This document shows, piece after piece, positions 1 through 64,000 of a stretch of 64,000 nt of DNA. The notes under the pieces are model-generated. The model did not search any database, was not told the origin of the DNA, and worked only from the letters and a program-made list of their open reading frames with translations. Source of the DNA: a virus; the IMG/VR virus record IMGVR_UViG_3300036823_000156, positions 1 through 64,000 of that record, one strand, 5' to 3'. Positions within the stretch are counted from its first letter, which is position 1; every line of letters starts with the position of its first letter. The position numbers and the translations under genes are program-made.

Positions 1-149
1 CGTGGTGGCCGGGCGGGCATCTGTGCTGGTGGGGGTGGGGAGGGCGATTGCTGGGGTTGGTGTTGGTGCTGGGGGCGAGAGGGGGCTGGTTGGTAGGATT
101 GGCCGGGGATCGGGTTTGAGGCTGTCAGAGGCGTGATGGAGGGGCGGGA

Positions 150-425
150 ATGGGCGTTCAGTACGGGATGGGTGCGGGATCGTGTCGGTGTGGGGCGGTG
201 TGGACGGGGTCTCGACGGGCGCACTGCGGTGCGGGCGGCTGCCATCGGACGTTCACCAGTGTCAGCGCGTTCGACCGGCATCGGGCCCGGGCGGAGGACG
301 GTGACATCGTGTGTGTCGATCCCCTGAGTGACGGATTGGGATTGGTGTTGCGTGAGAAAGGAATGTATGGCTATCCGAAGATGAGCGAAGAGCAACGTGC
401 TCAGGCATTTGGTAATATGGACTAA
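150..425 (+). CDS. phage FDxHR-type zinc-binding protein
   Basis: CxC...HC..C HRTFTSVSAFDRHR motif typical of actinophage FDxHR Zn-binding proteins. Confidence 0.65.
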   Translation: MGVQYGMGAGSCRCGAVWTGSRRAHCGAGGCHRTFTSVSAFDRHRARAEDGDIVCVDPLSDGLGLVLREKGMYGYPKMSEEQRAQAFGNMD

Positions 426-919
426 CAATTTTATAATATTCGATAAATGTTTATTTATGTGTCTCGAACTGGACACATGGAGCAAGGCAAGCCTCTGACC
501 TGCGGTTATGCAAGATCAAATCCCAGTTGGACGTACACTGTGGACGGTCAGAAGCACTGTTCAGAGTGGACAGTGTGCATTGTTTCGACCATTGTTTCTG
601 TCCCCAACAATGGTCGAAAGAATGGCGCAAGAATGGTCGAAGAATGTCTGTTGATCAAGCGCTAGCGCTATCGACTGTAGGGGCAAACTTCAATTGGCTA
701 TAGACAGTTGATCATGCGAGATAATGCATTGTTGATCTTGGTCGGACGACCCCGGACCACGGTCCGATTTGCAGGTGCAAATCGCGTCGCATATGTAGGG
801 AAGGTCTCGACCGGCCGCAGACGACCCGAGCGACCAGCGCGCCTCGCCACGACACGCCCGTACGCCCTGATGTGCGTGTGTCTGAGAGCCTCGATGCCGT
901 CTCCGGTACTTGGACGCCA

Positions 920-951
920 GAGAGCCCCTGTGAGACGTCACAGGGGCTCTC
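920..951. terminator. perfect 14-bp inverted repeat (hairpin)
   Basis: GAGAGCCCCTGTGA-gacg-TCACAGGGGCTCTC. Confidence 0.5.
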
Positions 952-1414
952 AGAGCTTGATCTTTTAGAGCGCGTCCAGGTCGATCGGGACGACTGCCGG
1001 CACCGATTGGTGCCCGATATCGAGCAACAATGCGATTGCCGCCGTGCTGGCCTTGCTGCGCATCGCGTGTTTGGTGGTCGTGATCATCTCATGCGAGATC
1101 GAGGTGCCGTCCCGGTCGGCCCTAATGCGGACCTGTTCGGCGACCCGTCGCGCGGCGGCCAGATTGGGCGAGACGTGCCCGTCCCGCTGAGCGTCCGCCC
1201 GCCGTGCCCGCGCACCCCGGCCCTTGCGCGGACCGGGGTGCGGGGGGAACGCCCACAGCAGCCTCACTCAGCCGCCCGTCGCGCGATTGGGACACCGTGC
1301 GGTGTGAAGCGCGTTCCGCACCCCGGGCAGTGCCACCACACGTACGTGGTGACACTGTCGGGCACCGTGGGGTTGCCGTCGTTCGGGCAGACCGGGCCGT
1401 GCTCTGACACGCGC

Positions 1415-1756
1415 TCAGCCACCCGTCGCGACGTCGTGCGCGATCGAGAGGAGCGTGCTGAGCTCCTCGCTGTCGCCGGTCTCCTGCACGTGCCACGACT
1501 GTGACGCGTCCGGCCGGGCGGAGACGGTCCAGACCTCCGTGTCGTCGCTGTAGGAGCACTCGATCAGGTTGCCCGCGTTGACGTAGGCGTCCGCCGTGTT
1601 GCGGTACAGGTCGGCGTCGTTGAGGCAGACGACCAGGCCCAACGGGCCGTGCTCATCCTCCTCGCCCGTGGTGTCGATCTGGACGACCACGTACTGTCCG
1701 TTCTCGCTGGCCGCTACGGTCGCGGTGATGTCATCGGTGAACGTGCTGTCGGTCAT
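1415..1756 (-). CDS. hypothetical protein
   Basis: Acidic ORF with GGAGG RBS inside the repeated upstream motif. Confidence 0.7.
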   Translation of the reverse strand: MTDSTFTDDITATVAASENGQYVVVQIDTTGEEDEHGPLGLVVCLNDADLYRNTADAYVNAGNLIECSYSDDTEVWTVSARPDASQSWHVQETGDSEELSTLLSIAHDVATGG

Positions 1757-1837
1757 GGCTGTGCACCTCCGGTGAGTGGGCTTGTCCTGAATGGACAGCG
1801 GAGTGCCGGAAACTTGTTCCGGCGCAACGCAATCCGG

Positions 1838-2632
1838 TCAGTCCGAGATGCGTGGCGGGTGGTCGTCGCCGTAGCCGAACCCCTCGCGGTGTACCCACGT
1901 GCCGACGTTGTCCTCCCGGTAGCAGGGCAGGCCGCACCCCTCGCACTCGCGATCGTCGTCGGCCATCGGGTAGCTGATCTCCACGGTGACGTCGTTGGGG
2001 GCCTCCGCCGTGACCTCTCCGTCGCTGTGGACCATGACGGAGACCTTGCGCGCGCTGTCAGCTTCCAACTTGTCCATGGTGCGGTTGAACATCGCTTGCA
2101 GGATCTCGCGCTCCCGAGCTTCGGCCAGCACGATGATCGGCTCCGCGACACCCATCGCGCGCAGGGCGACCAGCGCACCCGGCAACGCTTGGGGGTGGGT
2201 GTGCATGATCAGCCGGGCAGCGGACACAGCGTCCGCGTTCGGCGGCGTGGTTTCCTGCGGAACGGCCATGCCGAAGAAGTCGAACACGGTGTCGAGCGCG
2301 CGCGGGGTGAGCGTGTCCCGTGCGTCGCACAGGGCCTCATAGACCACGTTCAGCGCGGCGGAATCGGGCACGGTCACGTTCAGCGCGTCGACCTCCGTGC
2401 CGTCGCCCAACGTGCCGTGTTCGACCCCGGACAAGGTGTTCTCTCCGATCGTGTGGCCGTTGGCGGTCACTGTCGCGGTGACGTCGACGTAGCGCCACTG
2501 ATCGGACTTCCACGCGACCATGTCATCGTCGGAGTAGCAGCCGAACTCATCCGGGTGGGTGTCGGTGTCCTCCGTGAGGACAACTTTCACGGTGAAATCC
2601 CGTGAGGTGTAGACGATCTTGCTGTCGATCAC
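1838..2632 (-). CDS. hypothetical protein
   Basis: 264-aa ORF, high-GC3 codons, AGGAGG RBS. Confidence 0.7.
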   Translation of the reverse strand: MIDSKIVYTSRDFTVKVVLTEDTDTHPDEFGCYSDDDMVAWKSDQWRYVDVTATVTANGHTIGENTLSGVEHGTLGDGTEVDALNVTVPDSAALNVVYEALCDARDTLTPRALDTVFDFFGMAVPQETTPPNADAVSAARLIMHTHPQALPGALVALRAMGVAEPIIVLAEAREREILQAMFNRTMDKLEADSARKVSVMVHSDGEVTAEAPNDVTVEISYPMADDDRECEGCGLPCYREDNVGTWVHREGFGYGDDHPPRISD

Positions 2633-2659
2633 TGTGTGCCTCCTGTGAGTGGGGTGGAA

Positions 2660-2860
2660 CTAGTTGTTGTCGGAGAAGAAGCCGGGCGTGCCGCGCCACT
2701 CCACACCGACGTTGTGCGTGTCGGTGCCGATGCGGACGCCGGAGTTGAGCGAGTGGCCGCCGCCGACCCCGTAGAAGGTCAGCAGGCCGGTCAGCAGGCC
2801 GGTCAGCACGGTGCCGGCGACCAGGGCGACGGCGGAGCCGATCAGGATGCGAGTGCGCAC
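2660..2860 (-). CDS. small membrane protein
   Basis: N-terminal hydrophobic segment; GGAGG RBS. Confidence 0.6.
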   Translation of the reverse strand: MRTRILIGSAVALVAGTVLTGLLTGLLTFYGVGGGHSLNSGVRIGTDTHNVGVEWRGTPGFFSDNN

Positions 2861-2948
2861 GGAGTACCTCCGGTGAGTGGGGTTGATCTTGGTTGTTCTG
2901 AGTGGACACTACGGCCGGGGGACGTTGTCCCCCGGCCGGGGAATCCGA

Positions 2949-3674
2949 TCAGTACAAGGCTTCCGGGTCGAACGTCAGGGAGAAGGTGTAAGAGGCGCAG
3001 TCGTTGCCCTGGACGACGAACACGATCGTGTTCTCGCACTCCCGGTCGTACTCGGACAGCAGGGACTCGACCGTGGCCATGTCCGACCCGTCGCCGAAGT
3101 GGGCGCAGTCGGACGCGTCTGCCCAGTCGTGCGTGGTCTGGACGAACAGGTCGAACGCTGCTCCGTACTGGTCGGCCAAGAAATCATCCTGGTGTTCGAT
3201 CCGGCGACGGGACAGGAAGTCTCCCCACATCTCGACCACCCACGTGCCCGGGCGGCAGTTCGTGTCGGTGCAGCGGTAGAGCGCGAAGTCGTCCGGCACC
3301 TCCGCCGTGTCGAACAGGTGCTCGGTCGCCAGGAGCCACCTGGGGCCCCACTGCGGCTCATCGCGGTACAGCGGCGCGCGCCGCGAAGCGTCCGCGTCCG
3401 AGTTGCGGTGCAGTGCGGACAGCTCGGAGGCCAGCGCGTTGAGTTGCTCCGACCGGTTGTAGGCGTTGGCGGAGTCCTCCCATGCCTTCTCCGCCAACGC
3501 GTCCATGGCCTCTTCGTGCACGTGCTCGGACACCTGGTCGATCTCCCGTGCCGCGTAGTCCAGTGCGGCGGACAGGCTGTAGGAGGCGAACGGGTCGTCA
3601 TCGCCCGCGTGCCGGAGCACGTGCCAGTGCGCGTCGTACTTGTCGTCGGCCGCGTCGTCATGCGTGATCTTCAC
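2949..3674 (-). CDS. hypothetical protein
   Basis: GTG start after repeated motif; acidic ORF. Confidence 0.65.
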   Translation of the reverse strand: MKITHDDAADDKYDAHWHVLRHAGDDDPFASYSLSAALDYAAREIDQVSEHVHEEAMDALAEKAWEDSANAYNRSEQLNALASELSALHRNSDADASRRAPLYRDEPQWGPRWLLATEHLFDTAEVPDDFALYRCTDTNCRPGTWVVEMWGDFLSRRRIEHQDDFLADQYGAAFDLFVQTTHDWADASDCAHFGDGSDMATVESLLSEYDRECENTIVFVVQGNDCASYTFSLTFDPEALY

Positions 3675-3751
3675 TGTGTCTCCCTGGTGAGTGGGCTTGT
3701 CCTGAATGGACACAGCGCGGGCCCGTGGCAGTCGGGCCCGGCTGAGAGCGT

Positions 3752-4183
3752 TCAGAGCCAGCGGTGGTCGAACCGGTAGCCGCCGTCCGTGTGGGTCATG
3801 CTGCCCGCGACGCGCGGCGGGTGCGGGCGGTTGTCGTGATCGTTGCTGTGACACGTCTCGCCATCGCAACGGTGACCCTGGGGGTAGGCCACGCGGCCGA
3901 CGTTGTAGGCCAGCGCGTACCCCATGTCCATGCCGGCGCCGGTCATCTTGACACCGCCGCGCTTGTCGGTGCGCTCGCCGATGGCTCTCGCGTACAGGTG
4001 CGACAGCGACGCGGGTTGGTTGTCCAGCATGACCACCACGTCGATCACGCGCGTCATGCCGGAGGAGGAGACGTGTCGCAAGATCGTGTACAGCGTGCGG
4101 TCGGTGGCCTGATCGAGCAAGCCGCGCAACGTCGCGCGTGCCTCATCGCGCTCGGCCTGCTGGGCCTTCGTGATGCGAGCCAT
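3752..4183 (-). CDS. conserved-type phage hypothetical protein
   Basis: YTILRHVSSSGMTRVI...GAGMDMG pattern seen in phage early proteins. Confidence 0.7.
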   Translation of the reverse strand: MARITKAQQAERDEARATLRGLLDQATDRTLYTILRHVSSSGMTRVIDVVVMLDNQPASLSHLYARAIGERTDKRGGVKMTGAGMDMGYALAYNVGRVAYPQGHRCDGETCHSNDHDNRPHPPRVAGSMTHTDGGYRFDHRWL

Positions 4184-4284
4184 GGTGTGCCTCTCGGGTG
4201 GGTGGTGCGGGTGAGTGGAACGACACGAGCCTAGCGGAGGTTAGTGCACATTTTGCCTGTTGTGATGCGAACGTTATAGATCAA

Positions 4285-4533
4285 CTACACGTGGCCGATC
4301 TTCGCGTCGTTCAGGTAGGCGCGGTACTGGCCGGGCGTCACGGCGAGCGTGACCGACTGCTGGACGTCCGTGCCGGGCCCGGCCGCGTCGCGTGCCGCGT
4401 CCAGCGTGGCGAGCTCGCCCCGGTAACCCTGGTCAGCGAACGCCAGTACGCTGCCTTCGTCAGACAGGATGATGAACCCGCGTCGCGGGTTGCCGTTCGT
4501 GTCGTTCTTCGTCTCGATCTTGACTGCGATCAT
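4285..4533 (-). CDS. hypothetical protein
   Basis: NDTNGNPRR motif; GAGAGG RBS. Confidence 0.65.
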   Translation of the reverse strand: MIAVKIETKNDTNGNPRRGFIILSDEGSVLAFADQGYRGELATLDAARDAAGPGTDVQQSVTLAVTPGQYRAYLNDAKIGHV

Positions 4534-4627
4534 GGTGTGCCTCTCGGGTCGGTGGTGCGGGGGACTGACGGTCCGAGGTAGCGGCCACACGGCGGTGAGA
4601 CGTGCTGTGTGGCCGCTGCACTGACGG

Positions 4628-4933
4628 TCAGGCCGAACGGGGGAGACCGGCGAACGGATCGGCCAGCGGAGCCCCTGCGGACGACTGAGAGGCCCTTGCG
4701 ATGACCTCGAACAGGATCGGCCTGCCGTCGATCAAGGTCTCCAAGCTGAACGCGTCGCCCGGGGTGGCCGCAGCAATCGCCTCCGCCAGCGCGACGGGAG
4801 CGGAGCGCGGGAAGTCGTGCGACTGCGCCAGCATGTCGAACAGGACGCGCACGGACTCTCGCGCGGCGTGCCAGTCGGACGTGACCGACATGCGCTGGCC
4901 GTCCGCGTAGACGCTGTAGGTGCTCGTGATCAT
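4628..4933 (-). CDS. hypothetical protein
   Basis: ORF with RBS motif upstream. Confidence 0.6.
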   Translation of the reverse strand: MITSTYSVYADGQRMSVTSDWHAARESVRVLFDMLAQSHDFPRSAPVALAEAIAAATPGDAFSLETLIDGRPILFEVIARASQSSAGAPLADPFAGLPRSA

Positions 4934-5036
4934 GGTGACTCCCGGTGAGTGGGTGTGGATCCGGACTGACGGTCCGAGCGACCACCCGGGCGGACGGCGG
5001 GGGTGGAGCGTGCCCGTCCGGGTGGTCGACTGACGG

Positions 5037-5252
5037 TCAGAAGGTCGGTGTCCGCAGGGCCTCGCTGGCCTTCTCGCGCATGGTCATGGCTTGCGCGGTC
5101 CAGCGGCGAGCCTCCGAGAAGTCAGCCTCTCGGATGGCGGTGCGGGCCAGCACCTGGCAGCGGCCTGCCGCGTCCAGGTAGTAGTCGCACCAATTCTGCG
5201 GCGTGAACGTGTCGAACAACGTCGGGAACGTGTCCCGTGCCAGGGCGTTCAC
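5037..5252 (-). CDS. hypothetical protein
   Basis: 4-nt overlap with the upstream gene. Confidence 0.5.
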   Translation of the reverse strand: MNALARDTFPTLFDTFTPQNWCDYYLDAAGRCQVLARTAIREADFSEARRWTAQAMTMREKASEALRTPTF

Positions 5253-7324
5253 AGCGAGCGGAACAGCGTCGTCACCACGTGGTCGACGGCCGCGTCGTGC
5301 GCGTCGTTGACCATGCCCGAACCCTGCTCCCAGTAGAAGTAGTTCTCCTCGTACGCGTAGTACTTCTCACGGAGCAAGTCCTCCACCGACTCGCCGGCAC
5401 CCAACGGACGCGGCATGAGCGCGCTCAGCGTGTCGTCGTCGGTGTCCTCCGCGTTCAGCGTCCGGCCGACCTCGTCACGGACCGCGCTGGACAGGTAGGC
5501 GTCCCATGCCCCTTCCGCGTAGTGGTTCTCCAGCTCGGACAAGTCCTCTTCGGACAGGACGGGGTAGTCCTGGAGGGACGTGGCCAGTTCGGTGGCGACG
5601 ACGAACGGGTACGTCAGCCGGGTGTGCTCCTCGTCTTCCCACACCCTGACCAACAGGTGGTCGACCGTGCCGACCAACCAGTGTCCCATGTTGGTATCAC
5701 GCACGTACTCGTCCGGCTCGACGTCCGCGAACACGCACGCCTCCCGGATGGCGGCCAGCGCGACACGGTAGTTGGACTCCTCCACGGGGTCGCTGGCCGC
5801 CGACTGGCCGAACGTCATTCCCCACGTGTCGAACAGGTCGACGTCGCCGAAGTAGCCGAAGTCTGACGGTCGGGTGGTCGCCTCGCTGGCCGCGCCGGTC
5901 AGTGTGTCGACGTCCAGGTCGGTCCGCTCGGTCGCGGGCAGAGCGCGCCACTGCGCCATCGTGATGAGCTCGTGACGGCGGAACGTCTCCCGGGCGTACT
6001 GGGAGAGCCGTAGCGAGCTACGCCCCCACAGTTCGACCGTGACCGTGCCACTCTCGCAGGCCACCACGCGGCCACCACGGCGGACGCCCTGGCGACCGGG
6101 ACGCGGGTCGTATTCGGTGACCGACGTGCCCAGCGGCAGCGTCACGCTGCCCTGATCGTGGGTGAAGATGTGGAACTTCAGACCGTCCACTTCGGACGAC
6201 AGGACACCGTTCCCGTGGAGCCCGGTCAGGATCTTGGTCAGCCGGTCGTGCGAGTACTCCGAGAGTCCGCGTGCGCTGATCATGGCGCGCTCACGGGCGA
6301 CCTCCGCCCGGATACCCTCTAGTGCGGCCTGATAGCCCGTGTACGGCCCGAAGTTGACCCAGGCCATGGCAGCGTCGTAGTCGGTGCGCGCGACCGTGCT
6401 GGACCGCCTGCCGTACCACACAGCGTCGTCCGGCGCGGCCAGCATCCGCTCATCGTGGAGCAGGTGCATCGCGATGTCGGCCGTCCGGGTCGCGTCCGCT
6501 TCGTGGGCGAGCGTCTCCGCGTCGGCCAGGATGCGTTCCGTGCTGAGAGCCTGTAGGGCGACCCACCCGGACGCGGTCACCTGGACCACGTAGCCGTTCT
6601 GAGCGACCGCTTCACGGGAGCGCAGCGCGGCGATCGTGGTGCGGATGGTGCCACCCTTGCGAGTGTCGAACCGGCCGTGCTCCGCGACGTAGGCGAGCGC
6701 GTCCAGCATGGTCGCGGAGTACTGCGACGCGACGGACAGCTGAGCCTGTCGGCGGCCGACAGCGGCCCGCACGGCGGGGTCTACGGCGGGCGCTGCCACG
6801 GTGGTGTTGTCCCGCGTGCCGGTCTCCCACTCCGCCACCATGGCGGCCAGTTCGGCCTTGCGGAGGCTGGACAGCGGAGCGATTTCCATCCCCCTGGTGA
6901 CCTCTACGACGTGCGCGTAGAGGTCGGCCCGCGTGCGGGACAGCGCCATGTCGTAGAGGTCGCTGTCGAACGTGTAGGAGCCGTGTCCGGTGACCGCCAT
7001 CGTGAGACGCTTCACCGGAGCCACGATGGTCACGGTCGGCACGGTGGAGTTGTACTCGTCAGCATCGGCTTCCGCGTTGGCCAGGATGTGCGGCAGGTCC
7101 GAGCTGTCGCCGTGCGCGGCCAGCGCCGACCAACCCTCTGCGGTCAGCCGGGCCAGCGTGCCGCTGGGGATGGTGCCGTTGACCGTCAGCTGACCCACGA
7201 TGGCGCCTCGCGTGACCAGTGCGGTCACGGTGCTGGCACCCATGGAGGCGCTGACACGGCCGCTACGGGCCACCCATGAGAGCGCGGTGATCATGTTGTG
7301 CGAGTAGGTGGTCTTGCTGCTCAT
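5249..7324 (-). CDS. large multidomain hypothetical protein with internal repeat
   Basis: 691 aa; two related segments MITALSWVARSGR..GWSALAA and MLDALAYVAEHGR..GWVALQA; acidic C-terminal domain. Confidence 0.7.
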   Translation of the reverse strand: MSSKTTYSHNMITALSWVARSGRVSASMGASTVTALVTRGAIVGQLTVNGTIPSGTLARLTAEGWSALAAHGDSSDLPHILANAEADADEYNSTVPTVTIVAPVKRLTMAVTGHGSYTFDSDLYDMALSRTRADLYAHVVEVTRGMEIAPLSSLRKAELAAMVAEWETGTRDNTTVAAPAVDPAVRAAVGRRQAQLSVASQYSATMLDALAYVAEHGRFDTRKGGTIRTTIAALRSREAVAQNGYVVQVTASGWVALQALSTERILADAETLAHEADATRTADIAMHLLHDERMLAAPDDAVWYGRRSSTVARTDYDAAMAWVNFGPYTGYQAALEGIRAEVARERAMISARGLSEYSHDRLTKILTGLHGNGVLSSEVDGLKFHIFTHDQGSVTLPLGTSVTEYDPRPGRQGVRRGGRVVACESGTVTVELWGRSSLRLSQYARETFRRHELITMAQWRALPATERTDLDVDTLTGAASEATTRPSDFGYFGDVDLFDTWGMTFGQSAASDPVEESNYRVALAAIREACVFADVEPDEYVRDTNMGHWLVGTVDHLLVRVWEDEEHTRLTYPFVVATELATSLQDYPVLSEEDLSELENHYAEGAWDAYLSSAVRDEVGRTLNAEDTDDDTLSALMPRPLGAGESVEDLLREKYYAYEENYFYWEQGSGMVNDAHDAAVDHVVTTLFRSL

Positions 7325-7499
7325 CTGAGCTCCCGGTGAGAGGGGGTGGTGAGTGGTGGTGGGTGGTGCATGAGCCACGTTTCCCTAGCAGAGGTATCGG
7401 GTCAAGCACCGAGACCTGAACGTTATCAGTTCGTGTTCTGTTCGTTGTGATCAGTCGATGTCGATCATGGTCACCATGTGAAACCTAGTGAGTCACGAG

Positions 7500-7730
7500 T
7501 GATCAAGTCCACTGTGGAGCCTTACACTGTGGAGTGTCTAGTGTGGAGTGTCCACATGCGACCGTCCACTGTGGAGCCGTCCACTGTAGACACTCCTTTT
7601 TGGACAGCTTTGCTTCTGCAAAGGGTGGTTGTTGATCTTCGGAGGGCCGGCCGGATCAACTGTTAAAATTCTGAGCATTTTGAGGCGCCAAGGCTAAAAT
7701 TCCGAGCATTTTCCGGCACAAAGGCTATGT
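7500..7730. repeat. non-coding repeat cluster between divergent arms
   Basis: Several (GTC)CACTGTGGAG/GTGTGGAG copies at 7508-7595; direct repeat TAAAATTCYGAGCATTTT x2 at ~7664-7712. Confidence 0.6.
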
Positions 7731-7794
7731 ACAATAACCTGGAAAGTTAGTGTACACACAGGACACCACTTGACCGGTCATCTACGATGCACGC

Positions 7795-8133
7795 ATGAGT
7801 CTCGCGGCGTCGAAGGCGGCCACTGCGGCAGGCGGGCACGGCACCCTGCCGGCGAGCCTGCGCAGGTACTTCTCGCCGGCCGGAGCGGGCGGTCAGAAGA
7901 TCCAGTGGAACCGGTGCGGGGACTGGTACCGCTGCCAGGCTCTCCTGCGCAAGATCGCCGCGAAGCACCCGGGCTCGATCAAGCCGGAGGAGATCGACGG
8001 CCTGGCCGGCAACCTGCACCAGGAGTTCACCCACATGTCCACCGCCGCCCACGCCAAGCTGTGCGGGGGCCGCGACCACAAGGGCGGCACCCAGGGCACC
8101 GCGGCGTACCTGAAGGCCAACCCGGTACACTAA
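7795..8133 (+). CDS. hypothetical protein upstream of terminase
   Basis: KIQWNRCGDWYRC motif resembling small actinophage proteins near packaging/head genes. Confidence 0.6.
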   Translation: MSLAASKAATAAGGHGTLPASLRRYFSPAGAGGQKIQWNRCGDWYRCQALLRKIAAKHPGSIKPEEIDGLAGNLHQEFTHMSTAAHAKLCGGRDHKGGTQGTAAYLKANPVH

Positions 8134-8201
8134 CTTCCACCACCCGCACCCGCACGCACGAACCCGCACGCATGCGCACGCCCGCACGCTATGCTAGGGC
8201 C

Positions 8202-10187
8202 GTGACCGCGACCCCGACCAGACCCCCTGCCACAGGGAACCCCCTCCTGGTCGACGGCGGCGCGCCCACGCTCGTACTCGGGGACACCACTCTCCACAAC
8301 CCCACCCCGACACAGTTCCTGAAGGACAAGTTCGCGCTGCTGGCCGACCTGTACGCGACCGGGGCGCTGGGCACCTCGGCCGGCCGGCGGGAGGCCACCC
8401 GCTACGACGTGTTCCTCTTCGCCCTGATCTACGTGCCGCACTACCTGATCCTGGACACCACGGCCCAGACCGCCAACCAGGAGCACCCCTACGGCGGGAT
8501 CACCCTGTCCCAGTTCCATGTGGACGTGATCTCCTGCATCGAGGAGTGGGCCTTCCCCTCCACCCTGACCCGGCAGGACCGCGACGGTTTCGTCGCCCCT
8601 CGTGAATCGGGAAAAAGCTCATGGTTGTTCGGTATCGGGCCGCTGTGGGCGGGGGCGCACGGGCACCAGCGGTTCATCGTCGCGTTCTCCGACTCCGACG
8701 ACCAGGTCCAGAAGCACCTCGCGAAGTTCCACGAGAACATCGACAACAACCCGGCCCTGAAAGAGGACTTCCCCGACCTGTGCCGCCCGGCGCGGCGGGC
8801 CAACGGCAACGCGGTCAACGACAACAAGAACGAGTTCGTCTCCGAGTCGGGTTTCACCTTCTCCGCGCACACGGTCGACGGCAAGATCGTCGGCCTGATC
8901 TCGCACGAGAACGCCCGGCCGACGCTGATCATCCTCGACGACATCGAACCGTCGGAGGACAAGTACTCGCCGGCCCTGAAGGCCAAGGGCGTGCGGCGGC
9001 TGGCCGACAAGATCCTCTACCTGAACGAGCGGGCCCGGGTCGTGCTGGTCGGCACGGTGACGATGGCCGGGTCGATCATGCACGACGTGGTGCAGAGCGT
9101 GCTGAACCCCGGCGTCCGCCCGGATCCCGCCCTGCCGCCGCCGCCGGGCAACCCCTACCGGATGGGCAGCCTGGTCGCGGGGTGGATCCGGGAGCAGAAC
9201 TTCCGCGGCCACTACTACCCGGCCCTGTCGGTGGACCCGGCCACCGGGGAGCTGCAGTCCCTCTGGCCGGAGAAGTGGCCGGTCGTGGAGCTGGCGCCCC
9301 GGCTGGGCACCAACGACTTCATGAAGAACATGCAGAACAACCCGGTGGGCTCGGGGGACTTCTGGGAGATGGGCGACATCGTCTACACGGCCCCGCTGAC
9401 CGGCGTCACCCGGACCATCCTGGTGCTCGACCCGGCGGTCACCGCCACCGACACCTCCGACTACACCGGCGTGGCGGTCATCCGCTTCCAACCCGCCTCG
9501 CGGTCAGCCCTCACCCCCGCCCCGACCGAACCCCACCCCACCACCCCCGCCCCGCCCGACCGGGCGCAACTCGAACGCCAGGCCGCCCGGCGCGGGCGCC
9601 GCCTGCCCCCGAACCCCACCCCGGCCCAGGTGGACGCCTTCTACGAGGGCCTGCTGCTCCCCACCCCGACCACCCCGACCGACCCCACCTCCCCCGCTAC
9701 GTCACCCGCCGACCCGACCGACGTGTCCCGCTGCGAGATCGCCTTCGCCAACCGGGTCAAGATGAAGCCGCACCGGCTGCGGGCCTACGCCGCCCAGCTG
9801 CTCACCGACTTCCCCGAGATCGACATGATCTACATCGAGACCAACCAGGGGCAGGACTTCGTCGTCGAGCCGTTCTCCGACTTCCCCGTCCGCCTGGTGA
9901 CGGTCACCCAGTCCGAGCCCAAGGACGTGCGTATCGCGCGGCTGGCCCAGTTCTACAAGAGCCTGCGGCCTCGCGTACTCCACAGTGGACACTTCATCCC
10001 ACTGGAGGAGGAGATGTACGCCTACCCGCAGACCGCGAACGACGACACGGTCGACGCGGCGGCCTCGGGGGTCAACTACTTCCTGGACGCCGCCCGGCGC
10101 CAGCGCAAGACCAAGAAGGTCCGCAGAGGCCCCCGCCTCGCGGAGACCAACTCCTACATGCCCAGCACCCATCGGAGGGCGTCGTGA
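8202..10187 (+). CDS. terL: terminase large subunit
   Basis: Walker A APRESGKS, Walker B LIILDDIE, coupling motif VGT, nuclease VLDPA...DDTVDA; start codon uncertain (8172 or 8202). Confidence 0.9.
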   Translation: MTATPTRPPATGNPLLVDGGAPTLVLGDTTLHNPTPTQFLKDKFALLADLYATGALGTSAGRREATRYDVFLFALIYVPHYLILDTTAQTANQEHPYGGITLSQFHVDVISCIEEWAFPSTLTRQDRDGFVAPRESGKSSWLFGIGPLWAGAHGHQRFIVAFSDSDDQVQKHLAKFHENIDNNPALKEDFPDLCRPARRANGNAVNDNKNEFVSESGFTFSAHTVDGKIVGLISHENARPTLIILDDIEPSEDKYSPALKAKGVRRLADKILYLNERARVVLVGTVTMAGSIMHDVVQSVLNPGVRPDPALPPPPGNPYRMGSLVAGWIREQNFRGHYYPALSVDPATGELQSLWPEKWPVVELAPRLGTNDFMKNMQNNPVGSGDFWEMGDIVYTAPLTGVTRTILVLDPAVTATDTSDYTGVAVIRFQPASRSALTPAPTEPHPTTPAPPDRAQLERQAARRGRRLPPNPTPAQVDAFYEGLLLPTPTTPTDPTSPATSPADPTDVSRCEIAFANRVKMKPHRLRAYAAQLLTDFPEIDMIYIETNQGQDFVVEPFSDFPVRLVTVTQSEPKDVRIARLAQFYKSLRPRVLHSGHFIPLEEEMYAYPQTANDDTVDAAASGVNYFLDAARRQRKTKKVRRGPRLAETNSYMPSTHRRAS

Positions 10188-12340
10188 TCAACCCCGGCGA
10201 CATCGCCACCTACCGCCCGACGATCCAGCGGGTCATCGACCACTTCAACGAGAAGATCCCCGAGTACGAGCGCGCCGCGGACTACTACAAGGGCGCGATC
10301 GGGGAGATCTTCGCCAACGAGCGGATCGCCGAGCTGATCGAGGACACCGGGGACGACTACCTGCTCAACTTCAGCGGCAAGGTCGTGGACGCGGTGCTGG
10401 ATCGGCTCTCGATCCAGTCGGTGATCGTGACCGACCCGCAGGACAACGCCATCACCCCGATCGAGAACTCCAGCCTGGACTTCTCCCCCTCCGGCGAGAT
10501 GGGCGACTCCACCCCCGTCCTGGCTGCCGGCCCCGGCCCGGAACCGGAGACCTCCCCGGCCGACGCGCTGGCGGCCGACCGGGCCCGGCACGCGATCGTG
10601 GGGCACCCGGATGACTCCCCCGACTCCCCCGACACGCCGCCGAGCCCGTCCCAGGTGGCCACCGCGCTCAACACCACCCCGGCCCCGCACGCGGCGGCCG
10701 ACCCGAACACCGCGCCGTCCACCGAGCACGTCGACGAGCACCTGCAGCAGACCTGGGTGCGGGTCTACAAGGCCAACAACCTCGCCAACTTCTTCCCCAA
10801 GTGGATCAAGAAGGCGGAGATCTACGGCGACGGGTACGCGTTGGCCTGGGACGACGGCACGCCCAACGGGGTGCTGACCCAGGTGCTGGACACCTGCACG
10901 ACGTGCGTGCTCTACGACGAGGAGAACGAGGACGTCGTCGTGTGCGGGGCCCGCTGGTGGGAGACCACCCACTCCTCGAAGCGGATGAACCTCTACTACG
11001 ACCACTGGATCGTCAAGCTGGTCACCAAGCCCAAGGCCGACGGCGAGAAGGCCGAGGACTACATCCCCTTCTACGACCCGACCGACCTGCCCGGTCACCC
11101 GGATCTGGACGCCGAGGGCGGCGATCCCGCGGCGCACGACCGGCTGCTGGAGCTGGGTTACCCCTACATCAACGCGCTGGTGCCCAGCCTGGCCGGGGGC
11201 AACCCGCCGCTGGTGATCGCCGAGGCGCTGGCCACCTCGATGACGCTGGAGACCTCGCCCGGTCAGCCGCAGGGTCGGGCCTACAACACCTCCATCCCCG
11301 GCGCCCCCGACGCCCCGGCCGCGCACAGTGTCTGGCCGGTCCCCAATCCCTACGGCCAGCAGCCGATCCACCACCTGCGCACCGACGACGACGCCTGCTA
11401 CGGCACGCCGGAGCACCGGTCCTCCTACGGCGCGCAGAACGGGATCAACAAGCTGGCGATCACGCTGATGGCGACCACCGACGCGTCGGGCTTCCCGAGC
11501 CGGTTCGGGTTGCAGAAGTCCGGCACGATCGACGACAACGCCTTCGACGACCCCGACGACGACGAGTCCCCGCCCGACGCCCGGCAGGCCACGATCGCCG
11601 ACGAGCCGGGCACGATCAACCTGCTCAAGGACGTCGACTCGGTCATCCAGCTGGCCGCCGCGGATCCGGAGAACTTCCTGAAGCCACTGGATTCTCTGGT
11701 CAAGTACATGTCCTTCGTGACGTCCACGCCGATGAGTTTCTACGACACGCTCGGGCAGATGCCCAGTGACTCCACGCAGCGGGAGAACACCGGGCCGCTC
11801 ATCCAGAAGTGCGACAAGCGCAAGCGGATCATGACGCCGACGCTGGAGCGGTACGTCACCTTCCTGTTCCAGGTGCTCACCCGCCGGGCGGTCTCGGTGC
11901 TGGTGCAGTGGGCGCAGAGCCAGGTGGTCAACGACCTGGCCGGGCTGCAGGTCATCACCGGCAAGATGTCGGCCGGCGTGCCGTGGGAGGTGGCGATGCA
12001 GGAGGCGGGCTACACCGAGGCCCAGATCGCCTCCTGGCCCAAGCCCTCGGCCGGGTTCACCGCGCAGGTCGCGATGGCCCTGCAGATCGCGCAGGCCGCC
12101 CAGGCCCTCGCGGCAGCCGCCGCCCCGCCCCCCGGCACTGCTGCTGCCCCCACCTCGACCCCGACCACCGACCCGGTCACCGGCGAGACCACGACCCCGG
12201 CCCCCCACCAAAATGTCGCCCCCGGACAGTCCGTGCTGGACATCCAGGACGCCCGTGACATGCTCAAGGCCATGATCGAGACCTTCCGCAAAACCCCGAT
12301 CGACGCGACCAGCCAGATGAATGTGAGCTTCCGTGGATAA
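10184..12340 (+). CDS. portal protein (SPP1 gp6-like) with large insertions
   Basis: Follows terL with GTGA overlap; N-term 'DYYKG', 'NFSGKVVDAVLDRL', 'IYGDGY', 'PNPYGQQPIHH' portal-like motifs. Confidence 0.8.
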   Translation: MINPGDIATYRPTIQRVIDHFNEKIPEYERAADYYKGAIGEIFANERIAELIEDTGDDYLLNFSGKVVDAVLDRLSIQSVIVTDPQDNAITPIENSSLDFSPSGEMGDSTPVLAAGPGPEPETSPADALAADRARHAIVGHPDDSPDSPDTPPSPSQVATALNTTPAPHAAADPNTAPSTEHVDEHLQQTWVRVYKANNLANFFPKWIKKAEIYGDGYALAWDDGTPNGVLTQVLDTCTTCVLYDEENEDVVVCGARWWETTHSSKRMNLYYDHWIVKLVTKPKADGEKAEDYIPFYDPTDLPGHPDLDAEGGDPAAHDRLLELGYPYINALVPSLAGGNPPLVIAEALATSMTLETSPGQPQGRAYNTSIPGAPDAPAAHSVWPVPNPYGQQPIHHLRTDDDACYGTPEHRSSYGAQNGINKLAITLMATTDASGFPSRFGLQKSGTIDDNAFDDPDDDESPPDARQATIADEPGTINLLKDVDSVIQLAAADPENFLKPLDSLVKYMSFVTSTPMSFYDTLGQMPSDSTQRENTGPLIQKCDKRKRIMTPTLERYVTFLFQVLTRRAVSVLVQWAQSQVVNDLAGLQVITGKMSAGVPWEVAMQEAGYTEAQIASWPKPSAGFTAQVAMALQIAQAAQALAAAAAPPPGTAAAPTSTPTTDPVTGETTTPAPHQNVAPGQSVLDIQDARDMLKAMIETFRKTPIDATSQMNVSFRG

Positions 12341-12695
12341 CCAGCCCTTTGCCACCGGCGACGAGCTGGAGGCCGCACAGCACCTGGTGGACGTGTGGCG
12401 GGCCAAGGAGTACCCGGGCGATCTGCCCGGCTCCGAATCCCTGCCCAGCCAGAACCCGACCTACCTGTTCGCCCGCGACCTGGAAGTGCTCAAGGTGCGC
12501 CTGCACGACACCGCCGCCGGTGTCGGACCGGGCGGCCCGGCCCAGACCTATGCCGGGGTCGTGTGCGTTGAGGGCGAGGTGGTCGGCGGCGAGGTCGTGC
12601 GTGCTTTCGCCGATCTGATGGACTTCTCTCCCGAACACCGCGCCGCCCTGCGCTGGGCCCGCCTGCACGACCGTCCCGAGTGGAATTCGCTGTAG
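12333..12695 (+). CDS. hypothetical protein
   Basis: ORF overlapping the portal stop codon. Confidence 0.5.
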   Translation: MDNQPFATGDELEAAQHLVDVWRAKEYPGDLPGSESLPSQNPTYLFARDLEVLKVRLHDTAAGVGPGGPAQTYAGVVCVEGEVVGGEVVRAFADLMDFSPEHRAALRWARLHDRPEWNSL

Positions 12696-12753
12696 CATCC
12701 GCACAACCGCACGCGCACCATTGCACACCCGTACATCCGAGGGGACACACACC

Positions 12754-13587
12754 ATGGCCACACGCGTGATCGACCCGGACCTGGAAGACGAGGCCGACGG
12801 CAACGTCGAAACCTCCATCACCGGCACCGAGGTCGACGACGAGGAGGACGACCTCGACCTCACCGAGGACGACGAGGAGGAGGACGAGGAGGACGACGCG
12901 TCCACCAAGACCACCAAGACGGCCAAACCCACCGTGGCCGGGTTGCAGAAGCAGCTGGACGCGGCCAAGGCGCGCGAGGCCAAGGCGATCGCCGCCGCCG
13001 TCCGGGAGCGCAAGACTCGCAAGGCCGGGGGCGTCAATCGCAACGGCAAGCCGGTCACGCCCGGCGGGGCCGAGAAGAAGGACGACCCCGAGGACCGCTC
13101 GACCTGGCCCGAGGCCGCCCGCAAGGCCGTCGAGAAGGCCGAGAAGGACTCCGCCGACCGGCAGGCCGACATCGACGCGGCCAACGCCCGGGAGGTCGAC
13201 TCGGCCATCCAGAACGGCCTCGTCGCGGCCGGGCTGAAGATCCCGACCGGCGCCGACGCCGAGGCCCGCCGCAAGCTGTTCAAGCGGGTCACCCGGATCA
13301 TGGACACCGAATCGATCGAGAAGGACGGCGACGGGGACATCGTCGGCGTCGAGGACGAGATCGAGCAGGTCAAGCTGATCCTGCCCGACCTGTTCGGCGA
13401 CCCGCCGGCCAGCCCGAGCACCACCACCCTCGTGCCGGCCGACGACAAGCCCAAGCCGAAGGTCAACCTCAACGGGGGCTCCGGCGCGGGCACCGGCCGC
13501 CCGGCCAACCGTGCCCCGGGCAGCTCGGCCGACGTCCTGCTGTCCAAGGAGTACGCCAACCGCAACAAGGGCAAGCAGGCGCAGTGA
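12754..13587 (+). CDS. capsid scaffolding protein
   Basis: Acidic N-terminus, coiled coil, 'LPDLFG' motif and Gly-rich tail; upstream of capsid gene. Confidence 0.75.
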   Translation: MATRVIDPDLEDEADGNVETSITGTEVDDEEDDLDLTEDDEEEDEEDDASTKTTKTAKPTVAGLQKQLDAAKAREAKAIAAAVRERKTRKAGGVNRNGKPVTPGGAEKKDDPEDRSTWPEAARKAVEKAEKDSADRQADIDAANAREVDSAIQNGLVAAGLKIPTGADAEARRKLFKRVTRIMDTESIEKDGDGDIVGVEDEIEQVKLILPDLFGDPPASPSTTTLVPADDKPKPKVNLNGGSGAGTGRPANRAPGSSADVLLSKEYANRNKGKQAQ

Positions 13588-14207
13588 CGCCCTCGATCAC
13601 CGTCTGCATCCCGACGCTGCCCGACCGGTATTCGTTGCTGCAGCGGGCGGTCGCCTCGATCCTGCAGCAGCGGCACGCGGGCTGCTCGGTCGATCTGGCC
13701 ATCGAGGCGGACATCCCGCCCTTCCGGGGTGCGGCGGCCACCCGGCACGCGGCGCTGCTGCGGGCCGACACCGAGTGGGTGTCCTTTTTGGACGACGACG
13801 ACGAGTGGCTGCCGCACCACCTGGTCACCGTCGTGGCGACCATCGCCGACTACGGGGAGCACCTGGACTTCCTGCACACCCGGCCGGTCATCTGCCGGGA
13901 CGGGGTCGACATGCCCGAGCTCACGCCGCTGAGTCCCGGGCAGATCAGCACGACGGTGACGGTGCGCCGGGAGCTGGCCCTGGAGGTGGGCGGCTTCACC
14001 GGCATCCCGGCGCTCGCGTCCGAGCGCCAGCCGGGCATCGGGGCCGGCGAGGACGGCATCTTCGCCGCCCGTTGCCAGCAGGCCGGAGCACTGATGCTCG
14101 ACCTGGAGGAGGTCACCTGGCGCTGGCACCACCATCGGTACCCGGGCAACACCTCCGGCAACCCGGCCAACGTGCGGCCGGCACCGATCCCGACTGCTCT
14201 ACACTGA
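13584..14207 (+). CDS. glycosyltransferase family 2 (GT-A)
   Basis: ITVCIPT, GAAATRH, WVSFLDDDDEW (DxD), GEDG. Confidence 0.85.
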   Translation: MTPSITVCIPTLPDRYSLLQRAVASILQQRHAGCSVDLAIEADIPPFRGAAATRHAALLRADTEWVSFLDDDDEWLPHHLVTVVATIADYGEHLDFLHTRPVICRDGVDMPELTPLSPGQISTTVTVRRELALEVGGFTGIPALASERQPGIGAGEDGIFAARCQQAGALMLDLEEVTWRWHHHRYPGNTSGNPANVRPAPIPTALH

Positions 14208-14211
14208 CACC

Positions 14212-14310
14212 GAGGCCCGCTCCCGAGCGAGTCCGGCTGCAGAGGGCCCACCCCGAGTGAGTTCGGCTGCAGAGGGCCGCTCCCGGGCGGGTCCGGCTGC
14301 AGCAGGCCCG
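14212..14310. repeat. ~30-bp tandem repeat, 3+ copies
   Basis: GAGG(G)CC(C)RCYCCGRGYGRGTYCGGCTGCA repeated three times. Confidence 0.75.
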
Positions 14311-14530
14311 GCCACTGGCATTCCGCGCGCGGGAATGTCAGTGCCGGGCTTTCTGCGTGCTGCCTTCTGCGTGCTATTCTGCGCACAAGCAGCAGCCCGC
14401 GGGTATGCGCCCGGTTCACCCTCCACACGAACCGTACGGCTCCGGACGGAGCGTCCACATGACATTCGTCCGTTGAGCCCCGCCGGAGCATCCGGTGCCG
14501 GCCACGGCCAGAGCACAGGAGCGCACCGGA

Positions 14531-15496
14531 ATGACGGTGAACACGCCCACCACGATCGAAGGCTGGGTCCAGGAGCAGCAGGGCAGCGACGTCATCCAGG
14601 CCGTCGCCAAGTCCTCGGTCGTGGACACCTACGGTCGCCCCGAGACGATGATCTCGGACACCAAGAAGGTCCCGCGGTCCGGCGACGTGCCGGTCACCGG
14701 TGTGGACAAGAACACGGTCTACGACTTCTCCGGCGACGACAACGACTCGATCCTGCTGACCGCCCGCAAGGCCGGCACGATCATCACGCTGGCCGACGAG
14801 GACATGAAGGACTCCTCGGTCGCGACGATCTCCACCAAGCAGACCGACTGGGCGCGCGGCTGGGGCAAGTATTTCGACAACGCCACGCTGGCGGTGACCG
14901 CGGTCGGCGACGGGTCGATCACCAAGCCGTACAACTCGCTGTACTACCAGCTCAAGACCGGCGGCGACGCGGCCGTGGGCTACACGGCCGGGGACAACTA
15001 CCTGTTCACCGCCAGTGGCCACATCGGCGCCACCTACGACAACTACTCCGAGCTGTTCGCGCTGGTGGAGGACTCCGACTGGTGGGAGGACGAGAACATG
15101 CTTCTCATCGCCCACTCGAAGTTCCGGGCCAGCCTGCGTGAGGTCAAGGACGGCCAGGAACGGCCGATCTTCGTGGCCGGCGCCGGCACCATCCCCGACA
15201 CCGTCTGGGACGTGCCGATCAAGTACTCGCGCGGCACCAAGACCTCGGCCACCGCGGTCTCCAACCCCAACGGTGCCGGCGGCGCCCCGGGCGTGGCGGG
15301 CAACCCGCTGCTGTTCCTGGTCAACACGCGCCTGCTGGTCGTGGGCAAGCGCTCGGGTCCGGAGTGGAAGTTCGCCGACGCCGACTCGGGTCCCGCGTTC
15401 ACCTCCGACCAGGCGATGCTCAAGGCCAGGGCCCGCCGGGGCTTCGGCTACGGCAACCTGTTCGGCGCAGCGGTGCTGGAGCTGGCGCAGAACTGA
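14531..15496 (+). CDS. major capsid protein (HK97 fold)
   Basis: 321 aa; 'ILLTARKAGTII', 'LREVKDGQERPIF', 'DQAMLKARARRGF' are typical HK97-type motifs. Confidence 0.88.
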   Translation: MTVNTPTTIEGWVQEQQGSDVIQAVAKSSVVDTYGRPETMISDTKKVPRSGDVPVTGVDKNTVYDFSGDDNDSILLTARKAGTIITLADEDMKDSSVATISTKQTDWARGWGKYFDNATLAVTAVGDGSITKPYNSLYYQLKTGGDAAVGYTAGDNYLFTASGHIGATYDNYSELFALVEDSDWWEDENMLLIAHSKFRASLREVKDGQERPIFVAGAGTIPDTVWDVPIKYSRGTKTSATAVSNPNGAGGAPGVAGNPLLFLVNTRLLVVGKRSGPEWKFADADSGPAFTSDQAMLKARARRGFGYGNLFGAAVLELAQN

Positions 15497-15653
15497 CCGG
15501 GTGAGCTGCCGCCGTGGCCTTTCGGCTCCTTCCAACACGGCGGCGGGCACCGGCCGGTTCGCCCGGCTCAGTTCGCGGCTTCCCCTCGGGGCTGCGGAAT
15601 GGCCCCGGCCGGTGCTACCCCACCCATGACCGCACGACGTGAAAGGACCCGCG

Positions 15654-16100
15654 ATGACCGCCTGGGCCACGCCGGAGGATGTGCAGCTGCGCACCGGCAA
15701 AGTGGTGTCCGAGGCCGACATCGTGCTGGCCCAGAACATCGTGGACGACTACGCCGGCATCGACTCGGACACCGTCGAGGTGGCGCTGATCTGGGCCAAG
15801 GACGCCAAGCGCCTGCTCAAGGCGACGGTGTACCAGGCGGCGTTCATGGCCAGCCAGGTCGACATCACCGGCCGGCAGGACGTCAAGGGCGTCGCGCAGG
15901 ACGGGGTCTCGGCCACCTTCGCCTACGACGGCTCCGTCGTGCTGGCCCCGCTGGCCCGCCGGTCGATCACCCAGCTGTCCTGGAAGCGTCCGCGCCCGCT
16001 GCGCGGTCGGGGCCGGGGCGGCGCGATGGGCATCCTCGAGCTGGCCACCGCGTGGCCGCGTGACGCCGAGCGGCCGGCCGCCGGCTGGCAGGGGTTCTGA
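15654..16100 (+). CDS. head-to-tail adaptor
   Basis: Position; 'WATPEDV', 'QDGVSAT', 'LAPLARR' pattern. Confidence 0.7.
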   Translation: MTAWATPEDVQLRTGKVVSEADIVLAQNIVDDYAGIDSDTVEVALIWAKDAKRLLKATVYQAAFMASQVDITGRQDVKGVAQDGVSATFAYDGSVVLAPLARRSITQLSWKRPRPLRGRGRGGAMGILELATAWPRDAERPAAGWQGF

Positions 16101-16441
16101 TGTACGCGATGCCCAACTGCCGGGTCGACGTGCACGCCGCGCTGGTCGAGGACGCCGACGGCGACACCGTCCAGGCCACCGACGACGTCACGCCCCGCCT
16201 GCGCGCGGTGCCGATGTCCATCCTGGAACGCACCAAGCGCACCTTCTCGCCCGCCACCCTCACCCCGCAGACGATCCGGGTCACCACCGGGCGCTGCGAC
16301 CGCACCTACGACATCCACTCCGAGGACATGCTGCACGACACCACCCACGACCGCTGGTACGCGATCGTCACCCAGACCGCGGGGGACTCGGCCGTCCTGG
16401 CCGGAGAACTCGTCCTCGAACTGCAACGCACTACCCGATGA
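16100..16441 (+). CDS. head-to-tail stopper
   Basis: Synteny and size. Confidence 0.6.
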   Translation: MYAMPNCRVDVHAALVEDADGDTVQATDDVTPRLRAVPMSILERTKRTFSPATLTPQTIRVTTGRCDRTYDIHSEDMLHDTTHDRWYAIVTQTAGDSAVLAGELVLELQRTTR

Positions 16442-16499
16442 CCCGCTGACAAAGCGGCCGAACACCACCCGCCCACCGACAAGGAGGCGAGACGAGACG

Positions 16500-16820
16500 A
16501 TGGCCAACGCCGGCATGACCGACGACTGGCGCGAGCAACTCGCGGCCAGGGTCGACACCTTCTTCGACACCCGCCTGGGCCCCGACATCGTCGAGGACGC
16601 CCAGCGCAACGCACCGGTGCTCACCGGTCGGCTGCGGGAGTCGATCGACCACAGCGTCGAGGACCACGAACTGCGGGTCACCGCACACACCGAGTACGCC
16701 GCCGCCGTCGAGAACGGCCACCGCGTCGTGGTGGACGGCCAGGACACCGGCAGGTTCGTCGAGCCGGATCCCTTCCTGCGCCCCGCCCTGTACAAGAAGC
16801 GGCGGTACCCGACGCGATGA
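16500..16820 (+). CDS. HK97 gp10-like neck protein
   Basis: APVLTGRLRESI, YAAAVENG, PFLRPAL. Confidence 0.8.
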   Translation: MANAGMTDDWREQLAARVDTFFDTRLGPDIVEDAQRNAPVLTGRLRESIDHSVEDHELRVTAHTEYAAAVENGHRVVVDGQDTGRFVEPDPFLRPALYKKRRYPTR

Positions 16821-17299
16821 CCGCTCCCGCCCTCGTGCTGGGCAACGACATCGTCGCCAAGGCCTGGCTGCGCTCGATCCCCCGAATCGCCGCGCTCAAC
16901 CCGGCCAGCCCGCCGGTGGGCATGACGCTGCCGGCCGGCGACCCGCCCTCCTGGGCCGACACCGGCTTCATCACCGTCCGCACGGTCGGCGGCACGCCCC
17001 ACGCGGACTTCGCGCTGCGAGCCCCGGTGTTCATGGTGCAGGCGGTCGCGGTGAAGTCGCGGGCCACCAAGGAGCCACCTTGGAACGTGGCCAGCAGGCT
17101 GGCCCAGTACGTGTTCGACGCCTGCTACGACGAGGCGCTCGTGCACGTCGACATCTCCGTCGTCGAGGGCAGCCGGGTCTACCCCGACGCGCACATCGTC
17201 GAGATCACGGCGCCCGCCACCGAGCCGCGGCCGATCACCAACGATCCGGCCGGTTTCGCCCGGTACACCCTGGACTTCGAGATGAGGTGGGTGGCATGA
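16817..17299 (+). CDS. tail terminator
   Basis: Synteny; 'ITVRTVGG', 'DPAGFARYTLD'. Confidence 0.65.
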   Translation: MTAPALVLGNDIVAKAWLRSIPRIAALNPASPPVGMTLPAGDPPSWADTGFITVRTVGGTPHADFALRAPVFMVQAVAVKSRATKEPPWNVASRLAQYVFDACYDEALVHVDISVVEGSRVYPDAHIVEITAPATEPRPITNDPAGFARYTLDFEMRWVA

Positions 17300-17745
17300 G
17301 CGCCCTCAAGCCGTTCCTGAACTCGCACTACTGGGGTCCGAACTGGGAAGAGGTCGTCAAGGCCCACCAGGTGCCCTCCGACCGGATCGTCTCGCTCTCA
17401 CAGGCCAAGGCCGACCCGCTCACGCGCTTCGACACCGAGAACTTCGGCCTGCAGCGCGAGCAGCACATCGGCGGCGTCCCCGGCCGGATCGGCGGCTGCC
17501 CGGCGCGGGTGCTCTACGCGCTACGGGGCGAGCGCTCGGGGCAGCTGCTGACGTGGAAGGGCCACTACGTCTTCGTGCACGACCAGCGCGACGAGCTGGA
17601 GTACCTCGTCCAGGGGCAGCTGCACGCCGAGATCCTGCCGCACGGCTTCCCGCGCGAGGACACGGTGTGGATCAAGGACCACCCGGATTTCCAGTCGGTC
17701 TGCTGGCCGTTGGATCACACCGAATTCCAGGATGGGAGGAAGTAG
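17296..17745 (+). CDS. hypothetical protein
   Basis: ATGA overlap with the upstream gene. Confidence 0.6.
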   Translation: MSALKPFLNSHYWGPNWEEVVKAHQVPSDRIVSLSQAKADPLTRFDTENFGLQREQHIGGVPGRIGGCPARVLYALRGERSGQLLTWKGHYVFVHDQRDELEYLVQGQLHAEILPHGFPREDTVWIKDHPDFQSVCWPLDHTEFQDGRK

Positions 17746-17955
17746 ATGACTGACGAGGACATGCCCGTCGAGGAGCCGGCCACGCCGCAGCACATCCACA
17801 AGGTGCGGCTCTCGTTCAACCCGCTCAAGTGGGTGCACGTGACCGAGGGCGAGCTGCACGACCACCGGACGTGGGGATCGTTGGTGGAGCTGTTCACCGG
17901 CGAGAAGGAGGCCAAGCCGGCCAAGACCGCCGCTCCCGCTCCCACCAAGGAGTAA
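17746..17955 (+). CDS. hypothetical protein
   Basis: GGGAGG RBS; operon context. Confidence 0.6.
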   Translation: MTDEDMPVEEPATPQHIHKVRLSFNPLKWVHVTEGELHDHRTWGSLVELFTGEKEAKPAKTAAPAPTKE

Positions 17956-17958
17956 CCG

Positions 17959-18198
17959 ATGGCGATCTCGGCGAAGAAGCGGCGCAGCCTGCCGCGGTCA
18001 GCGTTCGGGGTGCCGTCGAAGCGGAAGTACCCGCTGGACACCAGGAAGAGGGCGCGCAACGCCCTCGCCCGGGTGTCGCAGCACGGCACGGCGGCCCAGA
18101 AGAAAGCCGTCCGGGCCAAGGTTCGCAGGAAGTACCCGTCGATCACGGTGGCGGGGACGACGAAGCGGCGCGGTACGCGTCGCAGGAAGAAGAGGTAG
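17959..18198 (+). CDS. small highly basic protein
   Basis: AAGGAG RBS; K/R-rich; 'AF..P..RKYPLDT...ARNALARV' motif. Confidence 0.7.
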   Translation: MAISAKKRRSLPRSAFGVPSKRKYPLDTRKRARNALARVSQHGTAAQKKAVRAKVRRKYPSITVAGTTKRRGTRRRKKR

Positions 18199-18204
18199 CG
18201 CGAG

Positions 18205-18525
18205 ATGCCCAGTCACGCCACTGCCCAGTTCAACAGCCACATCCGTCGCCGGCAGCTCGCCGGGGAGGACGTGCACGCCTCCGACCCGAAGTTCGTGCTG
18301 GAGGAGGGCGTGCCCTTCATCGACCCGCTGGACAACCCGGCCAGCCCGGCCGAGTTCCCGGCCACGCGCGAGCAGTACGCCCCGCCGGTGTCCCGCTTCG
18401 CCCCGCGCACCGCCGCGGAGCAGGAACAGGCCGCGGCCGAGTCCAGCGCTCGCCACGCGGCCGACGACGACGAGCAGGAGGAGGTCGCCCCCGATGGTGA
18501 CGAGGAAGAAGAAGTCGACGCGTAA
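18205..18525 (+). CDS. acidic hypothetical protein
   Basis: GAGG RBS; acidic tail. Confidence 0.6.
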   Translation: MPSHATAQFNSHIRRRQLAGEDVHASDPKFVLEEGVPFIDPLDNPASPAEFPATREQYAPPVSRFAPRTAAEQEQAAAESSARHAADDDEQEEVAPDGDEEEEVDA

Positions 18526-18616
18526 GGGCTCCAGCCCCGCGCAGAAGGCGGCCCGCGCCAAGTTCCTGAAGATGGTGCGGGCCAAGAAGAGCAAGAGCAA
18601 GAAGGGTAGCTACTGA
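18494..18616 (+). CDS. 40-aa lysine-rich protein (below ORF-track cutoff)
   Basis: MVTRKKKSTRKGSSPAQKAARAKFLKMVRAKKSKSKKGSY; GGAGG upstream. Confidence 0.55.
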   Translation: MVTRKKKSTRKGSSPAQKAARAKFLKMVRAKKSKSKKGSY

Positions 18617-18618
18617 CC

Positions 18619-18984
18619 ATGCGGAAACGGACCTTGATTGCTGTTCTGGCGATCGTGCTGGCTCTGGCCGGTGTGTTCGTCGGGACGGCATCGGCCGATC
18701 CTGTTGGTGGCACCACGCCCGACTCCGATGCGCAGATGTATCACTCGTGTTTCACGGCGAATGTCGTGGAGTACGAACGGGATGATATTGAGGCCGTGTG
18801 TACGGCGGTAATGACCCTGGGTGACACAGCTGTATGGGTGCCTCTTGTTGACGTTCCGGGACAGGGCCAGGTCGAACAATTCGGTCTCTGCGCAGTGCCT
18901 GGTGACAAGGGATTCATCGGAAGCGTCGACTATCTGTGTGTGCGAGCTTTTAACGCATACGCATTCATGCCGATAAATTACTAG
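18619..18984 (+). CDS. secreted protein (lower-GC insertion)
   Basis: Signal peptide MRKRTLIAVLAIVLALAGVFVGTASA; atypical codon usage; four Cys. Confidence 0.65.
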   Translation: MRKRTLIAVLAIVLALAGVFVGTASADPVGGTTPDSDAQMYHSCFTANVVEYERDDIEAVCTAVMTLGDTAVWVPLVDVPGQGQVEQFGLCAVPGDKGFIGSVDYLCVRAFNAYAFMPINY

Positions 18985-18994
18985 GAGGCAAACC

Positions 18995-19582
18995 ATGGCA
19001 ATCGTCGGCCAGACGATTACGGCGTTGGTCCAGGGCCCCGGAACGCTGTACAACGCGGCGTTCAACACCACCGAGCCGGCCGATTCCGCGGTCAACATCG
19101 CGCCCTCGGCGTCGGCGTCGGGCGGGTCCTGGACCAACGCAGGCTTCACCTCGGGCGGTATCCAGCTGGTCATCGACCAGACGTACTCCGAGCTGGACGC
19201 CGACCAGATCGTCGACTCGCCCGGACGACGCATCACCAAGCGCGAGATCACGGTGGGCACGCAGCTGGCCCAGCCCACGCTGGAGAACCTGGCGCTGGTC
19301 ATGAACGGCGGCACGGTCGCGACCGCGTCGGCGGTCAAGACCTTCGACCCGGCCACCGCGGTCTCGGCCACGCAGCCGCTGTACAACGCGATCATCCTGG
19401 ATGGATGGACGCCGGAGGGCAACGGTCTCAACCGGCGCTTCATCGGCCGGCGCGTGCTGTCGACGGACAAGATCACCGTCGACTACAAGAAGGACACCCA
19501 GACGTTCTTCTCGGTGCTGTGGAACCTGCACTACGTCACCAGCGTCATCCCGCTGTTTCACATGGTGGACCAGACTCCCTGA
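18995..19582 (+). CDS. major tail (tube) protein
   Basis: 'VQGPGTLY', 'GFTSGGI', 'LAQPTLENL'; AGGAGG RBS; precedes tail chaperone. Confidence 0.85.
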   Translation: MAIVGQTITALVQGPGTLYNAAFNTTEPADSAVNIAPSASASGGSWTNAGFTSGGIQLVIDQTYSELDADQIVDSPGRRITKREITVGTQLAQPTLENLALVMNGGTVATASAVKTFDPATAVSATQPLYNAIILDGWTPEGNGLNRRFIGRRVLSTDKITVDYKKDTQTFFSVLWNLHYVTSVIPLFHMVDQTP

Positions 19583-19652
19583 TCTGCCGCAACCACGCAA
19601 CACCAACGGGTGCGGCGGCGTGAGCCCCGCTCTCACCCAAGGAGAGAACGCA

Positions 19653-20108
19653 ATGCCACCGAGGACCAGAACCAACACCCGGCAGCGGCCCGGCAAGCCG
19701 GCGACCAAGACGGTCACCGTCCCGACGCCGATGCTGAGCGCCGCCGAGAACACGCACGAGATCGAGGTGCTCGACGAGGACCCGTTGGCGTTCACCACGA
19801 AGGTGGACCGTGCGGACAACCCGTTCGCCGAGCGGGAAAACGTCTTCCAGGTCGACGACACCTGGTACACCGCGCCGGTGCGGGTGCCGGCCGGCTGGGG
19901 ACTGCAGTACCTGCGCCTGAAGTCGCGAGCGGGCATCGACGCGGCCGTGGTGTGGGCGTTGGAGATCGCACTGGGCCCGGACGCGCTGGACGCGCTGGCC
20001 TCGGTTCCGGACCTGGACAGCGAACATCTGGACACGATCGCCCAACGGATCACGCAGAAGTTCGTGGACTCGACGAGCGTCCCAAAAGGAGAATTGAGGA
20101 GCGTATAA
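19653..20108 (+). CDS. tail assembly chaperone (G)
   Basis: Between tail tube and tape measure; ends in slippery site C CCA AAA. Confidence 0.8.
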   Translation: MPPRTRTNTRQRPGKPATKTVTVPTPMLSAAENTHEIEVLDEDPLAFTTKVDRADNPFAERENVFQVDDTWYTAPVRVPAGWGLQYLRLKSRAGIDAAVVWALEIALGPDALDALASVPDLDSEHLDTIAQRITQKFVDSTSVPKGELRSV

Positions 20109-20563
20109 ACGAACTCCTCTGGGTCCTGCACTACCTCGACGACATCCGCAGCGATCTGTCCGTGTACCACAGGATCGAGGATCTGGAATGGATGCCCTCG
20201 GACACCTTCTTCGTGTACGCGGAGCGGATGGGCGCCTACAAGGGCGTGCTGTACGCGCAGATGCAGATCGACGCACAGCAGGCCGGCGTCGCAGCACCAC
20301 CGCAACAGGCTGCGGCCACGCCGAAGCAGCGCTACCGCCCGCACGACGTGATCGAACGGGCGGACGACGGCACGAAGATCCTCAACGGCGTGGCGGTCGA
20401 CGAGGAGGACATTCCACTGTGGACCAAGAAGTTGCCCGGGGCCCAGGGCAAGGTCGAGGTGATCCCCGGGGACATCGGGTCCATCGGGTTCAGCGAGGCG
20501 TTCCGTGGCCAGTTCAGCTACGCACGGGTGAGCAAGCAGGAGCAGGAGGCGGTCGGTGACTAG
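20081..20563 (+). CDS. tail assembly chaperone GT extension via -1 frameshift
   Basis: -1 frame is open from CCCAAAA (20081-20087): PKRRIEERINELLWVLHYLDDIRSDLSVYHRI... Confidence 0.8.
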   Translation, partial: PKRRIEERINELLWVLHYLDDIRSDLSVYHRIEDLEWMPSDTFFVYAERMGAYKGVLYAQMQIDAQQAGVAAPPQQAAATPKQRYRPHDVIERADDGTKILNGVAVDEEDIPLWTKKLPGAQGKVEVIPGDIGSIGFSEAFRGQFSYARVSKQEQEAVGD

Positions 20564-23500
20564 CGCGGGAGGCTCCTCCTCGTTCAAGATCGCCGACGCC
20601 TACGTCCTGGTCGGCGCGAACCTGGACGAGCGCTCCGTCGAGCAGACGGTCACCTCGGCGCAGCGGCAGATCAGCCGGTCCGCGCTGAACCTCAAGGTCA
20701 CGCTGGACAAGCGCAGCCTCAACGACGCCGTCACCACGACGCGGGCGTCGGTCAAGGAACTCGGGACCGATCTCAAGGTCAAGTTGGGGATCAACCTCGA
20801 CGACAAGTCCCTGGCCGACACCGCGTTGGCCGTGGAGGCCGCGGCCGACACGATGAGTCGCACGTCCGGGGTCAACCTGCACGTGGGCCTGGACAACACC
20901 TCGGTGCTGCGCGCGGGCGCCGACCTCAAGGCCGTCACCCGCGTCATGGGCACCCAGGACGCGATCAACCTGCGGGTCAACAGCTCCGGGCTGTCCGAAG
21001 CCGACAACGAGGTGCAGTCCTTTTCCAACCGCTGGACGCGCCTGGCCAAGTTGATCACAGCCGGCGCACTGATCGGCGCCGGTCCGCTCGAAGCGGTCGG
21101 CCTGGCCACGGTCATCGCCGGGTTCGGTGCGCTGGCCATCGCGGCCGAGGCCAGCAACAAGGACGTCAAGGCCTCGTTCAAGGACATGACCGCCTCCGCC
21201 AAGCAGACGGCGGCCGAGGGGTTCTCGCCGGTCATCCCCCAGCTGGTGTCGCTGGGCGAGCAGGCCAAGACCACGATCAGCGGTCTGGAACCCGCCTTCC
21301 AGCGTGCCGGCCTGGCGATCTCGCCGATCCTGGGCACCATCGGCACCGATCTGCTGGAATCCGTGCAACGCGGCGTCGAGGGGGCCGAGCCCCAGCTGAA
21401 CAAGCTGCCGCCGCTGGCCAGCTCGATCGGCAACTCGTTCAACACCCTCGAACACGGTGTCGGCGGGTTCGTCAACAACATCGACGTCAGCAAGGCCGTA
21501 CACGGCTGGGACACGCTGACCGTCGCGGTCGGGCAGCTGCTGCCGGCCCTGTCGATCTTGCTGAACACCGCCGAGCCGGTCGGCTCCGCGCTGTTGCAGA
21601 TCGTGGGCGGCGCGGTCTCCACCCTGTTCCGCGAGATCGGCGAACTCAACCCGGAGATGCAGGCCGCCGGGGCGATCTTCTCCTTCATCGGCCCCGCCAT
21701 CTCGGTGGTCGGGCCGCCGCTGCTGGCGGTCGCCGCCGGCACGCGGCTACTGACCGGTAGCTGGACCGACTTCGCCGGGGCCGGCACCAAGCTCAAGGGC
21801 ATCGTCACCGGCATGCCCGGCATCATCGAGCAGTTGGGCCAGAAGTTCGGCTACACCACGGCCGCCGCCAACCAGGCGGCCAAGGCGTCGGCCGAGGTCG
21901 CGCTGAACACCGCGCTGGAGTCCAAAGCGGTCGACGAGGCCGTCGTCGCCGAGGCGGCCGACGCGGTGGCCCAGGAGGACAGCGCCAAGAACGCGCAGTC
22001 CCTCTCGATCGCCAAGAAGCAACTGGCCGCGTCCACGGTCGAAGCCACCGAGGCGCAGAAGGCGTTCGACGCCACCACCGAGGAGTCCACCTTCGCGATG
22101 GGACCGCTCGGCCTGGCGCTGGGTGTGGTGACGGCCGGACTGCTGCTGTTCTCCGGTCGGTCCAAGGACGCCTCCGAGCCCACCCAGGACCTGACCGCCG
22201 ACCTGGAGCGCCTGGCCGCCGCCGCGCCCGGTGCGACGCAGGGCATCCTGGCCGGCGACCCGGCGCTGCAGAAGCTGATCACGGGCGCCAAGAACGCCGG
22301 TGTCAACGTGCAGGGCCTGCTGTCGGCCTACCAAGGCGGCACCGGCCCGCTGGACGCGTTCACCAAACAGCTGCAGAACCAGCAGAAGCAGCTGGGGGAC
22401 ACGCAGGTGTCGATGTCCTCGGTGACCACCGGGATCAAGCTGGGCAACGACCCGGCCGTGAAGTTCTCCGCCTCCATCGCCCAGTTGGCGGCGGCCGGCA
22501 AGCAGCTGTCGGAGAACAACGTCAAGCTGTCACCGCAGCAGCAGGCGCAGATCGCGCAGTACCGCAACCTCCAGGCCGTCACGGCACAGCTGGGCGTGTC
22601 GCAGAAGGCCCTCGCCGGCAATCAGGCCGCGGGCGCCGCGGTCACGCAGACCACGCAGCAGACGCAGACCCAGTGGAACCACACGATGACCGAGGCCAGC
22701 TCCATCACCTCGGCCTACGGCGGCAACCTCACCAGCACCGCGCTGCAGATGCAGAACTTCGCCGCACAGCAGAAAAACGGCCAGTTCTCGATGGAGGACT
22801 TCGTCAAGGCGCAGGTCACCGCGGCCGGCGGGTTCCTGCAGGCACAGGCACAACAGCAGCAACTCAACGCCGCGGTCACCCAGACCGCCCAAGCCCAGGT
22901 GCAGGCCGGTCAGTCGGTCGCGTCGGCCAAGAACCAGGAGCAGCAGGCGATTCTGCAGGTGGCCGACGCCGAGCACAGCGCGGCACAGTCCGCCGGTGCG
23001 GTCACCGACGCCGAGCACTCCTACCAGCAGTCCATTCAGGCCGTGTCCGACGCGAAAACCGCGGTGGTCAAGGCACAGCAGCAGGAACACACCGCGCAGC
23101 TTCAGTACACACAGGACCTGGCCGCCGCACGCGCCGCCGAACTGGCGCTCTCGGCCGCCCGCAAGCAGGCGGTGCTGGACCTGCAGGCCGAGCAGCGCCA
23201 GGTGCTCGATCAGGGCGACACGGTGGCCCAGGCCGAGTTGCAACTGTTCGACGCACAGCAGGCGGTCAACAACGCCGGCCTGGCCAACAGCACACTGAAG
23301 CTGTCCGACCTGGCCAACACCAAGAACCTCAACACCGCCAACGAACAGTCCTACCAACTGCTGCTCTCGCTGTCCGAGGCGCAGCACGGACTCAACGACG
23401 CCAAGGCCCAACAGGCCCAAGTGGACAGTCAGAACGCCGCCGACCAGAAGAAGGGCGTCTCGGGCAGCCAGGACGTGCTGACCGCGCAGCAGAACATCGC

Positions 23501-25079
23501 CCAGGCGCAGAACCAGGTCCAGCAGTCGCAGCAGCAACTGGTGGACAGCAAGGATTCGGTCGTCAAGGCCAGCCAGTCGGTGGTGCAGGCCCAGTACGCG
23601 GAGAAGCAGGCGCACGACGCGGTCGCCCAGGCCCAGTACGCCGAACAGCAGGCCAACGTGGCGGTCACCCAGGCCAGTTTCGCTTCGCAGCAGGCGACCC
23701 AGGCGTTGGCCTCGGCGAATCTGCAGGCGCAGCAGGCCTCGATCGCCCACAAGACCGCGGTACAGCAGGCCAGCGGATCGATCGACATCAACACCCAGGC
23801 CGGCAACCGCAACGTCACCACCCTGCTGCAACTCTACGACAACCAGATCGCGGCCGGTAAGTCGACCGACCAGGCGCGCACCGCGGTGGAGAAGGAAGGC
23901 GTCCAGCTCGGCATCACCAAGGGCGACGTGGACAAGGTCCTGGGGTCGATCAAGAACATCCAGGGCAAGACCGCGACGTTCGGCGTGGTCGGCACGCCCT
24001 CGGTCAACCTGTCCGAGCTGATCAACGCGGCGAGCAAGCAAGGTCTCAACCCGCGCACGCTGGGCTTCACCACCTCCGAGATCGGCAACGCCCGGGCCAG
24101 CGGGTCGGGCAGCTTCCCGACGCACGGCGCGGCCACCGGTGGCCTGATCAAGGGCCCGGGCACCAGCACGTCGGACTCGATCATGGGAGTCAGCCGCGCG
24201 GGGGTGCCCACGGCCTGGGTGAGCCCGGACGAGTACGTGGTCAACGCCAAGGCCACCTCGATGTTCCTGCCGCAGCTGGAGGCCCTCAACGCCGCCGGGC
24301 TGCCGGGCCGGGCCTCCGGTGGTCTGGCCGGCGACGGCAAGGCGATCGTGTCGGCCAACCTGATGCTGACCGAGGTCGGCGCCATGATGCACTCCGCTCG
24401 CGAGGCCTTCCTCAAATCCGGCATCGCCAGTTCCCTGCCGGACTTCGCGCCCAAGAACCCGCCCGAGCCGGACTTCTCGGCGCTGGGCGCGGGCGGCGAC
24501 ACCGGGTCGCACGGCGCGGCCCAGGCCGCGGCCCAGGCCTACGCGGCGAGCGTGTTGAGTGCGCACGGATGGAGCTCCGCCCAGATGGCTCCCCTGATCA
24601 AACTGTGGAACCAGGAGTCGGGCTGGCAGTGGTGGGCGCTCAACAGCTCCAGTGGCGCCTACGGCATCCCGCAGTCCCTTCCGGCCAGCAAGATGGCGTC
24701 GGCCGGTCCGGACTGGCGCACCAACGCGCGCACGCAGATCAACTGGGGCCTGGGGTACATTCAAGATCGTTACGGCTCGCCAGCAGCGGCATGGGCGCAC
24801 GAGATCGGCTACAACTGGTACGACGAGGGCGGCGTCCTGCCCAAGGGCCTGTCGATGTCGCTGAATCAGACCGGCGCCAACGAGCACAAGGCCGTGTTCA
24901 GCACGGCGCAGTGGAACGCGCTGGGGGCCCTGGCCTCGGCGGTGCAGAGCGGCACGAGCGGCAAGACGGTCCAGATCCACAACCACTTCCTGGTGGAGTC
25001 CATGTCGGTCGCCAACGCCGTCGCGGCGCAGGCCTCGGCACAGACCAGCTGGGACCTCGCGACGAGCCTGGGGGCGTGA
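20556..25079 (+). CDS. tape measure protein with C-terminal lytic transglycosylase-like domain
   Basis: 1507 aa, Ala/Gln-rich; WNQESGW...SSGAYGIPQSLP...QINWGLGYIQDRYG motif. Confidence 0.9.
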   Translation: MTSAGGSSSFKIADAYVLVGANLDERSVEQTVTSAQRQISRSALNLKVTLDKRSLNDAVTTTRASVKELGTDLKVKLGINLDDKSLADTALAVEAAADTMSRTSGVNLHVGLDNTSVLRAGADLKAVTRVMGTQDAINLRVNSSGLSEADNEVQSFSNRWTRLAKLITAGALIGAGPLEAVGLATVIAGFGALAIAAEASNKDVKASFKDMTASAKQTAAEGFSPVIPQLVSLGEQAKTTISGLEPAFQRAGLAISPILGTIGTDLLESVQRGVEGAEPQLNKLPPLASSIGNSFNTLEHGVGGFVNNIDVSKAVHGWDTLTVAVGQLLPALSILLNTAEPVGSALLQIVGGAVSTLFREIGELNPEMQAAGAIFSFIGPAISVVGPPLLAVAAGTRLLTGSWTDFAGAGTKLKGIVTGMPGIIEQLGQKFGYTTAAANQAAKASAEVALNTALESKAVDEAVVAEAADAVAQEDSAKNAQSLSIAKKQLAASTVEATEAQKAFDATTEESTFAMGPLGLALGVVTAGLLLFSGRSKDASEPTQDLTADLERLAAAAPGATQGILAGDPALQKLITGAKNAGVNVQGLLSAYQGGTGPLDAFTKQLQNQQKQLGDTQVSMSSVTTGIKLGNDPAVKFSASIAQLAAAGKQLSENNVKLSPQQQAQIAQYRNLQAVTAQLGVSQKALAGNQAAGAAVTQTTQQTQTQWNHTMTEASSITSAYGGNLTSTALQMQNFAAQQKNGQFSMEDFVKAQVTAAGGFLQAQAQQQQLNAAVTQTAQAQVQAGQSVASAKNQEQQAILQVADAEHSAAQSAGAVTDAEHSYQQSIQAVSDAKTAVVKAQQQEHTAQLQYTQDLAAARAAELALSAARKQAVLDLQAEQRQVLDQGDTVAQAELQLFDAQQAVNNAGLANSTLKLSDLANTKNLNTANEQSYQLLLSLSEAQHGLNDAKAQQAQVDSQNAADQKKGVSGSQDVLTAQQNIAQAQNQVQQSQQQLVDSKDSVVKASQSVVQAQYAEKQAHDAVAQAQYAEQQANVAVTQASFASQQATQALASANLQAQQASIAHKTAVQQASGSIDINTQAGNRNVTTLLQLYDNQIAAGKSTDQARTAVEKEGVQLGITKGDVDKVLGSIKNIQGKTATFGVVGTPSVNLSELINAASKQGLNPRTLGFTTSEIGNARASGSGSFPTHGAATGGLIKGPGTSTSDSIMGVSRAGVPTAWVSPDEYVVNAKATSMFLPQLEALNAAGLPGRASGGLAGDGKAIVSANLMLTEVGAMMHSAREAFLKSGIASSLPDFAPKNPPEPDFSALGAGGDTGSHGAAQAAAQAYAASVLSAHGWSSAQMAPLIKLWNQESGWQWWALNSSSGAYGIPQSLPASKMASAGPDWRTNARTQINWGLGYIQDRYGSPAAAWAHEIGYNWYDEGGVLPKGLSMSLNQTGANEHKAVFSTAQWNALGALASAVQSGTSGKTVQIHNHFLVESMSVANAVAAQASAQTSWDLATSLGA

Positions 25080-25080
25080 C

Positions 25081-25989
25081 ATGGCACCTCCGACCTATCA
25101 GATCGGCAGCTGGCTGGTCGGCGGCGACGGCGGCATCACCGACGCCGCGAACATCATCTGGCGGGTCAACCCACAGGGCACCACCGGCATCTTCGACTCG
25201 GCCGACAACCGCCTCAACCAGACGGTGTTCAACGAGTACGACGGCGCCCAGCGCTCGCGCAACTACGACAACGCGTTGCCCATCACCATCGCCGGCACCG
25301 CGCAGGGTGTCGACTTCGCCTCCGTCGCGGCGGCCCGCCGGGCGTTCGTCGGCATGCTGGCCGGCGGCGGCCAGAAGACCCTGACGGTCACCGACGTCGA
25401 CGGCGCGGTGCTCACGATCACGGTGGAGAAGAACGGGAAACAGCAGGTCACACCGCAGAGCCAGGGTTGCGACTTCGATTGGCAGCTCAACTGCATCGCC
25501 GCCGACCCGCGCAAGTACCTGCCCGACCAGTCGGCCAGCATCGGGCTGCCCAGCAGTTCCGGCGGCCTGAACTGGTCGGCCGGCGGCGGTCTGAACTGGT
25601 CTTCCGGCGGCGGTCTGGACTGGGGGATCGCCGGGTCGAACGGCCTGATTCAGTTGACCAACACCGGCACCGCCGAGGCGTGGCCGGAGTTCCAGTTCTT
25701 CGCACCCACGGACGGATCCACCTTGGTCAATCCGACTGCGGTCAATCAGCTGACCGGCGAGACGCTGAAGTTCGTCGACACGCTGATCCAGGGCGACATC
25801 GTCGATATCAAGTCCTCGATCTACGAGCGGTCGGTGACCAAGAACGGCGTGCCCTACCGACGCAATCTGCAAGTGGCGCAATGGTTCTCCATCGCGCCGG
25901 GCGAGACCATGACGGTGCAGTTCCAGGGCACCGGCACCTCGTCCACCTCCCTGATGACCGCGACCCTGTCGCCCGCCGTGTACGCCTAG
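25081..25989 (+). CDS. distal tail protein (Dit-like)
   Basis: Follows tape measure; 'AADPRKY', 'NTGTAEAWP'. Confidence 0.8.
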   Translation: MAPPTYQIGSWLVGGDGGITDAANIIWRVNPQGTTGIFDSADNRLNQTVFNEYDGAQRSRNYDNALPITIAGTAQGVDFASVAAARRAFVGMLAGGGQKTLTVTDVDGAVLTITVEKNGKQQVTPQSQGCDFDWQLNCIAADPRKYLPDQSASIGLPSSSGGLNWSAGGGLNWSSGGGLDWGIAGSNGLIQLTNTGTAEAWPEFQFFAPTDGSTLVNPTAVNQLTGETLKFVDTLIQGDIVDIKSSIYERSVTKNGVPYRRNLQVAQWFSIAPGETMTVQFQGTGTSSTSLMTATLSPAVYA

Positions 25990-25999
25990 GAGAGACGCG

Positions 26000-27157
26000 A
26001 TGGCACTGACCAACCAGACGATCGGCGGCTCCGGCATCGCGGGCGGCACGTGGACGATTCAATCCACCAACACCGCGATCGTCGGCCGCTTCCACGACCT
26101 GGCCTTCCTGCAGGAGGGCAGCGCCGGGTCGCCGATGCAGAGTGCCCGCACGGGCTGCCTGCCCGGCCCGTCGCTGAGCACCGTGGCGCTGCCCGGGTGC
26201 TTCGGGGTGACGGCCGCGGGCGGCCTGTCCTGCAGCCTGGGGCGCGGATCGGCCTTCGTCGAGCGCAACACGCAGGTCGGCCCGTACAACGTGCACACCG
26301 AGGCCGTCGGCACCGTCACCTTCGGAACGGCCAACGCGACCAATCCCCGGATCGACCGGGTCGACCTCCAGGTCTTCGACGGCGTTCTCGGCGACAACGG
26401 CGGCGTGTCGCTCACCCAGTTCGTGGTGACCCAGGGCACCGCGGCCGGCGTGCCCACGCTGCCGGCCGCACCGACCAACTCGACACCCATGTTCAAGCTC
26501 ACCCTGCCGGCCAACACCGTCACCATCACCTCCGGCATGCTGACCGACATCCGCCGGTCGGCGGGCCTGCGCGGCGCCAAGCGCATGATGCTGAGCGGCG
26601 ACCTGCTCACCGACGTCGGCATCGAAGCCGGCGAACTGCGCGACACCTCGGCCATCCGCACGGTCGGCACGATCGACCGGTGGGACCCGGTCAGCGCCAC
26701 GTGGGTGATGACCGCCGATCTCAGCGCGGCCCAGACCGTGTTCTACAACCCCGCCGTCTCGGTCAATTCGATCACGGACAACACAACCTTCACCGGTTAC
26801 CGCGACACGTCCAGCAACCTGCTGGGCACCGCGTTCGTCGCCCCCGCTTCGGGCAAGGTGGACCTCTCCTTCGGCGCGTCCTTGACCATTAGCCACATCA
26901 CCACCGAGGTCCAGCTCAGTATCAACGTGAACACCGGCTCGACGATCGGTGGTGGTAGTAGCTTCCTGGCCGCGTCGGCCGGCATTTCCGCAGTCGGCAA
27001 GAACACTGACGAAACGATGGTGTCCCGTCATGTGCTAGTCACCGGCTTGACACCGGGATCGACCTACAATGCGTCCTTCACGTGGAAGATGACTTTGTCA
27101 GGAAGCACTGCGACCTCGCAGATTCCGTGGATGCTCGCCAAGCCCATCTTTGTCTGA
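26000..27157 (+). CDS. minor tail protein
   Basis: 'ANATNPRIDRV', 'PTLPAAP', 'ITSGMLTDIR' motifs of actinophage minor tails. Confidence 0.75.
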   Translation: MALTNQTIGGSGIAGGTWTIQSTNTAIVGRFHDLAFLQEGSAGSPMQSARTGCLPGPSLSTVALPGCFGVTAAGGLSCSLGRGSAFVERNTQVGPYNVHTEAVGTVTFGTANATNPRIDRVDLQVFDGVLGDNGGVSLTQFVVTQGTAAGVPTLPAAPTNSTPMFKLTLPANTVTITSGMLTDIRRSAGLRGAKRMMLSGDLLTDVGIEAGELRDTSAIRTVGTIDRWDPVSATWVMTADLSAAQTVFYNPAVSVNSITDNTTFTGYRDTSSNLLGTAFVAPASGKVDLSFGASLTISHITTEVQLSINVNTGSTIGGGSSFLAASAGISAVGKNTDETMVSRHVLVTGLTPGSTYNASFTWKMTLSGSTATSQIPWMLAKPIFV

Positions 27158-27173
27158 TCCCAGGAGTGAATTC

Positions 27174-28397
27174 GTGATTACCACACAGGCCGACCTCGAA
27201 GCCGCCCTGCTCGTCGGGGGCGACGTGATCTGCGACCCGACCGTCACCATCGCGTTGACCGACACGATGGCCGTGGCTCTGCCGACGCGGCTGCTGGGCG
27301 GCACGTTCACGATCGACGCGGGCCCGGCGTTCGAGGTGACCTCCAGCGACGTCGAGATCGGCGGACTCTCGATCGCCGGTGGCATCGGCGGGGGCTTCGA
27401 CGACACCCAGAAGTTGATCTACGTGCTGGGCACCAGCGAGGCGCCGCTGTCGCGCGTGGACATCCACGACTGCCACCTGTCCGACAGCGCGGCGGACAAC
27501 ATCTGGGTCGAGTGGTGCGTCGACTCCACGGTGCACGACAACATCATCGAGCACTACCTCTACAGCGGCATCATGGTCATCTCCGGCAGCGGGCTGACCA
27601 TCGCCGACAACGTGATCTCCGACGCCACCATCGCCGCCGGCCAGCTCAACTGCTACGGCATCGCGCTGACCGACCTCGACAACACCCTCGCGGCGCGCAC
27701 CCACAACTGCTCGGTCGTCGGCAACAGGATCAACCTGATCGACTGGGAGGGCATCGACACCCACGGCGGCACCGACCTGGTCATCACCGGCAACGTGGTG
27801 ACCGCCTGCCACCGCGGCATCGCCCTGGTCACCGGCAACGCGACCCGCGTCACCAGCCCCACCAACTGCGTCGTCTCCGGCAACGTGGTCGACGGCACCG
27901 GTGCCCGGGTGACGCCGGACATCGGCGTGTTCCTGTCCGGCATCTCCGGCCAGCCCGCGTCCGCGACCGTCACCGGCAACCAGGTCGTCGGCTACGACAG
28001 CGCACAGCCCTTCTCCGCGAACTTCTACAACCGGGGTGACACCTACATCGGCGGCAACTCCCGGCCGTTCATGCCGTGGACCGCGGTGCCGCTCGCGACC
28101 GGCTTCACCGGCAACGCCACGTTCCCGCCGATGTACATGGTCGACGGCAACACCGTCTCCTTCCGCGGCGGCGTCGTCCCGCCCGCAGGAGGCATGCCCG
28201 CCAACCCGCAGATCGGCACGCTGGCCAGCGCCGCGTGGCCCGAGCACCGCACCTTCTACGCCACCACCAAGAGCAGCAACGCGGCCGGCGGGATCGGCAC
28301 GCTCAACGTCGACATCGACGGAAAGTTCCGAGTGGACTACGCCTCGACCAGTGACACGTTCACCTGGTGGTTGACCGGAAGCTACCAGGCGATCTGA
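27174..28397 (+). CDS. right-handed beta-helix tail spike / receptor-binding protein
   Basis: Repeated 'VxGNxV/I' parallel beta-helix motifs; tail module. Confidence 0.7.
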   Translation: MITTQADLEAALLVGGDVICDPTVTIALTDTMAVALPTRLLGGTFTIDAGPAFEVTSSDVEIGGLSIAGGIGGGFDDTQKLIYVLGTSEAPLSRVDIHDCHLSDSAADNIWVEWCVDSTVHDNIIEHYLYSGIMVISGSGLTIADNVISDATIAAGQLNCYGIALTDLDNTLAARTHNCSVVGNRINLIDWEGIDTHGGTDLVITGNVVTACHRGIALVTGNATRVTSPTNCVVSGNVVDGTGARVTPDIGVFLSGISGQPASATVTGNQVVGYDSAQPFSANFYNRGDTYIGGNSRPFMPWTAVPLATGFTGNATFPPMYMVDGNTVSFRGGVVPPAGGMPANPQIGTLASAAWPEHRTFYATTKSSNAAGGIGTLNVDIDGKFRVDYASTSDTFTWWLTGSYQAI

Positions 28398-29557
28398 TGA
28401 CCAGTGCGTTCGCGAAGTTCCGGTACTACGCGCTGGTCTACTTCACCGTGACCGGCGAAGTGATCGACGAGATTCCGCTGGCCGGGGTGCCGCAGTGGAT
28501 GACCAAGATCAACGACACGGGCTCGTGGACGATCCAGACCCAGATCGGGACCGACACCTTCGACAGCGGCGGCTGTCTGTCCAAACAGCACCTGCGCGAG
28601 ATCACCGACCCCTGGCGGCATTCCGTCGCCATCTGCTGGGGGACGGGATCGCGCAGCGACTACATCGTGCAGGCCGGGCCGATCACCAGCCGGGCCAACC
28701 TGCAGTCCGGTGCCGGGCAGCCTCCGCTGCTACAGATCGGCGGCCTCGGGCCGTGGGGCGTGCTGCTCAAGACCATGCAGCTGGCCAGCTCGTGGCCCGG
28801 CGTGTCGCTCACGCAGCCCGGCGGGGCCGACACGAACTACACGGACTCGCTGTGGGGCATCGCGACCGACATCCTGACCAACGCGGTGGCGCGCAACCCG
28901 ATCCCCTTGGACATCCCGACCTTCGCCGGTGGCGGCACGAACGTCCGCAACTACTTCGGCTACGACCTCGCGACGGCGGGTCAGCGGCTGCAGGAGCTGA
29001 CCCAGGTCATCGGCGGCCCGGACGTCTATCTGAAGCCGTACTTCTTCGACAACAACCACATCCACCACAATGTCCTCATCGGACAGCCGATGCTGGTCAC
29101 GTCGGGCAATCCGATCGTGTTCGACTATCCCGGGTCGATCAAGCAGATCCTGGAGTCGCTGGACGGTAGCAACCAGGCCACCACCACGTTCGAGAAGGGC
29201 GACGGCATCGAGTACGCGATGCTGTGGGCCCAGTCGATCGACACCACGCTGACCAACGCGGGCTGGCCGAAGCTGGAGACCACCGACAACTCGCACTCCG
29301 ACGTGGTGCTGCAGGCCACCCTGCAGGAGTGGGCCGACGGGCAGCAACAGCTCAACGGCATCGGGGTCACCACCTACGCCATCACCGTCAAGATGGACGA
29401 CCCGGACACGCCCTTCGGCAGTTTCGACCCCGGCTCGCCCGGCATCTACAACGTGCGCGGTCACGCGTGGCTGCCCGACGGCGAACTCCAGCAACGTATC
29501 ATCGGGCTGCAGCAGGGACAGCAGGACTTCGAGTACGTGCACCTGGTAGGGACCTGA
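28397..29557 (+). CDS. minor tail protein (hub/Gp37-like)
   Basis: 'RLQELTQVIGGPD', 'FDYPGSI', 'GWPKLE' motifs. Confidence 0.75.
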   Translation: MTSAFAKFRYYALVYFTVTGEVIDEIPLAGVPQWMTKINDTGSWTIQTQIGTDTFDSGGCLSKQHLREITDPWRHSVAICWGTGSRSDYIVQAGPITSRANLQSGAGQPPLLQIGGLGPWGVLLKTMQLASSWPGVSLTQPGGADTNYTDSLWGIATDILTNAVARNPIPLDIPTFAGGGTNVRNYFGYDLATAGQRLQELTQVIGGPDVYLKPYFFDNNHIHHNVLIGQPMLVTSGNPIVFDYPGSIKQILESLDGSNQATTTFEKGDGIEYAMLWAQSIDTTLTNAGWPKLETTDNSHSDVVLQATLQEWADGQQQLNGIGVTTYAITVKMDDPDTPFGSFDPGSPGIYNVRGHAWLPDGELQQRIIGLQQGQQDFEYVHLVGT

Positions 29558-29558
29558 C

Positions 29559-30356
29559 ATGGTAGCGACACCGGGATTCATCCCGCACTCCAACGACAAT
29601 CCCGTGGTAAAGGCGATCCAACGCACCAACACCAAGATCGACGCGGTGGCCAGCAAGACGTTGCACTCGGTGTCGGTGGTCAACACCAACGGCGAGACCA
29701 TGTTCTCGATCGTGCCCTCGGACTTCGTGGACGAGGACGGGAACCCGATCGTGTCGTTGACGATCAACGATCCGATCTCGGGCTTCGCGATCCTGCGACA
29801 GGAACCGGCTGCCGGCCACGAGAACCCCGACGGCACCATGGAGGGCACCAACTGGTTCTGGCACATGGACGACGCGGCCGACAACCGTCTGGTGGCCACC
29901 GACGGCCTGGCCGGCAAGGGGCTGGCGCTGCCCTACTTCGACGTGTCGATGTACCGGCAGTGGACACCGACCCAGTCCGCCACGCCCAGCTCGATCGGCA
30001 ACAACTACGCCACCGTGGCCGCCAGCCTGGTCGCCGGGGCGGGCCTGCAGTACCTGATGTGGGAGGGGCGCGTCGGTTACTGTTCGCACCCCTTCATCAG
30101 CGTCAACGGCATCTGGGGCAATTCGAGCGGGGGCTCCGCGGTGCCGACCTACACCCTCGTGATGGACGGCGTCACGGTCGGCTCGTGGACGGCCAGCAGC
30201 TTCGGCGTGGTCCTGCACGAGTTCGACTGCTCCGACATCATCGGCAACATCGACATCCAGACCCAGCTGTTCATGCACTCGTCGGTCAGCAGCAGCGACC
30301 AGCTGGCCTGCGCCATGCTCGGCACGCACCTACGCCAGTCGCCAGCGGCCAGCTGA
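29559..30356 (+). CDS. minor tail protein
   Basis: Last rightward gene; 'GLALPY' motif. Confidence 0.6.
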   Translation: MVATPGFIPHSNDNPVVKAIQRTNTKIDAVASKTLHSVSVVNTNGETMFSIVPSDFVDEDGNPIVSLTINDPISGFAILRQEPAAGHENPDGTMEGTNWFWHMDDAADNRLVATDGLAGKGLALPYFDVSMYRQWTPTQSATPSSIGNNYATVAASLVAGAGLQYLMWEGRVGYCSHPFISVNGIWGNSSGGSAVPTYTLVMDGVTVGSWTASSFGVVLHEFDCSDIIGNIDIQTQLFMHSSVSSSDQLACAMLGTHLRQSPAAS

Positions 30357-30923
30357 TCACAGAACCTGGGCGAACATCACACCGCGTGGCGTGGGCAGAT
30401 AGATCGGTCGCAGCAATCCCTCCTGCGCCAGTCGCTCCACGTCGGGGCGCACGGGGTGCTGCGGTCCACAATCGTGGAAGCCGACGATCGCGTCATGAGC
30501 CATGCGAACACGCAACGTGCGGAACTCCTGCTGCCGTAGATGTGTCAATGAGTCGAACCAGGCGAAACCGATCGGTGGTGTTTCATCAGACAGGTTGGCG
30601 TGCAGAGAGCTCTTGTGCAGCACGGTCACCGGTAGTCCGCGCACCCGGTCGGCGGACAGCACGACGCGGTTAGCGTCAGTTTCGTAGGTGTACAGGCGCC
30701 CGTGGCCGTTGGCTCGCAGAGCATCACCGATGTACCAAGCGGTCTGCCCGAACGCCGTGCCGGTCTCCACCACCGTCTCGGGCTGCAGGGCGCGCACGAA
30801 GGCGCCAACCAGCTCGCTGACCTCGATCTCGGTCGAGTCGCTGTCGGTCGAGTGCCAGTATTCGGGATATGGACAGTCCGGTCGGGCCGGTGTCCATCGG
30901 GATTCGGGGACGATCGTCACCAT
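30357..30923 (-). CDS. class I SAM-dependent methyltransferase (Methyltransf_24-like)
   Basis: VVETGTAFGQT motif I, 'FAWFDS.H', 'VGFHD'. Confidence 0.8.
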   Translation of the reverse strand: MVTIVPESRWTPARPDCPYPEYWHSTDSDSTEIEVSELVGAFVRALQPETVVETGTAFGQTAWYIGDALRANGHGRLYTYETDANRVVLSADRVRGLPVTVLHKSSLHANLSDETPPIGFAWFDSLTHLRQQEFRTLRVRMAHDAIVGFHDCGPQHPVRPDVERLAQEGLLRPIYLPTPRGVMFAQVL

Positions 30924-31483
30924 GTGGGCCTTCCAGAAGTGTTCTGACCATGCACGTGCCAGATCCAGGTCCGCTCGGGCAGGTGGCTGAAGCTGGCGTG
31001 CTCGTCGAGCAGGGCCAGGTAGAAGCCCCAGTCGTCGTACAGCCCGTTCGGGCCGTGTTGGAAGCCGCCGACGGCCTGAGCCATCGCGGTGTTCACCAGC
31101 GACGGGGTGGGGATGTAGGAGTATCGGCGCAGCGCCTCGGCGCTGAACGGCACGCCGAAGTGCTGGGGACTGGGGTCGGCCATCCCGCGCATCTCCGGCC
31201 ACGGGTACACCACGTCGGCGCCGGTGCTCAGCATGTGCCCGTGGCACTGGGCCAGGTGCTGGGGCAGGAACTCGTCGTCGTCGTCCAGGAACGCCACGTA
31301 CTTCGTGGTGACCTTGGCCAGCGCCCGATTCTTGGTGCTCGCCGCGCCCAACCTCTGCACGTCGGTCTCGACGATGATCGCATCCGGCCGGAGATCCTGC
31401 CCCAACACGGACGCCACGGCCCGCCGCAGCAACTCGCGCCGCGGCGGGATCGTGGCAATGCACACCGTGATGTTCGAGGTCAT
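30917..31483 (-). CDS. glycosyltransferase family 2
   Basis: ITVCIAT, RAVASV, YVAFLDDDDE, YDDW. Confidence 0.88.
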   Translation of the reverse strand: MTSNITVCIATIPPRRELLRRAVASVLGQDLRPDAIIVETDVQRLGAASTKNRALAKVTTKYVAFLDDDDEFLPQHLAQCHGHMLSTGADVVYPWPEMRGMADPSPQHFGVPFSAEALRRYSYIPTPSLVNTAMAQAVGGFQHGPNGLYDDWGFYLALLDEHASFSHLPERTWIWHVHGQNTSGRPTW

Positions 31484-31716
31484 ACGTTGAGATCTACGAC
31501 ACCGAGCATCGTGCCGATGCGGTCGCGCAAGGCGGTCGCGTCAGCCTGGCTCACCGGTATCGGGCCCACCAGGAACTCGGCGAATTGAACGCCGAAGGTG
31601 GTGTTCGTGGTGTTCCAGGCTTCGACCTGAAAACCGCCATCGGTGTTTTCGGCGACCACAATACTGCTCATGTGATCCATATTGATGGGCTGTCCGAACT
31701 TATCCTTTATCCACAT
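31480..31716 (-). CDS. hypothetical protein
   Basis: WI...INMDH; probable paralog of 31755..31982. Confidence 0.6.
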   Translation of the reverse strand: MWIKDKFGQPINMDHMSSIVVAENTDGGFQVEAWNTTNTTFGVQFAEFLVGPIPVSQADATALRDRIGTMLGVVDLNV

Positions 31717-31754
31717 TATGCGCCTCTACCTTTCGCTCTCGAATAATGTTTTTG

Positions 31755-31982
31755 TTACGGCAAGTCGTATCCGCGAACCAATGCTTGCAATGTCGCTTCT
31801 GCCACCGCCACGTCGGTATATATGTTAGGGCTTTGGTGCGTAGTGCCCGACACATCGTCGAAGAATATTCCCCAGTTCTCAGTAGTGGGAATGGTCTTGA
31901 CGTATGCCTTGACGACATGATCCATATTCACGTAGGAAGAGTTGTTTGAGGTGTCATCGTCTGCTTCGATCCACACAGCCAT
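31755..31982 (-). CDS. hypothetical protein
   Basis: WI...VNMDH; low GC. Confidence 0.6.
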   Translation of the reverse strand: MAVWIEADDDTSNNSSYVNMDHVVKAYVKTIPTTENWGIFFDDVSGTTHQSPNIYTDVAVAEATLQALVRGYDLP

Positions 31983-31991
31983 GTGAAATAC

Positions 31992-32606
31992 TCAGCCCTT
32001 CTCATACAATTTTCTGTTGGGATTGTTTGTGCTCATGTCACGATGTTCGCCAGAATGCCACAGATCATACGCCCAAGGAAGATTGGAAGGGTGTCGAAGA
32101 AGGCGTTCTCGGCCACCGGACAGGCGACGCAGAAAGTCAGTGTCCTCGTAGCCCCATCCTTCGTAGCGTTCGTCCATTCCTCCCAACGAATCCCACACAC
32201 CGCTGCGCATGGCAACGATCCCTTGACAACTGTAATCAGAATTTTCCGGCTTAAAAGATTTTGGATTGCTGCCAGCCAGGATGCGATTGGTATCGGCCTT
32301 GCCGTAGTAGAATACGCCACTGAAAACAAAGGACCATAATGGCCAGTCAGTTGTTCTTTCGACCGCCTGCTTGATGGCATCCACGTCGGGCAAATGATCG
32401 GCGCCCAGTTTGACGTAAACATCCCCCGTCGCCTTTTTCGCTGCGCGATTTGTTGCGCGCGAACAATTGAACGGGTGTCCGTTGTCGTCGTCCTCGCCGA
32501 CGCAGATTTCGAAGGGGGTGGCTTCCCACAGCGGGTGCATGTAGTTCCAGATGCGCTCGCGCTGGCCGTGATCGGTCCGCCAGGGGATCAGGATCGAGAC
32601 CTTCAT
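31992..32606 (-). CDS. glycosyltransferase (GT2/GT7-like, galactosyltransferase-type C-terminus)
   Basis: SILIPWR, PFNCSRATN, GGMDERYEGWGYEDTD, LWH. Confidence 0.85.
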   Translation of the reverse strand: MKVSILIPWRTDHGQRERIWNYMHPLWEATPFEICVGEDDDNGHPFNCSRATNRAAKKATGDVYVKLGADHLPDVDAIKQAVERTTDWPLWSFVFSGVFYYGKADTNRILAGSNPKSFKPENSDYSCQGIVAMRSGVWDSLGGMDERYEGWGYEDTDFLRRLSGGRERLLRHPSNLPWAYDLWHSGEHRDMSTNNPNRKLYEKG

Positions 32607-32926
32607 TGGCGCAGTGCCATGGTCGAGTAGTGCAGCGCTTCGTCGGCCTTCGCGGTTTCGGAGAAAACGTTCAGGCGTCCGTCTTCGTCGAACTCGGCGG
32701 GGAAGTCCTCGGGGAATTCGCGGGCCAGCGCGGTGTACAGCTCGAAGATCCAGTCACTGTTGCCGAAGGGATGCTTGGCGCTGAACCCGTCTGTCTCGTC
32801 GAGCAGGGCACTCAGCAGCAGGACCAGGTATTCCCGGATGGTGCTGGCGCCCGCGTCGTTGCCGTGGGGGTCCATCGGGCAGGCCAACACGAGTTCGGGG
32901 GACGGGAAGATCACTGCTTCGGTCAT
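32603..32926 (-). CDS. hypothetical protein
   Basis: 'ASTIREYL...FSAKHPFGNSDW' conserved-type phage motif. Confidence 0.65.
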   Translation of the reverse strand: MTEAVIFPSPELVLACPMDPHGNDAGASTIREYLVLLLSALLDETDGFSAKHPFGNSDWIFELYTALAREFPEDFPAEFDEDGRLNVFSETAKADEALHYSTMALRQ

Positions 32927-33108
32927 GATGCCTCCTGGGGCCAGCTGATCTGCAGGGTGGGGTTGAGGGCCAGCAATTCGTTGGCGCGATCGAACTCGGC
33001 GTCACTCACGTTGCCCAACATGTCGGAGAGCGTGTCGGTGTCGGCCAGGTTGTTCAGCTGAGTCTGCAGGTCCTCGCAGATGCGCGCCTTGATCTCGTCG
33101 TCGTTCAC
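32923..33108 (-). CDS. hypothetical protein
   Basis: AGGAG RBS, overlapping starts/stops. Confidence 0.5.
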   Translation of the reverse strand: MNDDEIKARICEDLQTQLNNLADTDTLSDMLGNVSDAEFDRANELLALNPTLQISWPQEAS

Positions 33109-34172
33109 CGGGTCTCTCCTAGCAGTACGTGGGCCCATTTCCAGGCGTTCTTCTCGTAGGTGTGCGCGCGGGCGACCGCGCGGGCGTTGGCGCCCATCGT
33201 CTCGCGCAGCTCGCGGTCGTGCACGAGGGTGGTCAGGTGGGTGGCCATCTCGCCGGGGGTGCGGAACAGCAGGCCGGTCTCGCCGTGCAGCACGAAGTCG
33301 TGGTACGGGCCGTAGTCGCTGGCTACGATCGGGATGCCCAGCGCCGCGCACTCCAGCGCCTTGATCGGCGACTTGGAGAGGTTGAACGGATGCTGGCGCA
33401 GCGGGGCGACGCACACGTCGAAGTTGATCCGGCGCAGGTAGTCCTCGACGCCGTGCACCCAGCCCAGGCCGGTGACGCGCTCGGGCGGAATGGCCCGCAG
33501 GTCGGCGGTGAAGTAGTCCGTATCGCCCATGATGTGCAGCAGGGCGCTCTGCTCGCGGTCGATCCACTGCACCAGCCGGGGCAGGTAGTGCTGCCAGTCC
33601 ATGCTGTGGTTGCTGCTGCCGCCCCAGCCGACCACGGTGGCGCGACGCTTCCAGTAGCTGCGGGCCACCGAGTCGTGTTCGTCGGGGATCAGGTGCTCGT
33701 GCCGCGGTCGCCGGTGCTTCAGCAGCCACGCGGGGATGTAGTTCGGGATCACGTACACCGGGGCGTCGGTGTGCTGCCGGGCCACGTCGGCCAGGGCGCG
33801 GCGGGTCACGATCACACCGGTGGACACGGCGAGGTTGGCGTGGATGCGGCCCAGGATCGCCGAGGTGTACTCGGGGTAGGCCGGGTTGGCCCGGTCGATG
33901 CTGAACACGTCGTCGTCCATCTCGAAGAACAGCCGCTGCCCCTCGGCGGCCAGGCCCTGCCACAGTCGACTGGGCTCCTCCTCGGCGACGAACTGGCCGA
34001 GGATGGTGACGTGCTCCTTCAGGCCCGCGTCACCCCGGGCGCCGGGGTGCAGCTCGTTGGGCAGGTACCGGCTCCAGGCGCACGAGTAGCCCTGCGCGTT
34101 GAGCGCGGTCATCGGCTGCTGGACGCGGTACCAGGCTACGGCGCCGTCGTTACTGGTCCATCCAAAGAGCAT
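33105..34172 (-). CDS. glycosyltransferase, GT-B fold (GT4-like)
   Basis: YRVQQP, EMDDD, VIPNYI, GWGGS..H, FNLSKSPIKALE..ALGIPIVAS, HGETGLL. Confidence 0.88.
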   Translation of the reverse strand: MLFGWTSNDGAVAWYRVQQPMTALNAQGYSCAWSRYLPNELHPGARGDAGLKEHVTILGQFVAEEEPSRLWQGLAAEGQRLFFEMDDDVFSIDRANPAYPEYTSAILGRIHANLAVSTGVIVTRRALADVARQHTDAPVYVIPNYIPAWLLKHRRPRHEHLIPDEHDSVARSYWKRRATVVGWGGSSNHSMDWQHYLPRLVQWIDREQSALLHIMGDTDYFTADLRAIPPERVTGLGWVHGVEDYLRRINFDVCVAPLRQHPFNLSKSPIKALECAALGIPIVASDYGPYHDFVLHGETGLLFRTPGEMATHLTTLVHDRELRETMGANARAVARAHTYEKNAWKWAHVLLGETR

Positions 34173-34579
34173 GCGCCGGTCCGCAGGGCCTTCTCCACGT
34201 GCCGCGGTGGCCGGATCGCCTTCACGCCCCGCGACCTCGCCAGCGCCACCAGCTCTGTCCATGTGATCGGCTTCTCCAGTCGGTCCAGGCCCGCGCGGGC
34301 CCGTGCGTGGGTGTCGGGGGTGTAAGTGTCGCTGGCCAGCTCCCGGCGGTACAGCAGACGGGTCATCTCGCGGTGCTCGCGCACCTCGGGCAGCCACAGG
34401 GCGACGAACGCGTCCCACTGGGCGTCGTCGGGCGAGCGCACGCCGGTGGACGGCCCGAGCCGGGCGATCTCCGCCTTGTGCAGGGCGCGTGCGCGTTCGT
34501 GCGGGGTGGGGTTGTTGGCGATGTAGCGGCGGTGCGCCTCGTTGTCGAGGTGGTGGCGCCAGATGCTGAATACTCCCAT
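34136..34579 (-). CDS. hypothetical protein
   Basis: GAAAGG RBS; ORF. Confidence 0.5.
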   Translation of the reverse strand: MGVFSIWRHHLDNEAHRRYIANNPTPHERARALHKAEIARLGPSTGVRSPDDAQWDAFVALWLPEVREHREMTRLLYRRELASDTYTPDTHARARAGLDRLEKPITWTELVALARSRGVKAIRPPRHVEKALRTGACSLDGPVTTAP

Positions 34580-34641
34580 GTGTCGTAGCCCTTTCGTTGG
34601 AGAGCGGTATCCGGCCGCTCTAGCAGAGGATGGTAACACGA

Positions 34642-34684
34642 GAGCCCGGCCAGTGGTAGGGCTACCTCACCACTGACCGGGCTC
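34642..34684. terminator. hairpin downstream of resolvase
   Basis: GAGCCCGGCCAGTGGT...CACCACTGACCGGGCTC. Confidence 0.5.
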
Positions 34685-34764
34685 TCGCTACTCCGGGACC
34701 ACGCTGGCCGGCACCGGTATGCGTCGTGCCAGCGGCTGCCTGCGGAGTTCTCCCCGATCGTAGC

Positions 34765-35313
34765 CTACCCGAACAGGTGCGGCCACCATTCGGCGCGTCG
34801 CTTCGGGCCCAGTCGGAGGTCGTGTGCCTTGCGCAGCCACAGAACCGAGTGCCTGTCGGCGTCGCGGGCATGACCCAGGCCGCCCTTGCGTTCGTAAAGA
34901 TCAATCTCTTTGAGATAGTCGTCGGTGGCCGTGCCCATCGCCTCGCTGGGCTGCTGTCGGAACGTGTAGCGCGGGTCTCCGACGAAGTGCAGCGCGAAGT
35001 CCAGCTTGGCCGTCAGGCGGACCGGGGACAGCACTTCCTTGTCCTGGTTGAACATTCGGATGATGAAGTCCTCGACCAGGATGCAGGCGTCGGGATACTG
35101 ACGGCACAACCGAAGCATGTCCTCGGCGGCCACGTCCTCGTCCTTGCTGTCGATCTGACCGTGGTCCCAGAACAGCGCCGTGCCGAACATGGTGGCCACC
35201 GAAGCCTTCTTGTTCAGCATGGCTTGGCGGGATACGGTCAGCACCGACCAGCCCGTCGTGCCGCCCGGGTCGAAGGCCAGCACGGTGGGGTGCTCGGCGC
35301 TGAAGTCGGGCAT
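34765..35313 (-). CDS. RuvC-like Holliday junction resolvase
   Basis: VLAFDPGGTTG, ILVEDF, QQPS, HARDA. Confidence 0.8.
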   Translation of the reverse strand: MPDFSAEHPTVLAFDPGGTTGWSVLTVSRQAMLNKKASVATMFGTALFWDHGQIDSKDEDVAAEDMLRLCRQYPDACILVEDFIIRMFNQDKEVLSPVRLTAKLDFALHFVGDPRYTFRQQPSEAMGTATDDYLKEIDLYERKGGLGHARDADRHSVLWLRKAHDLRLGPKRRAEWWPHLFG

Positions 35314-35501
35314 TACTGCTGCTCGATGGCGATGACGTGGATCAGGTTGACGTAGTCGCCGCTGGGCAGTTCCAGGAAGCTGCACGGCGAGTCGCTCATC
35401 ACGACGTGCGACACGCGGTCGTCGAAGATGCTGGATGGGTCGCCGTACCACGTGCGCTGCGTGCCGTCACTGAGCCGCAGGGTGTAGTTGGCTTCGCTCA
35501 T
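35313..35501 (-). CDS. hypothetical protein
   Basis: Coupled small ORF. Confidence 0.55.
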   Translation of the reverse strand: MSEANYTLRLSDGTQRTWYGDPSSIFDDRVSHVVMSDSPCSFLELPSGDYVNLIHVIAIEQQ

Positions 35502-35893
35502 TCGGGATTCCTTCTCTCCCACCGGATCATGGCTTCGGCGCGGATCGCGTCCACGTCGGGGCGATAGCAGTTGAGGAACACGGCCAGCATCTCGGCCGAC
35601 CCGCGCAGGTACCCGACGGACTCAGGCGTCGAGTGATCCATCACCTCGTCCATCTTCTGATCGATCAGACTCCACATGCTCTCCAGCAGCGTCCCGCCGT
35701 GCGCGCTGATGGAAAACGTCCCACGATGTTCCGGGGCCGTAGTTCGCGGCGAGGTAGCGGCTGGCTGCGACGACCTGCTCGGCCGGGGTGCCGGCGATTC
35801 CGGCGGCGTAGTCGATGGGGGAGGGGAGGAACTGGTAGTCCGGTTTGATCCCGCGCGCCGTCGAGGGCGCGGGGTTACTACTGCCCCACTCAC
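35498..35893 (-). CDS. hypothetical protein (start uncertain)
   Basis: C-terminal half looks coding. Confidence 0.45.
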   Translation of the reverse strand: MSGAVVTPRPRRRAGSNRTTSSSPPPSTTPPESPAPRPSRSSQPAATSPRTTAPEHRGTFSISAHGGTLLESMWSLIDQKMDEVMDHSTPESVGYLRGSAEMLAVFLNCYRPDVDAIRAEAMIRWERRNPE

Positions 35894-35919
35894 TCTGCCT
35901 CCTGATGAATGCCAGTTGT

Positions 35920-38304
35920 TCAGGCGTTGGAGCCGACGAGATCGTCATCGTCATCGTCGGCCTCTTCCGGCGCCTCATCCGGTTCCAGAACGCCGAGACT
36001 GTTCGCGTAAATGCTGACACCGAAACCACTCCCTACATCCTTCTTGGTGGCCGACACGACGACCACGTCCACGTCCAGGTTGATCGCCTCGATCAGCTCG
36101 CGCATCGCCGGGAACGCCCACCGGTTGATCCGCACGTACACGTCCTCGTCGCCCTCGTCGTAGCCGAACAGCACGGCGCTGGTCAGCAGCTCGGGATCGC
36201 GCAACTGCTCCAGGATCTCGGCATCGGTGGCGTCCGGGTTGTCGCCGTACTTGCGCTGCTTCTCCAGTTCGTTGTCGAAGCGGATCTTGCGGATGAAACC
36301 GATCCACACCACCGGGTGCTCGCCCTTGGGCGGCATGTCGTTGGAGCTGTGCGTGGGGATTGGCAGGCCGGCGAAGTCGGGCAGGCCGCGTCGGATGCCC
36401 TCGCGGTACTCGTGCAGCAGGTGGCTGACCCGGTGCAGCTCGAACGGGTCCTCGGCGGTGGCGAAGCCGATCATGGTGGCGATCGTCTTGGGCCCGATCC
36501 CCTTGACCGGTTTGTAGTCCCCCCAGTCGAACGCGCCGTAGCGGCGCTGCTCGGTCAGCGACCGCTCGACGGCCTCGCGGTGGGCCAGCATGGCCAGCGC
36601 GGTCGTCTCGCCGACGTTCGGGATCTGCAGCAGCCCGGCCCGCAGCGCGCCCGCCTCGCCCTCGGCCAGCAGGGCGGGGGCGGGCTCCCAGGACAGGTCG
36701 GACACCTGCGCGTCGGGGGCCAGGATGGTGATGCCGTGGTGCAGGATGTCCTGCATCAGGCGGGGTGTCTTCTCCTTGCCGGTCTTGGGCAGCTGGCCGG
36801 CGTAGAAGGCCAGCGGGTGGTTGGTCTTCAGCCACATCGACCAGTACGCGACCATGGAGTACGAGCAGGCGTGTGCGTAGTTGAACAGGTACTTGCTGGC
36901 CGTGGTCATCCTGGCCCAGATGCGCCGGGCGTCCTCACCGGAGATGCCGTGGTTGCTGGCGGCGCCGCGCTCGAAGGCGTCGTACAACTCGTTGAACGCG
37001 GCCTCGCCCAGCTTGCCGGAGATGATCCGCCGGATCCGGCCGATCTCGGTGCCGGAGAACCCGCCGATCTGGGCCAGGATGCGGAACACCTGCTCCTGGA
37101 AGATCACCGTGCCGTAGCTGTGCCGGGTGATCTCGTCGATCACCGGATGCACCGACGGGATGGCCAGCCGCCCGTGCCGACGGGCGACGTAGGCGGTGTA
37201 CTCGCCCGATCCCAGCGGACCGGGCCGGGCCAGGGCGCTGATGTCGACGAGGTGGCGGAAGTCCTCGGGCTCGACGGCCCGGCAGACGCCGCGCTGGGTG
37301 CGTCCCTCGAACTGGAAGATGCCGGTCAGGTCGCCGTCCCGGAACGCGTCGAGCACCTTCTGGTCGTTGAGCGGGACGCGGTAGAGCTCCTCCAGCGGCA
37401 TGTCGATGATCTTCAGTGACTGGCCGATCATGCCCATCGTGGTCAGTCCCAGGAAGTCGATCTTCGTCATGCCGAGGTACTCGGCCGACTTCTTGTCCGC
37501 CGCCACGACGGAGACCTGGTGCTTGGTGGCCTTGGTCTTGCCGATCTCGCGGGTGTACGTGGCGCACACGTCGGTGATGGGTCGCGAGGAGATGACGATG
37601 CCGGCGGCGTGCACCGACATGCCGCGGTAGTCGCCCTCGAAGTTCTCGGCCTCCCGGATCTGCGGCCACTTCTGAGCGATCTCGCGGGCCTTGGGGAACA
37701 GCTCGAACACGTCGTGCACCGAGTCGTTCTGGCGCGGGTCCCCGGCCTCCCGGTCGATGATCAGGCCGGCCACCGTCTCGACCGCCCACTTCGGAATCCG
37801 GTAGACGCGGCCGATGTCCTTGATCGCCGTCTTGCCGCGGAACCGGGCGTAGTTGGCGATGTTGCCGACGCAGTCCTCGCCGTACTTGCGCTTGGCGTAC
37901 TCGACCATCTCGTGCCGGCGGTCGTCGGCGAAGTCGATGTCGATGTCGGGCATGTCGTCGCGGGTGGGGTCCAGGAACCGTTCGAACAGCATGTTGGGGT
38001 AGCGCATCGGGTTGATCTCGGTGATGCGCAGCAGATAGCACACCAGGCTGGCGGCGGCCGACCCCCGGCCTGGCCCGACGGCGATGCCGTGGTCCTTGGC
38101 GTGGCGCACCAGATCTGAAACGATCAAGAAGTAGTCGCAGAAGTCCTTGCCGACGATCGTGTCCATCTCGTAGTGGATGCGCGTGGTCACGTCGGCGGCG
38201 TGCTGCCCGAGGAACCCGTCGTGCGGTGCCCGGAACGTCCAGCCGTTGCGCAGCCAGGTCCATAGCAGCTCGGTGGAGTTGACCGGCTGGGACGCCGTGG
38301 TCAT
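35920..38304 (-). CDS. dnaE: DNA polymerase III alpha-like, catalytic (C-terminal) part
   Basis: GPGRGSAAASLVCY, FERFL, MPDIDIDF (catalytic), HAAGIV, KIDFLGL, GIFQFE, YLFNYAH. Confidence 0.92.
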   Translation of the reverse strand: MTTASQPVNSTELLWTWLRNGWTFRAPHDGFLGQHAADVTTRIHYEMDTIVGKDFCDYFLIVSDLVRHAKDHGIAVGPGRGSAAASLVCYLLRITEINPMRYPNMLFERFLDPTRDDMPDIDIDFADDRRHEMVEYAKRKYGEDCVGNIANYARFRGKTAIKDIGRVYRIPKWAVETVAGLIIDREAGDPRQNDSVHDVFELFPKAREIAQKWPQIREAENFEGDYRGMSVHAAGIVISSRPITDVCATYTREIGKTKATKHQVSVVAADKKSAEYLGMTKIDFLGLTTMGMIGQSLKIIDMPLEELYRVPLNDQKVLDAFRDGDLTGIFQFEGRTQRGVCRAVEPEDFRHLVDISALARPGPLGSGEYTAYVARRHGRLAIPSVHPVIDEITRHSYGTVIFQEQVFRILAQIGGFSGTEIGRIRRIISGKLGEAAFNELYDAFERGAASNHGISGEDARRIWARMTTASKYLFNYAHACSYSMVAYWSMWLKTNHPLAFYAGQLPKTGKEKTPRLMQDILHHGITILAPDAQVSDLSWEPAPALLAEGEAGALRAGLLQIPNVGETTALAMLAHREAVERSLTEQRRYGAFDWGDYKPVKGIGPKTIATMIGFATAEDPFELHRVSHLLHEYREGIRRGLPDFAGLPIPTHSSNDMPPKGEHPVVWIGFIRKIRFDNELEKQRKYGDNPDATDAEILEQLRDPELLTSAVLFGYDEGDEDVYVRINRWAFPAMRELIEAINLDVDVVVVSATKKDVGSGFGVSIYANSLGVLEPDEAPEEADDDDDDLVGSNA

Positions 38305-38459
38305 CGCCACCCCCAACTCCGGTCGAGGTGCCGGCGGGCCGCCGCGCGAGCGTGGATCTGTTGCCACCACATGTGATTGGCCGTCATGTCGCCGCGCAGG
38401 CGAGCCTCCTTGGCCTGGGAGCGCATGTAGTTGTACCAATTCGTGTTGACGCGAGCCAT
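38301..38459 (-). CDS. small hypothetical protein between dnaE halves
   Basis: 52 aa, translationally coupled on both sides. Confidence 0.55.
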   Translation of the reverse strand: MARVNTNWYNYMRSQAKEARLRGDMTANHMWWQQIHARAAARRHLDRSWGWR

Positions 38460-39388
38460 CACCACTCCAGGTCGTCGGTGGTGCCGGGGAAGCGCACGCG
38501 CTCGGTCTTGGGCAGCGTGACCTGGCAGCGCTGGCCGATCTCCTCGGAATTGCAGATGGCTTCCCACGCCTGTGTGCGGGTCAGGCCGGTGGCCATCAGC
38601 TGTTCGCCGATCTGCTTGTCGGACAGGGGGTAGGAGAGACGAATGTCGTATTCCCAGCCCGCGTCCTGGCTTTCCACCGTGCCGCCGCGCAGTGCCGCGT
38701 GAAGGGCCACCTGGACGCGATTCTGCTCTGGAAGGAGATAGTGAACGTCTGCGGTGGCAACGAGGGGAATGCCGAACTCGGCGGAAAGCTCAGCGTAAAT
38801 CCCGTTGAGTGTGCGACAACGTCGCAGTTCAGGGAAGCGCTGTACTTCGAGGTAGTACCCGTCGCCGTAGACGTCGAGGAACCAATTGATGACAGCTCTC
38901 GCTCGATCAAGGTCGAGATCGCTCGCCGTATCGCGTTGCTCACCAAGACTTTTGCCTCCCAGCAGGGTGCAGGCCAGCAGCGAGTCGGCGCAGCCCGAGG
39001 TGGAGATGAGGCCCTCGCCGTGCGCGGCCAGCATGTCGGAGTGGCAGGTGGGGAACTTGGAGGCCGCGGTCACGCCCAGGGTGGCCCACGACCCGGCCAT
39101 CAGCTGGCACAGGTTGCGGTACCCGGCCAGGTTCTCCGCGACCACGGTCTGGTGCCACTTGCGCTTCTCGTTCGGCGGGGCGGTGTACAGCTCGCAGCCG
39201 AACGCCGGGTGCAGCCCGACGGCGAGCAGTTCCTTCTCCCATAGCGGGTGCGCCGTGGTGTTGCCATGGTCGGTGATGGCCGCGCCGGTGTAACCCAACT
39301 CGGCCAGCCGGGCGGCGTGCTCCTTCGGCGTCTTCGCCCCGTCGCCATAGCTGTAGGTGCAGTGCGTGTGGACACTGAAGAAGCGCAT
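38459..39388 (-). CDS. dnaE: DNA polymerase III alpha-like, N-terminal PHP domain
   Basis: HTHCTYSYGDG, AITDHG, GCELY, GYRNL, TSGC, YYLEVQ, VATADVHY. Confidence 0.9.
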   Translation of the reverse strand: MRFFSVHTHCTYSYGDGAKTPKEHAARLAELGYTGAAITDHGNTTAHPLWEKELLAVGLHPAFGCELYTAPPNEKRKWHQTVVAENLAGYRNLCQLMAGSWATLGVTAASKFPTCHSDMLAAHGEGLISTSGCADSLLACTLLGGKSLGEQRDTASDLDLDRARAVINWFLDVYGDGYYLEVQRFPELRRCRTLNGIYAELSAEFGIPLVATADVHYLLPEQNRVQVALHAALRGGTVESQDAGWEYDIRLSYPLSDKQIGEQLMATGLTRTQAWEAICNSEEIGQRCQVTLPKTERVRFPGTTDDLEW

Positions 39389-39618
39389 CACGGGTGTTTC
39401 GTTTGGTACTGCAGGACGGCGGCCTCCATCTTGCGGGCCGCGTTGACGATCGAGGTGCGGGCGCCGCGCACGCGGTGATCGTCGTGGGAGGCGCCGTCGA
39501 TCAGCAGGTTGTCCAGGCGACCGTGCGCCATGGCCCACACGAAGATCGGCTTCTTCAGTTCCTCGTACAGGTCTTCGACGCGTTCGACGAGCTGCTCGTC
39601 CGGTGTTGGTGTCGACAT
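39388..39618 (-). CDS. hypothetical protein
   Basis: GAGGAG RBS. Confidence 0.55.
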   Translation of the reverse strand: MSTPTPDEQLVERVEDLYEELKKPIFVWAMAHGRLDNLLIDGASHDDHRVRGARTSIVNAARKMEAAVLQYQTKHP

Positions 39619-39629
39619 GGTCGTGCTCC

Positions 39630-40199
39630 TCACGTCTCGACGACTTCGTTGGCGCTGGCCCGGTAGGTCAGCTCCTCGGGAAGCTTCAGGGCGCCTCGGC
39701 GCAGCAGTCGGATGTCGTTGGTGGACAGTCGCAGCCGGTAGCCCCGAGGGGCGCCCTGCACGAGCTGTGGCCACAGGATGGGCATGTCGGCCGGAGTGCC
39801 CGGCCACTGCGGCGCGTACTCACGACGGGACCGGATCAGCTGGCTGCGGTGGCTGCGGTGGATGTGCAGGTCGCCCAGCCACGGCGGGTTCAGCAGCTCG
39901 TCGCCGCCGTTCTCCAGATCCGTCCCGGTGGTGGCCAGCAGATCGGTGTCCAGGTCGGGCAGTGAGTGGTTCCGGTTGGTGACCAGCTCGTTGGCCATCA
40001 TCAGGCCGTGGATGCACAGCCGCCACTGGTACGGCCCCCACATCGAGATCGCCAGAAACCGCTTGTTCGTGGGAGAGTCGGGAGGCGCGAGGAGCAGCCG
40101 CAGCACCTCGGTCGAGGTCTCCACCTGCTCGACCAGATCCTCGTCAGTCAGGGACTGGGCCGCTTTGCCCGGCTCGATATGCGGCATCCAGGTGATCAT
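39630..40199 (-). CDS. pyrimidine-dimer DNA glycosylase-like protein (MSMEG_6728-like family)
   Basis: MITWMP...A..L..., 'MWGPY', 'PPWLGD...HRSHRSQL', 'ILWP'. Confidence 0.65.
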   Translation of the reverse strand: MITWMPHIEPGKAAQSLTDEDLVEQVETSTEVLRLLLAPPDSPTNKRFLAISMWGPYQWRLCIHGLMMANELVTNRNHSLPDLDTDLLATTGTDLENGGDELLNPPWLGDLHIHRSHRSQLIRSRREYAPQWPGTPADMPILWPQLVQGAPRGYRLRLSTNDIRLLRRGALKLPEELTYRASANEVVET

Positions 40200-40370
40200 G
40201 CTTGCAGCCCATGTCCTTCCTGTGTGCTCCCGGCCGCCGCTCTCTGCGAACGACGGCCGGGACCCGTGGGTAGTGCAACTTTCAATTACCTGCAGAAGTA
40301 CAGGTAACCGGTCACCATCAGGATGGCGACGTTCAGAACAACCAACAGGACGCGCCACAGCGCCTGGTGG

Positions 40371-41330
40371 TTAGAACGGCGGCGCGCCGCCGGCAGTACG
40401 AGCACCACGCGCACGCCGAGCGGGGGGAGCCGCAGCCGGTTCGGGAGCAGGGGCGGGGGCGGCATCCTCTTCGGCTTCTTCCTCGTCGGCGTCCTCGGGC
40501 GTCACGTTCGGGAACTCGGTGGTGAGGATCATGTCGATGATGTCGTCGTCGGAGTGCCGCTTCAGGGGCTTGAGCTCCAGCGACTTGGCGATCTTCACCA
40601 GCTCGGGCCGCTTGCCCCCTTCGGCCAGCGCGTCCAGCTCCTCGGCCCGCGCGGTGTAGGCGGGGTCGACCTCGGACTCGGCCTCCTCCTCGACCTCGTC
40701 GGCTTCCTCGGCCTCCTCCTCGACCTCGTCGGCCTCGTCCTCGTCCGACTCCTCGGCCGGCGACTCGATGCCCTCTTCGGCCTCGTCCTCCTCGTCCTCC
40801 GGAGCGGCGTGGTCCTCGGTCGGGGGCACCAGGAAGGACTTGATCTCCATCTTGGCGTCGGTCGTCACACCGGTCTGCGGGTTGGTGTACGGCTTGCCCA
40901 TGTTGATCGAGACGACCAGCGCCATGCCGGCCTCGTCGACCTTCAGCGACCCGATCTTGGTGATCTTGTCGTCGCCCCGGGACGTCTTGGTCGCCGACAC
41001 CATCGGGCCGTTCGCCCAGAAGTCCTGGATGTCGGAGTCGCTGGCACCCAGGGCCACCAGGAAGCCGTTGACGAAGCGCGAGCTGTCGTCGGTGACGTTC
41101 TGGTTGTTCCAGATGGACTGGCCGTTGTACTGGGCCTTGTTCGACCCGGTCGCCTCGTCGCATTCCCACACGAAGCGCAGCATGTCGTCGTTGTTCTTGT
41201 TCTTGGACAGCGTGAGCTGCTTCAACTTTCCGCGGTACGCACCGGCCGGACCCTCGAAGGCGGTGAAACCGGTGGCCGGGGTGGACTTGGCGGAAGCGGA
41301 TGAGACTCCGCCGAGTTTCCTACGAGGCAT
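40371..41330 (-). CDS. single-stranded DNA-binding-like protein (DUF669-like) with long acidic tail
   Basis: 'PAGAYRGKLK', 'DMLRFVW', acidic tail ending PPF; adjacent to Sak4-like ATPase. Confidence 0.65.
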   Translation of the reverse strand: MPRRKLGGVSSASAKSTPATGFTAFEGPAGAYRGKLKQLTLSKNKNNDDMLRFVWECDEATGSNKAQYNGQSIWNNQNVTDDSSRFVNGFLVALGASDSDIQDFWANGPMVSATKTSRGDDKITKIGSLKVDEAGMALVVSINMGKPYTNPQTGVTTDAKMEIKSFLVPPTEDHAAPEDEEDEAEEGIESPAEESDEDEADEVEEEAEEADEVEEEAESEVDPAYTARAEELDALAEGGKRPELVKIAKSLELKPLKRHSDDDIIDMILTTEFPNVTPEDADEEEAEEDAAPAPAPEPAAAPPARRARGARTAGGAPPF

Positions 41331-41383
41331 GGAGATTGCCCTCTTTCTGTTGTACGACCCACGGGTTGGGGTGGGGGACTGTG

Positions 41384-42229
41384 TTACTTCTTCGCGCGGG
41401 CGGCCCGCCGGGCGGCGGCACCTGACAGGCCACCGGTCGCGGTCGCGGTCGCGGGCGCGGGTCGGGACTCGCCTTCCGCGTTGAACGCGCCGTTGATGCG
41501 CGCGCTGATCTGCGCCAGGGTGCGGTTGTCGGTGAACTTGCCGAGGCTGTCGGTCCAGTCCTTGGCGAAGTAGGGAGGCCGGGGCTGCCAGTAGATCCGC
41601 CGGACCTCGGTGCCCTTCTCGTTCTCCGTACCGTGTTCGATGATCTTCATGTAGCCGACGCAGGTCATCATGCCACAGACGAAGTTGCTGATCTTGCCCT
41701 TCCCGCCCTCCAGAGCGGGAAGAACGGACTCGTCACCGCCGTCGGTGTCGACGTTCATGTCCTGTGCGGTCATGATCACGTTGCGCGGGTTGTCGCACAG
41801 CTCACCGATCAACCGGCGGGTCAGGTTCTGGTACTCCAGGTGGTCCTGGATCTGCAGGACGTCGAGCTTGCGGGTGCCTTGCGCCGCCTTGCCGAACTCC
41901 CGGGACAAGATCCAGTCGATCGCCTTGGACTGGATGGAGGTGAGCGAGTCGAACAGTGTCCACTCGGGATCACCGTACTCGCCGTCCTCCCACGCCTGCT
42001 TGGCGGCCAGGAACGTCTCGAAGTCGGGACACACGATGATCTTGCCCTTGCCGCCGAGACGGCGGGCCGAGGCGCCCTTGTCCTTCTCGCAGGAGATCAC
42101 CAGATCCGCACCGCCGGCACCAGCGCCGAACACGGTCTTCCCGATGCCGGACTTCCCGTACACCAACATGTTGACCGATACTGGCGTCTCGTCCAGGGCG
42201 ACGGGGGTGGGTGCCTTGCGAGCGGGCAT
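41384..42229 (-). CDS. AAA_24 / Sak4-like ATPase
   Basis: LVYGKSGIGKT, FDSLT, FAKD. Confidence 0.8.
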   Translation of the reverse strand: MPARKAPTPVALDETPVSVNMLVYGKSGIGKTVFGAGAGGADLVISCEKDKGASARRLGGKGKIIVCPDFETFLAAKQAWEDGEYGDPEWTLFDSLTSIQSKAIDWILSREFGKAAQGTRKLDVLQIQDHLEYQNLTRRLIGELCDNPRNVIMTAQDMNVDTDGGDESVLPALEGGKGKISNFVCGMMTCVGYMKIIEHGTENEKGTEVRRIYWQPRPPYFAKDWTDSLGKFTDNRTLAQISARINGAFNAEGESRPAPATATATGGLSGAAARRAARAKK

Positions 42230-42256
42230 GGTGTAGATCCTTCCGGCCGGAGACGA

Positions 42257-42403
42257 TCAGCTTAGCCTCTGCTGGAGAGGCTGGTCAAGCAGGTCGGGCA
42301 ACGTGGCGTCGTCCGGGTGCACGGCCCGGTGCCGGTCGGAGAACATCCACACCAACTCCACCAGCGCGACCACGCATACCAGTACTGCCAACATAAAGTT
42401 CAC
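42257..42403 (-). CDS. small membrane protein
   Basis: Hydrophobic N-terminus. Confidence 0.45.
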   Translation of the reverse strand: MNFMLAVLVCVVALVELVWMFSDRHRAVHPDDATLPDLLDQPLQQRLS

Positions 42404-42690
42404 TGCATCCTCCTCTCGGTATGTTCGGCATTGATCTGATCGACCATCGCACGGGCGCCGACCAGAAAGTCCCGCCACCGGGTCGGTTCGGGCCCCGTCA
42501 TGCCGAAATGCTCGCGCAACTCGGCCACCAGCACATCGTCGCCAGGGTTGCGATCAGGATGCCCGAGAGCCTCGGAGAGTACGTCTCGGAACCTATCTGC
42601 CACGTCCGATGCAATGCGGTGCGCCGCTCGCGAATTCTCCAGCATGGCCAGTAGTCGCTGGATCTCGGCCGACGGTTCGATGTCCTTCAC
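42400..42690 (-). CDS. hypothetical protein
   Basis: GGAG RBS. Confidence 0.55.
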   Translation of the reverse strand: MKDIEPSAEIQRLLAMLENSRAAHRIASDVADRFRDVLSEALGHPDRNPGDDVLVAELREHFGMTGPEPTRWRDFLVGARAMVDQINAEHTERRMQ

Positions 42691-42831
42691 TCCTTCTCCT
42701 TCCCTTCCTCGTCTCGGCGTCGGTTCAGATCCCATGCTGTCGTGCCCTCGTAGCCGAAGTGGATGTGCGGCCCCATGTGATCAGCGGGCAGGTCGCAATG
42801 CAGGTCGCGCAACGCCTCGTAGGCCTCGCAG

Positions 42832-43434
42832 TCAGTCGGCAGCATGCTGCTTGCTCAGCCGGTTCAGGAATACCTGGTACTGCGCGCGGTGTTCGGTGAT
42901 CTCGTGGATGATCTCGGCGACGCCGTCGTCGAACGGACGCGCACGCCACCCGGCGATCTCCCGATCCTTCCACTCGATGGCGTCGACCAGCAGCGCGATC
43001 ACCGCATCGCGCGTGGCCCACCGGTCGTCGAAGACCAGCCGAGCATTGTGTTCCACGGCTTTGTATACGTATTCGCGGAGATCGGTCACTCGGCAGAACG
43101 CACGCCGGTCGTAGAACGCGGCCTTGTAGAAGATCGACACTCGACTGCGACCGAACGCGTCCGTGATCTCCGACCACATCGAATGCTCGGTCGCGCTCTT
43201 GGCCCAGCCTTCAGGTATCGTCACGTGACGAAACAACGTGTCGTGCTGGACGACATCGCCCAGCGTGAATCCGATCTCGGCCAGCTTGTCGCTGCCCTTG
43301 GTCGGCACCTGGTCGGAGTGCACCAGTTGGCGCTGCCCGTCGGCCTCCATGCCGGTGATGTAGCCGCTCTGTCCCAGGGCCAGTAGGCCCACGAAGTTGG
43401 TCGCAGGATCGCGCCCGGACGTGTCCTCGATCAT
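42832..43434 (-). CDS. hypothetical protein
   Basis: 'MEADGQRQLV', 'IFYKAAFYDRRA' conserved-type phage motif. Confidence 0.65.
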   Translation of the reverse strand: MIEDTSGRDPATNFVGLLALGQSGYITGMEADGQRQLVHSDQVPTKGSDKLAEIGFTLGDVVQHDTLFRHVTIPEGWAKSATEHSMWSEITDAFGRSRVSIFYKAAFYDRRAFCRVTDLREYVYKAVEHNARLVFDDRWATRDAVIALLVDAIEWKDREIAGWRARPFDDGVAEIIHEITEHRAQYQVFLNRLSKQHAAD

Positions 43435-43585
43435 CGCCTTCCCTTCCTCGCCAACGAGTCGGGCCGGCACCCCGTTCGAGATGCCGACCCGTACTCACTT
43501 CTGGTTGCTCAGCCGTCGCACTTCGTGCGGAAGCAGCTGGTACACACGTACCCTTCCTGGTGGCACGAACACCCGCAGGGGGTCA

Positions 43586-44440
43586 TCAGTCGTTCGGGTT
43601 GTCGTTGGCCTTCAGGCAGACCACCCACGTGCGCACAGTCTGCGTCGTGTCGGTCGTGTTCTGGAAGGTGACCAGCCAACCCTTGCCGTTCGTGCCGGTC
43701 AGTTCGTCCCTGCTCATGCTGACGTTCACACCGGTCACGCTGCCCGAGCCGTTCCCGACCGAGTAGCCACCGCCGACGGCGACGAAATCGGTGGCGGGAC
43801 CGTTGGCGGCATCCCCACCGATCGGGTAGCCGGGGTCGGTGATCAGGTTGTCATCCGCCGTACCAGCACACGTCGCGGCAACCTGGGCCTGCCCATTGGG
43901 CGGGACCGTCGAGCCGAACGAATTGTGCAGCACGTTGCCGACCGTGGGGTCGGCCGGCAGCACCGACTCGGCGTCGATCTCGACCAGGGCGTGCGTGGCT
44001 GCACCCTCTTCTTCGATCACGAACGTGCCGGCCGCGTCCAGCTTGACCCACGCGACGCCGGAGTTCTCGCTGCCCTTGGTGTAGGCCACGGTCGGGTTGC
44101 CCGGCGCGCCGGTGCCGGTCGCGTGGGCGACGAGCTGGCCGGTGCCGGTCGGGTTGAACGCGGTGACCTTGACCAGGACCGCCGTGGCGCCCGGGTCGGC
44201 CAGACCCGCAGCGGCACCGGTGGCCTGCACGGTCACGTCATGACCGTTGAACAGTGGTCCACCGTTCGGGACGCTGAAACCCGGCACGCGCACGTTGGCG
44301 GGCAGGGTGACGACGTTGGACGGGGCGCTGGCGGTACCGGGCGCCGGGGCGGCGCTGGCCGTGCCGGCCAGGCCGAGGCCGGTCAGCGCGAGGGCGCCGA
44401 CGGCGAGGCCGATGACGGCCCGCTTGCTGATCTTGAACAA
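43586..44440 (-). CDS. secreted / surface protein
   Basis: Signal peptide ending ASA; beta-rich; C-terminal 'AVGGGY...GWLV...VVC'. Confidence 0.7.
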   Translation of the reverse strand: MFKISKRAVIGLAVGALALTGLGLAGTASAAPAPGTASAPSNVVTLPANVRVPGFSVPNGGPLFNGHDVTVQATGAAAGLADPGATAVLVKVTAFNPTGTGQLVAHATGTGAPGNPTVAYTKGSENSGVAWVKLDAAGTFVIEEEGAATHALVEIDAESVLPADPTVGNVLHNSFGSTVPPNGQAQVAATCAGTADDNLITDPGYPIGGDAANGPATDFVAVGGGYSVGNGSGSVTGVNVSMSRDELTGTNGKGWLVTFQNTTDTTQTVRTWVVCLKANDNPND

Positions 44441-44509
44441 GGTGTATCCCTTCGAGTAGGTGATGGTGCGTAGCCCTGATGCTCTAGCGGAGGCTGACTC
44501 TAGCAGAGC

Positions 44510-44716
44510 CTAGTCGTCGGGCGCAACGCCCGGGGGCGCGCTTTGGTTGAACAGCGCGATCGTGATGTGGAACTGGCACAGCACGACCATGTACCGCTGG
44601 ATCTCCCCGCCGATCTCCATGGCCAGCATCTGCTGGGACGTGTCCGGCGAGCCGCACAGGTCGTAGGTGTCGGCCTCGGCGTTGTGGCCGGTGACCCGGA
44701 CGCAGGGGCCGCTCAC
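44510..44716 (-). CDS. hypothetical protein
   Basis: Coupled ORF. Confidence 0.5.
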   Translation of the reverse strand: MSGPCVRVTGHNAEADTYDLCGSPDTSQQMLAMEIGGEIQRYMVVLCQFHITIALFNQSAPPGVAPDD

Positions 44717-44946
44717 TCCGGCACGATCGGGCAGTGGCGGTACTGGTCGATGGCGGTCAGGACCGACGGCAGCCGCATCAGCACGTTGTTCATGCTCGCC
44801 GCGATCTCGGGGGCGGCGGCGTCGGACATCGTCACCGCCACGAACCGCGACACGTTCGGCTCACCCTCGAACTGGACGTCGAGGTAGATCGTGCGCGGGT
44901 TGTGCCGGCCGACCCGGAAACTCACGTGCTCGATGAACTCGCTCAC
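44713..44946 (-). CDS. hypothetical protein
   Basis: 'RVGRHNPRTIY' motif. Confidence 0.55.
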   Translation of the reverse strand: MSEFIEHVSFRVGRHNPRTIYLDVQFEGEPNVSRFVAVTMSDAAAPEIAASMNNVLMRLPSVLTAIDQYRHCPIVPE

Positions 44947-45950
44947 CAGTCCTCCCCGTCGATCGTGTCGGCCAGTACCGAGACCTCGGTCGGGCGGTAG
45001 CCGTAGTGCACCCGGTCATTGATCATCTTGGCCTCGGCCAGACTCATGGCTGTGTTGGCCCACTGCCGGCTGCGTTCACCTCGGGGCAGCGAGACGGCGA
45101 AACCGGTGACGCCGCCCCGACCACTGGGCTTGGTCGGGATGCCGGCGCCGACGGTGCTGAACTCGACCACCATGCGATCTAGCTTGGGCGTTCGTTTCGT
45201 GCGGCCCAGAAGCATCCGTTCCAGCTGCAGGTTGACCGGGTAGTCGTCCTCGGGCAGGTGCAACACGCCCGCGACCGGCTCGCCGACCTTCTCGTAGCTG
45301 TAGCGCTTCGGTCCCCAGATCCGGTCCAGCAGGCTGGTGTTCAGGGTGCCGTACTGCCACTTCGGGTCGTCGCGGCTGTGCGTGTCGCGCTTGGCCCACA
45401 GCGACCACGAGAGGAACTTGCCCTCCTGGTTGTAGCTGATGCCGGTGACGCGCGATTCGTAGCCGGTCGGGTTGAGGCGGCGCTGCAGGCCCTGACCGAA
45501 TTTCTGGGTGTGCAGGTAGAGCGCGCCGAGACGACCCAGATGCAGGTGTGCGGCCAGCGTGTGCTCCGATCCGCAGTTGCCGACCTTGAACTCGATCGAG
45601 GCCCCGCGATGCGCCTTCCACAGCACGAGCTGGCCGCCGACGTTGCCGCGCGGTGTCTCGACCAGGAAGGTGCCGGGTTGCGGACGCAGAGGCGCTCCGA
45701 TGACCCGGTCGCCATCCAGCCGCAGGTCCGACGTGCCCGGAGCACCGCCCCGGGCGCCGCACCGGTCACACACCGCCCAGGCCGCCCGGTCGGTGCCGTC
45801 CACGACGGGCCGGTGCCCGAACAGCCGGCACAGCGGGATCAGCCGGGGCAGCTCGTGCACCCAGAAGCCGACGTCGACCGCGGCCTCGACGCCGCCGTCC
45901 TTACGGTAGTCGGTGGCGAACGCGTAGATCTTCTCGCCGAAGTGCTTCAC
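44943..45950 (-). CDS. hypothetical protein
   Basis: LCRLFGH...CDRCG Zn-like motif; long ORF. Confidence 0.65.
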   Translation of the reverse strand: MKHFGEKIYAFATDYRKDGGVEAAVDVGFWVHELPRLIPLCRLFGHRPVVDGTDRAAWAVCDRCGARGGAPGTSDLRLDGDRVIGAPLRPQPGTFLVETPRGNVGGQLVLWKAHRGASIEFKVGNCGSEHTLAAHLHLGRLGALYLHTQKFGQGLQRRLNPTGYESRVTGISYNQEGKFLSWSLWAKRDTHSRDDPKWQYGTLNTSLLDRIWGPKRYSYEKVGEPVAGVLHLPEDDYPVNLQLERMLLGRTKRTPKLDRMVVEFSTVGAGIPTKPSGRGGVTGFAVSLPRGERSRQWANTAMSLAEAKMINDRVHYGYRPTEVSVLADTIDGEDW

Positions 45951-46303
45951 CGGACGCGCTCGCTCATGTGCAAGGCCTGGTGCGGGTCCTCGACCAGGGT
46001 GTAGTGCGCGCCGCCGTCGGTCGACATGGCCTTCGAGTTGCGCTTGTTCTGCCACAGCGGCGTTCCGCTGATGCCGGTCTGATCGACCCACTCGTCCGGG
46101 TCGTTCGTCAGCGGCGTCAGGTTCTCGTACTGCAGCAGCGCGTTCAGCGTCGGGATGAAGACGGACGCCGACCCTCCACTGTGGCGCATGTCGGCGAACA
46201 CCCGGATCATCTCCAGGTATCCGCGGACCATGTCCGGCTCCTCGCCCAGCAGTGCCAGCTCGCGCTGGGCGTGCTTGATCAGGTTACTGTCGCTCTCGCT
46301 CAC
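45947..46303 (-). CDS. hypothetical protein
   Basis: 'HAQREL', 'HSGGSA', 'LTPLT', 'WQNKR' conserved-type phage motif. Confidence 0.65.
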   Translation of the reverse strand: MSESDSNLIKHAQRELALLGEEPDMVRGYLEMIRVFADMRHSGGSASVFIPTLNALLQYENLTPLTNDPDEWVDQTGISGTPLWQNKRNSKAMSTDGGAHYTLVEDPHQALHMSERVR

Positions 46304-47430
46304 TTCGTGGGCTCCTTCACCTTGAGAAACTTGCTGGACACCGCGTCGACCCGGTGGTCGGCGTACGGGTCCTCCTGGTGGTAGGCGTAGTGCTGGTAGG
46401 ACTCCCAGTCGCCGCCCTGCTCGTGCAGCTCGCACATCTCGACGAACGGACAGAAGACGCACTCGCGCGTGGGGGTCTTGGTGATCGGCAACTCGCCGGT
46501 GCGCACCAGGTTCATGTGCTCGACCTCGTCCTGGATGCGGTCAAGCTGGATCTGGCGCTCCTTGGCGGTGCGCCGGATCGTGGTGCGCAGGAACAGCGGT
46601 GCCGGCTGGACCTTGCTGACCTCGCCCAGCACCTGCAGCATGAGTGCCGCCGCGATGGACTCCAGGCCGTCCTTGGACAGCTTCTTCAGGTCGGCCTCGG
46701 TCCAGCCGTCCAGCCCGGTCAGCGCCGCGATGTAGTGCGGCTTGGTCGGCTGGTTGGTGGCCAGACCCTGCTCGGTGCGCGGCCGGTCGTCGGGCATCCC
46801 CTTGCGCATGAAGTTGTACTCGATGCCGTACAGGGATTCCTTCGGGCCGATCTTGCCCTGGTGCCGCAGCTCGTGCGTGGCGACCGCCCAGTACGACCCG
46901 GCCTGGTCGTCGAGCACCAGGTGCGAGGTCGAGATGGTGGCCGCGGTCTTGTGCTCCATGAGCTTGATCTTGCCGTCAGCGTGGTCGCGGATGACGCCGT
47001 CGAACGTGCCGACGTAGTTGATCACCGGCGAGGGCCGTCCAATGAGGACATGGAAGGCGTACTCCGGTGAGATCACCTCCCACGACGGGTCGCCCCGGTA
47101 GCGCTGGACGTAGCCCTCCATCATGGCCGCGCCCAGCTTCTTCGCATCCACCCACTCGGCCTGTTCCGGATCGCCGGTGCCCCGGTTGTCCCGGATGAAG
47201 GCCAACGTGTCGCCGCAGTAGCGCTCCCACGTCTCGCGCGGGTCGGCGCCCCGGACCATGCCGGGCGGGTAGTACTCGGCCAGCGCGAGGTGGATGCCGG
47301 TGCCGAACCACAGGGCATCCGGCTTCACCGCGTTGGTCCGCAGGCCCATCCGGTAGGACCAGAACCATTGCTGGATGCAACGTTTGAACGAACCGCGCTC
47401 GCTGGTGCGCAGGTAGGGCAGATCGTTCAT
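46300..47430 (-). CDS. Cas4/RecB-like PD-(D/E)xK exonuclease
   Basis: SERGSFKRC, FGTGIH, GTFDG...MEHKT, Q..SY, C-terminal CxxCPFxxxC. Confidence 0.85.
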   Translation of the reverse strand: MNDLPYLRTSERGSFKRCIQQWFWSYRMGLRTNAVKPDALWFGTGIHLALAEYYPPGMVRGADPRETWERYCGDTLAFIRDNRGTGDPEQAEWVDAKKLGAAMMEGYVQRYRGDPSWEVISPEYAFHVLIGRPSPVINYVGTFDGVIRDHADGKIKLMEHKTAATISTSHLVLDDQAGSYWAVATHELRHQGKIGPKESLYGIEYNFMRKGMPDDRPRTEQGLATNQPTKPHYIAALTGLDGWTEADLKKLSKDGLESIAAALMLQVLGEVSKVQPAPLFLRTTIRRTAKERQIQLDRIQDEVEHMNLVRTGELPITKTPTRECVFCPFVEMCELHEQGGDWESYQHYAYHQEDPYADHRVDAVSSKFLKVKEPTK

Positions 47431-47431
47431 C

Positions 47432-47752
47432 TCAGTCTTCCGGCCGCAAGGCGGGGTCGTCGAGCACCTGGTCCTCGGGGACGCCCTTGCGAGTGGCGTA
47501 GGCGTGCCGGGCGTTGCCGCTCCTACACTTCGGGCAGCGGCAGTAGTAGTTGTTGTAGGAGTTGAGGACGCCGTGCTCCGGAGCGTCCGGTGCCCACATG
47601 AACTCCTGGTCGTGCAGCTCGGCGCGCTCGGCCTGGGTGAAGACCATGCGCTGCGCGTTCTCCAGGTCGTCCCAGCCCGGCGGCATCGAACCGGCCCGGG
47701 ACAGAACACGTGCGTCGCGTCGTTTCTCGCGTAGTTCGGCCGTGTTGGGCAT
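47432..47752 (-). CDS. hypothetical Zn-binding protein
   Basis: HG...YNNYYCRCPKC. Confidence 0.6.
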   Translation of the reverse strand: MPNTAELREKRRDARVLSRAGSMPPGWDDLENAQRMVFTQAERAELHDQEFMWAPDAPEHGVLNSYNNYYCRCPKCRSGNARHAYATRKGVPEDQVLDDPALRPED

Positions 47753-47764
47753 GGGTACGCCTCT

Positions 47765-48406
47765 CTAGAATTCGACTTCGCCCGGCTGCAGGACGCCCGC
47801 GGACCGTCCCCGCCGCTTGGTCGACCGGGTGGGGGCCGGGGTCACGCTGGCCCGCACCGCGACCGTCTCGGTCTTCGGCGCGGCGGCGCGGCGGGCGGCC
47901 CGCCGTTCGGCCAGGGTCGTCCGAGCCTTGGCGGGCGTGGACGGCGCGGCGGCCTTCGCAGCGCGCTTCGCGGCTCGCTCCTGTTTCTGCTCTTCCTGGG
48001 CCTTGTAGGCCGCGATGAACGCCTCGCGCACGTTGATCGCGATCCGGCCACGAGGGGCGACCTCGTAGCCGTGCTTGACCGCCCACTGGCGAATCGCGAT
48101 GGCCGAGAATTTGTCGGTGATCTCGGGCGAGGACGTGACCTTGCCGGGCTTTTGGGGCGCACGCTTGGGTTCGCTGGTCGCGTACTGCACGGCGCCGTTG
48201 TGCTTGTCGGTGGCGTCGGCGTACTCCTTCGAGCCGACCCACGCCTGTCGCGCGGTGCTCTGCGCGAGGTGGATGCCCAACTCGAACATGCGTCGGCCGG
48301 TCCGCGACATCTCCAGCCCGGCCTGCTGGACGAACCATTCCGCTTCGTCGGTCTCGATCGGCTTGGGACCACTTTCAATGGCCCGCAGAACCCGTTCCTC
48401 CGCCAT
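47765..48406 (-). CDS. Lsr2-like DNA-binding protein
   Basis: AIRQWAVKHGYEVAPRGRI (Lsr2 C-terminal RGR motif) plus basic tail. Confidence 0.8.
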   Translation of the reverse strand: MAEERVLRAIESGPKPIETDEAEWFVQQAGLEMSRTGRRMFELGIHLAQSTARQAWVGSKEYADATDKHNGAVQYATSEPKRAPQKPGKVTSSPEITDKFSAIAIRQWAVKHGYEVAPRGRIAINVREAFIAAYKAQEEQKQERAAKRAAKAAAPSTPAKARTTLAERRAARRAAAPKTETVAVRASVTPAPTRSTKRRGRSAGVLQPGEVEF

Positions 48407-48436
48407 GCTTTCCTCCCGTGTCGACTGTCAGCGAAG

Positions 48437-48447
48437 AATGTACACTA
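48437..48447 (-). promoter_or_regulatory. (T)TAGTGTACATT repeated motif
   Basis: AATGTACACTA on +, upstream of the lsr2-like gene. Confidence 0.6.
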
Positions 48448-49053
48448 TCGTTGCCAGGCCTCCACGGCGATGACCGCGTCGTCGTTGTCACGCAGCTGCA
48501 GCGAGTAGGTGTCGTTGTCGACTCCCAGCACGGCGTGCACGATCAGGTTTTTGCGCACAATGCCTTCGACCCAGTGACCGTCGACCGACGCCCAGACCTT
48601 CTCGAAGTACAAGCCCTGCGGGGCACGGTGTACGACCAGCCCGTTCGACACCGGCTTCGGCTTCGCCTCCAACTCGGACAGACGCTGGATCAATGGCTTG
48701 GCCCGCAGCCAGTACAGCGCGCTGGTGGCGAAGTGCTCCCGCAACATCTCGTCCGGGCTCCACGAGCGACCCCGACCGCCCAGTTCGGTGTCACGCGCGG
48801 CCACGCACAACATCGCCTCCTGCGTCTGCAGGTAGCCGGCCCGCCGCTCGAACCACGCGATCAGGTTCGCCCGATGTCCCGGCGCCAGCTGCTTGACCTT
48901 CAGCTTGCGTCCGTCGGCCGGGTACCACCACTTCTTCTGCTCCAGCAACTCCAGTGTGCTGGGACGGCCGTCGGCGTTCCAGCCGGACGTCGCGTTCTTG
49001 TAGTCCTCATCCCGGTCGAACGTCACGTCCTCGTAGTCCGTGTCGTCACCCAC
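48445..49053 (-). CDS. hypothetical protein
   Basis: GAAGGAG RBS. Confidence 0.55.
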   Translation of the reverse strand: MGDDTDYEDVTFDRDEDYKNATSGWNADGRPSTLELLEQKKWWYPADGRKLKVKQLAPGHRANLIAWFERRAGYLQTQEAMLCVAARDTELGGRGRSWSPDEMLREHFATSALYWLRAKPLIQRLSELEAKPKPVSNGLVVHRAPQGLYFEKVWASVDGHWVEGIVRKNLIVHAVLGVDNDTYSLQLRDNDDAVIAVEAWQR

Positions 49054-50813
49054 TAGATCAACTCCTTCGCTCTGCGCCCGTCGAGGGCGAACTTCTGGAC
49101 GGCATCCGCCGCGCGGTTGTCGTTGTGGATCTTGTGCTCGATCGTGCCGGTCGAGCCGAGGTACCAGATGGTGACCTGGTGCATGCGGGACACGCGGTGC
49201 GCGCGGTCCTCGACCTGCTCCTGGTCGTCGGGCACCCAGGTCTGGTCCAGGAAGATCACGTCGTCGGCCGCGTCCAGGGTCAGCGAGACGCCACCGGCCG
49301 TGGTGGTCAGCAGCATGACCTGCGGGGCGCCGTCCTCCTGGAACGAGCGCTTCGCCGTGGCCCGGCGGGCCTTGGACACGTCGCCGGTGATCTTGGTGAC
49401 CTGCACGCCCGCCTCGATCAGCGCGGTCTCGAACAGGTCGATGACCGAGCTGAACTGGCTGGCGACGATCACCTTCTGGTCGGCGTCGCGCTCGGAGAGC
49501 CAGTTGAGCAACCACTTCAGCTTGTTGGAGGGCGTTTCGGGAACGAAGTTGCCCTCGTCGTCCAGCCGACCGGCGGTGGTGGCGAACTGCTTGAGCCGGG
49601 TCAGCACGGCCAACACGCCGTCGGCCTGCAGCTCCCCGCCGTCCAGCTCGACCAGGGCGCGCTGGCGCATGTCCTTGTAGATGCGGGCCTGCTCGGGCTC
49701 CATGTCCAGCCAGATGGCGCCGTTGCCGGCGTAGAACTTCGGCGGCAGGTCGGGGGCCGCGTCCTTCTTCGTGCGGCGCAGCATCACCGAGTCCAGCTCG
49801 GCGTAGAACTCCGGCTTGCGGTGGATCTTCAGGCCGTCGATGATCCGGCCGCGGCCCGCCGCGTCGTCGTAGACCTCGAACCAGTGCTCGACCCACGTCC
49901 AGTACGAGCGGTATCGCTCGGGGTAGAGCCAGTTCAGCGTGCCCCACAGGTTCTCCAGCTTGCCGCGGAACGGCGTGCCCGACATCGCGATCCGCAGGCC
50001 ACCCTCGGCCACCTTCAGTCGACCCAGGCCCTGCCGACGGGCGGCCTGCTTGTAGATGGCACCGGTGCGGGTGATCAACATCTGGTGCGACTCGTCAGCG
50101 ATGATCGAGGCCCACTCGACGTCGTGCAGCTGGGTGTAGCCGTCCTTGAGACGGAACATCTCCGGGTTGCACACCAGCCACTTGCGGCCGGGCGCGGCCA
50201 GGAACGCGGCGATCGTCTTCTCGCGCCTGACCCGGCCGCCGCAGCAGGCGAACACCGCGTCGCCGGGGACCCACCGGTGCAGCTCGGGCTCCCAGGTGAG
50301 GTCGACCGCGGTGGCCGGGGCGATGACCAGGTTCGGCCCGTCGATCCCGCTCTCCAGTACGGCGCCGATCGACTGCAGCGTCTTGCCCAGGCCGGGCTGG
50401 TCGCCCAGCAGGCCGCAGCGCGAGGAGGCCAGCCAGGCCGCGCCGACCTGCTGGTAGGTGCGGGTGCTCATCGCCTCGGCGAGCACCGGGAAGAGGGTGC
50501 GCACGCGATCCACGTCGGCGCCCTCCTGCCCGGCGATCGCCGCGATCCGCTCGCGGCGCTGCTTCTCCTCGATCGCCCACGCGGTCAGCGCCGGGCCGAT
50601 CGAGAGCTGCGTGCCCCACACCCGACGCAGGTCGGTGCAGCTGTACCACGCCAGTGGGTAGGTCCAGGCCTTGTGCGTCTTGTTCCAGGAGTGGCCTTGC
50701 ACCGACTTGCACAGGCGCTTCATCTCCTCGAACGCCGCGTCGTCGCCGTAGGGGACGCGTGGCGTCCGGAGGTGGATCCGGCCGCTGACCAGTTCGATGG
50801 CGGGAAGCTGCAT
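49053..50813 (-). CDS. SNF2-family helicase
   Basis: DQPGLGKT, ADESH, MSGTP, MLRRTK, GGVSLTL, QVEDRAHR. Confidence 0.9.
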   Translation of the reverse strand: MQLPAIELVSGRIHLRTPRVPYGDDAAFEEMKRLCKSVQGHSWNKTHKAWTYPLAWYSCTDLRRVWGTQLSIGPALTAWAIEEKQRRERIAAIAGQEGADVDRVRTLFPVLAEAMSTRTYQQVGAAWLASSRCGLLGDQPGLGKTLQSIGAVLESGIDGPNLVIAPATAVDLTWEPELHRWVPGDAVFACCGGRVRREKTIAAFLAAPGRKWLVCNPEMFRLKDGYTQLHDVEWASIIADESHQMLITRTGAIYKQAARRQGLGRLKVAEGGLRIAMSGTPFRGKLENLWGTLNWLYPERYRSYWTWVEHWFEVYDDAAGRGRIIDGLKIHRKPEFYAELDSVMLRRTKKDAAPDLPPKFYAGNGAIWLDMEPEQARIYKDMRQRALVELDGGELQADGVLAVLTRLKQFATTAGRLDDEGNFVPETPSNKLKWLLNWLSERDADQKVIVASQFSSVIDLFETALIEAGVQVTKITGDVSKARRATAKRSFQEDGAPQVMLLTTTAGGVSLTLDAADDVIFLDQTWVPDDQEQVEDRAHRVSRMHQVTIWYLGSTGTIEHKIHNDNRAADAVQKFALDGRRAKELI

Positions 50814-50820
50814 GCCGGCC

Positions 50821-50832
50821 AATGTACACTAA
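50821..50832 (-). promoter_or_regulatory. TTAGTGTACATT repeated motif
   Basis: Directly upstream of the helicase start. Confidence 0.6.
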
Positions 50833-51080
50833 CCTTCCGCTACGGGTCCAGTCGGTTCCGGCCCGGCGTGCTCACCGAGGCTGAGATGGACGTGGGTGAG
50901 CAGCATCAGCTTCCGGGCGCCCTCCTGCACCTCCGCCAGCTCGTTGGCCGTGAGCTTCTTCAGCCCATGCGCCGCCATCGCGTTGCCCTCGGCGTTCTTG
51001 TCCATCAGACAAGTCAGGGCGGTCGCCGCCGACACCTGCGCGTCGGGCAGGGTCAGGATCTTGTGGGCGTAGGCGTCCAT
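50829..51080 (-). CDS. hypothetical protein
   Basis: GAGGAG RBS. Confidence 0.55.
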   Translation of the reverse strand: MDAYAHKILTLPDAQVSAATALTCLMDKNAEGNAMAAHGLKKLTANELAEVQEGARKLMLLTHVHLSLGEHAGPEPTGPVAEG

Positions 51081-51275
51081 TCCGCTCCTCTTCCAGTGAG
51101 ACGATCAACTGCCGGAGGGATCCGGCAATCGCTTCGAAGTCCAGCACGTACTCCGCATGCACGCGCTGGTCGCGCTTGCGGGCGATCCGCAAGATGTTCT
51201 CGCAGGTGTCCAGCGCCCGCCGGGCGAGCGTCAGATGCAGTGGGTACAAAGGTGTCCTTTCCAGACGGTTCAGAA

Positions 51276-51853
51276 CCGCACGGGCATTACTAAATGGCGT
51301 GCGCCAGCATGGTTGGCTCGTGCGGAGCGAGGTCCGCCCGGCCGGCGGGTCTACTTGGCGCACAGGAGGTCATGGCCAACCGGGCGGAGCGAGTTCCCAG
51401 CCTGCGTCCCGCTATGGGTACACGATAATCACTGGCAGACCGGGAGGTGGAGCCGCCCGGCTGGCGACCGATTTCTGGAGCGCGCTCCGTACTGGCCAGC
51501 CGGGCGGAGTAGGTGATCGAGCGGTCAATTTTGGTGTGTCGCGAAGTAATGGCTCGATCGGAAGGGGACCGCCCGGCTGGCGGGGTCGGGGTGGAGTGCG
51601 ATGTGAGCTGGCCAACCGGGCGGAGTGGTTCCGAGGCGGGACACATTTGGGGTGCGCCACGAAATGGCCTCGGTGTGTTGGGCCGCCCGGCTGGTGGCAT
51701 TAGTTGGAGTGCGACACTCTGATGACCAACCGGGCGGAGTAGATGACCGGGCATAACGATATGGAATGCGAATCGCGTTGGCCCGATCAGAAGGGACCGC
51801 CCGGCTGGCGGTTCAAGATGGGTTGTGTCGGATTTCTGGCCAGCCGGGCGGAG
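51276..51853 (-). ncRNA. stem-loop dual-spacer guide array (TIGR-like), 10 units downstream of the Nop-domain gene
   Basis: Each unit on the minus strand is stem-CCA-N8-10-(C/T)G-N4-5-CCA-N8-9-(C/T)G-stem; every second unit uses stem CCGCCCGGYTGG...CCAGCCGGGCGG. Confidence 0.85.
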
Positions 51854-51855
51854 TC

Positions 51856-52782
51856 TCAGGCCGCGTCCTGCAGGTCGGGCGGTCCGAAGCCGTGGGCGAC
51901 GTGGATGGCGCGGGACTGCCGCCACAGGTCGCGCAGGACCTCCTTGGACACGCACCGCAGGGCGCGAGCGTGGATGTGGTTCTTCGACAGCGGGGTGCCG
52001 GCGAGCGCGGGGCTGCCCGAGGGTCCGCATCGGACGCAGGCCAACTCGTGCACGGCGTCGGCGTAGAACTCCTTCTCCTGGTCGTAGACCTCGCGGTACG
52101 GGCCGCCGGACTTCATGCAGGACTCGGAAATCATCCGGCAGCGCATCCGCGCGGTGACCGACCAGTTGACCTTGGTGCCCTTGCGGCGGGCCGGAGCCAG
52201 ACCGGCGATCACGCTGTAGCCGGAGTAGCTCCACAGCTCGGCGATCGTGCGGGGGCGGCCCATCTTGACGTTCCAGTACGGATCCCCGATCGCGGCCAGC
52301 AGTCGACCGACCTGCTTGGCGCCCAGGCCCTTCTGCGCCTCGATCCAGCCGTACAGCGGGTGGTCCTGAATGGTCTTCTGCAGGTTCTTCGTCGCGTTGA
52401 CCTCGGCCCGCTGCATCGGCGGCACGATCAGGCCCATCTGCCACACCATCGGGTTCCAGCCCTTGGGCATGGTGAAGATCTTGCGGTTGGCCGCGGCCTG
52501 GATGGACAGGTGCGTCTCGACCTCGTCGAGCACGGCCTGCACGAGGTCGAAATCCTCCTCGTCCTCGGGCACGTGGATGTTCGGGGGCAGGAAGCCGAAG
52601 CCGACGTCCTTGCCGTCCTTGTTCATCCGGGGCAGCACGAGCTGGCGCAACCGGTTCTGGTTGGCGATGCGCACGCGCTCCATGTCGTCGAGCACGTCGG
52701 CGGCCATCGTCAACGTGGGCGGCGACATCAGTTCGGCGAGGGGATTCGGTACCGCTTCGACCTCTTCGATCTCTTCTGTCAT
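51856..52782 (-). CDS. Nop-domain / IS110 C-terminal-like RNA-binding protein without nuclease domain (TasA-like)
   Basis: RVRIANQNRL coiled coil, KGLGAKQVGRLLAAIGD, LWSYSG, RRKG...NWS, YREVYD..K, HARALR...K..L.DLW; no RuvC/DEDD N-terminus. Confidence 0.8.
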   Translation of the reverse strand: MTEEIEEVEAVPNPLAELMSPPTLTMAADVLDDMERVRIANQNRLRQLVLPRMNKDGKDVGFGFLPPNIHVPEDEEDFDLVQAVLDEVETHLSIQAAANRKIFTMPKGWNPMVWQMGLIVPPMQRAEVNATKNLQKTIQDHPLYGWIEAQKGLGAKQVGRLLAAIGDPYWNVKMGRPRTIAELWSYSGYSVIAGLAPARRKGTKVNWSVTARMRCRMISESCMKSGGPYREVYDQEKEFYADAVHELACVRCGPSGSPALAGTPLSKNHIHARALRCVSKEVLRDLWRQSRAIHVAHGFGPPDLQDAA

Positions 52783-52810
52783 GCACTTTCTCCTTGGGTG
52801 GGTGGGGATT

Positions 52811-53175
52811 CCGACTGACGGGGAGTGCTGGTCGCACGATCGCTGATGGTCAGTCGGAGCGGTGGTCCGCTCGGCCGGCGGGATGACTTGTGTCGTGCTT
52901 CCGTGTTGGCCGACCGAGCGGAACTCGGTCACCCGGCCGACGTCGTCAGCGTTGGTTCGCCGCGCGCTGTTGGTCGACCGGGCAAATCTCTTCGGGTGGA
53001 ACCGCCCGACTGGCGAAAGGTGTTTGGGCAGCGATCGCTCCTGGCCAGCCGGGCGGAGTCGGGCCCGTTGCCGACACGACGATTGTGAGTCGAGTCGTGC
53101 GGTGGTCGGCAACGGGAGTGGGCGTCCGGCCAACGTTCACCCGTGGGGCGCATGGGTCGAGCTGGTCGGCCGGAC
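52811..53175 (-). ncRNA. stem-loop dual-spacer guide array (TIGR-like), 6 units upstream of the Nop-domain gene
   Basis: Same CCA/CG unit grammar, e.g. CCGCCCGGCTGG-CCA-GGAGCGAT-CGCTGC-CCA-AACACCTTT-CG-CCAGTCGGGCGG. Confidence 0.82.
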
Positions 53176-53178
53176 TGA

Positions 53179-53190
53179 AATGTACACTAA
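53179..53190 (-). promoter_or_regulatory. TTAGTGTACATT motif immediately 5' of the stem-loop array
   Basis: CACCGACCTnnGTTAGTGTACATT is shared with the copy at 54904. Confidence 0.65.
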
Positions 53191-53215
53191 CACAGGTCGG
53201 TGTAGCGGTAATGAT

Positions 53216-53656
53216 CCAAGCCTCGCCTCGCCTGGCCGCGCCCTGCCCAGCCTCGCCCCGCCATGCACCGCCTTGCCTAGCACCGCATCGCCAAGCGCGT
53301 CCGGCAGCGGAGTCGAACCGCTGCTACGACCATCCGGACAACCATTCTCCCAGCCTTGCCATGCCGCGCCATGCCTCGCCGGGCACCGCCCAGCCTCGCC
53401 ACGCCGAGCGTGCTGCCCCCGGGAGTCGAACCCGAGATGCGACCATCGCAGCTACCATTCTCCTAGCCACGCCGCGCACCGCCGCGCCCTGCCGCGCCGA
53501 GCCACGCCATGCCAAGCCACGCCCTGCCGAGCGTGCTGCCCCCGGGAGTCGAACCCGAGGTACGACCATCGCAGCCACCATTCTCCTAGCCTGGCCCAGC
53601 CGCGCCCTGCCCTGCCGAGCCACGCCCTGCCCTGCCGAGCCACGCCACGCCCTGCA
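53216..53656 (-). ncRNA. array of four (GGC-NN)n pentamer tracts separated by three tRNA-like linkers
   Basis: Tracts of 14, 14, 12 and 16 pentamers; linkers GGAGAATGGT..GATGGTCG..GGTTCGACTCC with covarying stems. Confidence 0.85.
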
Positions 53657-53664
53657 TCTTCGCG

Positions 53665-54150
53665 CTAGGCGCGAAGTTTCTTGGGAGCGTTGCGCTCCAA
53701 TTCTGCCACTCGCTCGGCGAGTGACCGAGTTTCGCGGCGGCGGCGGCCGTTGATCTCGGCCTTGCGAGCTGCTACGCGTTCCTCGAAGTCCACCTCGGCC
53801 CGCCGTTCGTGTACCAGTTCGGCACGACGGCGTTGTGAGGCATTGATCTTGGCGGCGTGACGGTCGTCAGCGCGTGCAGCTTTCTTGCGTTGCCTGCCGA
53901 TCAGCGGCACGGCGGCGTTCGGCTCCAACACCAGCCACCCGATGTTCTCCTTGGTTTCGACCGTGTTCTTGCCGGCACGACCGAGTTCCAGATTGGCCTT
54001 GATCATCGCGCCTTGGACCGAGTTCCGGCTGGGCGCCTTGCAGTCCTCGATAGCCTGGGCATAGGTGATGACGCCACCCACCTCGGTCTCGCACACGATG
54101 TCGTACAGGATCCGCCAACGTGCCTTGCCGTTCGCAGGTTCGATGTTCAT
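53665..54150 (-). CDS. putative winged-HTH / coiled-coil DNA-binding accessory protein
   Basis: WRILYDIVCETEVGGVITYAQA (HTH-like), basic coiled-coil C-terminus; coupled to the RAMP-like gene. Confidence 0.55.
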   Translation of the reverse strand: MNIEPANGKARWRILYDIVCETEVGGVITYAQAIEDCKAPSRNSVQGAMIKANLELGRAGKNTVETKENIGWLVLEPNAAVPLIGRQRKKAARADDRHAAKINASQRRRAELVHERRAEVDFEERVAARKAEINGRRRRETRSLAERVAELERNAPKKLRA

Positions 54151-54722
54151 TGAGTCACCTCGACCGTGAACCTCCCGTAGAACCGGCGGAACGTGCCGAC
54201 ACCGATCATCTTGCCCGCCTTGGTCGCGATATCTTGGAAGTCCTCGGTCGACAGCACGCGGTCGTCGACGTCGATCTCGAACGCGCAGGACCACTGCGGG
54301 AAGATCGGCCGGACGCGCGGGATGCGCTTGCCCTCCACATTCACCATCAGGCGGCTGACGTACGGACTGGTCGGCCCGTCGCCCCAGAGACCGTCGACAT
54401 CGCGCGGCCCGTCATAGGACAGTGGCGCCTTCAGATCAAAAACCTGAAGAGCTTGAGCGACTTTCTTGCCCGACCGGGTGATGGACCCCGCCTCCATCAG
54501 CGCCCGGAAGATGTTGTCACCCGGCAGGTACGGACCGAGCTCGGCGTTGTGGTACAGCGCCCCGACCCAGGACAACCGGTCGATCTCGGCCCTGTCCTCG
54601 TCGGTCTTGTTGGTTCGTTTGGACGTCAGTTTCTTTACGGCCCTGGTGATCGGCTCATCGGGGTCGGCAAGTCTGATGTTGTGCATGATGAGCGGCGCGA
54701 TGCCGGTCAGCTCGATTCGCAT
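54147..54722 (-). CDS. Cas7/RAMP-like RNA-binding protein
   Basis: N-terminal strand MRIELTGIAPLIMH, 'YLPGDNIFRAL', 'RVRPIFPQWS..F', C-terminal Gly-rich loop AGKMIGVGTFRRFYGRF. Confidence 0.75.
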   Translation of the reverse strand: MRIELTGIAPLIMHNIRLADPDEPITRAVKKLTSKRTNKTDEDRAEIDRLSWVGALYHNAELGPYLPGDNIFRALMEAGSITRSGKKVAQALQVFDLKAPLSYDGPRDVDGLWGDGPTSPYVSRLMVNVEGKRIPRVRPIFPQWSCAFEIDVDDRVLSTEDFQDIATKAGKMIGVGTFRRFYGRFTVEVTQ

Positions 54723-54790
54723 GACTTTCCGTTCTGTGGTCAGTGTTTGACGGCAGTTCCGTCTCACTTCACATCGGACATTGTCCGATC

Positions 54791-54901
54791 GTGCGGGCCG
54801 AGGACTCGAACCTCGGTGTGTGCCGCTCCCGCTTCCTAGCCTGGCCCCGCCAAGCCCTGCCCTGCCGAGCCACGCCCTGCCATGCCGAGCCCTGCCTTGC
54901 A
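54791..54901 (-). ncRNA. leader (GGC-NN)13 tract plus tRNA-like element
   Basis: 13 pentamers, then GCGGG...CCGAGG-TTCGAGT-CCTCGG-CCCGC-AC. Confidence 0.82.
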
Positions 54902-54903
54902 AG

Positions 54904-54937
54904 AATGTACACTAACGTAGGTCGGTGATCGCGTCAA
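54904..54937 (-). promoter_or_regulatory. sigma70-type promoter TTGACG-N17-TAGTGT
   Basis: -35 at 54932-54937, -10 at 54909-54914; predicted start falls at the first pentamer. Confidence 0.7.
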
Positions 54938-55379
54938 GTCCGACGGAGCGGAAAGCACTGTCCGCAAAGGTCAGAACGCGGCGGCCCATGCGAGTGCTGT
55001 AGACGTGGGTGGAGCGGGCATCCTTGGGCACGGTGGCCTTCTCGCGCAGACCGGTGAACGTGTTGATCCACTCGATCTGCTTGCCGGCCAGGCATTCCGC
55101 TGCCGTGTTGTCGTCCATGGCCGCGAAGTCGTAGGTCGGCTCGCTGGTGCGCAGTGCGGTGGCCGCCGCGGCCGGGTCCAGGATCTGCTGGCGCCCCCGC
55201 ACTTCGGGCGACTCGAACCAGGACTCCGAACTGGCGAAGCGCTCGCCGCGCCAGATCAGCTCCATCCGCTCACCCTCGCCGCGCCAGAACCGCATCCGGT
55301 AGTCGCTCTCGTAGCCCAGCTCGTCGTGCTCCCAGCCCATCTTGGTGGCCCAGTGCGCCAACTCCTCGGTGCCTTTCAC
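54912..55379 (-). CDS. hypothetical protein
   Basis: GTG start with GAGAGG RBS. Confidence 0.6.
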   Translation of the reverse strand: MKGTEELAHWATKMGWEHDELGYESDYRMRFWRGEGERMELIWRGERFASSESWFESPEVRGRQQILDPAAAATALRTSEPTYDFAAMDDNTAAECLAGKQIEWINTFTGLREKATVPKDARSTHVYSTRMGRRVLTFADSAFRSVGLDAITDLR

Positions 55380-55696
55380 GCCGGATACCCTCTCTCCATC
55401 AGCTCGACCGGGCGCTCGCCGACGTAGCCCTGGCACGCGCACCGCACATCGACGTCGTGCCAGTCCACATTGGTGGCCCACTTGCGTTGTTGGTGCGTGA
55501 CCTGGCACGGCCCGCCGTGGAGCAGCTCACGCGTGCTGGTGACGAGGTGCTCGTGCGCACTGATGGGATCTCCGCACGTGCACCGGTAGCTCGGCGGCTT
55601 CGGGTCCTGGTGGTCCCGCTTGTAGTAACCGGTCACGCGGCCGACGACGAAGGCCACCACCGTCGCCGCCGCGAGAACGATGTCGAGCAGGTGCAT
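55376..55696 (-). CDS. membrane-anchored Cys/His protein
   Basis: TM segment, then CTCG..H...C...CAC..Y. Confidence 0.6.
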   Translation of the reverse strand: MHLLDIVLAAATVVAFVVGRVTGYYKRDHQDPKPPSYRCTCGDPISAHEHLVTSTRELLHGGPCQVTHQQRKWATNVDWHDVDVRCACQGYVGERPVELMERGYPA

Positions 55697-55698
55697 GG

Positions 55699-56589
55699 TC
55701 AGTTGCCGCCCACGACGACCGGCGACCCCTGCGGGATCGGGATGATCTTGACCTTGCCGTCGGTGATGGCCTGGTTGACGGCCTGCTGTTCCTGGTAGGC
55801 CTGGTAACCGGCCACGCCGCCCGGGAAGTTCTTGGCCGCCTGCTCGTCCACGGCGGCGGCCTGCTGCCGCAGCACCGCGGCCTGCTTGGCCGACAGACCG
55901 GCCTGCAGCTGGGGCTGGATGCCCGGCTTCTGCAGCAGCACCACGTCGATGTCGATCAGGTTGGTGCCCAGCGTGAGCTGGTTGAGGATGCGCGGGATGT
56001 CCTGCTGCACCTGCGTGGACCACGAGGTGGTGGCCTGCGCGGAGGTGTAGAGGTCCTGCCAGCCGAAGTTCAGCGCCTCGGTGTCACTGGCCCGGTCGAC
56101 GGCCGCGCCCAGGTAGTTCTTCAGCATCTCGTCCCAGCCGCCGGGCAGGTCCGCGTCCGCGTCGGTGGGCAGCGCGTCGTACTTCTTGCCGATCAGCTCC
56201 CAGAACGCCTGCAGGCGCCCGCCGGGCCAGGTGCGGCCGGTCGAGTCCTTCCACGGCACGCAGGAGGTGTTGAGGGTGAACTTGACCGTGCCGGTCACGC
56301 TGATCTGCTGGCCGTCCTTGGTGGCCGAGGTCAGCGCCGGGGAGTCCTCACCCTTGCCGGTGCCGAAGGACCAGTCGCGCTGGCCCAGCGGTGCGTAGTA
56401 CTCGGTGTCGTTGACGTCGCGAGCGCCGTGCGTCGAGGGACCGGTGCACTGGACGAACTTCACGCTGTCGAAGGGGCCGCCGCCGTACTGCAGGGCGACC
56501 TGGGAGGCCGTGGTGTTGACGATCGAGCAGGCCGCGACGGCGGCCAGCACGACGGGGGCGAGGACTGCTGCTCGCAGGTACCTTTTCAC
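55699..56589 (-). CDS. SPFH/band-7-like lipoprotein
   Basis: Lipobox VAAC, 'YGGGPF', 'TKDGQQISVTGTV.F.L', coiled-coil C-terminus. Confidence 0.7.
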   Translation of the reverse strand: MKRYLRAAVLAPVVLAAVAACSIVNTTASQVALQYGGGPFDSVKFVQCTGPSTHGARDVNDTEYYAPLGQRDWSFGTGKGEDSPALTSATKDGQQISVTGTVKFTLNTSCVPWKDSTGRTWPGGRLQAFWELIGKKYDALPTDADADLPGGWDEMLKNYLGAAVDRASDTEALNFGWQDLYTSAQATTSWSTQVQQDIPRILNQLTLGTNLIDIDVVLLQKPGIQPQLQAGLSAKQAAVLRQQAAAVDEQAAKNFPGGVAGYQAYQEQQAVNQAITDGKVKIIPIPQGSPVVVGGN

Positions 56590-56852
56590 AGCTGTCGTAT
56601 GTCCTTTCTGGACTTCTGGATGATCTCCTTGACCTTGCTGGCCAGGGGGTGATCGAGGTCGCTGTACTCGGCGGCGGCCATGTCGATCTCGTACAGGGCG
56701 TCCTGGCGCAGGTTGTTCTGCGCCTCGACGCGCCGCAGGTGCCGCCGGTTGATCCCGGCCCGCCGCCCGAGCAGGAAGTAGGCCGCCCACATCAGCACCG
56801 CCAGCACGGCGACCGCACCGACACTGAGCCCGGCCAGATCCGCGAGCTTCAT
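56586..56852 (-). CDS. membrane protein
   Basis: N-terminal TM helix. Confidence 0.6.
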   Translation of the reverse strand: MKLADLAGLSVGAVAVLAVLMWAAYFLLGRRAGINRRHLRRVEAQNNLRQDALYEIDMAAAEYSDLDHPLASKVKEIIQKSRKDIRQL

Positions 56853-57280
56853 TCCTCGTCCTCCGGCTGTGCCGCTGGGGCAGCACCCACAACCTCGTGC
56901 GACATGATGCGGATGCGGTGGCGGCTCGGCCCGGCAGCCTCAACGGCGTCTTGCTCCGTCGCGTAGACGGCGTACACTTCATCGTCCATTTCGCTGCTAC
57001 CAGCGAGCCAGACGACCGCCGGGGCAGCGAGCAGACCGGCGGCGGCCAGAGTGCGGGCGACTTCCTCGGCGTATTGGTGCGCGGCAGTGCGTGGCCCGTC
57101 GTAGGCGCCACCCCACATGGCGCGGAACACCGCTCGCGCTGCTCTTTCGGTGAGGTCGGTGGCGAGGTGTAACTCGGATCGGGTGAACAGCTCCTCGGCG
57201 TCGGCCGGCACGGTGTCGCGGGTGCCACCCCGGATGAGGTCCTGCGACGGGGACCACCAGAGGCGGATGCGGGTGGCCAT
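56849..57280 (-). CDS. hypothetical protein
   Basis: Coupled ORF. Confidence 0.55.
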   Translation of the reverse strand: MATRIRLWWSPSQDLIRGGTRDTVPADAEELFTRSELHLATDLTERAARAVFRAMWGGAYDGPRTAAHQYAEEVARTLAAAGLLAAPAVVWLAGSSEMDDEVYAVYATEQDAVEAAGPSRHRIRIMSHEVVGAAPAAQPEDEE

Positions 57281-57483
57281 CAGAGGTTCACCGGCGCGTG
57301 CAGGTCCCCGCTGATCTGGGTGACGGTGCCGTGCACGCCGCCGACGACCTGGTTGCCGATGTTCAGCAGCCCGGCCCGGTGCAGGTGTTCGGCCAGCTGT
57401 CGGCACTCGCGCTTGTTCAGCGGCTGCGACCACTCGTCGCTGGCCACCTCGATGTGCTGGGCCGCGATCTCCACGATGCCCAT
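57280..57483 (-). CDS. hypothetical protein
   Basis: Coupled ORF. Confidence 0.5.
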   Translation of the reverse strand: MGIVEIAAQHIEVASDEWSQPLNKRECRQLAEHLHRAGLLNIGNQVVGGVHGTVTQISGDLHAPVNL

Positions 57484-57896
57484 CAGTCGTCCTCGCTCTC
57501 TTCCTCGTCCGGGAACTCGTTGTCCAGAATGAACTCGATCAGATCCGCGTCCCGGGTGCCGGTCGTGACGTAGAGGGTGGGGTCCAGCTGTCGGGCGACG
57601 GCCTCCAGATCGGTCCGCTTCATGGTGGTGAGTTCGCCCTCCCGGGCGTTCTCGGCGTCCGCGGTCAGCAGCTCGACGTCGGGTTCGTGGCCGCCCTCGG
57701 TCATGACCTCCAGCTCGCCGGTGTACGCGACCGCGCCGCAGCTCCCGCAGGTCAGCCGCTCCTGGGCGCCCATGTCGATCGGGATGGCGACGAGACCCTT
57801 GTGTTGGAACAGGGTCAGGCACGGACCGAAGAACACGTCCTCGCCGCAGTTCTCGCACTCCAGGAACAGATAGAAGCGCCCGTCGTTCTCGTCCAT
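57483..57896 (-). CDS. Zn-ribbon protein
   Basis: CENC...CGSC; acidic. Confidence 0.6.
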   Translation of the reverse strand: MDENDGRFYLFLECENCGEDVFFGPCLTLFQHKGLVAIPIDMGAQERLTCGSCGAVAYTGELEVMTEGGHEPDVELLTADAENAREGELTTMKRTDLEAVARQLDPTLYVTTGTRDADLIEFILDNEFPDEEESEDD

Positions 57897-58246
57897 CAGC
57901 CCAACACCTCCACGTCGGCTCGGTCCAGATCGTGCATCGTCTCGGTGGTGCAGTCCTCGGGATCGGCCGGGTAGGCGAACGACACGGTGCCGGCCCCTCG
58001 GTCGACCGCGGTGATCAGGTAGACGTGTCCGGCGAGCGGGAACCGGATGCGCTTACCGACCTGGTACTTGCCGGCGGGCTCGGCCACCGGGGCCGGTGTG
58101 GCTTCACCCAGTGCCAGGGTGAGCACGCGGGTGGACTCCAGGCCGTCCTTGGCCCGGATGTTGATCGGCTTGAGCAGTTGCTTGTCCTCGCAGGTGAGGT
58201 GGACCTCGCCCTTGGCGTTGCACCAGACCTCGAACATCAGCTTCAT
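57896..58246 (-). CDS. hypothetical protein
   Basis: Coupled ORF. Confidence 0.55.
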   Translation of the reverse strand: MKLMFEVWCNAKGEVHLTCEDKQLLKPINIRAKDGLESTRVLTLALGEATPAPVAEPAGKYQVGKRIRFPLAGHVYLITAVDRGAGTVSFAYPADPEDCTTETMHDLDRADVEVLG

Positions 58247-58482
58247 GACGCGCTCCCCTCGGCCACCGGGGCCGTCGAGACCCACTGGCTGGCGCGGGCG
58301 TCCCATTCCAGCTGCTTGGCCTCGGCGAAGCTGGCGTAGCTGCCCCGGCAGGTCACGGTGGCGATCATGCTGCCGCGGAACGCGCGTTTGGCCTGGTGCT
58401 TGGCCAGCGTGCCGTTGGCCAGCAGGCGAATCGGTTGCACGCAGGCCAGGCACGTGCCGTAGTACGGTTGTGCGGTTGTCAT
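58243..58482 (-). CDS. small Zn-binding hypothetical protein
   Basis: GTCLAC...H...CRGS. Confidence 0.55.
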   Translation of the reverse strand: MTTAQPYYGTCLACVQPIRLLANGTLAKHQAKRAFRGSMIATVTCRGSYASFAEAKQLEWDARASQWVSTAPVAEGSAS

Positions 58483-59258
58483 TCGGCTCCTTCCCAGGTT
58501 GCCTCGTAGATGGTGGCCATCAGGCCGTTGGCCCAGTCGCGGTCGGGCACCGTCCGCAACGGCGACTTCTCGATCGCTTCCTGGATGTCCAGCTCCCAGT
58601 CCTCGATCATCGACAGCACCTCGTCCAGCGTGTAGACGCCGGTGCGGATGTGGTGCAGCAGGGTGCGCTGGGGCTCGGGGATCGGCAGCGTGATGCGGCC
58701 GGTGGACAGCAGCTCGTGTCCCTGGAAACCCAGGCGCACCGCGTGGTAGGCGAACTTCGTGTCGAAGCCGTACTCGGCGATCAGCTCGGGACGGTTGGTG
58801 TGCTGCGACTTCAGGCCCAGCATGCGCAGGCGCTGGTTGTGCAGGTAACCCAGGAACTTGTGCGTGATCTGCTTGGACAGGATGTGTTCGATCGCGTGGT
58901 TCGAGCGCAGCACCCGACCCCAGTGCGTGATGGTCACGGTGTCCTGCTTCGGCGCGAACAGCGGCATGATGACGGTGGGGTTGCCGTCCAGCGCCAGGCG
59001 CATCCACTTGCGCAGCCCGTAGACGTTCAGATCGAGATCGCCCGGTCCGGAACGCACGTGCTGCGGCTGGGTGCGGAACTCGTACTGGTCGAAGCGCTTC
59101 AGCCCGAGCACGTACTCCTTGGGTTCGACGCAGATGCCCATCTCGTCGCGGTCGTCGGTGTCCTCGACGGTCACCCCGTACAGGCCGGAACCGACCTGGG
59201 TCCGCAGGATCGTGAACCGGTTGGCGATGTCCTCGCGGTCCGGCGTCTGGTACTTCAT
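58479..59258 (-). CDS. DNA pol beta-superfamily nucleotidyltransferase (RlaP/YcgL-like)
   Basis: VGSGLYG...DDRDEMGI, GNPT, GFDTKFAYHAVRL, IRTG. Confidence 0.8.
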   Translation of the reverse strand: MKYQTPDREDIANRFTILRTQVGSGLYGVTVEDTDDRDEMGICVEPKEYVLGLKRFDQYEFRTQPQHVRSGPGDLDLNVYGLRKWMRLALDGNPTVIMPLFAPKQDTVTITHWGRVLRSNHAIEHILSKQITHKFLGYLHNQRLRMLGLKSQHTNRPELIAEYGFDTKFAYHAVRLGFQGHELLSTGRITLPIPEPQRTLLHHIRTGVYTLDEVLSMIEDWELDIQEAIEKSPLRTVPDRDWANGLMATIYEATWEGAE

Positions 59259-59259
59259 C

Positions 59260-59475
59260 TCAGCCACCGTTGGCCCCCTTCCAGTTCTGCTCGATGGTGC
59301 GCGCGATCTCCACGACGTCGTCGTCGGCCGACACGCCCGCATCGGCGTGCTCCAGGCCGATCCGGGCCAGCGCCAGCAAGGCCTCGCGCTGCCGGGAGGA
59401 CAGCAGATCCCGAATCAACGAGCTGGCGCTGATCTTCTTGAACTCGGTCTGCTTCGGGATGCCCTTAGTCGTCAT
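59260..59475 (-). CDS. hypothetical protein
   Basis: GGAGG RBS. Confidence 0.5.
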   Translation of the reverse strand: MTTKGIPKQTEFKKISASSLIRDLLSSRQREALLALARIGLEHADAGVSADDDVVEIARTIEQNWKGANGG

Positions 59476-59908
59476 CGGTCGTGTAGCCTCCCGCCAGATA
59501 TGCGAGCAGGCGGCGGAACGCCACGCTGTTGCTGACGCCGGGGACCGTGCGCACCTCGGGCTCGCCCAGGTCGACCGCACCCTCGAACACCGTGATCGTG
59601 GACGTGCAGATCTCGGACTCCCAGTCGTCGCCGAGGTGCACCTTCAGCACCAGGCTGGGCGCGACCTCCACGAGTCGGCGCAAGGTGTCGACCACGCTGT
59701 CGTCGCTGTAGTCGCGTTCGGACAGGTTGCCGTCGGCGTGGATCTCCTCGGCGACCCACATGCCCAGACTGCCCAGGCCCGGCCCCGACACTGGGTTGTA
59801 CGCCAAGGGGTGCCAGCGCTCGTAGTCGACCGACACGAAGTCCTCGGCCGCCGCGATATCCCGGGACGCCAGCGTGCCGCGCAGCTGTGCGTGTCGCCAG
59901 TTACCCAT
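59465..59908 (-). CDS. hypothetical protein
   Basis: Coupled ORF. Confidence 0.55.
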   Translation of the reverse strand: MGNWRHAQLRGTLASRDIAAAEDFVSVDYERWHPLAYNPVSGPGLGSLGMWVAEEIHADGNLSERDYSDDSVVDTLRRLVEVAPSLVLKVHLGDDWESEICTSTITVFEGAVDLGEPEVRTVPGVSNSVAFRRLLAYLAGGYTTDDD

Positions 59909-60149
59909 TGCTCTCACGCACCTTCCTGCCCGCGCGGATCGCACCGCGGACGGTCATGTAGCCGATACCGACACCGATGATGTGGACCTTGGGGTAGTCC
60001 TGCCAGTTGCCGGAGTACAGCGTGTAGCGAAAGAAGCGCGTCATGTTGTTGCGGGTCACGAACGCGGTGCCGGTCTCGTTGGACCACATCACGGACTCGA
60101 TGTAGTTCCCCCGGAGCGTGGCAAAGGCCCGTATCTTGGTTCTGCGCAA
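59901..60149 (-). CDS. hypothetical protein
   Basis: AAGGAGG RBS downstream of the repeated motif. Confidence 0.55.
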   Translation of the reverse strand: MRRTKIRAFATLRGNYIESVMWSNETGTAFVTRNNMTRFFRYTLYSGNWQDYPKVHIIGVGIGYMTVRGAIRAGRKVRESNG

Positions 60150-60189
60150 AGACTCCAGCCTCCTTGGCGGGTGAGTGGGTGGTAGAAGG

Positions 60190-60201
60190 AATGTACACTA
60201 A
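60190..60201 (-). promoter_or_regulatory. TTAGTGTACATT repeated motif
   Basis: TTGCAA lies 18 nt upstream of TACATT on the minus strand. Confidence 0.6.
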
Positions 60202-60464
60202 CTGGCGAGGTTCTTGCAACAGGTACCGATCCAGCCGACGTCGGACAGGCGATGGATCAGGGCGTCCTGCACGAGGGGTTCCTCGCAGGCCGCGCAGATA
60301 CCGGGGAAGCTCGCCGGCACCCAGCCGACCATCTCCTCAGCGGCGTAGCGCTCCCGGCGCTGCGACATCTCGTACTCGACCTGCTCCTCGGGCGTGCGCG
60401 TGTTCCCCTTGCAGTGCGCGCACTGCGACACCAGCAGGTCGGTGCGTTCGCAACGCTCATCCAC
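60198..60464 (-). CDS. Cys-rich hypothetical protein
   Basis: CAHC, ASFPGICAAC. Confidence 0.6.
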   Translation of the reverse strand: MDERCERTDLLVSQCAHCKGNTRTPEEQVEYEMSQRRERYAAEEMVGWVPASFPGICAACEEPLVQDALIHRLSDVGWIGTCCKNLAS

Positions 60465-60503
60465 CGGACGCCACCTCCTCGGCCAGCTCGGCGATCACGG
60501 CGT

Positions 60504-61064
60504 TCACCGCAGGGCCGCGAGCTTCGGGTAGCGGGCGTCGGCCTCGGCGGTGGAAATGACCGTGAGGTCGCGCAGCAGGGCGGTGTGCACCGAGGAGCGG
60601 CGCAGGGCCTTCGCGTGGCGCTCGACCCGGTCGCGCAGCTCGTTGAACTCGTTCATGCCGGCGAAGTGCTTCGAGTTGGCCTCGGTCAGCCAGTCGCGGA
60701 ACTTGGTCTGGCCGTGGTGGCGATGGTGGTGGGTCGCGGACATCGGCACGATCACCGGGCCCGAGTCGGTGAACCGGATGCGCACGGTGGGGCTCTCGTC
60801 GGCCGCCGGCTCGGGCGCCACGAACAGGGCGTCGGCGGTCAGCATGGTGGGCAGCTGGATGCGCACGACCGCGGTGGCCGCCGCGTCCAGGGCGGCGGTG
60901 ACCCGGGTGCCGGCGACCGCGTGCGCGGCAGCTGCCCACTCGCGGGCGGTCGCCCGCAGTCTGGGACCGGCCTCGGGGTTCATGCCGAAGTAGTAGGCCC
61001 AGCAGATCCCCACGAAACCGGCCAGCAGTGCGGGGACCTCAAAGGACTGGAAGAAGAGCGCCAT
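60504..61064 (-). CDS. membrane-anchored hypothetical protein
   Basis: N-terminal TM segment. Confidence 0.55.
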   Translation of the reverse strand: MALFFQSFEVPALLAGFVGICWAYYFGMNPEAGPRLRATAREWAAAAHAVAGTRVTAALDAAATAVVRIQLPTMLTADALFVAPEPAADESPTVRIRFTDSGPVIVPMSATHHHRHHGQTKFRDWLTEANSKHFAGMNEFNELRDRVERHAKALRRSSVHTALLRDLTVISTAEADARYPKLAALR

Positions 61065-61090
61065 GAGACTTTCCCTTCTGTGTCAGGAAA

Positions 61091-61121
61091 GCCCCGGCCC
61101 CGCACTGTGCGGGGCCGGGGC
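61091..61121 (-). terminator. intrinsic terminator after the TROVE gene
   Basis: GCCCCGGCCCCGCA-ctg-TGCGGGGCCGGGGC followed by TTT on the minus strand. Confidence 0.65.
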
Positions 61122-61134
61122 GTGAGCTGGTACG

Positions 61135-62772
61135 TCAGGCGGAATAGAACGGCCAGTTGGCGTTCTGCCCGCGCTCCAGCAGTTCGATCTGTCGGAACGC
61201 GGAGTCGGTCAGACCGCTCATCACGTGCCGGTTGGCCGCGCCCGACGGGGCGTGCCCGCGCCGGTATCCGGCCAGATTGTAGGTGTAGAGCGGGGTGCTG
61301 TCCGGCAGGGCCGAGCCGGGATCTTTGCCCCAGTAGTCGCTGGCCTGCTCGTCGGTCAGGATGACCACGCGGTCGTGCTTGTCGAAGTTCCGGGCCACCG
61401 CCTGGGTGGTTTCCGTGCCGCCCGCCAGGAAGTAGCCCGCACTCTTCCACCGGGCGATGCCACTGAGCAGCGACTCTTCCTTGCGGAACGGGAACTTCGT
61501 CGAGGCGTTGGAGAACGACACGACGGTCGGCTGATCGCACCGATGGGCCAGGGCCAGGCCGAACAGCACCGCCGCGTCCCAGCGGGCCAGCGTGCCGTCC
61601 TTGCTGAACGTCGCGTCCATCGACGCGGACGTGTCCACCAGGATCAGTGTGCGACCCTCCAGCGTCGTGATGTTGTCCAGCGAGTTCTGCAGAGCGCGTT
61701 CCAGCGCGCCCTGCCACCGGCCACCGCTGCCGACGGCGCGGGCACTGGAGAGCAGCTGCATCGGCCACTGGCGGGCGGCCACGATCTCGGCCGGGTCGGA
61801 CAGCCGCGCCACGACGTGCTTGACCGAGGCGGGAGAGATGCCGGCCTGGTCGAAGTTGCGCAGGTTCATCCGCAACGCCTGGAACCCCATCGACGGGATC
61901 AGCGCGTCCCACACCGGGCCGGTCATCTCGCCCTGCAGCCAGCCCGACACGGTCTCCCACGTCATGCCGGCCGACGCGATCTTGTTGGCCGCCTTGACCG
62001 GGTCCTTGGTGAACAGCCTGCGCCGCTTGTCCAGGTCCCACTGCTGCATCTTCCGGTTGGCCGTGATCATCTTCAACTCGGCCGGGATCACGGCGTCCTT
62101 GTGCTTGTAGTGGCGGTCCAGGATGTAGGAGAACAACGCGGACTGCTCGGCGTCACGCGGTCGCGGCCGGCACAACGCGATCACCCGGGCGAAGTCGAAC
62201 TCCCGTTCGCCGGTGTCGTACTTGAGGAACGCGCGCTGCGTGTACATCCGGGTGGCCGCCGAGGCCGCGCCCCGACGCCAGGAGATCGGCAGGGTGTCCT
62301 TGCCCGGGTGCGTGCTGCGCCAGTAGGCCAGGGCCTCGCCGGGCTCGTCCGGGCGCTGCAGGGCCGCGTCGAGGAACAGGCGGCCGGAGAACTCCTCGTG
62401 CCCTTCGTAGCGCTTGAGGCCGTCCAGCGCGTGCGCGGCGGCCACCATCGGGGCGGTGCGCAGGAATCCCTCGGTCCGCAGCCACTTGATCCACGCCATG
62501 GTCCACTGTGGATTCAGCGCGGCGACGTTGCGGGTGAGGGTGGCGAAGCGCGAGTCGCGGTCTTTGGCGGTCTCGTAGAAGGTGTCCTGCCCGACCATGT
62601 TCTGGACCGAGAGCAGGAACAGCTCGGACTGCAGGCCGCGGGCGTAGCCGGGGCCGCCCTCCTCGGTGCGTCCGGTCGGCGTCGACTCGGAGAGGATCGG
62701 GGACATGCCCGGCGCGGACGGCGGCGCCGTCCGCGCCGTGCGGGCGGAGGCCGGTGGATTGAAACGAGCCAT
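61135..62772 (-). CDS. rsr: Ro60/Rsr TROVE-domain protein with C-terminal vWA domain
   Basis: TEEGGPGY, ELFLL...QDTFYE, QRPDEPGE, FLKYD, MTWE, ALRMNLRN, vWA LVDTSASM (DxSxS), GGT, ILTDEQ. Confidence 0.92.
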   Translation of the reverse strand: MARFNPPASARTARTAPPSAPGMSPILSESTPTGRTEEGGPGYARGLQSELFLLSVQNMVGQDTFYETAKDRDSRFATLTRNVAALNPQWTMAWIKWLRTEGFLRTAPMVAAAHALDGLKRYEGHEEFSGRLFLDAALQRPDEPGEALAYWRSTHPGKDTLPISWRRGAASAATRMYTQRAFLKYDTGEREFDFARVIALCRPRPRDAEQSALFSYILDRHYKHKDAVIPAELKMITANRKMQQWDLDKRRRLFTKDPVKAANKIASAGMTWETVSGWLQGEMTGPVWDALIPSMGFQALRMNLRNFDQAGISPASVKHVVARLSDPAEIVAARQWPMQLLSSARAVGSGGRWQGALERALQNSLDNITTLEGRTLILVDTSASMDATFSKDGTLARWDAAVLFGLALAHRCDQPTVVSFSNASTKFPFRKEESLLSGIARWKSAGYFLAGGTETTQAVARNFDKHDRVVILTDEQASDYWGKDPGSALPDSTPLYTYNLAGYRRGHAPSGAANRHVMSGLTDSAFRQIELLERGQNANWPFYSA

Positions 62773-62815
62773 GAGTGCTCAACTCCTTGTCAGAGAAGGA
62801 GGAGCGGCAAGCCAA

Positions 62816-62944
62816 GAGTCCGAGAAAAGGTGGTCGAAGGTATTGTCGCGCTCTACCGCTGAGCTACCCACCGAAGTGGGGCGGGATTCGAACCCGCGAC
62901 CTCGTCCTTACAGGGGAAGTAACCCTCAACCTGACTGCGGACTC
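62816..62944 (-). ncRNA. Y RNA, YrlA-like (tRNA-like domain)
   Basis: Terminal stem GAGTCCG/CGGACTC, GGTTGAGGGT/ACCTTCGACC, T-arm GCGGGTTCGAATCCCGC, hairpin CCCACTTCGGTGGG, D-arm TAGCTCAGCGGTAGAGC in permuted order; adjacent to TROVE. Confidence 0.85.
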
Positions 62945-62955
62945 ATAAGCTTGAC

Positions 62956-63025
62956 GCTCCCGAGGAAAAGGTGGACCAGGCGTAATTTCGCCGAATGAAG
63001 TAGCCCGGTCTGAGACAGCGGGAGC
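62956..63025 (-). ncRNA. second, shorter Y RNA
   Basis: GCTCCCG/CGGGAGC and GACCGGG/CCTGGTC stems; shares TACTT and CACCTTTT with the YrlA-like RNA. Confidence 0.65.
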
Positions 63026-63132
63026 TGTCGGGAAAAGCTAGCCCGGCGGTCGGCTTGGCGTGTGGTCCCCGCCGAACCGCCGGTGGTGCAACCGTACCGG
63101 ACGCTCCAGCGGAGCGTCAAGCGGGTTTCTGA

Positions 63133-63561
63133 CTACGCTGCCGGCGGCTGGTCGGTCGCCGGGGGCACGAGGGCGGTGACGCCGTCGACCGCGGTCGAGA
63201 GGTCGGCGGTCGCGGCCTGGAGGCCGGTCACGTCGACGCCCTGAGCCTGGAGATTCGCGATCTCCGTCTGCAGTGCGCTGGTGTCGTCGGTGACCTTGGT
63301 CTTCAGGTCGGTGACCGCGGTGGTCAGGGCGTCGATGTCGGCCTGCGAAGCGGCCATCAGGTCCTCCAAGTGATCGAATCGAATGTCGAGGTCGGACTCG
63401 GAGCCTACCGCACCGCCAGCGGCGAGGAACTGTGTGAACTGGGCGGCCGTGGCCAGGATGGCCTGGGTCAGTCCGCCGACGCGGGGGCGTCGGCCGTGCC
63501 AGGCGGCGACCGCCTGGTCGAGAGCGATCTGCCGGTTGTTCAAGCTGTGTGGAGTGGTCAT
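63133..63561 (-). CDS. hypothetical coiled-coil protein
   Basis: Heptad-like Ala/Thr/Asp-rich C-terminus. Confidence 0.55.
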   Translation of the reverse strand: MTTPHSLNNRQIALDQAVAAWHGRRPRVGGLTQAILATAAQFTQFLAAGGAVGSESDLDIRFDHLEDLMAASQADIDALTTAVTDLKTKVTDDTSALQTEIANLQAQGVDVTGLQAATADLSTAVDGVTALVPPATDQPPAA

Positions 63562-64000
63562 GCCGGCAGCCTAGTGAGGCTGGACCTGCTGGGACAAACA
63601 ATGCCCGACGTGGTGGCGGGCCTGGCAGGACAGGGTGCCGTCGCACTGCACTTCCCGGCGCGGCGGTGGCGCGTTCTTCTCCTTGGCCACGGTCATCTCT
63701 CCCTCGGTGGCTTGGGCTCCTCGGGCTTACTGGGCTTGCCCGGCGGTCCCGGCTTCGTGTCGCGCCCCGGCTTCGGGGATCGCGGTTTCGGCGCGGGCTG
63801 CGGATTCGGTTTGGGCATCCTGGCGTCGATCACTTCCTTTCGTGACAAGGGGAGGAGGGGCCGACCCGGACCGCCGCTACGGTTCGGTCCGGGTCGGCGT
63901 GGGGTGGCCTGCCTTGCACAGGCCGCGAAAGACGCGGGCACGGCATGAAACCCGCTCTCCAGGTCCGGATCGCAGCGGGCCGCTTGGTCTGTGACAACGG

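What the first reader, a model, noticed from the sequence alone, without database searches (positions are those of the whole stretch)
51276..54937. Two unrelated RNA-guided modules in tandem behind near-identical promoter elements
The pentamer/RAMP module and the stem-loop/Nop module abut (53175/53216). Each begins a few bases after CACCGACCTnnGTTAGTGTACATT (53179-53202, 54904-54927). Both have the layout guide(s)-effector-guides and both lack a nuclease. This suggests a co-regulated programmable-silencing island for inter-phage conflict or host takeover. The Cas4-like nuclease, Sak4-like ATPase and SNF2 helicase nearby are most simply replication/recombination genes, but could supply guide diversification.
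Basis: partly seen in the sequence, partly recalled or inferred. Interest (0 to 1): 0.8.

Follow-up and report, generated by a model that had tools for sequence, protein, structure and literature searches.

The report
VIPR and TIGR-TasA modules in tandem
An uncultured soil actinophage carries two already-described nuclease-free RNA-guided DNA-binding systems side by side (VIPR and TIGR-TasA); they look like separate cassettes, because a near-identical phage lacks the VIPR one.

Summary
On the minus strand of an 84-kb soil phage lie two complete modules.

- **VIPR system, 53179-54927.** It holds a 191-aa Vipr RAMP, a 161-aa Vap and five GGC/NN guide tracts.
- **Stem-loop TIGR-Tas system, 51276-53202.** It holds a 308-aa nuclease-less Tas flanked by 6 + 10 dual-spacer units.

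Both kinds were published in 2025-2026, and tested members act as RNA-guided transcription repressors.

- **Membership.** The Vipr profile hits SUSP1 Vipr (E 6.5e-46). The Tas scores 199 bits on NCBIfam TIGR_Tas_endo (cut-off 100).
- **The shared element is not module-specific.** Its 13-nt core occurs 11 times in the genome, usually at gene boundaries. Only the extra 11 nt are private to these two copies, and they mark 24-bp direct repeats around the VIPR module.
- **The VIPR module is dispensable.** In a second soil metagenome, a 36.9-kb contig of a near-identical phage joins 53178 to 54904, removing exactly this 1,725-bp cassette.
- **The pairing is rare.** No Tas was found beside Vipr in 92 related loci, and no Vipr beside Tas in 69.
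- **No target was found** for any guide.

Verdict: new members of known kinds, adjacent by cassette insertion; co-regulation is unproven. A side finding is that the guide tails of this VIPR clade mimic tRNA. Earlier scan notes report array-less Tas-like/Vipr-like gene pairs in other phages; I did not test them.

The parts
54904..54927 (-). Copy A of the 24-nt direct repeat. Its last 13 nt are the promoter-like core GTTAGTGTACATT. The TAG inside the core (54912-54914) is the stop codon of the upstream 142-aa gene.
   Evidence: (D8).
54787..54901 (-). vrRNA1: a tract of 13 pentamers (12 GGC-NN units after a TGCAA lead), 54837-54901, followed by a tRNA-like tail at 54787-54836.
54147..54722 (-). 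vipr gene, encoding a 191-aa minimal RAMP protein.
   Evidence: phrog_4652. AF2 model pLDDT 91.6. Foldseek hits to Csm3/Cas7. Profile hit on SUSP1 Vipr YP_009199429.1, E 6.5e-46. Pairwise 29% identity, E 3e-29.
53665..54150 (-). vap accessory gene, 161 aa. Its start overlaps the vipr stop (ATGA).
   Evidence: A homologue lies directly after vipr in 23 related loci. Weak match to SUSP1 Vap1, E 3e-4. N-terminal winged-helix-like similarity at TM about 0.4. No Pfam hit.
53294..53656 (-). vrRNA2, vrRNA3 and vrRNA4. Tracts lie at 53587-53656, 53464-53533 and 53351-53410. Each is followed by a tRNA-like tail. The period is 123 nt.
   Evidence: (D2).
53218..53292 (-). vrRNA5-like tract of 15 pentamers, three of them TGC variants. 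It has no tRNA-like tail and runs into repeat copy B.
53179..53202 (-). Copy B of the 24-nt direct repeat, with the same promoter-like core. It heads the TIGR module and keeps a remnant of the last codons of the upstream 142-aa gene.
   Evidence: The junction 53178/54904 appears in run X2.
52808..53174 (-). Upstream TIGR array of 6 stem-loop tigRNA units. Each reads: stem, CCA, 8-nt spacer A, 9-11-nt loop ending CCA or ACA, 8-nt spacer B, stem.
51856..52782 (-). tas gene, encoding a 308-aa Nop-domain protein without a nuclease domain (TasA type).
   Evidence: NF052498, 199 bits, E 8.9e-59. PDB 9mty and TasH by sequence and by fold. All-helical model. Alignment A2.
51276..51853 (-). Downstream TIGR array of 10 stem-loop tigRNA units. 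Conserved stems (CCGCCCGGYUGGCCA / GCCAGCCGGGCGG) alternate with variable stems.
   Evidence: (D3-D5). Fold z-score -5.1 for the unit at 51790-51857.
50821..50833 (-). Context: a further copy of the core motif, 7 nt ahead of the ATG of the SNF2 helicase gene. Its TAG is the stop of the 83-aa ORF upstream.

Best explanation
The stretch holds two separate, complete phage systems of known kinds, lying head to tail on the minus strand.

Module A is a VIPR system.
- Inferred: transcription starts a few bases after the promoter-like motif and yields vrRNA1, vipr-vap mRNA and vrRNA2-5.
- By analogy with SUSP1: Vipr protomers polymerise on each (GGC-NN) tract of 11-15 units. The NN pairs read DNA with a one-base skip, and the bound filament blocks transcription.
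- Shown here: each tract is capped by a tRNA-like minihelix instead of the SUSP1 pseudoknot.
- Inferred: the minihelix probably also marks processing sites for host tRNA-end enzymes.

Module B is a stem-loop TIGR-TasA system.
- Shown here: there are sixteen tigRNA units, each with two 8-9-nt spacers behind CCA boxes.
- By analogy with tested TasA and dead TasR: each tigRNA would load a Tas dimer whose spacers pair with opposite DNA strands of a 16-18-bp site and repress it without cutting.

The two modules are independent cassettes. VIPR is a 1,725-bp insert bounded by 24-bp direct repeats in an accessory slot of the early/replication region. Adjacency therefore reflects cassette insertion at a gene-boundary motif, not an integrated two-part machine.
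For: Identity of the VIPR module:
- Profile A1 hits SUSP1 YP_009199429.1 at E 6.5e-46. Pairwise identity is 29%, E 3e-29.
- The fold is a RAMP.
- There are five GGC/NN tracts on the gene strand.
- 82 of 93 related Vipr loci carry such tracts on the vipr strand, and only 1 on the other strand.
- The one-upstream, several-downstream layout matches SUSP1 as described in bioRxiv 10.64898/2026.04.26.720920.

Identity of the TIGR-TasA module:
- NF052498 scores 199 bits against a cut-off of 100.
- The fold matches 9MTY and TasH.
- There are 16 units with CCA boxes, dual 8-nt spacers and palindromic stems.
- This matches the stem-loop class in PMC12045711 and 10.64898/2026.09.09.750476.

Independence of the modules:
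- In run X2 a 36.9-kb contig at depth 20.5 joins 53178 to 54904, with 13 shared letters. Contigs at depth about 4 carry VIPR.
- There is no co-occurrence in 161 loci or 100 whole records. Positive controls ring.
- GC3 of vipr and vap is 0.84 and 0.75, against 0.94-0.96 for tas and SNF2.
- In X2 the flank upstream of the cassette differs at 6 of about 500 positions, the downstream flank at 3 of about 2,400.

Motif generality.
Against: - No RNA data: no transcription start, processing site or RNP was observed, and no listed run holding the stretch is on record as RNA.
- No natural target was found for any of the 5 vrRNAs or 16 tigRNAs, so silencing is by analogy only.
- P0005 (Vipr, 81% identical) and P0091 (Tas, 59% identical) each sit on a single Logan contig of exactly 11,916 nt. 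They are probably on the same contig, so the pairing may recur in at least one relative.
- Earlier scan notes report Tas-like/Vipr-like gene pairs in other phage lineages (untested). This would argue for some functional link.
- No terminator separates the modules, so read-through co-transcription is possible.
Confidence: 0.8

Rival explanations
1. One reading: the two modules form one co-regulated silencing island. They would be switched on together by a shared private control element and aimed at the same competitor or host functions.
For: - The two copies share 22 of 24 nt, beyond the 13-nt core.
- Both modules sit in the same early/replication block, with the same orientation and no terminator between them.
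- A probable second co-occurrence exists on an 11,916-nt Logan contig.
- Earlier scan notes describe Tas-like/Vipr-like pairs elsewhere (untested).
Against: - The extra 11 nt are the last codons of the upstream gene, repeated as a remnant. That is the signature of an insertion or deletion boundary, not of a control site.
- The core motif heads many unrelated genes.
- VIPR is absent from the dominant near-identical phage in X2 while TIGR-Tas stays.
- There is no co-occurrence in 161 loci or 100 records.
- No shared or cross target was found.
Confidence: 0.12
2. One or both modules are decaying relics that no longer work. Under this view the degenerate fifth tract and the missing targets reflect loss of function.
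For: - vrRNA5 has three TGC variants and no tail.
- No target was found in any searched set.
- VIPR is lost in a sister phage.
Against: - All three reading frames are intact, with invariant family residues kept.
- The models are confident, with pLDDT 91.6 and 86.0.
- Four tails keep both stems through compensatory changes.
- All 16 tigRNA units keep boxes and stems.
- The two substitutions seen in vrRNA3 between strains both fall on NN positions.
- The searched sets do not include the unknown host or its mobile elements.
Confidence: 0.06
3. The repeated elements are not guides but DNA-level features, for example protein-binding iterons or recombination sites. Under this view the RAMP and Nop proteins would serve replication or recombination.
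For: - The modules lie among replication and recombination genes: SNF2 helicase and a PD-(D/E)XK nuclease.
- Earlier scan notes describe array-less Tas-like/Vipr-like pairs in replication operons (untested).
Against: - The arrays are strand-specific. GGY tracts lie on the vipr strand in 82 of 93 loci and on the other strand in 1.
- The tails and tigRNA stems covary as RNA helices, with G-U pairs.
- Direct homologues were shown to bind these RNAs.
Confidence: 0.02

Closest known systems
VIPR systems (Viral Interference Programmable Repeat), type II as in Escherichia phage SUSP1. Sources: bioRxiv 10.64898/2026.04.26.720920, 10.64898/2026.04.26.720927 and 10.64898/2026.10.15.759431.
   Same: - The Vipr is homologous over its full length.
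- A vap gene lies directly downstream.
- Guides consist of 11-15 GGY/NN pentamers on the gene strand.
- One guide lies upstream and several downstream.
- A structured 3' tail follows each tract.
- The system is phage-borne and has no nuclease.
   Different: - The repeat is GGC rather than mostly GGT.
- The tail is a tRNA-like acceptor/T-arm minihelix instead of the SUSP1 pseudoknot.
- There is a fifth, degenerate, tail-less tract.
- The host is an unknown high-GC actinobacterium.
- Targets are unknown, whereas SUSP1 guides aim at a satellite.
Stem-loop TIGR-Tas with nuclease-less TasA. Sources: Faure et al. 2025, PMC12045711; Xu et al. 2026, bioRxiv 10.64898/2026.09.09.750476.
   Same: - The Tas has a Nop domain and a coiled coil.
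- Arrays lie on both sides of tas.
- Each unit is a palindromic stem enclosing box C (CCA), spacer A, a loop of about 9 nt, box C, and spacer B.
- There is no nuclease domain.
- The system is phage-borne.
   Different: - Box D reads mostly CG rather than UG.
- Conserved and variable stems alternate, giving a period of about 115 nt.
- The protein has an insertion of about 55 residues at the coiled-coil tip and a conserved C-x2-C ... H-x-H set.
- The spacers found here are 8 nt long between the boxes.
tRNA-like processing or capping elements: MALAT1 mascRNA, MHV68 tRNA-miRNA units, bacterial YrlA Y RNA. This comparison rests on my own knowledge and was not tested here.
   Same: An acceptor-like stem stacked on a T arm with a TTCGA loop sits at the 3' end of a functional RNA and between units of an array.
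   Different: - There is no anticodon arm.
- The acceptor stem has only 5-7 bp.
- ARAGORN and Rfam do not call it.
- Cleavage by RNase P or RNase Z is not shown.
Class 1 CRISPR-Cas backbones (Cas7/Csm3)
   Same: The RAMP fold. Foldseek gives probability 1.0 and TM about 0.5.
   Different: There is no CRISPR array, no other cas genes, a 5-nt rather than 6-nt periodicity, and a non-contiguous guide.

Membership tests
VIPR | Vipr protein homologous to the characterised Vipr of phage SUSP1 (YP_009199429.1) | tested here: met
   Profile A1 hits NC_028808 28492-29049(-) at E 6.5e-46 over 2-189 of 190 positions. That gene is YP_009199429.1. Pairwise comparison gives 29% identity over 190 aa, E 3e-29.
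VIPR | Minimal RAMP fold with a glycine-rich loop | tested here: met
   The AF2 model has pLDDT 91.6. Foldseek gives Csm3/Cas7 at probability 1.0. G170, G174, G176 and G183 are invariant.
VIPR | vrRNAs of about 9-16 GGY/NN pentamers flanking vipr on its strand | tested here: met
   Five tracts of 11-15 pentamers lie on the minus strand only. The same holds in 82 of 93 related loci.
VIPR | Conserved structured 3' tail after each tract | tested here: met
   Four of five tracts carry a tail that folds as an acceptor stem plus T arm. The fold is kept through compensatory changes. Its form differs from the SUSP1 pseudoknot.
VIPR | Adjacent vap accessory gene | tested here: met
   A 161-aa gene overlaps the vipr stop. 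Homologues follow vipr in 23 loci. There is a weak match to SUSP1 Vap1, E 3e-4.
VIPR | Guides match natural targets by the one-base-skip rule (at least 80% of NN positions) | tested here: inconclusive
   No hit above background was found in the own genome, in 2 Mb of related loci, in IMG/VR seeds, or (vrRNA2 only) in 401 Actinomycetes genomes. The host and its mobile elements are unknown.
VIPR | vrRNA expression and Vipr-vrRNA RNP formation | not testable with these tools
   No listed run holding the stretch is on record as RNA.
TIGR-Tas | Tas protein with a Nop domain, scoring above the curated family cut-off | tested here: met
   NF052498 scores 199 bits against a cut-off of 100, E 8.9e-59, covering model positions 1-215. 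In the genome it scores 197.4 bits. The fold matches 9MTY and TasH.
TIGR-Tas | Array units with two 8-12-nt spacers, each preceded by box C (CCA) and followed by box D | tested here: met
   There are 16 units. The first box is CCA in 15 and TCA in 1. The second box is CCA or ACA. Spacers are 8 nt and are followed by CG or UG in most units.
TIGR-Tas (stem-loop class) | Palindromic stems in place of edge repeats, with arrays upstream and/or downstream of tas | tested here: met
   Stem duplex energies run from -14.7 to -33.4 kcal/mol. The fold z-score is -5.1 for the unit at 51790-51857. Six units lie upstream and ten downstream.
TasR / TasH (nuclease-bearing Tas) | N-terminal RuvC or HNH domain | tested here: not met
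   The Nop match starts at residue 24. The model is all-helical, with no beta-sheet domain. Sequence alignment to 9mty covers only its residues 151-261. The protein is therefore filed as TasA type.
TIGR-Tas (stem-loop class) | CUU motif at the stem base as a processing site | tested here: inconclusive
   CUU follows the 3' arm of some conserved-stem units, for example 'gcggtcccttct', but not all. Processing was not observable.
CRISPR-Cas | CRISPR array of 25-36-nt direct repeats with further cas genes | tested here: not met
   No such repeats, no Rfam CRISPR repeat family, and no cas families in Pfam or NCBIfam.
tRNA genes | Full cloverleaf with an anticodon arm | tested here: not met
   ARAGORN finds 0 genes. 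Rfam gives no tRNA hit even at E 10. Only the acceptor stem, T arm and a GG linker are present.

The most novel reading that the evidence does not exclude
The pairing may not be an accident. Phages may repeatedly combine a Vipr-type and a Tas-type DNA binder beside their replication genes. Here the two would act together, for example as a long-footprint and a short-footprint silencer aimed at the same rival element. Their guides would be matured by host tRNA-end enzymes recruited through the tRNA-like tails. This remains open for three reasons:
- No targets were found.
- A probable second co-occurrence exists on an 11,916-nt contig.
- Earlier scan notes describe Tas-like/Vipr-like pairs in other phages.
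Probability: 0.12. Interest if true: 0.7.

Novelty: new member of a known kind. Interest (0 to 1): 0.42.

Why it matters
- **A rare combination.** Both systems are very recent discoveries whose natural roles are still open. A phage carrying both, each with full guide sets, is a natural test bed. It can show whether VIPR (footprint of about 40 bp, gapped code) and TIGR-TasA (16-18 bp, two strands) do redundant or complementary jobs in inter-element conflict.
- **A natural comparison.** The VIPR-plus and VIPR-minus sister genomes give a ready-made comparison. They also show how such modules move: as promoter-bounded cassettes.
- **A testable maturation route.** The tRNA-like guide tails, shared with the isolated phages Gordonia phage Trine and Mycobacterium phage LittleE, suggest how vrRNAs mature in Actinobacteria. 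The route can be tested in Mycobacterium smegmatis.
- **Scope.** None of this changes the known mechanisms. It extends them to a new host group and a new arrangement.

Tried and rejected
The contigs of the closest relatives could therefore not be fetched: Vipr at 78-83% identity, Tas at 59-80%, including the 11,916-nt Logan contig that probably holds both.
- **The one metagenome scan** returned only distant Vipr relatives, at most 64% identical over part of the protein. The genome-contig scan returned one Amycolatopsis antarctica prophage with no Tas.
- **megablast against deposited phages:** no match. A Tas single-protein scan of IMG/VR found none.
- **vrRNA targets by the one-base-skip rule:**
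  - none at 72% or more in the own genome;
  - background level in 2 Mb of related loci;
  - IMG/VR exact 10-unit seeds gave 0 hits for vrRNA2, 3 and 4;
  - vrRNA1 gave one hit, in a parB-like gene of a 48% GC phage (L171, 22 of 26 NN). The skip falls on codon position 1, and about 0.1 hits are expected by chance (my estimate). I rejected it as chance;
  - vrRNA2 gave none in 401 Actinomycetes genomes at up to 2 mismatches.
- **tigRNA targets (spacer A + reverse complement of spacer B, gap 0-2):** none at up to 1 mismatch in the own genome. One-mismatch hits in related loci equalled those of control geometries.
- **Expression:** no RNA holder listed.
- **Other searches:**
  - Rfam gave nothing at gathering score and only a chance lncRNA match at E 4.7.
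  - The consensus sigma-70 promoter and terminator scan found nothing on the minus strand.
  - SNF2 helicase lies near Tas in only 3 of 69 loci, so there is no conserved link.
- **My first guess for the Tas** was an IS110-type transposase (PHROG label 'transposase'). I dropped it because there is no DEDD domain and the TIGR-Tas family match is strong.
- **A low-depth X2 joint, 53641 to 54844,** would be a form with the guide tracts but without vipr-vap. At depth 3 with 36 letters on the shorter side, it is too weak to use.

Full report
**Source and orientation.** The window is the first 64 kb of an 83,959-bp IMG/VR virus record with 67% GC. Two soil metagenomes from different studies hold it. 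Genes between 44 and 64 kb run on the minus strand. Nearby genes point to an actinobacterial host:
- The SNF2 helicase at 49053-50822 is 42-44% identical to helicases of Nocardia and Mycobacterium phages.
- An Lsr2-domain protein lies at 47765-48406.

**Observation.** The 24-nt element occurs at 53179-53202 and 54904-54927, 22 of 24 identical. The first guide of each module begins 3-8 nt after it. The last GGC/NN tract ends at 53218 and the first TIGR stem starts near 53174, so the modules abut across the element. Both modules have guides on both sides of their protein genes. The description is confirmed.

**Module A is a VIPR system.**
- *Protein.* The 191-aa protein (54147-54722) has no Pfam or NCBIfam hit but belongs to phrog_4652.
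  - Its AF2 model (pLDDT 91.6) matches Csm3/Cas7 RAMPs.
  - An earlier scan note used the word 'VIPR'. That led me to three 2026 preprints describing Viral Interference Programmable Repeat systems: a minimal RAMP (Vipr), an accessory Vap, and vrRNAs of alternating GGY/NN that read DNA with a one-base skip and silence transcription.
  - I tested membership directly. A profile of the protein's relatives hits phage SUSP1 at the gene for YP_009199429.1, the Vipr used in those papers, at E 6.5e-46. Pairwise identity is 29% over the full length.
- *Guides.* Five GGC/NN tracts of 11-15 pentamers lie on the gene strand, one upstream and four downstream, as in SUSP1.
- *Relatives.* 82 of 93 related loci have such tracts on the vipr strand, and only one has a tract on the other strand.
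- *Vap.* The 161-aa gene overlapping the vipr stop recurs after vipr in 23 loci. It is weakly similar to SUSP1 Vap1 and has a winged-helix-like N-terminus.

**Module B is a stem-loop TIGR-TasA system.**
- *Protein.* The 308-aa protein (51856-52782) scores 199 bits on NCBIfam TIGR_Tas_endo, against a cut-off of 100. It matches TasR (9MTY) and TasH by sequence and fold.
- *No nuclease.* Its model is all-helical: a coiled coil with a tip insertion plus the Nop C-terminal helices. There is no N-terminal nuclease domain, so it is of TasA type.
- *Arrays.* I parsed 16 units, six upstream and ten downstream. Each has a palindromic stem, CCA, an 8-nt spacer A, a 9-11-nt loop ending in CCA or ACA, an 8-nt spacer B, and the closing stem.
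- *Match to the literature.* CCA is the published box C. The architecture matches the stem-loop class, for which TasA and dead TasR were shown to be RNA-guided repressors.
- *Fold.* One unit folds at z = -5.1.

**The shared element.** The core GTTAGTGTACATT occurs 11 times in the genome at up to 2 mismatches, and 8 times in the window against 0.06 expected. Eight of the eleven copies are co-oriented with the local genes; three sit in divergent intergenic regions.
- Its TAG is the stop codon of the upstream ORF at three sites: 54912, 50829 and 48445.
- The SNF2 ATG lies 7 nt behind one copy. This fits a -10-like TACATT with a leaderless start. That reading is inference.
- It is therefore a general gene-boundary and promoter-like motif, not a private switch.
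- The 11 further shared bases at the two copies are the last codons of the 142-aa gene upstream of VIPR. They are repeated as a remnant in front of the TIGR module.

**Independence.** In run X2 a 36.9-kb contig at depth 20.5 joins 53178 directly to 54904, with 13 letters common to both sides. This removes exactly the 1,725 bp between the repeats. Contigs at depth about 4 in the same run carry the VIPR genes.
- The same contig has about 990 extra bases in the upstream TIGR array. They include a new spacer-loop-spacer, so the array differs between near-identical phages.
- Divergence is higher upstream of the cassette (6 differences in about 500 nt) than downstream (3 in about 2,400 nt).
- GC3 of vipr and vap is lower than that of their neighbours.

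**Survey of the pairing.**
- No Tas lies within 6-10 kb of 92 Vipr genes, and no Vipr within 10 kb of 69 Tas genes.
- 0 of 50 Vipr-bearing records hold a Tas, and 0 of 50 Tas-bearing records hold a Vipr. Positive controls ring.
- One hint of recurrence remains. A Vipr at 81% identity and a Tas at 59% each sit on a single Logan contig of exactly 11,916 nt.

**Guide tails.** Four tracts end in a tail with these parts: a 5-7-bp acceptor-like stem, a linker holding a conserved GG, a 6-bp stem, a TTCGANY loop, and a discriminator-like A.
- Across 47 such elements from 19 related loci and this window, 44 have the acceptor stem, against a mean of 6.2 in shuffles.
- They show 23 distinct acceptor stems and 22 distinct T stems.
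- The carriers include Gordonia phage Trine, Mycobacterium phage LittleE and an Amycolatopsis prophage.
- SUSP1 tails lack this form.
- The VIPR preprints' main texts do not contain the word 'tRNA'. Their figures and supplements were not available.

**Targets.** None were found. Details are under Tried and rejected.

**Verdict.** These are two new members of known kinds. They are adjacent because a VIPR cassette sits in an accessory slot in front of a TIGR-TasA module. Functional coupling is unproven and, on present evidence, unlikely.

Noticed in passing
window 53294-53350, 53407-53463, 53530-53586, 54787-54836 (minus strand); also L009-L012, L016, L017, L031, L170 and others: vrRNA tails of this VIPR clade mimic the acceptor/T-arm half of a tRNA, with a GG linker. 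44 of 47 elements keep the acceptor stem through many compensatory changes. SUSP1 tails are pseudoknots instead. This may point to maturation by host tRNA-end enzymes.
   Followed up: yes
window 53179-54903: The whole VIPR module is a 1,725-bp cassette between 24-bp direct repeats. A near-identical phage in a second soil metagenome lacks exactly this stretch, and minor contigs there carry it.
   Followed up: yes
window 53050-53122 (upstream TIGR array): The VIPR-less sister contig has about 990 extra bases in the upstream TIGR array, including a new spacer-loop-spacer unit. The array content therefore differs between near-identical phages.
   Followed up: partly
window 61135-62772 (-) and 58479-59342 (-): A TROVE/Ro60 + vWA protein (Rsr-like) and an RlaP nucleotidyltransferase of the RNA-repair pathway are encoded a few kb away. 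The Rfam gathering scan found no Y RNA.
   Followed up: no
They look like ordinary actinophage regulation and recombination genes.
   Followed up: no
window 48437-48449, 50821-50833, 54904-54916: The TAG inside the promoter-like core GTTAGTGTACATT serves as the stop codon of the upstream gene at three sites. The motif therefore marks gene boundaries.
   Followed up: partly
window 53587-53656 and 54837-54901: vrRNA1 and vrRNA2 share the NN run AG-GT-TC-AG-AG and the ending CA-TA. vrRNA2 holds an internal 20-nt duplication (GT-TC-AG-AG twice). This suggests that guides arise by duplication and divergence.
   Followed up: partly
window 53509 and 53520: The two substitutions seen in vrRNA3 between the two soil populations both fall on NN (guide) positions, not on GGC.
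   Followed up: no
window 53665-54722: vipr and vap have lower third-position GC (0.84 and 0.75) than tas and the SNF2 gene (0.94 and 0.96). This fits a more recent arrival of the cassette.
   Followed up: partly
Tas protein residues 249-271 (window 51856-52782): A C-x2-C ... H-x-H set (C249, C252, H269, H271) is invariant in the 13 aligned relatives. It may be a zinc site in the Nop C-terminal region.
   Followed up: no

What the first reader, a model, noticed from the sequence alone, without database searches (positions are those of the whole stretch)
53216..54937. Candidate non-CRISPR RNA-guided system: Cas7/RAMP-like protein with (GGC-NN)n gapped-code RNA array
Seen in sequence, on the minus strand and in order: a TTGACG-N17-TAGTGT promoter opening directly into a 13-pentamer GGC-NN tract; a 191-aa protein with RAMP/Cas7 hallmarks (N-terminal strand, C-terminal Gly-rich loop AGKMIGVGTFRRFYGRF); a coupled HTH-like gene; and four more tracts (14, 14, 12, 16 pentamers). 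The triplet is nearly invariant (GGC, sometimes TGC, often after NN=GG). The dinucleotides differ between tracts, so the information is carried in NN. No cas1, cas3, cas5 or cas6 gene and no CRISPR repeat is recognisable. Inference: the RAMP oligomerises one subunit per pentamer, grips GGC and displays NN to recognise a discontinuous target, probably for nuclease-free silencing of rival phages or host genes. As I recall, this matches recently reported VIPR-type viral systems; that attribution should be verified.
Basis: partly seen in the sequence, partly recalled or inferred. Interest (0 to 1): 0.97.

Follow-up and report, generated by a model that had tools for sequence, protein, structure and literature searches.

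The report
VIPR RNA-guided system in an actinophage
This is a real, complete-looking copy of the recently published phage VIPR system, in which a Cas7-like protein and GGC-NN repeat RNAs are thought to silence rival DNA; it sits in a new soil actinophage, and its only unusual feature is that each guide RNA ends in a miniature tRNA-like structure.

Summary
On the minus strand there are five tracts of 13, 14, 14, 12 and 16 xGC-NN pentamers. They are the only such tracts in the 84-kb phage genome. They flank a 191-aa gene and an overlapping 161-aa gene.

The 191-aa protein is a sequence homologue of the solved SUSP1 Vipr protein (PDB 36pp, E 2e-22, full length). Its model (pLDDT 93) matches Csm3/Cas7 best. 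The 161-aa protein is a winged-helix, Vap1-like partner. Most of the roughly 80 distinct loci fetched with Vipr homologues carry same-strand GGY-NN tracts. There is no Cas1 and no CRISPR array.

VIPR was published in three 2026 bioRxiv preprints, so this is a new member of a known kind (type II-like), not a new system.

One detail is absent from the text of those preprints. Four of the five guides end in a covarying acceptor-stem plus T-arm mini-tRNA. This tail occurs at 61 sites in 22 related loci plus the window, and replaces the SUSP1 pseudoknot.

No natural target was found, and there is no self-target. Expression, binding and silencing are inferred by homology, not shown. A TIGR-Tas-like module lies immediately downstream.

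The parts
54909..54937 (-). Promoter-like element: TTGACG, 17-nt spacer, TAGTGT. It opens directly into vrRNA1.
   Evidence: Read from the sequence. The -10 block GT-TAGTGT-ACATT recurs at 60200, 54914, 53189, 50831 and 48447 on this strand. It fails the E. coli consensus scan. Its function is inferred.
54837..54901 (-). vrRNA1 guide tract, 13 xGC-NN pentamers
54787..54834 (-). vrRNA1 3' tail: a 5-bp acceptor-like stem, an 11-nt linker containing GG, and a 6-bp T-arm with a TTCGAGT loop
   Evidence: Covariance model R1 hit, 49.3 bits, E 2e-10. The minimum-free-energy fold equals the model structure.
54771..54792 (-). Small hairpin between the vrRNA1 tail and vipr; role unknown
   Evidence: Minimum-free-energy fold
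54147..54722 (-). vipr, 191 aa: a RAMP/Cas7-like guide-binding protein
   Evidence: PDB 36pp_D (SUSP1 Vipr) E 2.3e-22 over residues 2-189. phrog_4652 E 1e-42. AlphaFold2 pLDDT 93. Csm3 is the top fold match.
53665..54150 (-). vap, 161 aa: an N-terminal winged helix plus a basic C-terminal coiled coil. Its start overlaps the vipr stop (ATGA).
   Evidence: Weak homology to the vap genes of LittleE, MakoManhole and wV8. Model and winged-helix fold matches.
53658..53676 (-). 8-bp palindrome spanning the vap stop codon, directly 5' of vrRNA2
   Evidence: (reported on the + strand)
53587..53656 (-). vrRNA2 guide tract, 14 pentamers. It shares seven units in register with vrRNA1: five consecutive units plus the last two.
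53529..53577 (-). vrRNA2 tRNA-like tail
   Evidence: R1 hit, 47.5 bits
53464..53533 (-). vrRNA3 guide tract, 14 pentamers. The first unit (CGCTC) directly follows the tail of vrRNA2.
53406..53454 (-). vrRNA3 tRNA-like tail
   Evidence: R1 hit, 48.2 bits
53351..53410 (-). vrRNA4 guide tract, 12 pentamers
53293..53341 (-). vrRNA4 tRNA-like tail; its stems covary with those of tails 2 and 3
   Evidence: R1 hit, 45.5 bits
53218..53297 (-). Fifth tract, 16 pentamers, with no tail; status uncertain
   Evidence: There is no R1 hit downstream. The last tract of the Mycobacterium phage LittleE array likewise lacks a tail.
53178..53198 (-). Second copy of the promoter motif (TAGTGT at 53189-53184). It closes the VIPR unit and heads the next module.

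Best explanation
This is a type II-like VIPR (Viral Interference Programmable Repeat) locus of an uncultured, roughly 84-kb, 67% GC soil siphovirus of Actinomycetota.

Proposed mechanism:
1. A phage promoter transcribes vrRNA1, then vipr, vap and an array of vrRNA2 to vrRNA5.
2. Vipr, a minimal Cas7-like RAMP, polymerises along each guide, one protomer per pentamer. It grips the xGC triplet and exposes the NN dinucleotides.
3. The exposed dinucleotides pair with double-stranded DNA that has one unpaired base between successive dinucleotides (the 1-nt skip rule).
4. The bound filament, helped by the winged-helix Vap protein, blocks transcription of a competing mobile element without cutting it.
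5. Each functional guide ends in a mini tRNA-like cap, consisting of an acceptor-like stem stacked on a T-arm. This cap takes the place of the SUSP1 3' pseudoknot.

What is shown here: the sequence anatomy, homology of Vipr to a solved Vipr, the RAMP fold, the winged-helix partner, co-occurrence of homologues with tracts, covariation of the tail, and absence of self-targets.

What is inferred by homology with SUSP1 and P. fulva VIPR: transcription, ribonucleoprotein assembly, the skip rule, silencing, and the kind of target.
For: - Vipr homology: PDB 36pp_D 'SUSP1 Vipr protein', E 2.3e-22, residues 2-189 of 191.
- Functional residues: five of the six SUSP1 residues taken from preprint .720927 are conserved or conservatively kept, as H14, K30, R138, F178 and R179.
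- Fold: AlphaFold2 pLDDT 93, with Csm3/Cas7 as best fold matches at probability 1.0.
- Tracts: five xGC-NN tracts of 12-16 units, within the published range of 9-16, and unique in the genome.
- Co-occurrence: most of the roughly 80 distinct loci fetched with Vipr homologues carry same-strand tracts, with few on the opposite strand.
- Vap: winged helix, weakly homologous to the vap genes of other VIPR loci.
- Context: a virus record, 92% complete, encoding TerL, major capsid protein, tape measure protein and Dit.
- No Cas1.
- No self-target under the skip rule; the maximum is 68% NN identity, as published for other VIPRs.
- Tail: 61 covariance-model hits, all on the vipr strand. 88% of cells are paired, and the covariation score is 0.577 against 0.158 for shuffles.
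Against: - There is no RNA data for this phage; no RNA run holds it.
- No natural target was found. The 8-unit seeds in IMG/VR extend only at chance level.
- SUSP1 D177, which contacts G1 and is essential in SUSP1, is T177 here and in the closest relatives.
- The fifth tract has no tail.
- The promoter hexamers are weak by E. coli criteria.
- Vap homology to SUSP1-clade Vap1 is marginal (hhalign probability 30%).
Confidence: 0.88

Rival explanations
1. The locus is a decaying or inactive VIPR relic. The genes and tracts are recognisable but no longer form a working silencer.
For: SUSP1's essential D177 is replaced by T. The fifth tract lacks a tail. vrRNA1 and vrRNA2 are partly redundant and vrRNA2 is internally repetitive. 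No target was found.
Against: Both ORFs are intact and translationally coupled. T177 is shared by all relatives of 70% identity or more, so it is a clade trait and not a lesion. The four tails keep their pairing through compensatory changes. The locus has its own copy of the phage promoter motif.
Confidence: 0.07
2. It is a divergent CRISPR-Cas (type III or IV-like) remnant carried by a phage, with the pentamer tracts being unrelated simple repeats.
For: The best solved-structure fold matches outside Vipr are Csm3/Cas7.
Against: There is no Cas1 and no repeat-spacer array. There is a single small RAMP without a second RRM. Sequence homology is to Vipr, not to any Cas7. The tracts travel with Vipr homologues across most of the related loci fetched.
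Confidence: 0.02
3. The tRNA-like tails are only a structural 3' cap that nucleates Vipr assembly, as the SUSP1 pseudoknot does. Their resemblance to a tRNA acceptor/T-arm has no consequence for host tRNA enzymes.
For: In SUSP1 the 3' pseudoknot stays on the RNP and protomers add from 3' to 5' (preprint .720927). ARAGORN and the Rfam tRNA model do not recognise the tails. Folding energies are not better than shuffles.
Against: The T-loop consensus G-TTCGANT-C is kept at 49-61 of 61 sites. A GG is kept in the linker at 58 and 61 of 61 sites, where a D-loop GG would sit. A purine followed by CGC follows the stem at 59, 58, 52 and 42 of 61 sites. This is more tRNA-specific conservation than a generic cap needs.
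Confidence: 0.45

Closest known systems
Type II VIPR of Escherichia phage SUSP1 and the P. fulva prophage (bioRxiv 10.64898/2026.04.26.720920 and .720927)
   Same: Both have a homologous Vipr of about 190 aa and a vipr-vap two-gene operon. Both place one vrRNA upstream and an array downstream. Both use GGY-NN pentamer guides of 12-16 units, each with a conserved structured 3' tail. Both lack a nuclease gene, are phage-borne and have no self-target.
   Different: Vipr identity is only about 30%. The host lineage here is Actinomycetota, and the repeat is GGC rather than GGT. G-loop D177 is T. The tail is an acceptor-stem plus T-arm mini-tRNA rather than an H-type pseudoknot. Vap is only marginally similar. 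Targets are unknown.
Vipr loci of cultured actinophages: Gordonia phages Trine and MakoManhole, Mycobacterium phages LittleE and prophiBWHA-1. All are annotated 'hypothetical protein'.
   Same: Vipr identity is 40-42%. They have GGC-NN tracts and the same tRNA-like tail class. In LittleE the last tract of the array is also tail-less.
   Different: They belong to a different Vipr subclade and sit at different genomic positions; in LittleE the locus lies between tail genes. The phages are unrelated to this one.
Class 1 CRISPR backbone subunit Cas7/Csm3
   Same: RRM core, G-rich loop and thumb. It oligomerises along a guide RNA, with periodic base flipping.
   Different: There is no CRISPR array, no Cas1/2/5/6/10 and no second RAMP. 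The period is 5 nt with 2 read, rather than 6 nt with 5 read. The target is DNA bound through a gapped code.
tRNA-like processing modules: MALAT1 mascRNA and engineered tRNA-gRNA arrays
   Same: A tRNA-shaped element punctuates a longer transcript at the borders of functional RNAs. The only Rfam family that aligns to the tail at all is mascRNA-menRNA (13 bits, E about 10, not significant).
   Different: There is no D arm or anticodon arm. Cleavage by RNase P or RNase Z is not shown here. The element may stay attached as the guide's cap.

Membership tests
VIPR | Vipr protein: a minimal RAMP (RRM core, G-loop, thumb) homologous to known Viprs | tested here: met
   PDB 36pp_D (SUSP1 Vipr) E 2.3e-22, full length. 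AlphaFold2 pLDDT 93. Csm3/Cas7 are the top fold matches.
VIPR | Residues that hold GGY and the target backbone in SUSP1: H17, K33, R138, D177, W178, R179 | tested here: inconclusive
   They map to H14, K30, R138, T177, F178 and R179, so five are kept and D177 is replaced by T. T177 is shared by all relatives of 70% identity or more.
VIPR | vrRNA genes: 9-16 tandem YNNGG (GGY-NN) units with conserved GGY and variable NN | tested here: met
   Five tracts of 12-16 units. 59 of 69 units are GGC, the GC is invariant and NN varies. The tracts are unique in the genome.
VIPR | A conserved structured 3' tail after each tract | tested here: met
   Four of the five tracts have one. The structure is supported by covariation, but the fold differs from the SUSP1 pseudoknot.
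VIPR | Adjacent vap accessory gene (a DNA-binding type in type II) | tested here: met
   A 161-aa ORF coupled by ATGA. It has a winged-helix N-terminal domain and weak homology to other vap genes.
VIPR | Homologues of the protein co-occur with tracts on the same strand | tested here: met
   This holds in most of the roughly 80 distinct loci fetched with Vipr homologues; opposite-strand tracts are rare.
VIPR | Viral or proviral context with no CRISPR array or adaptation genes | tested here: met
   Virus record, 92% complete, with siphovirus structural genes. There is no Cas1 and no CRISPR-like array.
VIPR | vrRNAs are expressed and bound by Vipr | not testable with these tools
   No RNA run holds the sequence.
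VIPR | Guides match competing mobile elements under the 1-nt skip rule at 80% NN identity or more, and do not match their own genome | tested here: inconclusive
   No self-match; the maximum is 68%. The IMG/VR seed searches for all five guides gave only chance-level extensions. The search needed 8 exact units and covered one collection only.
CRISPR-Cas | A repeat-spacer array plus the cas1/cas2 adaptation module, or multi-subunit effector genes | tested here: not met
   The genome has a single RAMP gene.
tRNA (for the tails) | A cloverleaf with D and anticodon arms, recognised by tRNA models | tested here: not met
   ARAGORN finds no gene in the window. The Rfam tRNA family gives no match even at E<=10. 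Only an acceptor-like stem, a T-arm and a linker GG are present.

The most novel reading that the evidence does not exclude
In a large Vipr clade, which includes this phage and cultured Gordonia and Mycobacterium phages, the guide's 3' cap is a miniature tRNA: an acceptor stem, a T-arm and a D-loop-like GG. This structure may recruit host tRNA enzymes (RNase P, RNase Z, possibly the CCA-adding enzyme) to cut the array into single guides and stabilise them. That would be a natural counterpart of engineered tRNA-gRNA arrays. Separately, the phage stacks this VIPR next to a TIGR-Tas-like module under copies of the same promoter, forming a two-system RNA-guided island.
Probability: 0.4. Interest if true: 0.6.

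Novelty: new member of a known kind. Interest (0 to 1): 0.45.

Why it matters
This locus extends the newly described VIPR family to an uncultured soil actinophage. It also shows that tractable, already-sequenced phages carry unannotated VIPR loci of the same tail class: Gordonia phages Trine and MakoManhole and Mycobacterium phage LittleE. These have BSL-1 hosts such as Mycobacterium smegmatis and Gordonia terrae.

The tRNA-like tail offers a testable answer to a question the published work leaves open outside the hammerhead-containing types: how vrRNA arrays are cut into units. The D177T change in the G-loop, together with tolerated TGC units, may indicate a relaxed reading of the first G.

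For the scan itself, the main lesson is that the system is real but no longer new.

Tried and rejected
I therefore could not fetch the contigs of the closest Vipr relatives (78-83% identity), and could not examine guide turnover among near relatives.
- I stopped that form and extracted the tracts by coordinates instead.
- **Searches for relatives.**
  - The metagenome scan returned no close relatives.
  - The genome-contig scan returned one distant locus.
  - Dit and DNA polymerase queries found no relatives of this phage in IMG/VR.
  - Megablast against GenBank phages found nothing.
- **Target hunt.**
  - I scored all five guides at skip lengths 0-3 against the phage's own genome and at skip lengths 0-2 against the first 87 fetched loci. 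Nothing reached 80%, apart from each tract matching itself at skip 3.
  - I also searched IMG/VR with short 8-unit 1-nt-skip IUPAC motifs for vrRNA1 to vrRNA5. These gave 7, 41, 1, 8 and 22 seed hits.
  - Extension reached at most 81%, and those hits came from contigs of 42-51% GC.
  - Guides with shuffled unit order reach the same or nearly the same maxima (within 1 of 28 NN positions).
  - Full-length degenerate searches that tolerate mismatches, as in the published nhmmer protocol, could not be run on public collections with these tools.
- **Codon reading.** Reading the NN dinucleotides as codon positions 1-2 gives helix-like peptides in the antisense direction for vrRNA1 and vrRNA2. No matching gene was identified.
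- **No RNA holder is listed** for this sequence.
- **Promoter and fold statistics.** The E. coli-type promoter scan was negative. Tail folding energies are not better than shuffles.
- **Rfam.** There was no significant family. mascRNA-menRNA at E about 10 is not evidence.
- **Supplements.** The supplementary tables of the VIPR preprint are not held. The formal type assignment (I-VII) and any mention of tRNA-like tails there could not be checked.
- **Frame error.** My first Pfam, PHROG and PDB scans of the downstream 308-aa gene used a wrong frame. I repeated the Pfam and PDB scans with the start at 52782.
Full report
**1. The observation**

All features lie on the minus strand of the window. 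In order they are:
- TTGACG (54937-54932), a 17-nt spacer and TAGTGT (54914-54909);
- a tract of 13 pentamers (54901-54837);
- a 191-aa ORF (54722-54147);
- a 161-aa ORF (54150-53665), whose ATG overlaps the upstream stop codon;
- four further tracts at 53656-53587, 53533-53464, 53410-53351 and 53297-53218.

Of the 69 units, 59 start with GGC, 7 with TGC and 3 with CGC. The GC at positions 2-3 never varies, and the NN dinucleotides differ within and between tracts.

A scan of both strands of the whole 83,959-bp genome for seven or more such units finds only these five tracts. Tandem Repeats Finder reports the same places. This is far more than chance.

**2. The genome**

The window belongs to a single-contig virus record of 83,959 bp and 67% GC. 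CheckV estimates it as 92% complete, and it comes from a soil metagenome. It encodes a large terminase, major head protein, tape-measure protein, Dit and minor tail proteins on the plus strand. DNA polymerase and an SNF2-type helicase lie on the minus strand.

The helicase is at most 44% identical to those of Mycobacterium and Nocardia phages. No near relative exists in GenBank phages or IMG/VR. It is therefore a new siphovirus of some actinobacterium. The closest named Vipr homologues, at 56-59% identity, are in Amycolatopsis genomes.

**3. The protein**

The 191-aa protein has no Pfam family. It matches phrog_4652, of unknown function, at E 1e-42.

Against PDB chain sequences it matches one entry over its whole length: 36pp chain D, named 'SUSP1 Vipr protein', at E 2.3e-22. 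An AlphaFold2 model built from 29 homologues has a mean pLDDT of 93. In a structure library that predates the Vipr entries, its best matches are Csm3/Cas7 subunits of type III-A complexes, with probability 1.0, E about 1e-4 and TM about 0.5.

I mapped the residues that the cryo-EM preprint names as holding the GGY motif and the target backbone in SUSP1. The mapping is:
- H17 to H14
- K33 to K30
- R138 to R138
- W178 to F178
- R179 to R179
- D177 to T177

The threonine is shared by every relative of 70% identity or more, whereas more distant relatives keep aspartate. It is therefore a clade trait and not damage. It may go with the tolerated TGC units.

**4. The partner gene**

The 161-aa protein has only four close homologues. 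Its model shows a confident winged helix at residues 10-76 (pLDDT about 90), followed by long basic helices.

Fold matches are all winged-helix DNA-binding domains of the OmpR, MarR, GntR and PurR kinds, at modest E-values. The protein aligns weakly but colinearly with the gene downstream of vipr in three other phages:
- Mycobacterium phage LittleE, E 3e-7;
- Gordonia phage MakoManhole, annotated 'DNA binding protein', E 0.004;
- the SUSP1-clade phage wV8, E 3e-4, and 118 columns by hhalign.

This fits the Vap1-like DNA-binding accessory of type II VIPR.

**5. Co-occurrence of homologues with tracts**

Vipr homologues occur in 130 GenBank phage records, mostly felixounaviruses but also Gordonia, Mycobacterium and Pseudomonas phages. 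They also occur in 80 IMG/VR loci.

Most of the fetched loci carry GGY-NN tracts of six or more units on the strand of the vipr gene. Opposite-strand tracts are rare.

**6. The literature**

VIPR is real and published. [quoted passage not shown]
- Vipr, an ancestral RAMP;
- vrRNAs of 9-16 YNNGG repeats followed by a structured tail;
- vap genes, and seven system types;
- the 1-nt skip rule;
- programmable, nuclease-free repression of competing phages and satellites.

A companion preprint gives cryo-EM structures. A third shows competition between phage and satellites.

The anatomy here is that of the type II systems characterised in those papers: a vipr-vap operon, one guide upstream, an array downstream, a DNA-binding Vap and no nuclease. 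The supplementary tables are not held, so I could not check the formal type assignment.

**7. The tails**

Tracts 1-4 are each followed by the same architecture:
- a 5-bp stem;
- an 11-nt linker containing GG;
- a 6-bp stem closed by a 7-nt loop reading TTCGA(C/G)T between G and C;
- the 3' strand of the first stem, either directly or after one bulged base;
- a purine followed by CGC.

The same design follows the tracts in Trine, LittleE, MakoManhole, prophiBWHA-1 and many IMG/VR loci, including one of 31% GC. The SUSP1-clade phage wV8 and Pseudomonas phage LESphi2 have different tails.

A covariance model built from 28 tails finds 61 sites in 22 loci plus the window. All sites are on the vipr strand. 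The four in the 64-kb window are exactly the four tails.

On the resulting alignment:
- 88% of cells form standard pairs, against 62% in shuffles;
- 10 of 11 pairs show changes on both sides;
- the covariation score is 0.577, against 0.158 for shuffles (0 of 500 shuffles reach it) and at most 0.244 when the partner columns are slid.

This alignment was fitted to the model, which favours the structure. The raw sequences nevertheless show the compensatory changes plainly.

Position-by-position conservation:
- the T-loop letters are kept at 49-61 of 61 sites;
- the linker GG is kept at 58 and 61 of 61;
- the trailing purine, C, G and C are kept at 59, 58, 52 and 42 of 61.

The loop and its closing pair equal the tRNA T-arm consensus, and the GG sits where a D-loop GG would. 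The comparison with tRNA rests on established tRNA knowledge, not on a test here. ARAGORN and the Rfam tRNA model do not call these elements. Folding energies are unremarkable.

The tail class clusters on a quick Vipr tree:
- the window sits in a five-member clade in which every member has it (SH-aLRT 96);
- a 20-member clade holding all the cultured actinophages has it in 14 members;
- the label needs 8 changes on the tree, against 19.7 for shuffled labels.

The word 'tRNA' does not occur in the text of any of the three preprints. The feature therefore appears to be undescribed, though it may appear in figures or tables that I cannot read. An earlier first-stage note of this scan (e1-6106862) saw the same elements; I have now tested that reading.

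**8. What the tails may do**

In SUSP1 the 3' pseudoknot stays on the particle, and protomers add from it toward the 5' end. The mini-tRNA is most simply the equivalent cap.

In the array, the next tract starts in pentamer phase immediately after the purine that follows the stem. A single cut there, at the position where RNase Z cuts a tRNA precursor, would create both the 3' end of one guide and the 5' end of the next. RNase P cleavage at the 5' border of the stem would instead sever guide from cap. Which of these happens, if either, is inference and needs end mapping.

The fifth tract has no tail and runs into the next copy of the promoter motif. The last tract of the LittleE array is likewise tail-less. 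Its status is open.

**9. Transcription signals**

The block GT-TAGTGT-ACATT recurs on the same strand at 60200, 54914, 53189, 50831 and 48447, each ahead of a gene or module. TAGTGT fits the actinobacterial TANNNT -10 form; that statement rests on established knowledge. I read these as copies of a phage promoter. One opens the VIPR unit, and the next lies just after tract 5.

An 8-bp palindrome spans the vap stop codon just before vrRNA2.

**10. Targets**

Under the 1-nt skip rule no guide matches its own genome above 68% of NN positions. This agrees with the published absence of self-targeting. No guide matches the first 87 fetched loci at 80% or more at skip lengths 0-2.

Exact 8-unit seeds for all five guides in IMG/VR gave 7, 41, 1, 8 and 22 hits. 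Extensions are at chance level, with a maximum of 81%, and those hits come from contigs of 42-51% GC. Guides with shuffled unit order reach the same or nearly the same maxima. The natural targets are therefore unknown.

vrRNA1 and vrRNA2 share seven units in register, five consecutive ones plus the last two, and so probably aim at two variants of one site. Read antisense as codon positions 1-2, both guides give helix-like peptides. This is a lead and not a result.

**11. Verdict**

This locus is a new, well-preserved member in a new host lineage. It has one apparently undescribed variant feature, the mini-tRNA cap, and one notable neighbour, described next. Function here rests on homology.

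**12. The neighbour**

The 308-aa gene immediately downstream (52782-51856) matches two solved chains:
- 9mty_A, an 'IS110 C-terminal domain' protein, at E 9e-16;
- 21kl_A, TasH, at E 4e-4.

It is flanked on both sides by hairpin units with stems of 12-24 nt and loops of 28-29 nt. I did not pursue it further.

Noticed in passing
window 51276-53175, minus strand (gene 52782-51856): The 308-aa gene directly downstream of the VIPR unit matches PDB 9mty_A (an IS110 C-terminal-domain protein, E 9e-16) and TasH 21kl_A (E 4e-4). Hairpin units with stems of 12-24 nt and loops of 28-29 nt lie on both sides of it. It looks like a TIGR-Tas-like RNA-guided module stacked next to VIPR. It has no Pfam hit.
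   Followed up: partly
window 60200, 54914, 53189, 50831, 48447 (minus strand); 7748 (plus strand); also genome 73161 (plus strand), beyond the window: A conserved GT-TAGTGT-ACATT block recurs ahead of genes and modules. It is probably the phage's own promoter -10 region. One copy heads VIPR and the next heads the Tas-like module.
   Followed up: partly
window about 62893 (minus strand); also genome about 67435 (minus strand), beyond the window: Two further GGTTCGAATCC T-arm-like motifs lie outside the VIPR locus. ARAGORN calls no tRNA in the window, and the tail model R1 does not hit them. I did not check this.
   Followed up: no
L001 (Gordonia phage Trine gp41-40), L002 (Mycobacterium phage LittleE gp34-33), L003 (prophiBWHA-1 gp43-42), L004 (Gordonia phage MakoManhole gp78-77): Cultured, sequenced actinophages carry unannotated VIPR loci: vipr is labelled 'hypothetical protein', and the vrRNA tracts and tRNA-like tails lie in 'intergenic' DNA. 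In LittleE the locus sits among tail genes.
   Followed up: partly
L045 4679-5023; L062; L015 (IMG/VR loci): Some Vipr loci have very long uninterrupted pentamer runs under my merging rule: 69 units in L045, and 20-32 units in L062 and L015. These are far beyond the published 9-16. They may be staggered or overlapping guides, or arrays without recognisable tails.
   Followed up: no
window 54771-54792 and 53658-53676, minus strand: A small hairpin lies between the vrRNA1 tail and vipr. A palindrome spans the vap stop codon just 5' of vrRNA2. They may be processing or attenuation signals.
   Followed up: no
window 51290-52837 and other long ORFs: In this 67% GC genome, out-of-frame and antisense ORFs of several hundred codons are common. 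My first scans of the 308-aa gene silently used such a frame. ORFs over the pentamer tracts, for example 53324-53623, are artefacts of the repeat.
   Followed up: yes

What the first reader, a model, noticed from the sequence alone, without database searches (positions are those of the whole stretch)
53296..53586. tRNA-mimic linkers with compensatory base changes punctuate the pentamer array
Three linkers in the array and one after the leader tract (54791-54835) fold as a short acceptor-like stem stacked on a T-arm with a TTCGA(C/G)T loop. The pairings are GCTGC/GCAGC with CTCGGG/CCCGGG (two copies), GTCCGG/CCGGAC with GCAGCGG/CCGCTGC, and GCGGG/CCCGC with CCGAGG/CCTCGG. Sequence changes while pairing is kept, which indicates selection on RNA structure. 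Inference: these mini-tRNA elements recruit host RNase P or tRNA 3'-processing nucleases to cut the transcript into unit guides, replacing a Cas6-like enzyme, or they protect guide 3' ends.
Basis: partly seen in the sequence, partly recalled or inferred. Interest (0 to 1): 0.85.

Follow-up and report, generated by a model that had tools for sequence, protein, structure and literature searches.

The report
tRNA-like tails on VIPR guide RNAs
The four small RNA folds are real: they are miniature tRNA look-alikes that end the guide RNAs of a phage VIPR system (a CRISPR-related gene-silencing system first described in 2026), and the VIPR papers I could read do not mention this tail design.

Summary
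Four elements on the minus strand (53296-53340, 53410-53452, 53533-53575, 54791-54832) each form an acceptor-like stem stacked on a T-arm with a TTCGA(C/G)T loop. A structural scan finds exactly these four in the 84-kb phage genome, against 0.17 expected. Homologues in more than 140 other viral loci show heavy compensatory change.

The locus is a VIPR system (bioRxiv 10.64898/2026.04.26.720920). It has a Vipr protein (profile E=1e-45 to the solved SUSP1 Vipr, Cas7-like fold), a vap1-like gene and five (GGC-NN)n guide tracts. The "linkers" are the structured 3' tails of the guide RNAs (vrRNAs).

These tails differ from the published SUSP1 pseudoknot tail. They are T-loop minihelices with an invariant GG linker. 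Covariation supports tertiary pairs between the linker and T-loop positions 6-7.

The same module also occurs without Vipr. Eight copies fill successive intergenic gaps in Streptomyces phage Saftant.

Recruitment of RNase P or RNase Z is plausible but untested, and an RNase P cut would sever the guide from its tail. No RNA data were available and no targets were found.

This scan has already reached the same reading on several other genomes. Verdict: a new variant of a known kind.

The parts
54909..54937 (-). Promoter-like site: TTGACG (54937-54932), 17 nt, TAGTGT (54914-54909). It opens about 10 nt before the first guide tract.
   Evidence: Read by eye. The consensus scan did not call it, because the -10 matches TATAAT at only 3 of 6 positions. 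This is inference only. A second copy of the TAGTGTACATT motif lies at 53178-53205.
54839..54898 (-). vrRNA1 guide tract of 12-13 GGC-NN units, upstream of vipr.
   Evidence: GGC-NN runs occur nowhere else in the 84-kb genome.
54791..54832 (-). Class-B T-loop tail of vrRNA1: P1 GCGGG/CCCGC, linker AGCGGCACACA, P2 CCGAGG/CCTCGG, loop TTCGAGT, then AC.
   Evidence: The minimum-energy fold reproduces P1 and P2.
54147..54722 (-). vipr gene (191 aa), a RAMP/Cas7-like guide-binding protein.
   Evidence: A profile of 32 homologues hits PDB 36pp_D 'SUSP1 Vipr protein' at E=1.1e-45. The AF2 model has pLDDT 93.4. The top Foldseek hits are Csm3/Cas7. The family is phrog_4652.
53665..54150 (-). vap1-like accessory gene (161 aa). 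Its start overlaps the vipr stop codon.
   Evidence: It has the same position and size as SUSP1 vap1, with weak BLASTP similarity (27% over 78 aa, E=3e-4). There is no Pfam or PADLOC hit.
53589..53653 (-). vrRNA2 guide tract (about 14 units). It shares much of its NN series with vrRNA1.
53533..53575 (-). Class-A T-loop tail A3: P1 GCTGC/GCAGC, linker GATGGTCGTA, 7-bp P2, loop TTCGACT, then AC.
53466..53530 (-). vrRNA3 guide tract (about 13 units).
53410..53452 (-). Class-A T-loop tail A2. It has the same stems as A3, with C-G replaced by T.G at the base of P2.
53353..53407 (-). vrRNA4 guide tract (about 11 units).
53296..53340 (-). Class-A T-loop tail A1. Both stems differ from A2 and A3 (GTCCGG/CCGGAC and CAGCGG/CCGCTG).
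53220..53292 (-). Fifth GGC-NN tract (about 16 units, three of them degenerate as TGC). No T-loop tail follows it, and it runs into the next promoter-like motif.

Best explanation
The four elements are the structured 3' tails of the guide RNAs (vrRNAs) of a type II-like VIPR system carried by this soil phage.

**Layout.** On the minus strand the order is: promoter-like site, guide tract 1, tail B, vipr, vap1-like gene. Then follow three [guide tract + tail A] units that abut each other, and a fifth tract without a tail.

**Published mechanism.** By homology with the published system, Vipr protomers coat the GGC-NN tract. The NN dinucleotides read double-stranded DNA with a one-base skip.

**The tail fold.** Each tail is a compact T-loop minihelix. 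A 5-7 bp acceptor-like stem stacks on a 6-7 bp T-arm. A 10-11 nt linker replaces the D and anticodon arms. The linker keeps an invariant GG, like G18-G19 of tRNA, and pairs through two bases with T-loop positions 6-7, which makes the fold formally a pseudoknot.

**Proposed role.** The tail caps and stabilises the 3' end of the guide and marks where one guide ends and the next begins. Only 4-6 nt separate a tail from the next tract, which leaves no room for a promoter. The array must therefore be cut from one transcript. I think the cut most likely falls just 3' of the tail (after the unpaired A, or AC). It would be made by the host's tRNA 3'-end machinery, or by trimming that stops at the fold.

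**Shown here.** The fold and its covariation; Vipr homology and fold; the tract-plus-tail grammar; co-occurrence of the tracts with Vipr.

**Taken from papers.** Guide function, the skip rule, and the tail as a 3' cap.

**Inferred.** The nuclease and the exact cut site.
For: - **Protein.** The Vipr profile matches PDB 36pp_D 'SUSP1 Vipr protein' at E=1.1e-45. The model has a Cas7/Csm3-like fold.
- **Tracts.** There are five GGC-NN tracts of 11-16 units, and they occur only here in the genome.
- **Co-occurrence.** In 20 or more independent loci, GGY-NN tracts sit next to a Vipr homologue on the same strand. Of 72 Vipr-anchored viral loci, 67 have such tracts and 17 have a T-loop tail directly after a tract.
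- **Published architecture.** The papers describe vipr + vap, one vrRNA upstream and three downstream, 9-16 GGY/NN repeats followed by an invariable structured 3' tail, and the tail seen capping the RNA 3' end in cryo-EM.
- **Unit grammar.** Here the order is promoter-like site, tract, tail B, vipr. In L043 it is vipr, tract, tail, tract, tail, next gene.
- **Covariation.** Outer and inner stems covary. Tertiary pairs also covary: linker 2:8 (CG 31, AU 12, GC 8), linker 9 with loop 7 (AU 29, GC 12, CG 9, UA 1), and linker 10 with loop 6 (CG 51, GC 1).
- **Chance.** The genome scan finds four elements against 0.17 expected.
Against: - No RNA-level data exist for this phage, so the ends, the cuts and retention of the tail on the mature guide are all unobserved.
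- The fifth tract has no tail. In Gordonia phage Trine, one tail follows the vipr stop codon with no tract before it, so the unit grammar is not perfectly regular.
- Across 83 tract-adjacent elements, 17 have a tract only upstream and 13 only downstream. That count alone does not settle whether the element is a 3' or a 5' attachment.
- The tail here does not resemble the SUSP1 tail in sequence or fold. Transfer of the 'cap' role rests on position only.
- No DNA target was found for any guide.
- The vap similarity is weak.
Confidence: 0.82

Rival explanations
1. One reading: the mini-tRNAs work mainly as decoy substrates for host RNase P (5' cut) and RNase Z (3' cut). They are excised, releasing bare guide tracts, as tRNAs do in engineered tRNA-gRNA arrays or in the tRNA-miRNA transcripts of murine gammaherpesvirus 68.
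For: - The T-loop is canonical, with a stack of 11-12 bp. The first pair is G-C in 49 of 52 and 60 of 89 homologues, and A-C follows the stem in 242 of 380 elements.
- The same module occurs in eight successive intergenic gaps of Streptomyces phage Saftant, which has no Vipr. Some host factor, or the RNA itself, must therefore give it a function there.
- Units abut with no room for promoters.
- The VIPR paper reports other arrays interspersed with self-cleaving hammerhead ribozymes, so 'a cleavage device between guides' has a precedent.
- The only Rfam similarity is a weak, sub-threshold match to the tRNA-like mascRNA.
Against: - No cleavage data exist.
- An RNase P cut would strip every guide of its tail. 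Published vrRNAs keep theirs, and the tail is treated as needed for complex formation.
- The acceptor-like stem is 5-6 bp here rather than 7, and there is no CCA.
- The linker-to-loop pairs are not a tRNA feature.
- I found no ribozymes in equivalent gaps in 33 loci.
Confidence: 0.3
2. The tail is mainly a protein handle. Vipr or the vap protein recognises it specifically to nucleate or terminate filament assembly, as Cas5 and Cas6 bind the CRISPR repeat handle. Host tRNA enzymes play no part.
For: - The October 2026 paper treats a shared consensus tail as making a solo vrRNA competent for Vipr complex formation.
- In cryo-EM, the tail-proximal subunits are the best ordered.
- A conserved GGRA unit and a purine-rich box link the last guide unit to the stem.
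Against: - One locus mixes two or three tail classes with different linkers and loops. This is seen in the window and in L178, L193 and L200.
- The same element is abundant in phages without Vipr.
- Stems vary freely, so any recognition would have to be of shape.
Confidence: 0.3
3. The elements are relics of tRNA genes or phage attachment-site fragments, or DNA-level sites such as origin iterons, with no RNA function.
For: - The T-arm sequence is identical to that of many real tRNAs.
- The locus lies among replication genes in Trine.
Against: - Both acceptor strands are present with only 10-11 nt between them, which no tRNA fragment would give.
- Hundreds of double-sided compensatory changes, and strand-specific G.U pairs, occur in the homologues.
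- The elements always lie on the gene strand, directly after the guide tracts.
- ARAGORN finds nothing.
Confidence: 0.02
4. They are transcription terminators or attenuators that end each guide transcript.
For: - They are stable GC-rich hairpins at the ends of units.
- Many solo copies lie just after stop codons.
Against: - No U-tract follows them.
- Downstream units have no promoter of their own.
- Conservation of the T-loop, the GG and the tertiary pairs goes beyond what a terminator needs.
Confidence: 0.05

Closest known systems
vrRNA 3' tail of type II VIPR systems (Escherichia phage SUSP1; bioRxiv 10.64898/2026.04.26.720920, 10.64898/2026.04.26.720927, 10.64898/2026.10.15.759431)
   Same: It holds the same place, directly 3' of a 9-16-unit GGY-NN tract. 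The locus has the same layout: vipr + vap, one guide upstream and several downstream. The Vipr proteins are homologous. Both tails are formally pseudoknotted, and both begin with a GATGGT-like motif.
   Different: The SUSP1 and wV8 tails are H-type pseudoknots with no T-loop. Here the tail is an acceptor/T-arm minihelix. SUSP1 units are separated by a conserved leader of about 45 nt, whereas these units abut. The papers do not mention tRNA likeness.
Hammerhead-ribozyme-interspersed VIPR arrays (same 2026 paper, its fig. S19)
   Same: A structured RNA sits between guides and can account for cutting the array into units.
   Different: Those elements cleave themselves. The element here has no ribozyme signature (Rfam) and would need a protein or RNP nuclease.
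tRNA-like processing modules: mascRNA of MALAT1 (Rfam RF01684), tRNA-miRNA transcripts of murine gammaherpesvirus 68, engineered polycistronic tRNA-gRNA arrays (from my own knowledge)
   Same: The top half of a tRNA (acceptor stem stacked on a T-arm) is placed next to a functional small RNA. Solo copies give weak sub-threshold hits to RF01684.
   Different: Those are full cloverleaf-like folds with proven RNase P and RNase Z cleavage. Here the D and anticodon arms are replaced by an 11-nt linker, and cleavage is unproven.
CRISPR repeat-derived handle of crRNA (Cas6 or Cas5 bound)
   Same: A constant structured segment caps a variable guide that is bound by Cas7-family subunits.
   Different: There is no dedicated endonuclease gene in the locus. 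The handle resembles a tRNA, the guide is a gapped 5-nt code, and the tail sequence differs between units of one array.
YrlA Y RNA tRNA-like domain (Rfam RF02553), present in this same phage at 62847-62904
   Same: It is another phage-borne RNA that mimics the tRNA elbow with a T-arm and a D-arm.
   Different: It pairs with Ro60, has a full D-arm, and is unrelated in sequence and context.

Membership tests
VIPR system (type II-like) | A Vipr protein: a minimal RAMP/Cas7-like protein homologous to SUSP1 Vipr. | tested here: met
   The profile hits PDB 36pp_D at E=1.1e-45 over residues 3-191. The model has pLDDT 93.4. The top Foldseek hits are Csm3/Cas7.
VIPR system (type II-like) | vrRNA tracts of about 9-16 tandem GGY-NN units flanking vipr. 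| tested here: met
   There are five tracts of 11-16 GGC-NN units on the gene strand, one upstream and four downstream. They are unique in the genome.
VIPR system (type II-like) | A conserved structured 3' tail after each tract. | tested here: met
   Four of the five tracts are followed within 10-15 nt by a covariation-supported fold. The fifth has none.
VIPR system (type II-like) | An adjacent vap accessory gene (a DNA-binding vap1 in type II). | tested here: inconclusive
   A 161-aa gene is translationally coupled to vipr. BLASTP to SUSP1 vap1 gives 27% over 78 aa, E=3e-4. There is no Pfam or PADLOC family.
VIPR system (type II-like) | Guides match DNA targets by the one-base-skip rule. | tested here: inconclusive
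   There is no self match above shuffled guides and none in 2 Mb of related loci. Seven exact-pattern scans of the viral, genome and metagenome collections found nothing.
VIPR system (type II-like) | vrRNAs are expressed and bound by Vipr. | not testable with these tools
   No RNA holder was listed for this DNA.
tRNA / tRNA-like structure | A T-arm: a 5-bp stem closed by G53-C61, with a 7-nt loop T-T-C-R-A-N-N. | tested here: met
   The sequence is GGTTCGACTCC (three copies) and GGTTCGAGTCC (one copy). The closing G-C pair is invariant in 141 homologues.
tRNA / tRNA-like structure | A 7-bp acceptor stem stacked on the T-stem (12 bp), followed by a discriminator base and CCA. | tested here: inconclusive
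   The stems give 5-7 bp plus 6-7 bp, or 11-13 bp in all. The first pair is mostly G-C, and an unpaired A-C follows in 242 of 380 elements. No CCA is encoded.
tRNA / tRNA-like structure | A D-arm with G18-G19, and an anticodon arm. | tested here: not met
   A 10-11 nt linker replaces both arms. It keeps an invariant GG and, in class B, one covarying pair that closes a 5-nt loop. ARAGORN finds no tRNA, and the Rfam tRNA models give no hit at E<=10.
tRNA / tRNA-like structure | Substrate of RNase P, RNase Z or the CCA-adding enzyme. | not testable with these tools
   This needs enzyme assays or RNA end mapping.
SUSP1-type pseudoknot tail | An H-type pseudoknot of the SUSP1 consensus (GGTAG...CTACC, or GTAG / AGTCTCA / CTAC / TGAGACT). 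| tested here: not met
   I read the SUSP1 and wV8 loci directly. They show no T-loop and no sequence likeness beyond GATGGT.
Any Rfam 15 family | A score at or above the family's gathering threshold. | tested here: not met
   The four elements give no hit at E<=10. Solo copies in Saftant reach only 19-21 bits against mascRNA, whose threshold is 42.5.

The most novel reading that the evidence does not exclude
The T-loop minihelix may be a portable phage RNA module that hijacks the host's tRNA-end machinery (RNase Z, possibly RNase P and the CCA-adding enzyme). Actinophages would use it in two ways. In genomes without Vipr, such as Saftant, it would punctuate and stabilise polycistronic mRNAs. 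In VIPR arrays it would mature the guide RNAs. Guide biogenesis in this ancient CRISPR relative would then rest on tRNA mimicry rather than on a Cas6-type enzyme or a ribozyme.
Probability: 0.3. Interest if true: 0.72.

Novelty: new variant of a known kind. Interest (0 to 1): 0.5.

Why it matters
VIPR is a newly described RNA-guided DNA-silencing system, proposed to predate CRISPR. The papers I could read do not explain how its guides are cut out of an array, except for arrays that carry hammerhead ribozymes.

About a quarter of the Vipr-anchored viral loci I sampled, including culturable Gordonia and Mycobacterium phages, have a tRNA-like tail. That gives a concrete, testable route for guide maturation by host tRNA enzymes. 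It also gives a compact natural design for multiplexed guide arrays.

The same module punctuates operons of Streptomyces phages that lack Vipr. This points to a wider, undescribed class of phage RNA-processing or RNA-stability elements that is absent from Rfam.

Tried and rejected
**Searches that gave nothing**
- ARAGORN finds no tRNA or tmRNA in the window.
- Rfam at E<=10 gives nothing on the elements.
- Folding energy of single copies is no better than shuffles.
- Pfam and PADLOC give nothing for Vipr or vap.
- RNA evidence: no RNA holder is listed. The only holders are two soil-metagenome DNA runs, so I did not use read laying.
- Targets: there is no self match and no match in 2 Mb of fetched loci above shuffled guides. 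Seven exact one-base-skip patterns of 10-11 units found nothing. They covered three scans of viral contigs, two of genome contigs and two of metagenome contigs. Natural targets may carry mismatches, so this is not evidence of absence.
- Ribozymes in equivalent positions: none at the gathering score in 13 Streptomyces-phage loci or in 20 VIPR loci without T-loop tails.

**Readings I considered early and dropped once Vipr homology appeared**
- A phage attP carrying a tRNA 3' half.
- A TRAP-like ring protein binding GGC triplets.
- Two-tetrad G-quadruplexes.
- A C-rich Rho-loading site on the plus strand.
- Origin iterons.

**A structural alternative left open**
- In class A, a 5-bp pairing of the linker GGTCG with loop CGACT is possible on paper. 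My search pattern fixed both sides, so I cannot test it. With no residue between it and the 3' strand of P2, it also looks sterically unlikely.

**A mistake I corrected**
- I first assumed the AT-richer loci with class-A tails were Felixounavirus. Phage wV8 in fact carries SUSP1-type tails, and those loci are unidentified phage contigs.

**A count that did not settle the question**
- Counting tracts on either side of the elements (17 upstream only, 13 downstream only, 53 both) did not decide between 3' and 5' attachment.

Full report
**What is there.** All genes around the finding lie on the minus strand. Read in that sense, the region holds the following, in order:

- A promoter-like site, TTGACG-17 nt-TAGTGT (54937-54909). 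I read it by eye; the consensus scan did not call it.
- A tract of 12-13 GGC-NN pentamers (54898-54839).
- A 42-nt structured element (54832-54791).
- A 191-aa gene (54722-54147).
- A translationally coupled 161-aa gene (54150-53665).
- Three abutting units of [GGC-NN tract + structured element].
- A fifth, partly degenerate tract with no such element (53292-53220).

GGC-NN runs of five or more units occur nowhere else in the 83,959-bp phage genome. The genome is an IMG/VR record whose only sequencing-run holders are soil metagenomes.

- A3 and A2 have GCTGC/GCAGC and a 7-bp T-stem ending CTCGGG/CCCGGG.
- A1 has GTCCGG/CCGGAC and CAGCGG/CCGCTG.
- B has GCGGG/CCCGC and CCGAGG/CCTCGG.
- The loops are TTCGACT (three copies) and TTCGAGT (one copy), each closed by a G-C pair. 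This is the consensus tRNA T-arm.

A scan for this architecture over the whole genome finds exactly these four elements, against 0.17 in shuffles. Folding energy alone is unremarkable (z -1.1 to +0.6), as expected in GC-rich DNA. ARAGORN and Rfam find nothing.

**Relatives and covariation.** Two exact-pattern scans of viral contigs found the class-A motif (linker GATGGTCG..., loop TTCGACT) in more than 108 loci. They found the class-B motif (linker ..CGGCAS.., loop TTCGAGT) in 63 loci.

In 89 distinct class-A copies the pattern had left the outer stem and four inner-stem pairs free. There, 95.5% of cells pair, against 60.8% in shuffles, with 324 double-sided changes.

In 52 class-B-like copies that did not come from the class-B pattern scan, three contacts that I had not selected for are supported:

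- Linker position 2 with 8: CG 31, AU 12, GC 8.
- Linker position 9 with loop position 7: AU 29, GC 12, CG 9, UA 1.
- Linker position 10 with loop position 6: CG 51, GC 1.

The stems in that set were required by my scan, so only the tertiary pairs count as independent evidence there. G.U pairs appear only in the minus-strand sense.

The fold is therefore a 5-7 bp acceptor-like stem on a 6-7 bp T-arm. It has a 10-11 nt linker with an invariant GG, and two bases of the linker pair with the last two T-loop bases. It copies the top half of a tRNA, but it lacks D and anticodon arms and is formally a pseudoknot.

**What the locus is.** Wherever GGY-NN tracts appeared in the fetched loci, a homologue of the 191-aa protein lay next to them on the same strand.

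- A profile of 32 homologues hits the solved 'SUSP1 Vipr protein' (PDB 36pp_D) at E=1.1e-45.
- The AlphaFold model (pLDDT 93.4) resembles Csm3/Cas7 RAMP proteins.

The literature search then identified VIPR, Viral Interference Programmable Repeat systems. The papers describe the following:

- A vipr gene and a vap accessory gene.
- vrRNAs of 9-16 GGY/NN repeats followed by an invariable structured 3' tail.
- In phage SUSP1, one vrRNA upstream of the genes and three downstream.
- NN dinucleotides that read double-stranded DNA with a one-base skip.
- A tail that caps the RNA 3' end in cryo-EM.

The window has this architecture, so the 'linkers' are vrRNA 3' tails. The second gene resembles SUSP1 vap1 only weakly.

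**How these tails differ from what is published.** I read the SUSP1 and wV8 loci directly. Their tails are H-type pseudoknots with no T-loop, and a conserved leader of about 45 nt separates their units.

Here the tails are T-loop minihelices, and units abut with 4-6 nt between the tail's A-C and the next tract. The main VIPR paper also lists staggered arrays, hammerhead-interspersed arrays and single-guide systems. None of the four papers that mention VIPR contains 'tRNA', 'T-loop' or 'RNase P'. The one supplementary file held also lacks them.

Of 72 viral loci anchored on a Vipr homologue, 67 have GGY tracts. Seventeen have a T-loop tail directly after a tract, mostly the closest relatives of this Vipr. 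Several loci, including this window, mix tail classes.

**Which side does the element belong to?** Two arrangements argue for a tract-plus-3'-tail unit, as in the published systems.

- Here the upstream unit runs promoter-like site, tract, tail B, vipr.
- Locus L043 runs vipr, tract, tail, tract, tail, next gene.

Simple counts of flanking tracts do not settle the point. Irregular cases exist: the tail-less fifth tract here, and a tract-less tail after the vipr stop codon in Trine.

**Mechanism.** The fold, the homology and the grammar are shown here. The functions of the guide and of the tail as a cap come from the papers.

Abutting units must be cut from one transcript, and the element looks like the part of a tRNA that RNase Z and RNase P recognise. 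I therefore infer that the 3' end of each guide is set just after the tail. The host tRNA 3'-end machinery could do this, or trimming that stops at the fold.

An RNase P cut at the 5' side of the stem would separate a guide from its own tail, so I rate it lower. Mixed tail classes within a locus, and solo copies in phages without Vipr, argue against a purely Vipr-specific handle.

**Solo copies.** Most T-loop elements in the fetched loci have no tract on either side (295 of 378). In the annotated Streptomyces phage Saftant there are eight class-B copies. All lie on the gene strand, and each fills one intergenic gap of the leftward operon between 42.9 and 47.5 kb. No Vipr homologue is present (best tblastn E=0.19). 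Rfam gives only weak sub-threshold matches to the tRNA-like mascRNA. The module therefore has a life of its own, and VIPR arrays appear to have adopted it, or the reverse.

**Targets.** None of the five guides matches the phage's own genome by the one-base-skip rule, so there is no self-targeting. No target turned up in 2 Mb of related loci or in seven exact-pattern scans of public collections. vrRNA1 and vrRNA2 share much of their NN series, and that series contains an internal repeat.

**Earlier notes of this scan.** First-reader notes on this genome had already called the protein RAMP/Cas7-like and the NN code wobble-skipping, and my tests agree. Follow-up reports on several other genomes reached the same reading of tRNA-like tails on VIPR guides. 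I saw them only after my own analysis.

What this report adds is the tertiary covariation, the share of Vipr loci that use this tail, the direct comparison with SUSP1 and wV8, and the Saftant case. I could not reproduce that in 33 loci.

**Verdict.** The system itself is known. The tail is a new variant that the accessible VIPR papers do not describe, and it offers a testable route for guide maturation.

Noticed in passing
window 61135-62772 (-) and 62847-62904 (-): The phage encodes a Ro60-like protein (TROVE domain E=7e-11, plus a vWA domain). Right next to it is a Y RNA-like tRNA-mimic: Rfam YrlA, 42.7 bits, E=6.8e-8, below the gathering score of 69 because only the tRNA-like core matches. 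At first sight it looked like a circularly permuted tRNA.
   Followed up: partly
L250 (Streptomyces phage Saftant NC_054675) 42894-47513, minus strand: Eight solo class-B T-loop minihelices each fill one intergenic gap of the leftward operon (gp61 to gp74). The phage has no Vipr homologue and no GGY tracts. Other Streptomyces-phage contigs (L118, L122, L139, L141) carry 6-10 copies. No Rfam family covers them.
   Followed up: partly
L001 (Gordonia phage Trine MH271318) locus 3960-4255: The annotated gene 40 (804 bp) runs through the whole vrRNA array of three tails and two tracts. The real vap-like gene probably starts near locus position 3958, so the N-terminal third of the annotated protein is likely an artefact of an open frame in GC-rich repeats.
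   Followed up: partly
window 53178-53205 and 54904-54928: A near-identical 24-nt motif (CACCGACCTRYGTTAGTGTACATT in minus-strand sense) heads the VIPR locus. It recurs right after the fifth tract, ahead of a hairpin-rich stretch and a 308-aa gene of phrog_4285 ('transposase', IS110-like) at 51856-52782. I did not test this.
   Followed up: no
window 53576-53664 and 54833-54905 (minus strand): vrRNA1 and vrRNA2 share most of their NN series (..AG GT TC AG AG .. CA TA). vrRNA2 repeats the block GT TC AG AG twice, which hints at a tandemly repeated or duplicated target. No target was found.
   Followed up: partly
window 53658-53676: A perfect 8-bp hairpin (CTTCGCGC-TAG-GCGCGAAG on the plus strand) holds the vap stop codon in its loop and sits immediately before the first downstream guide tract. 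It may mark the 5' boundary of vrRNA2, or act as a two-way terminator. The terminator scan called it on the plus strand only.
   Followed up: no
window 53576-53590, 53453-53467, 53341-53354, 54833-54840 (minus strand): Between the last GGC-NN unit and the outer stem, every unit has a final GGR unit and a purine-rich box (GGAGAATGGT for class A, GGAA for class B). Related loci show the same GGRA ending. It may be the last Vipr-binding register or a junction signal.
   Followed up: no
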